This document shows, one piece after another, positions 1 to 32,000 of a DNA stretch of 32,000 nt (the first letter of the stretch is position 1; the number at the start of each line of letters is the position of its first letter). The stretch is from an uncultured Candidatus Saccharibacteria bacterium. GTDB taxonomy: Bacteria; Patescibacteriota; UBA1384; XYA2-FULL-43-10; 1-14-0-10-43-13. Position numbers and translations under genes: made by a program. Where the stretch lies: contig CAZIYE010000001.1 in assembly GCA_964543385.1 (NCBI GenBank), positions 180,001 through 212,000 on the forward strand, given 5' to 3'. Under the pieces are notes generated by a model. The model did not search any database, was not told the origin of the DNA, and saw only the letters and a program-made list of their open reading frames with translations.

Positions 1-38
1 TTTGTTCCTACTTTTAGTAAAATACTTCCCTGCATAAT

Positions 39-68
39 TTGACAATATACTAAAGATACTGCTAATAT
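39..68 (+). promoter_or_regulatory. Candidate sigma70-like promoter (TTGACA 39-44, 18-nt spacer, TAATAT 63-68) for a short plus-strand transcript
   Basis: Perfect -35 hexamer and a good -10 read directly. It is followed by a stem-loop and a terminator (94-190). The AT-rich background makes chance -10 matches common. Confidence 0.35.
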
Positions 69-74
69 TCAAAT

Positions 75-190
75 GTTGAATAAAGTCCTATTGTCTGTGA
101 TCGAAAAACGTTGCCCCTCCTTTCGTTTTGAGATCACAGACGGTACCTACTTTATAAAAGAATTCCGCCGCAAGGTGGAATTCTTTTTTT
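75..190 (+). ncRNA. Candidate small RNA: long stem-loop (94-140) with a 13-nt loop UUGCCCCUCCUUU, then an intrinsic terminator (160-190)
   Basis: Arms 94-110 and 124-140 pair as 9 bp + 2x2 internal loop + 6 bp. The terminator stem 160-169/174-183 has a G-U wobble on the plus-strand RNA but an A-C mismatch on the minus-strand RNA, and 7 T follow on the plus strand. The only ORF here (73-258 +) runs through both hairpins and into rplK antisense. Confidence 0.3.
160..190. terminator. Hairpin GAATTCCGCC-GCAA-GGTGGAATTC flanked by an A-run (left) and T7 (right); possible bidirectional terminator, also ending rplK
   Basis: 10-bp stem with a 4-nt loop. T7 follows on the plus strand and CUUUUAUAAA on the minus strand. 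It lies about 20 nt downstream of the rplK stop (212-214). Confidence 0.55.
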
Positions 191-211
191 ATATGTATAT
201 TTTTATTCTTA

Positions 212-637
212 CTATTTCTCGATCTCTACGCCCATGCTTCGTGCAGTACCGGCAATAATCTTTTTGGCCGCCTCAATATCATTCGCGTTCAGATCACTCA
301 TCTTAGAATTAGCAATCTCTTCTAACTGACCTTGAGATAGTTTACCGATTTTATTCTTCTTCGAATTATCAGAACCTTTTTCTTTTTTCATGGCCTGCAT
401 TATTAATACTGCTGCAGGTGGTTGCTTCAGGATAAAGCTAAATGTTCTATCTTCGTAGATAGTTATCTCTACTGGAATAATAGTGTTACCCTTATCTTTA
501 GTCTGGTCATTGAACGATTTACAGAATTCCATAATATTCACGCCATGCTGACCCAACGCAGGACCAACAGGAGGCGCTGGATTTGCTTTACCAGCAGGAC
601 ACTGAAGTTTTACTATTGCTTTTATTGCTTTTGCCAT
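212..637 (-). CDS. rplK: 50S ribosomal protein L11
   Basis: 141-aa [46 protein letters not shown] is the canonical L11 N-terminal domain, and the C-terminus ...[17 protein letters not shown] is typical. Confidence 0.97.
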
Positions 638-749
638 AATTACCTTTTTGATTATAATCTGAAATTAGAAGCTTAAAAAATTTAGGATTATAACTTAATT
701 ATTCGTTATTTGTTTATTAGTTTGATTGGTTATCTGTATTATTTGGCCA

Positions 750-1391
750 CTACATTTTCTTAACTTGAAGAAAATCAAGGTTTACGGGGGTTTCTCTACC
801 AAACATGTTTACCATAACTTTAAGCTTGCCTTTGTCTTGGTCGACTTCCTCTACTTTGCCCTCAAAACCCTTGAGAGCTCCATCTGTGATTTTTACAAGA
901 TCGCCAACCACAAAATCAATCTGATATTTTGGCTCTTTTACACCCATTCTCTTCTTTAATCTGTCGATTTCTTCCTTAGACATTGGGGTTGGCCTTACGC
1001 CAAAACCAATAAATCCGGTGACGTTTGGTGTATTTCTAACCACATACCAGGAATCATCGGTTACAATCATATCTACCAAAACATATCCTGGAAAAATCTT
1101 CTTTTCTGCAATTTTTCTTTTGCCATTCTTGATTTCGATGGTCTTCTCTTTGGGCACAATCACATCAAAGATCTTGTCTTGCATGTTCATTGATTCAATT
1201 CTCTGTTTTAGAGAATCAGCAACTTGCTCTTCATATCCAGAATAGGTATGAATAACATACCAACTTCGCTCACCGGTCTGCTTCAAAGTAAGAAACTTTT
1301 TACGTTCCTCTTTAACAGTTTCCTCTCCGTCTAGGCTCGCCTCAGCCGAGACTGATGGGCTCTCTTTTTCGATTGTTTTTTCTTCTGTCAT
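750..1391 (-). CDS. nusG: Transcription termination/antitermination factor NusG, with an acidic extension of about 40 aa at the N-terminus
   Basis: 213 aa. NGN domain (WYVIHTYSGYEEQV...IFPGYVLV...VRNTPNVTGF) and KOW motif (FVVGDLVKITDGALKGFEGKVEEVD). Sits in the conserved secE-nusG-rplK context. Confidence 0.95.
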   Translation of the reverse strand: MTEEKTIEKESPSVSAEASLDGEETVKEERKKFLTLKQTGERSWYVIHTYSGYEEQVADSLKQRIESMNMQDKIFDVIVPKEKTIEIKNGKRKIAEKKIFPGYVLVDMIVTDDSWYVVRNTPNVTGFIGFGVRPTPMSKEEIDRLKKRMGVKEPKYQIDFVVGDLVKITDGALKGFEGKVEEVDQDKGKLKVMVNMFGRETPVNLDFLQVKKM

Positions 1392-1398
1392 TTTGCCC

Positions 1399-1596
1399 CT
1401 AACCTCTATTTTGTACTAAGTACTCAACTAATTTTGTTAAACCGAAGTCAATGGCCGAAGTCAAAGCAATTGCAATGGCTGCAGAGACTAAGACAATGAT
1501 CGTATGATTCACCACTTGCTTACCTGTTGGCCAACTAACTTTTTTAAGTTCCGACCATACCCCTTTGAAGTAAGTAACAATATTTAAGTTTTTCAT
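1399..1596 (-). CDS. secE: Preprotein translocase subunit SecE
   Basis: 65 aa with a single C-terminal TM. The motif ELKKVSWPTGKQVVNHTIIVLV is typical of SecE. Immediately upstream of nusG. Confidence 0.9.
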   Translation of the reverse strand: MKNLNIVTYFKGVWSELKKVSWPTGKQVVNHTIIVLVSAAIAIALTSAIDFGLTKLVEYLVQNRG

Positions 1597-1598
1597 AA

Positions 1599-1910
1599 TT
1601 AAAGTTTAATTTTTTTGATTGCAACAATTGTGTATTGTTGTCTGTGACCAAGATTTCTCTTGTAATGCTTCTTGGCATGAAATTTTATGCCGGAAACCTT
1701 ATCATCCTTAATGTCTTTCACAATCTCCCCGCTCACAGTTGCTCCGGCAATATATGGATTGCCAACCTTAACATCTTTACCGTCATCAACTAAAAGAATA
1801 TTAGAGAAAACGATTTCCTTATCATCCTCTTGATCAATAAGATCTATCTTATACTCTTTACCTTCTTCTACTCTGTACTGTTTTCCTTTGTAAGAAACGA
1901 TTGCAAACAT
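1599..1910 (-). CDS. rplU: 50S ribosomal protein L21
   Basis: 103 aa. MFAIVSYKGKQYRVEEG... and ...KFHAKKHYKRNLGHRQQYT match the L21 family pattern. SD AGGAG lies upstream of the ATG. Confidence 0.9.
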   Translation of the reverse strand: MFAIVSYKGKQYRVEEGKEYKIDLIDQEDDKEIVFSNILLVDDGKDVKVGNPYIAGATVSGEIVKDIKDDKVSGIKFHAKKHYKRNLGHRQQYTIVAIKKIKL

Positions 1911-1952
1911 TATTCTCCTAACTTAAAAAAGACCCGAGGTCTATCTTCAATG

Positions 1953-1980
1953 ATAATATCACAAGGGATAAAAATGTCAA
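1953..1980 (-). promoter_or_regulatory. Candidate promoter for rplU-secE-nusG (minus strand: TTGACA, 16-nt spacer, TATTAT)
   Basis: On the plus strand, tgtcaa at 1975-1980 and ataata at 1953-1958. A small hairpin AGACC-UCG-GGUCU plus a U-run (1930-1942) follows, which could end the upstream SEDS gene or act as an rplU leader element. Confidence 0.45.
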
Positions 1981-2004
1981 GACTTGTAAGCATTATAATA
2001 ATTC

Positions 2005-3120
2005 CTAAAATGACAATTTTTTATGTCTTATAAAAATACTTTCGACAATCCCGATTGACAAAAAAGAAACAAGCAATGATGTACCACCAGAACTTAAGAA
2101 CGGCAAAGGTATCCCCGTAACAGGCAAAAGACCGAGATTCATGCCGACATTTTCAAGAACTTGAAAGAAGAACATAGCGGCAACGCCAAAAGCAATCAAC
2201 ATACCAAAATTATCTAACGCCAATTGAGCAATGGTAATTATTCTGACGATGAAGTAGCAATAAAGGAAAAGTAATACTATGCAGCCCAAAAAGCCAAAAG
2301 ACTCAGCAATTCCCGCAAAAATAAAATCCGTATGTGCTTCCGGTAAGAATTGAAGCTGACTCTGTGTCCCCTTTCCAAGATTCTTGCCAGTAATACCTCC
2401 GGACCCAATAGTTATTTGGGCTTGTTTGACATTATATCCCCTACCATAGGGGTCCATATTGGGATTCAAAAAAACTTCGATACGTTTACGCTGATAGTCT
2501 TTAAACATCTGCCCAAATGGTTTTATATCTAAATAAGCCAATGCTATTGTCGATATTCCAATCGCGATAGTGACAAAGATAGCTGCAAGTTGGATCTTTG
2601 AAGGTTTTGAAAGTATCAGCATTATAAAATATATAAATACTATTACCATCGCCGTTCCTAGGTCAGGTTCTATTAATATTAGAACGAGTGGCGGCAGAAG
2701 CATCAGTATGGAAACCAATATGTCTCTCCATTTTATTTTGCCTATCTTATCAGAGAAAAAGGTAGCGTATGAGAAAATTAAGCAGATCTTAGCTACTTCC
2801 GATGGCTGAAGCTGGAAAAATTTTAGGTCAATCCAGTTTTCTGCCCCGTTTGCAGTCTTGCCAATAAAATTCACTAATATCAGAAGTATCATCGAGATAA
2901 TATAGAATATCCAAGAAGTTCCACGAAAGAAACGATAGTCTATAAAAGAGACTGCGATCATGGAAACTATCCCAATGCCGCCAATAAGTGCCTGTTTTAA
3001 ACCCAGGCCATCATTTGTTCCACCAAAAACAAGACTATATATCACAGATACACTTACAGCCAGAAAAATAAGGGCAATAATCACTAGAGAATAATCAAAT
3101 GTTTTGATCTTCTTTGACAT
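2005..3120 (-). CDS. SEDS-family peptidoglycan polymerase (FtsW/RodA/SpoVE)
   Basis: 371 aa and polytopic. Family-typical segments include LQPSEVAKI, EPDLGTA, SQLQFLPEAHTDFIFA and LLPVTGIPLPFLSSGGTS. FtsW and RodA cannot be told apart by eye. Confidence 0.9.
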   Translation of the reverse strand: MSKKIKTFDYSLVIIALIFLAVSVSVIYSLVFGGTNDGLGLKQALIGGIGIVSMIAVSFIDYRFFRGTSWIFYIISMILLILVNFIGKTANGAENWIDLKFFQLQPSEVAKICLIFSYATFFSDKIGKIKWRDILVSILMLLPPLVLILIEPDLGTAMVIVFIYFIMLILSKPSKIQLAAIFVTIAIGISTIALAYLDIKPFGQMFKDYQRKRIEVFLNPNMDPYGRGYNVKQAQITIGSGGITGKNLGKGTQSQLQFLPEAHTDFIFAGIAESFGFLGCIVLLFLYCYFIVRIITIAQLALDNFGMLIAFGVAAMFFFQVLENVGMNLGLLPVTGIPLPFLSSGGTSLLVSFLSIGIVESIFIRHKKLSF

Positions 3121-3122
3121 AT

Positions 3123-6071
3123 CTATCTATTTATACCTATTACGATCTTGGCACCATCTATATTATACTCTGCCTTGCCTTCAAAATTATTTTCTTCGCC
3201 ATCGTCATGCCAATTTTTGCTATAAGATATGCTGTTAGCCAGAACTTCCTTGGCTACAATTTTCAACTCAATAGCTTTTATCAAATTCTCAGAACTAGTC
3301 TCATAATATACATTTATACGATCCGAGACATTGAAATTTGACTCCTTGCGCAATGATTGAATATTCCTAATAATCTCCCGAGACAAACCCTCTATCTTAA
3401 GATCTTCGGTGATATCGGTATCTAACTCAACAGTATTCACATCACCATCGGAATATCTAACATCTTTTACATTAACCTCTTCGGCAATAATTAATTCTAG
3501 CTCCTTATCCAATTTATCCCCGTGGTAGATCAGGGAATTTAATGGCTGGCGAACTTTTATCTTCGCCTGAGCTCGAGATGACAAACCCATTTCAACTGTC
3601 TTGCGAACCTGTTGCATCTTGATATTCAAACCATCGTCAATCATTTCCAAATTTTCTAATGGATAATTCTCCAGATGCACAGAATTTTTGTTTGTTAAGT
3701 TTCTATAGATCTCATCAGCGATAAATGGTGTAAATGGTGCCAAAAGCTTTGATAATTCAACCAGCACCGTCCAGAGAGTCGCATAGGCGTTATCTTTGTC
3801 TCCATCATTCTCTGATTTCCAGAATCTTTTTCTGGATCGTCTAATATACCAATTTGAGAGATTATCAACAAAAGGCGCAATAAGTCTGGCTGACTTTGTC
3901 AAATCATAGTCTTCCATGTTTTTGTTTATTTCAACAATCAGCTTATTCAACTCAGAGATAATCCATTTGTCCAACAGATTAATCGAACTGTTTTCTGTTG
4001 TCTGTTGTCTGTTGTCTTGAGCCGGTATCCACTGATCGATATTCGCATATAAGACAAAGAATGAATAAGAATTCCAAAGCATCCTAAACATACCGCGTGA
4101 TAATTCTGCCAAATCCTTCTCCGAAAAGTTGAGATTCTCTGCTTGTAAGACGGGAGAATTAAGAATGTATAATCTGACCACATCAGCACCATATTTATCA
4201 AACATTAGCATTGGATCAGGATAATTTTGAAGCTTCTTGGACATCTTTTTACCATCCTCTGCCAAGATAATGCCGGAAACAACTACATTCTTATAAGCAT
4301 TTTTTTGCTTTATTGCCGTTGCCAAAATATGAAGATAGTAAAACCATGCTCTTGTCTGGTCCTGCGCTTCACCAATAAAATCAGCTGGAAAAGTTTCGTC
4401 AAATTTATCAACGTTTTCAAAAGGATAATGAAGTTGAGCATACGGCATCGAGCCAGAATCAAACCAAGTATCTAATACATCTGGAATTCGTTTCATCATG
4501 CCCTTACACTTAGCACAAGGAAAATCTATTTTGTCTACAACATCTTTATGCAAATCGTTAACCTTCTTTCCGCTTGCTTTCTCCAGTTCTTCTACTGATC
4601 CGAAAACCACCATCTCTCCGCAATCATCACATTTCCAGATTGGGATAACAGAAGCCCAAAACCGCTGTCTGGAGATCGACCAGTCTCTAGCACCTTCTAA
4701 CCACTTGCCGAATCTACCATCCTTAATATGCTTTGGCGACCAGTTTATCTCCTTGGCAAGCTTTAAAGCATCATCTTTGATTTCAGTTACCGAAACAAAC
4801 CACGAAGAGGTGGCATAATTCAAAAGCGGCGTATCACATCTCCAACAATGTGGATATGAATGCTCATATTTTTCCTTCGAAAAAAGCAGCCCTCGATGTG
4901 CTAAATCTTTGATAATTTCGATATCGGTTTTCTGTGTGTCATTTATATCTTTGACGTGCATGCCAGCAAAATTGCCAGCTTCTTCATTAATAATTCCGTC
5001 CATACCAACATGCTGAAGGAATGGAAGGTTATTTTTCTTACCGAGCTCCATATCATCTTCACCAAATGCTGGCGCAATATGAACTACCCCCGTTCCGTCC
5101 TCTGTCGTAACAAAATCACCAGCATAGATTTTCCAGCCATTCTCCCTATTTGGTAATTTGGAATCATCAGCATAATAACCAAAAAGTGGTTTATATGATT
5201 TGCCGATTAACTGACTAGATTTAAACTCTTCAACAATCTCATAATTTCTGTCTTTCATGACATCGGCTAGGCGCTCCTTTGCAAGGATATAATTTTCCGT
5301 AACTCCTGACTCATCATTCTTAACTAGAACCTTTACATAATTAATGTCTTTTCCAACCGCCAAGGCGACATTTCCAATCAACGTCCAAGGAGTTGTTGTC
5401 CATGCCAGCACAAATGTCCCTGGCTCATCCACTAGCTCAAATTTTGCAATTGCCGATAAATCTTTAACCAATTTATAGCCTTCGGAGACTTCAGACTGAG
5501 ATAAAGTCGTCTCGCATCTTGGACAGATATGCATTGAACGATAACTTTCATAGATAAGTCCCCTGTCCCAAAGCTCTTTAAAAACCCACCAGACAGATTC
5601 CATATAGGACAGATCCATCGTCTTGTAGGCATTTTCCATATCAGCCCAACGCCCCATTCGACGAATTACTGTCTCCCAGATTGAGGCATATTCCATAACC
5701 TTTGATCTGCAAATAGCGTTGAATTTATCCACACCCAAGTCCAAGATTTCTTTCTTGTGCGTGTATCCAAGTTCTTTTTCGACAATATTTTCGATTGGCA
5801 AACCATGACAATCCCAGCCCCAGCGTCTCGGAACTTTATATCCCTTCATAGTCCAATATCTTGGTACTACATCTTTAGTAATACTCTGCAGAATATGACC
5901 ATAGTGCGGCGTGCCAGTGGCAAATGGAGGACCATCATAGAAGCTGTAAAGCTTTGCATCTTTTCGATTTTCAATAGATTTTTCAAAAGTCTTATTTTCA
6001 TCCCAAAAATCAAGAATTTCTTCTTCAATTTTTGGTAAATTCATCGCTGATTCAACTTCTTTAAATGACAT
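3123..6071 (-). CDS. ileS: Isoleucyl-tRNA synthetase (type 2 / eukaryote-like signature)
   Basis: 982 aa. HIGH motif (PPFATGTPHYGHIL), KMSKK motif followed by LQNYPDP, an editing-domain-sized insertion (TTTPWTLIGN), and WISRQR. SD GGAG lies 5 nt upstream of the ATG. Confidence 0.95.
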   Translation of the reverse strand: MSFKEVESAMNLPKIEEEILDFWDENKTFEKSIENRKDAKLYSFYDGPPFATGTPHYGHILQSITKDVVPRYWTMKGYKVPRRWGWDCHGLPIENIVEKELGYTHKKEILDLGVDKFNAICRSKVMEYASIWETVIRRMGRWADMENAYKTMDLSYMESVWWVFKELWDRGLIYESYRSMHICPRCETTLSQSEVSEGYKLVKDLSAIAKFELVDEPGTFVLAWTTTPWTLIGNVALAVGKDINYVKVLVKNDESGVTENYILAKERLADVMKDRNYEIVEEFKSSQLIGKSYKPLFGYYADDSKLPNRENGWKIYAGDFVTTEDGTGVVHIAPAFGEDDMELGKKNNLPFLQHVGMDGIINEEAGNFAGMHVKDINDTQKTDIEIIKDLAHRGLLFSKEKYEHSYPHCWRCDTPLLNYATSSWFVSVTEIKDDALKLAKEINWSPKHIKDGRFGKWLEGARDWSISRQRFWASVIPIWKCDDCGEMVVFGSVEELEKASGKKVNDLHKDVVDKIDFPCAKCKGMMKRIPDVLDTWFDSGSMPYAQLHYPFENVDKFDETFPADFIGEAQDQTRAWFYYLHILATAIKQKNAYKNVVVSGIILAEDGKKMSKKLQNYPDPMLMFDKYGADVVRLYILNSPVLQAENLNFSEKDLAELSRGMFRMLWNSYSFFVLYANIDQWIPAQDNRQQTTENSSINLLDKWIISELNKLIVEINKNMEDYDLTKSARLIAPFVDNLSNWYIRRSRKRFWKSENDGDKDNAYATLWTVLVELSKLLAPFTPFIADEIYRNLTNKNSVHLENYPLENLEMIDDGLNIKMQQVRKTVEMGLSSRAQAKIKVRQPLNSLIYHGDKLDKELELIIAEEVNVKDVRYSDGDVNTVELDTDITEDLKIEGLSREIIRNIQSLRKESNFNVSDRINVYYETSSENLIKAIELKIVAKEVLANSISYSKNWHDDGEENNFEGKAEYNIDGAKIVIGINR

Positions 6072-6280
6072 TTTGTCTCCTTTAACAAAAAAATGGCCCG
6101 ATAATATATTAATTATATATTAAGGCCGCTTATTATATAAGTGAGGTACCAGCCAAAAACATTCTTGATTTTAGTGATTACGGACACCGACCGAGGAGTT
6201 CTAGTTTTCCAATAATAGGAATTTCTTCTCCTAGCGTAACCAAAAGTGGTTTCGTCTGTTGATATCAGACTATGACGCTT
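6072..6280 (-). ncRNA. Probable T-box riboswitch leader of ileS (Ile specifier AUC), with terminator and T-box motif
   Basis: Minus-strand reading. GGCUGGUACC (plus 6145-6154) matches the T-box core GGGUGGUACC, with a UGGU bulge able to pair with an ACCA 3' end. A long hairpin GGCC..GGCC (6095-6127) plus U7 (6087-6093) sits just before the SD. Hairpin GUCUG-AUAUCAA-CAGAC (6254-6270) displays AUC followed by A. CCGUAA resembles the F-box. A TATAAT -10 lies at 6283-6288. No covariance model was run. Confidence 0.5.
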
Positions 6281-6404
6281 ATATTATAAATTGAGCTTAC
6301 AATAATTATTTAGATATTTCAATATAAAATAACTACTTACTTTTATCAGCGTTATAATTAAGATCTATAGTTTGATAACCAGAATCATATCCTAATCGAT
6401 CCAA

Positions 6405-6449
6405 GATCCCTGCTTTCCTGCCTGCCGGCAGGCATGGCGCAGGTATGAC
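6405..6449. repeat. GC-rich compound palindrome (core TGCCTGCCGGCAGGCA, outer CCTGC/GCAGG arms)
   Basis: Perfect 16-nt palindrome at 6419-6434, nested in an imperfect hairpin at 6409-6443. Strongly GC-rich against AT-rich flanks. Intergenic, downstream of pilin copy A. Confidence 0.7.
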
Positions 6450-6518
6450 AGCGGATAGTTATAATATTATTTTCTTTCCATGAAGATCTATATTGCCACA
6501 TTTCTGAATATCGCATAC

Positions 6519-7031
6519 TTAAAATCCATTTCCAACTCTAAATGTCATTTTATATGTACTTGTAGGACCATATGTAGTATTTACGCCGCTATCACTGGCA
6601 TCATCCCAATCATCACTATTATTATCTACAACATTCTCTAGCTTTGCATATATAGATGTAAGGGTTGTACTAGCCCTAAACATATATCTATATAATCCAG
6701 TGTTTATTGGATCTTTCATTTCACGTGGCAAGGTGCCGTCATTAACAAGACCAGTACAAAGAGATTCATAAGGAGCATAATTGTAATTGAAAAATCCCCC
6801 AGTGCCAGTGCCAGCAGAGCCATAGCCAAATATCACATAAGTCCCTGTTCTTTCATGATTTCTGACTTGGAGCGCTTTAAATATTTGTCTCAAATCACTC
6901 TTACGGACAGTGTCTCTGGCTTTAGATGTTTGATTTGTATAACCTACAACACTCACAGCAGCTAATATGCCGATGATAACTATTACTATTATAAGTTCTA
7001 CAAGTGTAAAACCCTTTGATTTCTTAAACAT
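6519..7031 (-). CDS. Type IV pilin-like protein, tandem copy A (170 aa from the corrected start)
   Basis: Class III signal MFKKSKG/FTLVELIIVIVIIGILAAV (Gly -1, Phe +1, Glu +5). SD GGAGGGG lies 3 nt upstream of the ATG at 7029-7031. The track's longer ORF (to 7073) starts at a TTG inside the duplicated DUF167 tail. Confidence 0.85.
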   Translation of the reverse strand: MFKKSKGFTLVELIIVIVIIGILAAVSVVGYTNQTSKARDTVRKSDLRQIFKALQVRNHERTGTYVIFGYGSAGTGTGGFFNYNYAPYESLCTGLVNDGTLPREMKDPINTGLYRYMFRASTTLTSIYAKLENVVDNNSDDWDDASDSGVNTTYGPTSTYKMTFRVGNGF

Positions 7032-7247
7032 TATCCCCTCCGATATGTGTACAGAAATATTATACCTCAACAACCTTGTTTCTGGAAGTAAGCCCCTTGA
7101 TTACCCTTATAGAACTCTTTGGTATCTTATAATAATTTGACAACGCATCTATTACTTCTAAACTGGCTTCACCTCGAAAAGGTTTTCCCTTAACCCAAAC
7201 CTTCAAACTACCATCATTATTCTTATCGACTTTAGCTATTTTTGCAT
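6598..7247. repeat. Tandem direct repeat, copy 1 (650 bp, identical to 7410-8059 at offset 812)
   Basis: Compared block by block by eye with no mismatch found. Covers most of the pilin gene, its RBS region and a 3' fragment of the DUF167 gene. Confidence 0.9.
7060..7247 (-). pseudogene. Truncated 3' fragment of the DUF167 gene, carried along by the pilin duplication
   Basis: Identical to 7872-8059 (the last 188 nt of the intact DUF167 gene, including its stop). The first 28 nt and the start codon are missing; identity ends at 7247. Confidence 0.8.
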
Positions 7248-7330
7248 ATCTAGCCCTACTTTCTCTTGGAGAAAGTATAGATCAACTCTGCTCTATAATT
7301 GCATATCTACAAGAATCATAAATTCTACAG

Positions 7331-7843
7331 TTAGAATCCATTCCCAATTCTAAAATTCATTTTGAAGCTGCTTGCAGGACCGTAACCTGTATATGCACCA
7401 CTAGAGCTAGCATCATCCCAATCATCACTATTATTATCTACAACATTCTCTAGCTTTGCATATATAGATGTAAGGGTTGTACTAGCCCTAAACATATATC
7501 TATATAATCCAGTGTTTATTGGATCTTTCATTTCACGTGGCAAGGTGCCGTCATTAACAAGACCAGTACAAAGAGATTCATAAGGAGCATAATTGTAATT
7601 GAAAAATCCCCCAGTGCCAGTGCCAGCAGAGCCATAGCCAAATATCACATAAGTCCCTGTTCTTTCATGATTTCTGACTTGGAGCGCTTTAAATATTTGT
7701 CTCAAATCACTCTTACGGACAGTGTCTCTGGCTTTAGATGTTTGATTTGTATAACCTACAACACTCACAGCAGCTAATATGCCGATGATAACTATTACTA
7801 TTATAAGTTCTACAAGTGTAAAACCCTTTGATTTCTTAAACAT
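7331..7843 (-). CDS. Type IV pilin-like protein, tandem copy B (170 aa from the corrected start)
   Basis: Same N-terminal 146 aa as copy A. The last 24 aa differ (SSGAYTGYGPASSFKMNFRIGNGF versus DSGVNTTYGPTSTYKMTFRVGNGF). SD GGAGGGG precedes the ATG at 7841-7843. Confidence 0.85.
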   Translation of the reverse strand: MFKKSKGFTLVELIIVIVIIGILAAVSVVGYTNQTSKARDTVRKSDLRQIFKALQVRNHERTGTYVIFGYGSAGTGTGGFFNYNYAPYESLCTGLVNDGTLPREMKDPINTGLYRYMFRASTTLTSIYAKLENVVDNNSDDWDDASSSGAYTGYGPASSFKMNFRIGNGF

Positions 7844-8059
7844 TATCCCCTCCGATATGTGTACAGAAATATTATACCTCAACAACCTTGTTTCTGGAAG
7901 TAAGCCCCTTGATTACCCTTATAGAACTCTTTGGTATCTTATAATAATTTGACAACGCATCTATTACTTCTAAACTGGCTTCACCTCGAAAAGGTTTTCC
8001 CTTAACCCAAACCTTCAAACTACCATCATTATTCTTATCGACTTTAGCTATTTTTGCAT
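7410..8059. repeat. Tandem direct repeat, copy 2 (650 bp, identical to 6598-7247)
   Basis: See copy 1. Confidence 0.9.
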
Positions 8060-8087
8060 TTGGGATTACTCGAATATCTATTTTCAT
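7872..8087 (-). CDS. DUF167 / YggU-like small protein
   Basis: 71 aa. The pattern IRVIPNAK...KV...G.LKVWVKGKPFRGEAS.EVI..LS.....KSSIRVIKGLTSRNKVVEV fits the DUF167 family. Confidence 0.7.
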   Translation of the reverse strand: MKIDIRVIPNAKIAKVDKNNDGSLKVWVKGKPFRGEASLEVIDALSNYYKIPKSSIRVIKGLTSRNKVVEV

Positions 8088-8088
8088 A

Positions 8089-8544
8089 TTAGACTGCCTG
8101 TTTTATTTTTGCCTGTTCATCCAGCGCTTCATTCACGAGCCTATCAGCATCGGTATTTTCTTCTCTAGGAATATGGACAAACGAAATATTTAAGTGCATT
8201 TGATCAATCATCAACTTGATTTCGGCTACAAAAGCTTTGAGACGATCTTCTTTGATTTTCCAATTACCATTAATCTGTTCCACGACCAGCTTTGAGTCTA
8301 GTCGACAAATTACCTTTTTATCGGCGATATTATTTTCCTCGAACCATTTACTCTTGACCAATATTTCAAGCGCTTTAACTATTGCTTTGTATTCAGCCTC
8401 ATTGTTCGTCCCTTCACCGACATACTGTTTATATTCATGAATTATCCCGCCATTAGCATCGCTAAAAACAACACCTATGCCTGCAGGCCCGGGATTTCCT
8501 CGTGAACCACCATCCGTATTTATATACAATTTATCCATTTGCAA
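8089..8544 (-). CDS. rnhA: Ribonuclease HI (type 1 RNase H)
   Basis: 151 aa. DEDD-type catalytic pattern: INTDGGSRGNPGPAGIG, NNEAEYKA, LDSKLVV and EENTDADRLVN. Confidence 0.85.
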   Translation of the reverse strand: MQMDKLYINTDGGSRGNPGPAGIGVVFSDANGGIIHEYKQYVGEGTNNEAEYKAIVKALEILVKSKWFEENNIADKKVICRLDSKLVVEQINGNWKIKEDRLKAFVAEIKLMIDQMHLNISFVHIPREENTDADRLVNEALDEQAKIKQAV

Positions 8545-8593
8545 ATTTATTCATTTTAAAATTAAATAACAAAATGTAAAAATTAAAAAATGT

Positions 8594-9583
8594 TTATATC
8601 CCTAACCCAACTTTTTCATAAACGTCCCTAATTGTTCTTTGAGCAAGTGGGGCAATCTTCAGACTACCATCAGCTAGTATCTTTTCCAAAGAAGATTTAT
8701 CTTCTATGAGTTTGACATATTCGTCTTGAATTGGTTTTAGATATTCTATAATAACTTCAGCAAGAGACTGCTTGAAATCACCATATCCCTTACCAACAAA
8801 ATCATTTTCTATTTCCGATATATTTTTTCCGCTCACCTCAGAATAGATATTTAGAAGATTCACAAGAGCTAGCTTGTCTGACGCATATTTGATCTCTGCA
8901 CCAGAGTCTGTGACTGCTTTTTTGATTTTATTTAAGACTGTGTCTGGATTATCATTCAAAGCAATATAATTTAGTGGCGAACTAGCCGACTTGCTCATTT
9001 TTTTGCTGGGATTATCTAGCCCCATTATTCTGGCAGTTTCCTTCTTGATAATGGCTTCCGGCAGAGTAAAAGTATCGCCAAAACGACTGTTGAATTTCTG
9101 GGCCAAATCACGAGTAAATTCGACATGCTGTTTTTGATCATCACCAACAGGCACAAAATTAGCATTGTAAAGCAATATATCCGAAGCCATCAAAACGGGA
9201 TAATCAAAGAGTCCTACCCCCGTAGTGTCTATATCTCCGCTTGCCGACTTATCTTTAAATTGTGTCATTCGGTAGAGCTCGCCCATTTTTGCCTGACAAT
9301 TTAGAACCCAAGATAACTCTGCATGTTCTGGTCTCATGGATTGAACGAATATGACTGATTTCTTTGGATCTACGCCAGCAGCAATGTACCAAGCAGCAGC
9401 AGAAAGAATATTCTCTTTCAATTCCACCGGATTCTGATAGACAGTAATAGCATGCAAATCAACAATACAATAGATTGCCTCATCAACTCTGTGTTGGAGC
9501 TCAACCCACTGCTTCATAGCACCAAGATAATTACCAATATGTAAAACTCCGCTAGGTTGTATGCCAGAAAAAATACGTTTCAT
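8594..9583 (-). CDS. trpS: Tryptophanyl-tRNA synthetase
   Basis: 329 aa. GIQPSGVLHIGNYLGA (HIGH-type motif), VPVGDDQKQH and KMSKS are typical of bacterial TrpRS. Confidence 0.95.
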   Translation of the reverse strand: MKRIFSGIQPSGVLHIGNYLGAMKQWVELQHRVDEAIYCIVDLHAITVYQNPVELKENILSAAAWYIAAGVDPKKSVIFVQSMRPEHAELSWVLNCQAKMGELYRMTQFKDKSASGDIDTTGVGLFDYPVLMASDILLYNANFVPVGDDQKQHVEFTRDLAQKFNSRFGDTFTLPEAIIKKETARIMGLDNPSKKMSKSASSPLNYIALNDNPDTVLNKIKKAVTDSGAEIKYASDKLALVNLLNIYSEVSGKNISEIENDFVGKGYGDFKQSLAEVIIEYLKPIQDEYVKLIEDKSSLEKILADGSLKIAPLAQRTIRDVYEKVGLGI

Positions 9584-9666
9584 TTAAGAATATTAGTTTT
9601 AATAAATAGTCTAGTAAAGCATAACACAAAAAAATATCTCGTTAAAGGACAATTTGGCCTATTATT

Positions 9667-10500
9667 TTAGTGATTATAGTTTCTAGAAGCTACTGTGGTT
9701 GTTATTATTGAAGTGGCATGTTCTTTTGGACTCTCTGTGGGTAGCCCCATTTCAGATATTATTCTAAACCTAAAAAATATCTGTTTGTTTTTCACATCAC
9801 CTTTTTGCGGTGCATAGTATTGAAGACTCAAAAGTATTGTCTTCATTTCAGGACTATAGTTGGCACCAGAATAATTCCAAGTATCTAGACTACCAGCCAA
9901 TAAACCATCGGTATGAACATTGTTACTTTTGGCAACTACTTGATCCAATCTACTTAATGTAGTTCCATCTGCTTCTCGAAATCTGCCATTATCCATAGTG
10001 CTAGGGTCATATTCATGATAATAGATTGCTTGTGCTCTGCTTCGGTAGGAAATATAGACTTTTATTTTGTTTTCACTTTTGACGACAATCGTATTTACTG
10101 GTTTTGTCGCAACAAGAGGCACCACACCAATTGCAGTGTTATAATCCGCATTTGATCCGTTTGTTGACTCCGTCAATGCACTGCAAGAGGTCTCAGTACA
10201 ACCGAAGAGAGCCAAACCGCTATCGTACTCTACTGTTTTCGGTGTCCCTGTCGCAGTATCATTATATTGTATGGAAAATTCTCCATTTGCTTCTCGGACA
10301 TCTCTGGTAACCATATCTGCCAATTTCCGTGATTCTTCGGATGTTTGTCTGATTGCCCGAATTTTTGATTGGTAGCCAACGCTCTGGCCCACTACCCCCG
10401 TAGTTATGACCATAACAACAGCAAAAATCATAGTTCCTATGAGGATTTCTACGAGAGTAAAACCAGATACTTTTTTAATTTTTATTGTATTATTCATCAT
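9667..10500 (-). CDS. Minor pilin / pseudopilin-like protein (277 aa)
   Basis: Prepilin-type N-terminus KKVSG/FTLVEILIGTMIFAVVMV (Gly -1, Glu +5). The rest has no family I recognise. Confidence 0.75.
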   Translation of the reverse strand: MMNNTIKIKKVSGFTLVEILIGTMIFAVVMVITTGVVGQSVGYQSKIRAIRQTSEESRKLADMVTRDVREANGEFSIQYNDTATGTPKTVEYDSGLALFGCTETSCSALTESTNGSNADYNTAIGVVPLVATKPVNTIVVKSENKIKVYISYRSRAQAIYYHEYDPSTMDNGRFREADGTTLSRLDQVVAKSNNVHTDGLLAGSLDTWNYSGANYSPEMKTILLSLQYYAPQKGDVKNKQIFFRFRIISEMGLPTESPKEHATSIITTTVASRNYNH

Positions 10501-10523
10501 TATTTATTTCTTACTTCTTGCCC

Positions 10524-11099
10524 CTAATAATTCATCCGCCAATTTGTTATTATCTCGGAAACAGATATATTTTTATTTATGCCGTTAGATAGCCAATCAA
10601 CATTCACAGTTACTCTTACCACACTTTGATTCTTAGCAGTGCTATTGAAGTCTCCTTTTAAAGGAACCATGCTATCCGTACTTAGCACCCGCGTAAAGAT
10701 AATAGTGCGCTTGAACTCTGTTCCATCTATATTTATGATACTGTTGCTCTCATCTACTGCCCGACTAGCAACATCAAAATTAGACAACGCACCGTCATAA
10801 GAAACCACCCATCTCTTTGTATTGTCAGCTGTATACTCGACTCCATAGTCAATGAATTCTTGAAATGTAGTGCCGGCATCATCATCAAGCCAGTTGCTAT
10901 CCCGTATTTGACGTACCTGCTCAATACCCTCCTGTGCTATATACATCGCCTGGGCACGTTCATGTAAATAAATTGCTCCTCTTAAAGCGCTTCTGCCTGC
11001 GGCGGTCATGGCAAAGATAACCACCATCATTATTACTGATGCGATCATAACTTCCACAATGCCAAAACCATTTTTTATCTTATTATTCAAAATCATCAA
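10524..11099 (-). CDS. Minor pilin-like protein (191 aa; PilV/GspI-like N-terminus)
   Basis: NKIKNG/FGIVEVMIASVIMMVV, followed by an AQ..A.EGIEQVRQIRD helix. Its start overlaps the upstream gene's stop by 4 nt (ATGA). Confidence 0.7.
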   Translation of the reverse strand: MMILNNKIKNGFGIVEVMIASVIMMVVIFAMTAAGRSALRGAIYLHERAQAMYIAQEGIEQVRQIRDSNWLDDDAGTTFQEFIDYGVEYTADNTKRWVVSYDGALSNFDVASRAVDESNSIINIDGTEFKRTIIFTRVLSTDSMVPLKGDFNSTAKNQSVVRVTVNVDWLSNGINKNISVSEIITNWRMNY

Positions 11100-11632
11100 T
11101 CTTTAAGCATATAACTGACAGAAAAAGGCTGGCTAATTGTATATGCAATCGTTTGCTTACCATTTATATTGCTATCAAAAACACTAATAGAAGTCGAATT
11201 GCAATTTTGACTAGGGTCAGAAGAACAGGATATATATGAATCAACGGGATCGCCAGTCACCGGATCAGTGGCCGATTGAACAATCTGGCCATCTAATAGT
11301 TTGACTTTTCTTATCTCAGTCCAGTCTGTAGTAGCAGGACCACACCGAAAATTAGCTTGCATATTAGTTTTACACTTTTTTAGAATAAATTCGTCTGGTG
11401 TAGGCGTCTTATCAGCAAATAGCTCATAGGATAAAGCATCATTTTCCGGATTCCTGGAGAGTAGATATGCCTGATCGATAAGCTGCTTTATCTCATCGGC
11501 CTTCTGGCTTAGAGCTTGCTTTTTCCCGTAATTCATAAAAGCAGGGATGGCCATCACTGCTAGAATAGCAATAATTATAAGTATCACCACAAGTTCTATC
11601 AGCGTATAGGCTTTTTGTTTTTTTAAAACCAT
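11096..11632 (-). CDS. Minor pilin-like protein (178 aa; GspH/FimT-like N-terminus), with Ala at -1
   Basis: MVLKKQKA/YTLIELVVILIIIAILAVMAIPAF, with Glu +5 present. Confidence 0.7.
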   Translation of the reverse strand: MVLKKQKAYTLIELVVILIIIAILAVMAIPAFMNYGKKQALSQKADEIKQLIDQAYLLSRNPENDALSYELFADKTPTPDEFILKKCKTNMQANFRCGPATTDWTEIRKVKLLDGQIVQSATDPVTGDPVDSYISCSSDPSQNCNSTSISVFDSNINGKQTIAYTISQPFSVSYMLKD

Positions 11633-11653
11633 CTTTATCTATTCCAAAAAATA

Positions 11654-12211
11654 TTATTTTATTATTTTTGCAAACTGATAGTCAGCCATCACTGTTGTAA
11701 AATCTGCGCAACCAGTGCAGGAAGAGAGGGCATTTCCAGCAGCAGTCCTATCATTATCCCCGCCATACTTTGGTTTCTCAAGTTTTGCATAAATAGTACC
11801 AAGACCAGAACCAAAGTTATAGTAAACGTAATCCTGACATTCGGCTAAGCTATTTGTTGGGGTACAGGTATCAGCATCATGTTTCGGATCCTCCATTTTT
11901 CCATCCAGATAGCCACGATCAGTCAGATATTGGACTATTGACTTCTTAGTGCCGGCAACATCATAATCCGTGCTAACAAAGCCTTCCCCTGCTGAATTGC
12001 CCACATCGGCCGAAGGAAGTGAAAAAGTTTTGTTATCCACTTTATACATCGTCATGGCTGTTACAAAAGTATTAACATCACTTTTTCTCTTTGTGTCTCT
12101 AGAGCCAGCTTGAGCACCATTATAAGATACAACTCCGATTGTTATTAATATCGCCAAAATAATCACGACGATGATCAATTCAACCATTGTAAATGCTTTT
12201 TTATATTTCAT
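11654..12211 (-). CDS. Pilin-like protein (185 aa from the corrected start), with Ala at -1
   Basis: MKYKKA/FTMVELIIVVIILAILITIGVV. SD AGGAGG lies upstream of the ATG at 12209-12211. The track's 20-aa extension overlaps the pilD 3' end and is probably spurious. Confidence 0.8.
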   Translation of the reverse strand: MKYKKAFTMVELIIVVIILAILITIGVVSYNGAQAGSRDTKRKSDVNTFVTAMTMYKVDNKTFSLPSADVGNSAGEGFVSTDYDVAGTKKSIVQYLTDRGYLDGKMEDPKHDADTCTPTNSLAECQDYVYYNFGSGLGTIYAKLEKPKYGGDNDRTAAGNALSSCTGCADFTTVMADYQFAKIIK

Positions 12212-12221
12212 AGCTACCTCC

Positions 12222-13001
12222 TTATAAAGAAATAAATAAATTTGAATACCACTTAATGACCTCAAATCCATAGATCATAGCAAAAAGTATACCCATGATC
12301 AGGAAAGGGGCAAATGGTAAAGCCATTTTTAAAGATTTACGATCAATTGATTTATTTCGCAGTAGAATCATAGCTATTCCCACTATAGATCCAAAGACAA
12401 AAGCGCTAAAAAGCGCCACTAGAACATTTGGATATCCAACAAGGAGCCCCATAATCACCCCTATTTTGATATCTCCTGCGCCCATCCACCTCTCTTTTGA
12501 AAAATATACTAAAGCGCCCAGAAATCCACCGGCAAGCACAGCGCCAATAATTGCGCTAAAAAAAGTAAATTCTCCAAAATACCATCCCAATACCAAGGAT
12601 AAAATCAAAGCAATCCAGACAAATATTTCAGGAACAGTCTGTGTCTCTATATCATAGACGAAGACAACAATCAGCAAGGAAAAAACAATAAGATAAAAAG
12701 CCAAGCCCCAAGTCAAACCAAATACCAAAAATAGAACAAGGAAAAGAAGACCTGTCCCTATTTCAACCAGTGGATACTGCCAAGATATCTTCCCACCACA
12801 ATATCTACATCTTGCGCGAAGTAGAACAAAAGACAGAAATGGAATTAAATCATACCATGCCAAAATTTTCTTACACTTCGGACAGTGAGAACGATCGTAT
12901 AAGACAGTAGAAAGCTCATCTATACGTAAAATGATTACATTTAAAAAACTGCCTATTGCTAGGCCGAGAAGAAAAAAAATAATTAAATAAACTGACACCA
13001 T
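12222..13001 (-). CDS. pilD: Prepilin peptidase (A24 family, PilD/GspO type)
   Basis: 259 aa and polytopic. Has the CPKC...CRYC pair typical of the N-terminal region, and the two catalytic Asp contexts VFVYDIETQTVP and GAGDIKIGVIMG. Confidence 0.92.
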   Translation of the reverse strand: MVSVYLIIFFLLGLAIGSFLNVIILRIDELSTVLYDRSHCPKCKKILAWYDLIPFLSFVLLRARCRYCGGKISWQYPLVEIGTGLLFLVLFLVFGLTWGLAFYLIVFSLLIVVFVYDIETQTVPEIFVWIALILSLVLGWYFGEFTFFSAIIGAVLAGGFLGALVYFSKERWMGAGDIKIGVIMGLLVGYPNVLVALFSAFVFGSIVGIAMILLRNKSIDRKSLKMALPFAPFLIMGILFAMIYGFEVIKWYSNLFISL

Positions 13002-13047
13002 ATTCGAACCTAATGTTTATTATTTACTGCTTTTTGTGACAGGCATA

Positions 13048-13089
13048 GTTTCTTATAGCTCTGCAGATTCTGCAGAGCGTATAAGAAAC
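13048..13089 (-). terminator. 19-20 bp stem-loop starting at the stop codon of the 152-aa pilin gene (possible attenuating terminator or mRNA stabiliser)
   Basis: Arms 13048-13066 and 13070-13089, loop ATT, one bulged G. No clear U-tract follows on the minus strand, so this is not a textbook intrinsic terminator. Confidence 0.45.
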
Positions 13090-13547
13090 TAGTCGTTCTG
13101 AACCCAATAGTTATAACCAGATGGCAAAGTCCCTGCCGTTGGATTTCCAGTTTTGATCTCTGAATCCTTCGTATTCTCCAAAGCTGCAAAAAGCGCAAAG
13201 TCTGACCCAGTGTCAGTAGTAATATACTGATACTGATTAGTGCCTTTTGGATCAGTGGGTATTGTCTTGATATAAGGGTCAGTACCAGTATTGAGCCATG
13301 TAAGATCAGTCACTGGAACTGCAACTGCCTCGATAGCATACTTTTCTGGATCCTTTACAGTATCTATCTTGTCAGAATAGGAAGTAATAATTGCAGTCTT
13401 TAGCTGCTGAAGATCATTCTTCCTCTGCGCATCTCGTGCCTTTGCTCTGGCGCCTTGTAAACCCACCATCACCATAGCAGCCAAGATACCAATAACAGCG
13501 ATGACTACCAATAATTCTATCAGAGTAAAGGCTTTTCTTTTTAACAT
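13089..13547 (-). CDS. Type IV pilin / PulG-like pseudopilin (152 aa); best major-pilin candidate, with Ala at -1
   Basis: [52 protein letters not shown] is a classic T4a/GspG-like N-terminal helix. It is the shortest pilin and is followed by a strong hairpin. Confidence 0.85.
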
Positions 13548-13567
13548 AGCAATCCTTTCACACTAAT

Positions 13568-14068
13568 TTAGTAACCAGTTCCATACTTAGTACAACCAGT
13601 TAATCTACACAATACCGCAGGATCAGTTGTGGCCGGTGTTCCAACAGTAGCTGGATTTGCAGCAGAAATGAGAATTGTGCTTGGAGCTGTAATCGCATTT
13701 GTAGTAGAAGTTGGAAAAGTTGGCGTACCAGGAGTTGGTTTAGCATCAGCTGCTAAATAATTATAGTATCTCCAATTGCCACCAAAACTTGTCATCACCG
13801 GCCAATTACCAGTTACAGCATCAGTTGTAGTACATATCTGTGCACCTGGAAGAGCTGCTGCATCCGCACGAGTAACCACACTTTCTCCATTTGCTACACA
13901 AACATTTGCACCCTTAATTGCTTCGGACAAACTTACAAAAGCTGAATTGTTTCTAGCTTTACCTGTCTGGCTTGTATAGCCCACGACAGTTACAGCAGCC
14001 AAGATACCGATAATAACGATAACGATGATCAACTCTACGAGCGTAAAACCTTTTGATTTCTTTAACAT
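13568..14068 (-). CDS. Type IV pilin-like protein (166 aa from the corrected start)
   Basis: MLKKSKG/FTLVELIIVIVIIGILAAV is almost identical at protein level to pilins A/B but differs at many synonymous sites. The GGAGGG SD overlaps the track's upstream ATG, favouring the ATG at 14066-14068. Confidence 0.85.
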   Translation of the reverse strand: MLKKSKGFTLVELIIVIVIIGILAAVTVVGYTSQTGKARNNSAFVSLSEAIKGANVCVANGESVVTRADAAALPGAQICTTTDAVTGNWPVMTSFGGNWRYYNYLAADAKPTPGTPTFPTSTTNAITAPSTILISAANPATVGTPATTDPAVLCRLTGCTKYGTGY

Positions 14069-14163
14069 TTTTCCCTCCATTTTGATATTATTTTATATTT
14101 TCAAATATAATAGCTTAATTTGGCTTCGATCGACCGAACGAAGACAAATTGGCTATTTTCGGT

Positions 14164-15369
14164 TTATCCACCTGCCGTTTGATTTATCTGATATATTGGC
14201 AGATAAATTGCAAATACCATAAAGGCAACTGCCAGACCCACTATAACAAGGACTGCTGGCTCGACCAATGAACTTATGGTTTTTGTAATATTTGTAGTGC
14301 TCTCTTCATAATATTCAGAAACTTTACCCAAAACCTTGTCTATCTCGCCAGTTTCTTCACCTACTGCTACCATCTGACCGATGAGTGGAGGGAAAAAGGG
14401 ATCTTTTAATAATTCTACTGAAAGAGGAACGCCTTTTTCTACCTGAGTTGATATATAAGACAAACTATCCTCGTATATCACGTTATCGATCACACTGCCA
14501 CCAATTCTCAATGCATCGAGTAGCGGTACGCCAGCGCCTATAAGCATGGACATGATCCTAGTGAAACGATACATATACATACCCTCATAAATATCCTTTA
14601 ATCCCGGAAGAGTAATCTGTAAATTATGGAATACCCTAGAGCCAGCATCTGTTTTTATCCAGTTCATGATAAAGAATACCCCCCCACCAAAGACAAGTAG
14701 CACCAACCACCACCAAGCTTGCAAAAAGTCAGACGCACCCAACAATATCTTGGTGATAATTGGTAGATCAGATCCAGCGGAATCAAACATTGATTTCAAT
14801 TTAGGCACCACAAATGCAAGCATCGCTATACCAGCAATTATAAGAACGCCGAAAATAAAGATAGGATAGTATAGGGCACCTTTTACCTTAGAGATAAATC
14901 CGCTATCTTTCTCAAGCTGATTAGAAAGCTCTAATAATACAACATCTAATTTGCCAGTACTCTCGCCGGAATTCACTACAGAAACAAATACTCGATCAAA
15001 CGCCTCTGGATGTTTAGCGAGTGCAGAAGAAAAACTGTAGCCCTCTTCTAGATCTTTATATATACTCAGGAATATTTCTTTCTGATGAGCAGTCTTGGAT
15101 TGACCTGCTAAGAGGCTTATTGCCTTTGTTAGGGCTAAACCAGACGAAAGCATTGTGGCTAATTGGCGCGTAAAAACTGCCTTGTCTCTAACAGAAACTT
15201 TGGGAACCAAAAAACTAGCAAAAGCCATCTGCCCTTCAGCAATGATTTCGGTAGGTACCAATGTATGCTGAACCAAAACCTTCTCAGCTTCTGTCTGGCT
15301 GACAGCTCTGACTGTACCGGTAACCAGTTGACCTTTATTATTTTTTGCTTTGTATAGAAACCTTGGCAT
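14164..15369 (-). CDS. pilC: Type IV pilus platform protein PilC (GspF family)
   Basis: 401 aa. Two GspF-type repeats (FTRQLATMLSSGLAL...; FTRIMSMLIGAGVPLLDAL...) and 3 TM segments. SD GAGGGG. Confidence 0.92.
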   Translation of the reverse strand: MPRFLYKAKNNKGQLVTGTVRAVSQTEAEKVLVQHTLVPTEIIAEGQMAFASFLVPKVSVRDKAVFTRQLATMLSSGLALTKAISLLAGQSKTAHQKEIFLSIYKDLEEGYSFSSALAKHPEAFDRVFVSVVNSGESTGKLDVVLLELSNQLEKDSGFISKVKGALYYPIFIFGVLIIAGIAMLAFVVPKLKSMFDSAGSDLPIITKILLGASDFLQAWWWLVLLVFGGGVFFIMNWIKTDAGSRVFHNLQITLPGLKDIYEGMYMYRFTRIMSMLIGAGVPLLDALRIGGSVIDNVIYEDSLSYISTQVEKGVPLSVELLKDPFFPPLIGQMVAVGEETGEIDKVLGKVSEYYEESTTNITKTISSLVEPAVLVIVGLAVAFMVFAIYLPIYQINQTAGG

Positions 15370-15506
15370 TAACCCCTCACAATTACAAACCTGTTATTTT
15401 ATATTGTATAGCAACTTATATTTAAAATAAATACTTTCTTTAAGATAGCTGCCTACTGTCGACCTACTAAAGACCCTTTTTTTATTTACTCATGTCTTTT
15501 GTCAAA

Positions 15507-16574
15507 TTAATATACCATCATCTTAAAACTCTTAGGATCCAGAGAGTAATTAAGGGCGTCTTCCAGGGTAATATCCCCCCTAGAGACATATTCTGCCAAA
15601 ACTTTATCGAGACTAATCATACCTTCAGCAGCAGATGTTTGAATAATATTTGGTATCTGATAATTCTTTCCTTCTCTAATAAGACTCTTTACTGCTGAAT
15701 TAGCTACCATTATTTCAGCTGCTAATACCCTTCCACCACCAATTTTAGGAATAAGGCGTTGTGAAACAACTCCAAGCAAGCAAGATGCAAACTGACTTTG
15801 AATTTGCTGCTGCAAGTGTGGCGGGAAAACATTAACTATACGATCAGCAGTCTGCGCAGTCGAATTCGTATGCAGAGTGGTAAAAACGAGATGCCCTGTC
15901 TCAGCCAAGGTAAGCGCAGCTTCAATTGTTTCGAGGTCTCGCATCTCACCTACCAAAACAACATCCGGATCTTCTCTTAAAGCCGATCTCAAAGCCCTAG
16001 AAAAAGAATTAGTATCTGATCCTACCTCTCTTTGAGATATTACGCTCTTCTTGTGATCAAAAACATACTCTATAGGATCCTCGATAGTGACTATGTGCTT
16101 GCTTTTTTCGCTATTTATCTTATCAATCAAGGCCGCTAATGTAGACGATTTACCAGAACCAGTAGGTCCGGTGATAATAACAAAACCTTGGCTTGGCTCA
16201 GTGAATTTTTCAAGGATCGGTGGTAATCCTAGGTCTTTGAAACTTCTTATATCTTTAGGAATAAGACGCAATGATGCAGATAATGTGCCCTTTTGATAAT
16301 AAACATTTGCTCTAAAACGCATATTTTGATAGCCAAAAGAGAAATCTGCCTCTCTTTTTTGCTTTAGGGTCAACAAAAGTTCAGCGGGGGTAAAGATAGC
16401 AATTAATTCCTTTGCTTTTTGTTCTGTGATTATTGCAGCATCAGGTATTGGCAACAATTTGCCATCAATTCTAACCATTGCCGGTATACCCACATTTATA
16501 TGAATATCAGATGCATTCTTTGACACAGCAAAGTTAAGATAAGAAGCAACTTCCGAATTCTTTTTTTCTGTCAT
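15507..16574 (-). CDS. pilT: Retraction ATPase PilT
   Basis: 355 aa. Walker A GPTGSGKSST, Asp box/Walker B DPDVVLVGEMRD and His box GHLVFTTLHTNS. The length and the absence of an N-terminal GspE-N domain fit PilT. SD GGAGGGG. Confidence 0.9.
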   Translation of the reverse strand: MTEKKNSEVASYLNFAVSKNASDIHINVGIPAMVRIDGKLLPIPDAAIITEQKAKELIAIFTPAELLLTLKQKREADFSFGYQNMRFRANVYYQKGTLSASLRLIPKDIRSFKDLGLPPILEKFTEPSQGFVIITGPTGSGKSSTLAALIDKINSEKSKHIVTIEDPIEYVFDHKKSVISQREVGSDTNSFSRALRSALREDPDVVLVGEMRDLETIEAALTLAETGHLVFTTLHTNSTAQTADRIVNVFPPHLQQQIQSQFASCLLGVVSQRLIPKIGGGRVLAAEIMVANSAVKSLIREGKNYQIPNIIQTSAAEGMISLDKVLAEYVSRGDITLEDALNYSLDPKSFKMMVY

Positions 16575-16631
16575 GCCCCTCCTAGGACGAATAACAATCC
16601 ATAAATAATCTTAACTTGGATCGATAATATC

Positions 16632-16661
16632 ATTATACTAGTAAAATATACAAACAAGCAA
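16632..16661 (-). promoter_or_regulatory. Candidate internal promoter upstream of pilT (TTGCTT, 18-nt spacer, TATAAT)
   Basis: On the plus strand, aagcaa at 16656-16661 and attata at 16632-16637, in the 92-nt pilB-pilT gap. Confidence 0.35.
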
Positions 16662-16666
16662 TCCGT

Positions 16667-19183
16667 TTAATTGTTGATAACGGCTTGGAAAATCTCATCA
16701 ACAGTAGTCTGGCCTGCAAAAGCTTTAATAATTCCATCTTGTTTCATAGTTATCATCCCCTCTTTAATAGCAGTTTCTTTTATTTCATTTGCTGGCCTTT
16801 TGGCAATCGCCAATTCCTCGATAGCCGGCGTAATTGTCATCACCTCATAAATACCAACTCGACCTTTGAATCCTTGATTGCATTCAGAGCAACCTTTGCC
16901 ATGATAAAGTTTTAATTCTGCTGGAATGCGTTCTTTGTCTTTAATATTATTAGCCGGTATTTTTGCCATCTCTGCCATCAGTTCATCCATAAGTTTTTGC
17001 GGTACCTTTATTTCCTCACGACATTTGGGACAAATTCGTCTCACCAATCTCTGTGCTATTACTAGATTTATAGCAGAAGTAATAAGAAATGGTTCAACAC
17101 CCATGTTAATGAGTCTAGGCAATGCACCAGCGGTATCGTTTGTATGCAGCGTAGACAGAACTAAATGACCAGTAAGTGCGGCATGTGTCGACATAGCAGC
17201 GGTTTCCGCATCACGTATTTCACCGACCATGATAACATTTGGATCCTGACGAAGGATACTACGTAAACCAGAAGCAAAGGTAAAGCCAATCTCTGGTTTG
17301 ATCTGACATTGATTTATGCCAGCAATTTCATACTCCACGGGGTCCTCAAGAGTAACAATATTGACGCCAGGCACACTAATTCTGCTCAAAACCGCGTACA
17401 ATGTAGTAGATTTACCAGAACCAGTAGGACCTGTGGAAAGTATTATCCCGTAAGGTTTCTCAATCGCTGCGTTGGTCTCTTCAAACGCGCTACCTTGCAT
17501 TCCCAAATCTTCCAAAGATAATATACCTTTACTTTTGTCCAAAACTCTCATAACAACTTTTTCGCCATGTACAGTAGGCAATGTAGATACACGAACATCG
17601 ACTTGATGGTTTTTAAACTCAACATCGAAACGACCATCTTGAGGAATACGACTTTCATCAATTTTTAGCTTTGACAATATTTTAATACGACTCACAAAAG
17701 GAGGATGAAATTTCAACGGAGCCTTAACGGCATCTTTTAAGATACCGTCTACTCTGCAGCGAATTCTTAGGGATTTATTTTCTGGTTCTACGTGAATGTC
17801 TGAGGCTTTTTTCATCAAAGCAAAGTTTATAACTGCCGCAACGATCTTGGGAATGGAGCCCTCTTTGACTATTTCGTCTAACATTTTCTCATCAAGAATA
17901 TCTTCTTTTATAAGCGAACCGAGATTGTTTTCGCTAGATTCCTGGTCAACGGGCTCTGGCTCGACATCTTCTATTGCAGTAGGTGTTTGTGGTCCGTTTT
18001 CTAATGCTGCCCCAGCTACGCTTGTAGCTTCATTTGACTTATCCTGTTTTACCTTTAAATCATTCGCTACCACTTCTTGTTGCTCTGACTTATTATCTAT
18101 AGCGTTCTGTTCTTCTTTATCCAGTTGCACTTCGTCCGTATCGTGTTTATCATTCTCAGGTAATTCTTCAGAGGAGGCAATCTCATCCATTGTAAATTCT
18201 GGACCACTTTCAGAGACTAAACTATCAAGTAAACCTCTGATAGCACTTTTGGAATCAGATTTCTCTTTGTTGATGTTTTGGCTATTTACCGCCGGGATAT
18301 TTGCGCCTGCAACACCATCCATATTTTTTATCGCCTGATCATCACCCTGATCACTTTTTGTATCAATAGTAACATTATTGTTAATAATATTTTTTTTAGG
18401 GGAGCTATTTCCACCGATCCTTGCAAGAACATATTCAATATCATCACGGGAGGTAGCAAACTTTTCGATGTTTACCCCATTTTCCTTTTTGATGAAATCC
18501 AAAATCTTCATGGTAATAGGTGAGTCTGGTTGTTCGCACGCGATAAGATAATGACCACGCTTATTTTGATCAAAAACAACAAGTCGATATTTTGCAACAA
18601 AATCTTTCGGAAATTTTTTTAGAAATCCCTCTTGAATCGGCTGATTTCTAAGATAAACGATAGGCAAACTACCTTTTTTCATCAAAAGAGAATTCTTGTC
18701 ATTCTGCCTGTATTGCTTGATTACTTCTATAAAATCAGTTTCGCCGGTTACAAAAAGTTCAACCTCTAATTTTCTTTTTTCAAAAAGATCCCTAAGGCCA
18801 CCCTGAAAACCAGTCAGAATGTCAGCTGGTTTTGAGATCGCAATCCGAATCATCCCCTCATCTAAGCCAAAAGCTATAATTCCAAATCTCCTAGCGATCT
18901 TTTCCGTTATTATGACCTTTAGCTCGTCAGGAACACGTACGTTTCTGAGCTCAACATATGGTAACTTCAAAATTATACTATAAGCCTTATTGATTGTATC
19001 TCTAGTAACAATACGATTTTTACACAAAAAGTCCTCAATCTGGCGGTTGGTTTTCAACTGCTTTTTTAGACGAGCAGCGTCATCTTGGTCGATCAAATCT
19101 TGCAAGACAAAAACATCCAAAATAGACTGATCAAGGAAAGTACTATTAGAAATGTTGTAATAGTTTTGGTTAAGATTAGCCAT
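16667..19183 (-). CDS. pilB: Assembly ATPase PilB (GspE family), with two N-terminal GspE-N-like domains and a long acidic low-complexity insert
   Basis: 838 aa. Walker A GPTGSGKSTT, DPNVIMVGEIRD, GHLVLSTLHTND and a tetracysteine site CPKC...CSEC. Residues about 258-425 are D/E/S/N/Q-rich with no predicted fold. Confidence 0.92.
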   Translation of the reverse strand: MANLNQNYYNISNSTFLDQSILDVFVLQDLIDQDDAARLKKQLKTNRQIEDFLCKNRIVTRDTINKAYSIILKLPYVELRNVRVPDELKVIITEKIARRFGIIAFGLDEGMIRIAISKPADILTGFQGGLRDLFEKRKLEVELFVTGETDFIEVIKQYRQNDKNSLLMKKGSLPIVYLRNQPIQEGFLKKFPKDFVAKYRLVVFDQNKRGHYLIACEQPDSPITMKILDFIKKENGVNIEKFATSRDDIEYVLARIGGNSSPKKNIINNNVTIDTKSDQGDDQAIKNMDGVAGANIPAVNSQNINKEKSDSKSAIRGLLDSLVSESGPEFTMDEIASSEELPENDKHDTDEVQLDKEEQNAIDNKSEQQEVVANDLKVKQDKSNEATSVAGAALENGPQTPTAIEDVEPEPVDQESSENNLGSLIKEDILDEKMLDEIVKEGSIPKIVAAVINFALMKKASDIHVEPENKSLRIRCRVDGILKDAVKAPLKFHPPFVSRIKILSKLKIDESRIPQDGRFDVEFKNHQVDVRVSTLPTVHGEKVVMRVLDKSKGILSLEDLGMQGSAFEETNAAIEKPYGIILSTGPTGSGKSTTLYAVLSRISVPGVNIVTLEDPVEYEIAGINQCQIKPEIGFTFASGLRSILRQDPNVIMVGEIRDAETAAMSTHAALTGHLVLSTLHTNDTAGALPRLINMGVEPFLITSAINLVIAQRLVRRICPKCREEIKVPQKLMDELMAEMAKIPANNIKDKERIPAELKLYHGKGCSECNQGFKGRVGIYEVMTITPAIEELAIAKRPANEIKETAIKEGMITMKQDGIIKAFAGQTTVDEIFQAVINN

Positions 19184-19206
19184 CTATTGGGGACCTAATA
19201 ATTATT

Positions 19207-19479
19207 CTAAATACCAGCAAAAGGATTTTCTCTACCAACGTTTTCGGTAGGGGCACTAATAGGCATCTGAACTAAATTACTTTTTGATTTAATCAGTTCT
19301 TGAGCATTTTGTTTCACACTACCGATCTCCACAGTATTATATTTTTCATCTAGCACAATAGTATCGCTGCTCGATGGTTGAGAAGACTTCCAGAGCAAGA
19401 AAAATCCTGCACATACGACTATTAATAACAGAAGGCTAGCGGTTAAAGCTAGATTCTGTTGCTTGAGTCCCTTTTTCAT
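19207..19479 (-). CDS. Small single-pass membrane protein, possibly PilP-like
   Basis: 90 aa with an N-terminal TM (LALTASLLLLIVVCAGFFLLW). The C-terminal GRENPFAGI resembles the R-D/N-P-F motif seen in PilP/GspC-type proteins. It overlaps the pilO-like stop by 4 nt. Confidence 0.3.
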   Translation of the reverse strand: MKKGLKQQNLALTASLLLLIVVCAGFFLLWKSSQPSSSDTIVLDEKYNTVEIGSVKQNAQELIKSKSNLVQMPISAPTENVGRENPFAGI

Positions 19480-20084
19480 AATCCTCCTTCAGTAGTAGAT
19501 AAATCTTCACCTTCTTGGGTAGATGGTAGTATTGCTTCTGAAGACAATGAAGCTACATTGCCCGACCTATAAGCTTCTATCAAGTAAGATGCAGATAACC
19601 CGTTTTCTGCAGATGACAGGGAGATGTTTTTTATATTCATGAATTTTAGATCGTCCTCTAAAGCCTTCGTCATCTTATTTATACTTTCAAAATTACCATC
19701 AACATTAAAAGAGATAGTAATTGAGCTTACGCTATTACTGCCACCAGAGGACCCTTCCTCTGACAACTGAATTCCCGGAACAATAAGATTGTTTACGAAA
19801 GCGATAGCCTCGATCTCAGATATTACATTTGGCTCATCCTTGTCTTTTGGCATGGCAACAAATAACTGATTGACAATAGGGCCTAGATCATCGATATCCT
19901 TCTTAGCTACTCTCAGTGACTCCAGCTTAGTATTTGCAGATACAATTTCTTGCTCTAGTTTCTTTAAATCTAACTTATTTTTCTGATATTCAGGAATAAT
20001 AACCTTCCAGCTATAAAAGAAAGAGGCAAGAACTACTATTACAATCATTGAAATTACATAAAAAGAACTATTGGATCGCTGCAT
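19476..20084 (-). CDS. pilO: PilO-like pilus alignment protein (202 aa from the corrected start)
   Basis: N-terminal TM, a coiled coil (KLDLKKLEQEIVSANTKLESLRVAKKD), then a ferredoxin-like pattern (PNVISEIEAIA...ITISFNVDGNFESINKMTKALEDDLKFMNIKNISLS). A perfect SD AAGGAGGTG sits 3 nt before the ATG at 20082-20084. Confidence 0.55.
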   Translation of the reverse strand: MQRSNSSFYVISMIVIVVLASFFYSWKVIIPEYQKNKLDLKKLEQEIVSANTKLESLRVAKKDIDDLGPIVNQLFVAMPKDKDEPNVISEIEAIAFVNNLIVPGIQLSEEGSSGGSNSVSSITISFNVDGNFESINKMTKALEDDLKFMNIKNISLSSAENGLSASYLIEAYRSGNVASLSSEAILPSTQEGEDLSTTEGGL

Positions 20085-20826
20085 TTTCACCTCCTTGATC
20101 ATCAAAAGCTTCTACATCACTAGTATTAGAATCAGGAGCTTCCAAACTCCCAGATACATCTTCTGAGGCCTGATTATCTGTCTTAGGTTTTTCACTTAAG
20201 CTCTGCGATCGATCGATTACCGCGCTGATGGCATATGACGTTTCAAACTTCTTTGTCTGTTCGTTAACCGCCTGACTAACATTCATCAGCTGAACCTCTT
20301 TCAGGATATTGGCATCGTTTACTTTCCATCCGCGCAAGAGCAGAAGCTGATCTGCAACCGCTCGATACGACGGAGCTTGTCCGTTGAAACTTATTTTTCC
20401 ATCTGTCGAAACAGAAATATTACCTATCTGTATGTTTTGTGCAATTTTTTGATAAAATTTGGGGAGAAACTCACTCACTGTATACCTGCCAGAACTTACG
20501 CTAGACAAGCCAGTAACAGCAGACTTGAAGGTACTAGCTTTCACTTCAATGTCAGCGAGACTCGGGGTTGCAATCTCAGAAATAATTTCAGTTTTCTCCT
20601 GAGATTTATCTTTTATGGCTTGTTTTGCGCTGTTATTTAATAGCCAAAAGAATATAGATCCGGCTATCGCCACAAGAGCAGCCATCCAGCAAATAAATAA
20701 GGCCAGGCCGTAGCCTCTGTTATTTGAGACCTCAAAAGATTCATCAGTAACCTGAGTAGCACTACCAATAGATTGGGCTGCCCCAGGAGGTGGCGCTGTT
20801 TTTTTTGCAAAATTCGCAAAGTTCAT
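20068..20826 (-). CDS. pilN: PilN-like single-pass membrane protein with an acidic C-terminal tail
   Basis: 252 aa: short cytoplasmic N-terminus, TM (LALFICWMAALVAIAGSIFFWLL), then a PilN-like pattern (IQIGNISVSTDGKISFNGQAPSYRAVADQLLLL...VQLMNVSQ). SD GGAGGG. Position immediately upstream of the pilO-like gene. Confidence 0.45.
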   Translation of the reverse strand: MNFANFAKKTAPPPGAAQSIGSATQVTDESFEVSNNRGYGLALFICWMAALVAIAGSIFFWLLNNSAKQAIKDKSQEKTEIISEIATPSLADIEVKASTFKSAVTGLSSVSSGRYTVSEFLPKFYQKIAQNIQIGNISVSTDGKISFNGQAPSYRAVADQLLLLRGWKVNDANILKEVQLMNVSQAVNEQTKKFETSYAISAVIDRSQSLSEKPKTDNQASEDVSGSLEAPDSNTSDVEAFDDQGGENAAIQ

Positions 20827-20855
20827 TTTCCCTCCAAAATATACTTGTTATTTAT

Positions 20856-20885
20856 AATATAGCTTACTTTACTGCCCACTTACAA
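20856..20885 (-). promoter_or_regulatory. Candidate promoter of the T4P machinery operon (TTGTAA, 18-nt spacer, TATATT)
   Basis: On the plus strand, ttacaa at 20880-20885 and aatata at 20856-20861, in the 169-nt gap upstream of the pilN-like gene. Weak evidence given the AT-rich context. Confidence 0.3.
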
Positions 20886-20995
20886 GCCCTTAAATATCCA
20901 CCAACTGCGTCATCGTAGGACGATTTCAGATTGTTTCTTTTTGGGATCTTGCAACGACAGCTTCGCTCTAATCCTTACTGCTAACAACTTCTATA

Positions 20996-22444
20996 CTAAT
21001 TTCCAGAATTTCCAACCTCTTTTGGACTTGGAATATTTAAATATCTGAATCCTGGTGGCACTTTATCGCCGGTATTATAATCGTAAAAGAAACGTATATT
21101 ATCCGTACCATTATCAATCGAAAAGTTTTTTGCAACAAAAGCACCTTTCATCTGGATGTTGTCAGCACTATTTAAAGTAAGTAAACTATTCTTGCAAAAT
21201 GTCATTGCTTGTATATTATTATTTCCCTTAAAAGCACAATTACCAGAAGAAGAAACAACTCGTACGGTTGCTCGACTAGTCAAAGGAAGAGGGATAACTG
21301 GGGGATTAGCATCTCTCGTACATTCAAGAATAAAATTTGTAGTCCCATTTATTCCATTGGATGCTTGATTTATAAACAGTTGTCGTCTACCAACAATAGA
21401 CGGCACATTTATAGTAAATGGCCAAACAGCAGCGGCTGGATCGCTTTTTAAATCGCACTTATTTGCACCAGTACTCCAGCCAGTTAGGTAAACTATAGAA
21501 TTCAAGGCCATACCCGCTGTGATGCTGCCAAGATCAATAGTTTCGTTATTACCAGCGATAACAGGGTCAAATCCTGGAATAAGTCCCTGCAATTCAACTT
21601 TTGGAGGGATATTTACTGTTATCTCATCATAATTAGTGGAACTATTATATGAACATGTTAGTCTATAGGTATATGTACCTCCAGACATACGTCCAAGGTC
21701 GTAAGTGCCGTTAATTCCCTTCTGACCGCTACTTGACCAGCCGCCGGAGCCAGTAGGTGTGCAAGTAGTAGTAGCCGAGACTCCTTTTACTGACCACCTC
21801 AATCGAGCAAATTGATCATAGTCTATGTCATTAACCGTCTGTACTGTTGGAGTATAAACGCCATCAGCATCATGTGAAATCGGTATTGGAAAAGCAGAGT
21901 TATCTGAATATTCAATTGACAAATCTATATAGGGTTTTAACTCGATTGGCATACTTTTATGTATAAAAACACCATTCCTCTCCACCATAATTACAGCTCT
22001 GTATACCCCAGCAGTAGCATAAGTGAAAGAGAAAGTATGATTTCTCCATAAACTAGATGTATTAATTGAATGATTATAATCATAGTTTCGAGTACAAATT
22101 GCATTTAGATCAGCAACACTATAAACATTTCCCCCATTGTAAGCCGGAGAACAACTTGACCAAAAATAATAATTAATAACACCTCTCCTACCACGAACAT
22201 TGACGTTGAAATTGACCTTGCCGGCCGGAAATGAAGCACTGTCCCAAATTGCACCACTGACCGGTAGTGCACTTGGAGCAGTTGAATAGTCACTTATTAT
22301 CAGCGAATTAGTAAACAAGCTCGCCCCAACAGCAGAGGTTCTGGCATAACGAAGAGCAAAGAATACTAGCACTATTAATACCAGCGCTGCTAACAACATA
22401 ATTGAGCGATTCATTTTATTGATTTTATCTTCAGGTCTTTTCAT
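20996..22444 (-). CDS. Secreted or anchored hypothetical protein (482 aa) with PKD/Ig-like segments
   Basis: N-terminal anchor (IMLLAALVLIVLVFFAL). A PKD-like stretch (HTFSFTYATAGVYRAVIMVERNG) and a Cys-framed Ig-like module (TTCTPTGSGGWSSSG...YTYRLTC). The C-terminus is GAFVAKNFSIDNGTDNIRFFYDYN. No family recognised. Confidence 0.6.
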   Translation of the reverse strand: MKRPEDKINKMNRSIMLLAALVLIVLVFFALRYARTSAVGASLFTNSLIISDYSTAPSALPVSGAIWDSASFPAGKVNFNVNVRGRRGVINYYFWSSCSPAYNGGNVYSVADLNAICTRNYDYNHSINTSSLWRNHTFSFTYATAGVYRAVIMVERNGVFIHKSMPIELKPYIDLSIEYSDNSAFPIPISHDADGVYTPTVQTVNDIDYDQFARLRWSVKGVSATTTCTPTGSGGWSSSGQKGINGTYDLGRMSGGTYTYRLTCSYNSSTNYDEITVNIPPKVELQGLIPGFDPVIAGNNETIDLGSITAGMALNSIVYLTGWSTGANKCDLKSDPAAAVWPFTINVPSIVGRRQLFINQASNGINGTTNFILECTRDANPPVIPLPLTSRATVRVVSSSGNCAFKGNNNIQAMTFCKNSLLTLNSADNIQMKGAFVAKNFSIDNGTDNIRFFYDYNTGDKVPPGFRYLNIPSPKEVGNSGN

Positions 22445-22449
22445 ATTTA

Positions 22450-22743
22450 TTATTTCATAGTAGGCACTGGACCTGTTTTAAATTCATAATCGTGACTGCC
22501 ATTGCGTAGCGATTCAGCCATTGCCTTATATCTTTTTGCAGCATAATGACTGGGTGGAAATTTCTTTGCCTTCTGCTCATATATAAATGCTTGCACTTGA
22601 TTATCTAACCAAGGATATTGATTTTTAATCAATGGAATCATATAGAGATTGTAAAGTAAAATAAACAAGCCCAGTAAAAAAACAATTACTGCTAAAACCG
22701 TCCAAACAACTTTTAAACCGCTTCTTCTATTTTCCACAATCAA
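22450..22743 (-). CDS. Small membrane protein (97 aa), hypothetical
   Basis: One TM (VVWTVLAVIVFLLGLFILLY). Packed tightly between its neighbours (5-nt and 25-nt gaps). Confidence 0.5.
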   Translation of the reverse strand: MIVENRRSGLKVVWTVLAVIVFLLGLFILLYNLYMIPLIKNQYPWLDNQVQAFIYEQKAKKFPPSHYAAKRYKAMAESLRNGSHDYEFKTGPVPTMK

Positions 22744-22768
22744 CCTCTTCTACTCTATACTAAACATC

Positions 22769-23260
22769 CTAGTGTACATGGCCATTAACAATCCATTCGG
22801 TTACAGTCATGTTGTGTACAGGATCAAGGGCGCCTTCGCCAATATGGTTAGCTGGAGGATTTACGCCCTCATAAAATGCAGTGGTTTTATATCCGCAGTA
22901 ATTTGAGTCAGTAATACTAGTCGAATTATTACCAACAAGGTTAGAGGAGTAATATCTGTCTTCGCCAGGGTACGGGGTAGCAGTAACAGTACAATCACGT
23001 TTCCCGGTTACACCGGCCCAACCATTATTATCAATCCCCTCATCGTCATATAGACCAAATCTATATAATCCAAATATCTCATTAGCAAGCCATTTTTCAG
23101 AATAACTCCCAGGATTGCTGTCCGTACCCGTTTCAGCATCAGCATATGCCCTCAACGCTCTACCTATTCCACCAGTAGCTGCCCAGACACCTCCTGCTAC
23201 CACGAGCATTATTATACCGCTCCAGAAAAACACTTTACTTTTGTACTGAAAATTTTTCAT
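22769..23260 (-). CDS. Secreted hypothetical protein (163 aa from the corrected start)
   Basis: Signal/anchor VFFWSGIIMLVVAGGVWAA. SD GAGGGAG lies 3 nt before the ATG at 23258-23260; the track start at 23272 is a GTG inside the SD. Confidence 0.55.
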   Translation of the reverse strand: MKNFQYKSKVFFWSGIIMLVVAGGVWAATGGIGRALRAYADAETGTDSNPGSYSEKWLANEIFGLYRFGLYDDEGIDNNGWAGVTGKRDCTVTATPYPGEDRYYSSNLVGNNSTSITDSNYCGYKTTAFYEGVNPPANHIGEGALDPVHNMTVTEWIVNGHVH

Positions 23261-23312
23261 CTTCTCCCTCACTTAATATTTTTAATTATTTACAATCCGA
23301 TTATTTTGTCTT

Positions 23313-23382
23313 GTCATCTCGAGCGGCGATAGCCAGTCGAGAGATCTTGTTAGCAAGATTTCTCCGCTTCGGTCGAAATGAC
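23313..23382. repeat. GC-rich compound palindromic element of about 70 nt
   Basis: Outer arms GTCATCTCGAGCGG / CCGCTTCGGTCGAAATGAC. Inner 11-bp hairpin 23339-23349/23354-23364 with a 4-nt loop. Its plus-strand translation (..LARFLRFGRNDI..) is the type of spurious peptide such repeats generate. Confidence 0.7.
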
Positions 23383-23406
23383 ATTCCACATTCAACGTTT
23401 CGCTTT

Positions 23407-32000: not shown

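What the first reader, a model, noticed from the sequence alone, without database searches (positions are those of the whole stretch)
6519..8059. Tandem pilin duplication: 650 bp identical next to a sharply diverged C-terminal cassette
Segments 6598-7247 and 7410-8059 (offset 812 bp) showed no mismatch when compared by eye. The adjoining 79 bp, which encode the last 24 aa plus stop (6519-6597 versus 7331-7409), differ at many positions. The protein tails are DSGVNTTYGPTSTYKMTFRVGNGF versus SSGAYTGYGPASSFKMNFRIGNGF. The 3' flanks are only faintly alignable. The repeat unit carries the last 188 nt of the DUF167 gene, so both pilin copies have the same GGAGGGG RBS and the same TATAAT-like -10 (7059-7064 and 7871-7876). 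An abrupt switch from identity to divergence is not what neutral decay of a duplication produces. It suggests gene conversion homogenising the 5' part while the exposed C-terminal tail is kept different, or recent recombination swapping a C-terminal cassette, as in pilin variation systems. A third paralogue (13568-14068) shares the N-terminal protein sequence but differs at synonymous sites, showing what ordinary divergence looks like in this genome.
Basis: partly seen in the sequence, partly recalled or inferred. Interest (0 to 1): 0.7.

Follow-up and report, generated by a model that had tools for sequence, protein, structure and literature searches.

The report
Recent tandem pilin duplication, swapped tail
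A tiny-genome (Patescibacteria) bacterium carries two back-to-back copies of a type IV pilin gene that are letter-for-letter identical except for the last 24 codons, which come from two old allele lineages joined by recombination; this is real but an ordinary kind of pilin-locus variation, not a new mechanism.

Summary
Window 6598-7247 equals 7410-8059 exactly (650 bp, offset 812). The next 79 bp differ at 24 positions. The repeat unit carries the last 188 nt of DUF167 plus the RBS and start of a 170-aa type IV prepilin.

The tails differ mostly at synonymous sites (dS about 2, dN about 0.23). They are therefore old, purified alleles, not decay after duplication, and the sharp edge is a recombination breakpoint inside the conserved WDDA motif.

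Independent short-read contigs of the same strain (Logan, k=31) stop exactly 30 nt inside both repeat edges. One of these edges lies inside DUF167, which allelic tails of a single-copy gene cannot explain. This argues against an assembly artefact.

A related strain (L001) has identical flanks, one pilin with tail B, and a different, about 67% identical, central block. Sister species carry 0, 2 or at least 3 pilins at the same DUF167|IleRS site, and their tandem paralogues are not homogenised.

Best reading: a very recent tandem duplication or insertion at a hypervariable pilin island, combined with segment exchange between diverged alleles. No silent cassettes, G4 motif, invertase or DGR were found. 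It is a new member of a known kind, of modest interest.

The parts
7872..8087 (-). Complete DUF167/YggU-family gene (71 aa). The repeat begins inside it, at 8059.
   Evidence: Pfam PF02594, E=5e-17; sequence
7410..8059 (-). Repeat copy 1 (R1), 650 bp: last 188 nt of DUF167, RBS, and pilin codons 1-144 plus 2 nt of codon 145
   Evidence: Exact identity to 6598-7247
7331..7843 (-). Pilin A: 170-aa type IV prepilin (leader MFKKSKG, then FTLVELI...), carrying tail A
   Evidence: PF07963 N_methyl, E=3.9e-9. AF2 model has a long N-terminal helix plus beta strands, pLDDT 80. The profile hits solved type IV pilins.
7331..7409 (-). Tail A cassette: part of codon 145, codons 146-170 and the stop codon (SSGAYTGYGPASSFKMNFRIGNGF)
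   Evidence: 24 of 79 nt differ from tail B. NG86 dN 0.23, dS 2.08. Its first 17 nt are identical to the sister-species allele L003p1.
7248..7330 (-). Unique 83-bp junction between the stop of pilin A and the truncated DUF167 fragment. This is the novel join of the duplication.
   Evidence: No other copy in the window or in the related loci examined (L001-L007). Not significantly alignable to flank B. Two small hairpins and no terminator.
6598..7247 (-). Repeat copy 2 (R2), 650 bp, identical to R1
7060..7247 (-). 5'-truncated DUF167 fragment (last 188 nt including the stop), a by-product of the duplication. It carries the TATAAT-like hexamer at 7059-7064.
6519..7031 (-). Pilin B: 170-aa prepilin, identical to pilin A for residues 1-146, carrying tail B
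   Evidence: Identical to database protein P0001, from an NCBI contig of 671,273 bp.
6519..6597 (-). Tail B cassette (DSGVNTTYGPTSTYKMTFRVGNGF plus stop). The same tail and 3' flank are found in the single-copy strain L001.
6072..6518 (-). 3' spacer of the pilin island, up to the IleRS start. Its promoter-proximal 215 nt or so are conserved in sister species L003.
   Evidence: 100% identical to L001 and 83-94% identical to L003. No remnant of a second-paralogue pilin.
13568..14080 (-). Third pilin paralogue, inside the main type IV pilus gene cluster. It serves as a control for ordinary paralogue divergence.

Best explanation
This is a genuine and evolutionarily very recent 812-bp tandem duplication or insertion. 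It lies in a hypervariable 'pilin island' between DUF167 and the isoleucyl-tRNA synthetase gene (IleRS) of a Patescibacteria (CPR) bacterium.

It produces two complete, co-oriented type IV pilin genes, each with its own RBS. They are identical for 146 residues. Their last 24 codons and 3' flanks come from two anciently diverged allele lineages.

Shown: the boundary between identity and divergence lies in the conserved WDDA-coding stretch.

Inferred: this boundary is a homologous-recombination crossover between diverged pilin alleles. The other end (7248|7247) is an illegitimate join inside DUF167. One simple route is a duplication in a tail-A strain, followed by replacement of the downstream copy's tail and flank by tail-B DNA. 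Another is a one-step homology-facilitated illegitimate integration of tail-A DNA into a tail-B strain.

Inferred: both genes are probably co-transcribed with the upstream operon, since no terminator lies between them. They would yield two pilin isoforms that differ in a flexible C-terminal loop (residues 147-160) and the last beta strand. This would broaden or change the pilus surface, which could affect host attachment or phage evasion.

The 650-bp direct repeats make the array unstable, so single-copy derivatives are expected in the population.
For: Exact 650-bp identity with a sharp edge.

The tails are old alleles under purifying selection. dS is 2.08 and dN is 0.23 over 26 codons, with 13 transitions and 11 transversions. 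This divergence is as deep as that of housekeeping genes between sister species, which are 72-77% identical at the nucleotide level with saturated dS.

Independent read sets support the repeat structure. Logan contig L040 (SRR12261227) matches window 15583-8030 at 100% and ends exactly 30 nt inside the repeat edge at 8059. L041 (SRR12261227) and L042 (SRR12261226) start at 6627, exactly 30 nt before the first tail-B-specific base. Logan graphs use k=31 with all 31-mers distinct (PMC12424806). The graph therefore branches at both repeat ends, and the branch inside DUF167 requires the junction.

L001 is a single-copy locus with flanks 100% identical to the window, tail B and flank B. Its central block is 67% identical with indels. 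This shows both copy-number polymorphism and sub-genic mosaicism.

Sister species carry 0 pilins (L043, L045), 2 distinct pilins (L003) or at least 3 (L006) at the same site.

Tandem paralogues in L003 and L006 are 77-78% identical at the nucleotide level in the N-terminal region, so conversion is not habitual here.

Identity reaches the join itself and covers a dead DUF167 fragment.

The full type IV pilus machinery is encoded nearby: PilB, PilT, PilC, PilD, PilN/O and minor pilins.

In the AF2 model, residues 143-157 form a low-confidence loop and residues 164-167 form the last strand.
Against: - I could not retrieve any read or contig that contains the tail A plus junction segment from an independent assembly. 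The junction's existence elsewhere is inferred from graph break points only.
- The source genome's reads and coverage are not available.
- L001 could in principle be a collapsed path through a tandem.
- No single-copy tail-A strain was found, so the origin of tail A and its flank is unknown.
- Only 26 codons underlie the dS estimate.
- Expression of either copy is untested, and the promoter scan found nothing convincing in the duplicated unit.
- Pilin A/B may not be the main structural pilin. The third paralogue has a higher Gly/Ala/Ser/Thr (GAST) content, 43.5% against 34%.
Confidence: 0.65

Rival explanations
1. An old tandem duplication kept homogeneous over its 5' 650 bp by repeated intragenomic gene conversion (concerted evolution), while selection keeps the two C-terminal tails different. 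L001 would then be a deletion derivative.
For: The tail and 3' flank are deeply diverged, as expected if the duplication is old. Recombination between the 650-bp repeats would readily give a single-copy derivative with tail B, as seen in L001. Tandem pilins are the common state at this locus in relatives.
Against: Identity extends without a mismatch to the very edge of homology at the join (8059/7247) and through a non-functional DUF167 fragment. Conversion tracts need flanking homology and should leave a diverged margin there. The relatives' tandem paralogues are a different pair (p1/p2), have no DUF167 fragment between them, and show no homogenisation (77% nt identity). The central block of L001 differs from that of both window copies, so L001 is not a simple deletion product.
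Confidence: 0.2
2. An assembly artefact. Two strain variants of a single-copy pilin (tail A and tail B) were threaded one after the other into one contig, or a tandem from one strain was chimerically joined to the flank of another.
For: Closely related strains do exist (L001). Short-read assemblies of this strain break at the locus. The complete pilin A and B proteins are on record only from the one NCBI contig.
Against: A pure allele mixture cannot create a graph branch at 8059 inside DUF167, yet L040 ends exactly k-1 nt beyond it. The 83-bp junction is unique sequence that connects tail A to the middle of DUF167. The only path that uses all graph nodes from upstream to downstream is U-R-tailA-J-R-tailB-D. 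The source is a 671-kb contig, the size of a whole Patescibacteria genome.
Confidence: 0.1
3. A programmed pilin variation system. The tails are exchangeable cassettes, fed by silent partial copies elsewhere in the genome or shuffled by a dedicated recombinase, as in Neisseria pilE/pilS or the Moraxella Q/I inversion.
For: Variable segments are bracketed by conserved motifs (KARD, LPREMKDP, WDDA, R[VI]GNGF), and the breakpoints fall in these motifs. Two segments (central block and tail) vary independently between otherwise identical strains.
Against: Both copies are full-length genes with an RBS. No tail-like partial cassette occurs in the 32-kb window. There is no G4 motif. No recombinase, invertase or reverse transcriptase is present. 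The repeats are direct, not inverted. The mismatches are not adenine-specific, so this is not a DGR.
Confidence: 0.05

Closest known systems
Tandem major-pilin paralogues of Streptococcus sanguinis (pilE1/pilE2; pilA1/pilA2/pilA3)
   Same: Adjacent, co-oriented, complete pilin genes in a type IV pilus locus. Two of the paralogues are more than 90% identical, with identical N-terminal helices (PilA1 and PilA3 identical for aa 1-53, 94% overall). Copy number differs between strains (2 or 3). The arrangement is attributed to gene duplication, and the small differences have functional effects (PMC11121087).
   Different: Here the identity is at the nucleotide level over 650 bp and includes a fragment of the upstream gene. 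All divergence is confined to the last 24 codons and has saturated synonymous sites. The organism is an uncultured Patescibacteria bacterium, and there are no functional data.
Neisseria pilE/pilS antigenic variation
   Same: A pilin with a conserved N-terminus and variable C-terminal segments bracketed by conserved motifs. Recombination joins fall in the conserved stretches.
   Different: Neisseria uses promoterless, 5'-truncated silent cassettes, a G4-forming element and non-reciprocal RecA-dependent transfer (my own knowledge). Here both copies are complete and translatable, and the window has no G4 motif or silent cassette.
Pseudomonas aeruginosa pilA allele island (pilin groups I-V between pilB and tRNA-Thr)
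   Same: Conserved genes bracket a site whose pilin content differs sharply between close relatives. Old allele lineages are maintained and exchanged by recombination (my own knowledge). The DUF167|IleRS site here holds 0, 1, 2 or at least 3 pilins.
   Different: P. aeruginosa carries one pilin plus accessory genes per island, not near-identical tandem copies with a chimeric tail.
Generic bacterial tandem duplication/amplification (direct repeats with a novel join point)
   Same: An 812-bp unit repeated head to tail. The join lies between a 3' flank and the interior of the upstream gene and leaves a truncated gene fragment. The copy number is polymorphic in the population, and loss by recombination between the repeats is expected.
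   Different: The two units are not identical at their 3' ends. One end carries a deeply diverged allele, so a second recombination event, or two different parental alleles, is needed.
Moraxella bovis/lacunata Q/I pilin inversion (Piv)
   Same: Two alternative C-terminal pilin coding segments share one common N-terminal part.
   Different: The Moraxella system is a site-specific inversion with an invertase and a single expressed gene (my own knowledge). Here the repeats are direct, there are two full genes, and no recombinase is present.

Membership tests
Type IV pilin (class III signal peptide, PF07963) | Short basic leader ending in Gly, followed by Phe+1 and Glu+5 in a hydrophobic N-terminal segment | tested here: met
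   MFKKSKG|FTLVELIIVIVIIGILAAV. PF07963 E=3.9e-9, 36 bits against a cut-off of 21.2.
Type IV pilin (class III signal peptide, PF07963) | 'Lollipop' fold: an N-terminal alpha helix of about 50 residues packed on a C-terminal beta sheet | tested here: met
   AF2 model, pLDDT 80.3: helix 10-62; strands 78-80, 116-120, 125-129 and 164-167. The profile matches solved PilE, PAK pilin, Thermus PilA and GspG at E=1e-9 to 1e-17. Foldseek against the PDB gave no significant hit.
Type IV pilin (class III signal peptide, PF07963) | Prepilin peptidase and assembly machinery encoded in the genome | tested here: met
   PilD (12222-13001), PilC (14164-15369), PilT-like ATPase (15507-16574), PilB with MshEN domain (16667-19183), PilO and PilN.
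Type IV pilin (class III signal peptide, PF07963) | C-terminal disulfide-bonded D-region (typical of Gram-negative T4a major pilins) | tested here: not met
   The protein has a single Cys (C92). The tail contains no Cys.
Type IV pilin (class III signal peptide, PF07963) | Being the major (filament-forming) subunit | not testable with these tools
   It is small and has no accessory domain, which fits a major pilin. However, its Gly/Ala/Ser/Thr (GAST) content is 34% against 43.5% for paralogue 13568-14080, and there are no expression data.
Neisseria-type pilE/pilS antigenic variation | Silent donor cassettes that lack a promoter, start codon and N-terminal coding part | tested here: not met
   Both copies have an ATG, an RBS and all 170 codons. 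No further tail-like sequence occurs in the 32-kb window. The rest of the genome was not available.
Neisseria-type pilE/pilS antigenic variation | G-quadruplex-forming sequence upstream of the expression locus | tested here: not met
   A regex scan for (G3+N1-7)x3 G3+ on both strands of the window found none.
Neisseria-type pilE/pilS antigenic variation | Variable mini-cassettes flanked by conserved segments where the exchanges resolve | tested here: met
   The breakpoints fall in the KARD, LPREMKDP and WDDA coding stretches, which are conserved across alleles and species.
Invertible pilin segment (Moraxella Piv type) | Inverted repeats flanking alternative C-terminal segments, plus a site-specific recombinase | tested here: not met
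   The copies are direct repeats. No recombinase domain occurs in any large ORF of the window.
Diversity-generating retroelement target | Template/variable repeat pair that differs only at template adenines, with a reverse transcriptase nearby | tested here: not met
   The 24 mismatches involve all four bases (A in copy B at 9 positions, A in copy A at 3 positions). The RVT_3 hit at 8089-8544 is an RNase H domain protein, not a reverse transcriptase.
Simple tandem segmental duplication | Head-to-tail repeat with a single novel join and a truncated gene at the join | tested here: met
   The unit is 812 bp. The join at 7248|7247 links the pilin 3' flank to codon 10 of DUF167.
Simple tandem segmental duplication | The two units are identical, or uniformly diverged, over their whole length | tested here: not met
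   0 of 650 mismatches, then 24 of 79, then 83 bp that cannot be aligned. An additional recombination event is required.

The most novel reading that the evidence does not exclude
The tandem array could be a working variation device of an episymbiotic Patescibacteria bacterium. The identical 650-bp repeats, together with DNA taken up through the pilus itself, would let the population repeatedly expand, contract and re-assort tail and central-loop cassettes, perhaps fed by further silent fragments elsewhere in the 671-kb genome. That would switch the pilus surface, and with it host or phage specificity. Co-expression of the A and B isoforms would give mixed filaments.
Probability: 0.1. Interest if true: 0.6.

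Novelty: new member of a known kind. Interest (0 to 1): 0.3.

Why it matters
Type IV pili are nearly universal in Patescibacteria, and in cultivated Saccharibacteria they mediate host binding (PMC11623550). A pilin site that holds 0, 1, 2 or at least 3 genes in close relatives, and that shows sub-genic allele mosaicism between otherwise identical strains, marks the pilus surface as a fast-changing interface in this lineage. The cause is probably selection from hosts or phages. The value of the finding is as a clean, well-delimited natural example, with exact breakpoints, an exact join and an independent single-copy comparator. It also shows that exact tandem repeats in metagenome-derived genomes can be cross-checked from the break points of k-mer graphs. 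It does not reveal a new mechanism.

Tried and rejected
- DGR mutagenesis: rejected, because the mismatches are not adenine-specific and no reverse transcriptase is present.
- G4 motif and silent cassettes: none in the window.
- Invertase or recombinase: none.
- Rfam on the whole window at gathering threshold, and on 6000-7400 at E<=1: no hits. No tRNAs either.
- Exact-protein look-ups of pilin A, pilin B, the 184-aa TTG form, P0001, the 35-aa tail A fragment and the 61-aa DUF167 fragment all returned nothing. The junction segment therefore could not be retrieved independently.
- Remnant of the sister-species second pilin (p2) in the 3' spacer: none.
- Homology of the 83-bp junction to flank B, or to the DUF167-pilin unit: not significant.
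- Intrinsic terminator between the copies: none found. The promoter scan was at background level.
- Paper searches for the sample and run accessions found nothing useful.
Full report
**1. Observation**

All genes in this part of the window are on the minus strand. Read 5' to 3' on that strand, the order is:
- TrpRS (9583-8594)
- an RNase H-domain protein (8544-8089)
- DUF167 (8087-7872)
- pilin A (7843-7331)
- an 83-bp unique junction (7330-7248)
- the last 188 nt of DUF167 again (7247-7060)
- pilin B (7031-6519)
- a 447-bp spacer
- IleRS (6071-3123)

A base-by-base comparison at offset 812 gives one uninterrupted identical run, 6598-7247 = 7410-8059 (650 bp). It is followed by 24 mismatches in the 79 nt that encode the last 24 residues and the stop codon. 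Under uniform divergence the chance of such a run is about 3.5e-10.

In the third paralogue the N-terminal protein sequence is conserved, but 19 of the first 32 codons counted from GFTLVEL (G7 of pilin A) differ synonymously. The only correction concerns the 83-bp junction. It is not demonstrably homologous to the 3' flank of pilin B.

**2. What the genes are**

Both ORFs are 170-aa type IV prepilins.
- They have a class III leader (MFKKSKG|FTLVELI) and match PF07963.
- The AlphaFold2 model (pLDDT 80) has a helix at residues 10-62 packed on a small sheet. Residues 143-157 form a low-confidence loop and residues 164-167 form the terminal strand.
- A family profile matches solved type IV pilins and GspG.
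- The window also encodes PilD, PilC, PilT, PilB, PilN/O, four larger pilin-like proteins and two more small pilins.

TrpRS homologues with names are from 'Patescibacteria group' and 'Candidatus Berkelbacteria' (about 66% identity). The database copy of pilin B comes from an NCBI contig of 671,273 bp. The host is therefore a small-genome CPR bacterium.

**3. Nature of the divergent tail**

18 of the last 26 codons differ, 9 of them silently. Nei-Gojobori dN is 0.23 and dS is 2.08. Transitions and transversions are about equal, and all four bases are involved.

This is the signature of long separate evolution under purifying selection. It is not drift or positive selection after a recent duplication, and it is not DGR mutagenesis. 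The tails are as diverged at silent sites as housekeeping genes are between this organism and its sister species (72-77% nt identity, saturated dS).

The first 17 nt of tail A are identical to the allele of sister species L003. The edge between identity and divergence falls in the TGGGATGATGC (WDDA) stretch, which is conserved in all alleles. It is a recombination breakpoint.

**4. Is the tandem real?**

The exact pilin proteins are on record only for the NCBI genome. No independent assembly has resolved the array. Independent short-read contigs of the same strain do exist, however.
- L040 (Logan, SRR12261227, a 24.4-kb contig) is 100% identical to window 15583-8030. It ends exactly 30 nt inside the repeat, whose edge is at 8059.
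- L041 (same run) and L042 (SRR12261226) are 100% identical to the window from 6627 downwards. They begin exactly 30 nt before 6597, the first tail-B-specific base.

Logan contigs come from a k=31 de Bruijn graph in which every 31-mer occurs once (PMC12424806). Contigs that stop k-1 nt inside a segment therefore mark graph branches at that segment's edges.

A branch at the tail edge could come from two alleles of a single-copy gene. A branch at 8059, inside DUF167, cannot. It needs a second sequence that runs into ATGCAAAAATAGC..., which is what the junction does. With nodes U (upstream), R (repeat), tailA+J and tailB+D, the only walk from U to D that uses every node is U-R-(tailA+J)-R-(tailB+D). 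That is the structure in the window.

I could not retrieve the tailA+J node itself. This remains an inference and not a direct observation.

**5. Population and phylogenetic context**

L001 (JGI 3300045131, 1,970 bp) runs from the 3' end of TrpRS through RNase H, DUF167, one pilin and the spacer into IleRS. Apart from a central block it is essentially base-for-base identical to the window, with only a few silent differences just 3' of that block. It carries tail B and the 3' flank of pilin B. The central block (about residues 41-100, the alpha-beta loop region) is 67% identical with indels, at dS 1.3. Two segments of this pilin, the central loop and the tail, therefore exist as deeply diverged alleles in otherwise identical backgrounds. 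Copy number is 1 or 2.

More distant relatives keep the synteny TrpRS-RNase H-DUF167-[...]-IleRS, but the bracket varies:
- no pilin at all in L043 and L045, where the IleRS ATG lies 2 nt after the DUF167 stop
- two different pilins in L003 and L004
- at least three pilins in L006

In L003 and L006 the tandem paralogues are only 77-78% identical at the nucleotide level, even in the conserved N-terminal coding region. That is no more than between species. Habitual gene conversion is therefore not a property of this locus. The window spacer holds no remnant of the relatives' second paralogue.

**6. Mechanism**

Shown:
- a head-to-tail 812-bp repeat with one novel join (the pilin 3' flank joined to DUF167 codon 10)
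- perfect identity up to that join and across a dead gene fragment
- an old-allele tail and flank on one unit
- independent sub-genic mosaicism in a sister strain
- variable gene content at the site

Inferred: the array is recent, and it combines an illegitimate join with homologous exchange between diverged alleles. There are two simple routes.
- (a) A duplication in a tail-A strain. The tail and downstream flank of copy 2 are then replaced by a double crossover with tail-B DNA. The left crossover lies in WDDA and the right crossover anywhere downstream.
- (b) A one-step homology-facilitated illegitimate integration of a tail-A fragment. It is anchored by homology upstream and joined illegitimately at DUF167 codon 10.

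I cannot tell these apart. The rival of long-term concerted evolution is less likely, for three reasons:
- conversion should leave a diverged margin at the outer edge of homology, and there is none
- the DUF167 fragment is under no selection yet is perfect
- L001 is not a simple deletion product

Functionally, no terminator separates the genes. Both have the same RBS, so both are probably made. They differ at 9 residues, 7 of them in the predicted flexible loop 147-160 and 2 in the last strand. Whether these residues are exposed in the filament is plausible from general pilin architecture, but it was not tested here.

**7. Comparison with known systems**

The closest analogue is the set of tandem, near-identical major pilins of Streptococcus sanguinis. 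Their copy number varies between strains and they are attributed to duplication (PMC11121087).

The variable content of the site resembles the P. aeruginosa pilA allele island (my own knowledge).

The locus shares conserved-motif-bracketed variable segments with Neisseria pilE/pilS. It fails the defining features of that system, which are silent truncated cassettes and a G4 element. It also fails those of invertible pilin systems and of DGRs.

It is a simple tandem duplication in its join. It is not one in its 3' end.

**8. Verdict**

The feature is very probably real. It is a new example of a known kind of pilin-locus dynamics in a lineage where pili matter for host attachment (PMC11623550). 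Interest is modest, at 0.3.

Noticed in passing
window 6072-6290 (- strand); L003 4034-4267: The 215 nt or so upstream of IleRS are 83-94% identical between this organism and sister species L003. The neighbouring housekeeping genes are only 72-77% identical. The stretch contains a T-box-like GGCUGGUACC motif, and a hairpin followed by U7 just before the IleRS RBS. Rfam gave no hit even at E<=1. The leader is absent from L043, where IleRS directly follows DUF167.
   Followed up: partly
L043 7569-7800; L045 2299-2530; L001; L003 2946-3994; L006 3287-4621: The DUF167|IleRS interval is a variable pilin island. It holds 0, 1, 2 or at least 3 pilin genes in closely related lineages with otherwise conserved synteny.
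   Followed up: partly
L001 about 980-1160, versus window 7720-7540 and 6908-6728: In a strain with identical flanks, the central alpha-beta-loop block of the pilin is replaced by an allele that is 67% identical and has indels. Its left edge is sharp, in the conserved KARD stretch. On the right it grades into a stretch of a few silent differences from about LPREMKDP onwards. Parts of this block resemble the L003 allele more than the window allele does (for example DLTQIYKALQVRNV and DYD.AGPY).
   Followed up: partly
window 6419-6450: A GC-rich palindrome (GCCTGCCGGCAGGC) lies in the otherwise AT-rich spacer downstream of pilin B. No T-run follows it. Its function is unknown.
   Followed up: no
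L002, L004, L005, L006, L007 (contig ends): Contigs of sister species from several metagenomes all end inside or just after the second or third pilin gene. This suggests strain heterogeneity or repeats at pilin genes in those populations too. L002 shows a split second pilin (67-aa and 60-aa calls).
   Followed up: no
window 13568-14080 and 13089-13547: Two further small pilins sit directly downstream of pilC. The first has the highest Gly/Ala/Ser/Thr (GAST) content of all pilins here (43.5% against 34% for pilin A/B), so it may be the main structural pilin of this cluster.
   Followed up: partly
window 24393-27233 and 28474-31923: Two very large ORFs lie upstream of the pilus cluster. One (946 aa) has no Pfam match. 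The other (1149 aa) has Laminin_G_3 and Big_2 domains. They may be surface adhesins.
   Followed up: no
window 7242-7252, 7299-7309, 7454-7467: The motif TA(G/T)ATATGCAA occurs at the junction/repeat boundary, inside the 83-bp junction, and near the 3' end of the repeat within the pilin coding sequence. The 11-mer match has an expectation of about 0.9 by chance, so it is probably coincidence. It could also be microhomology used in the illegitimate join.
   Followed up: partly
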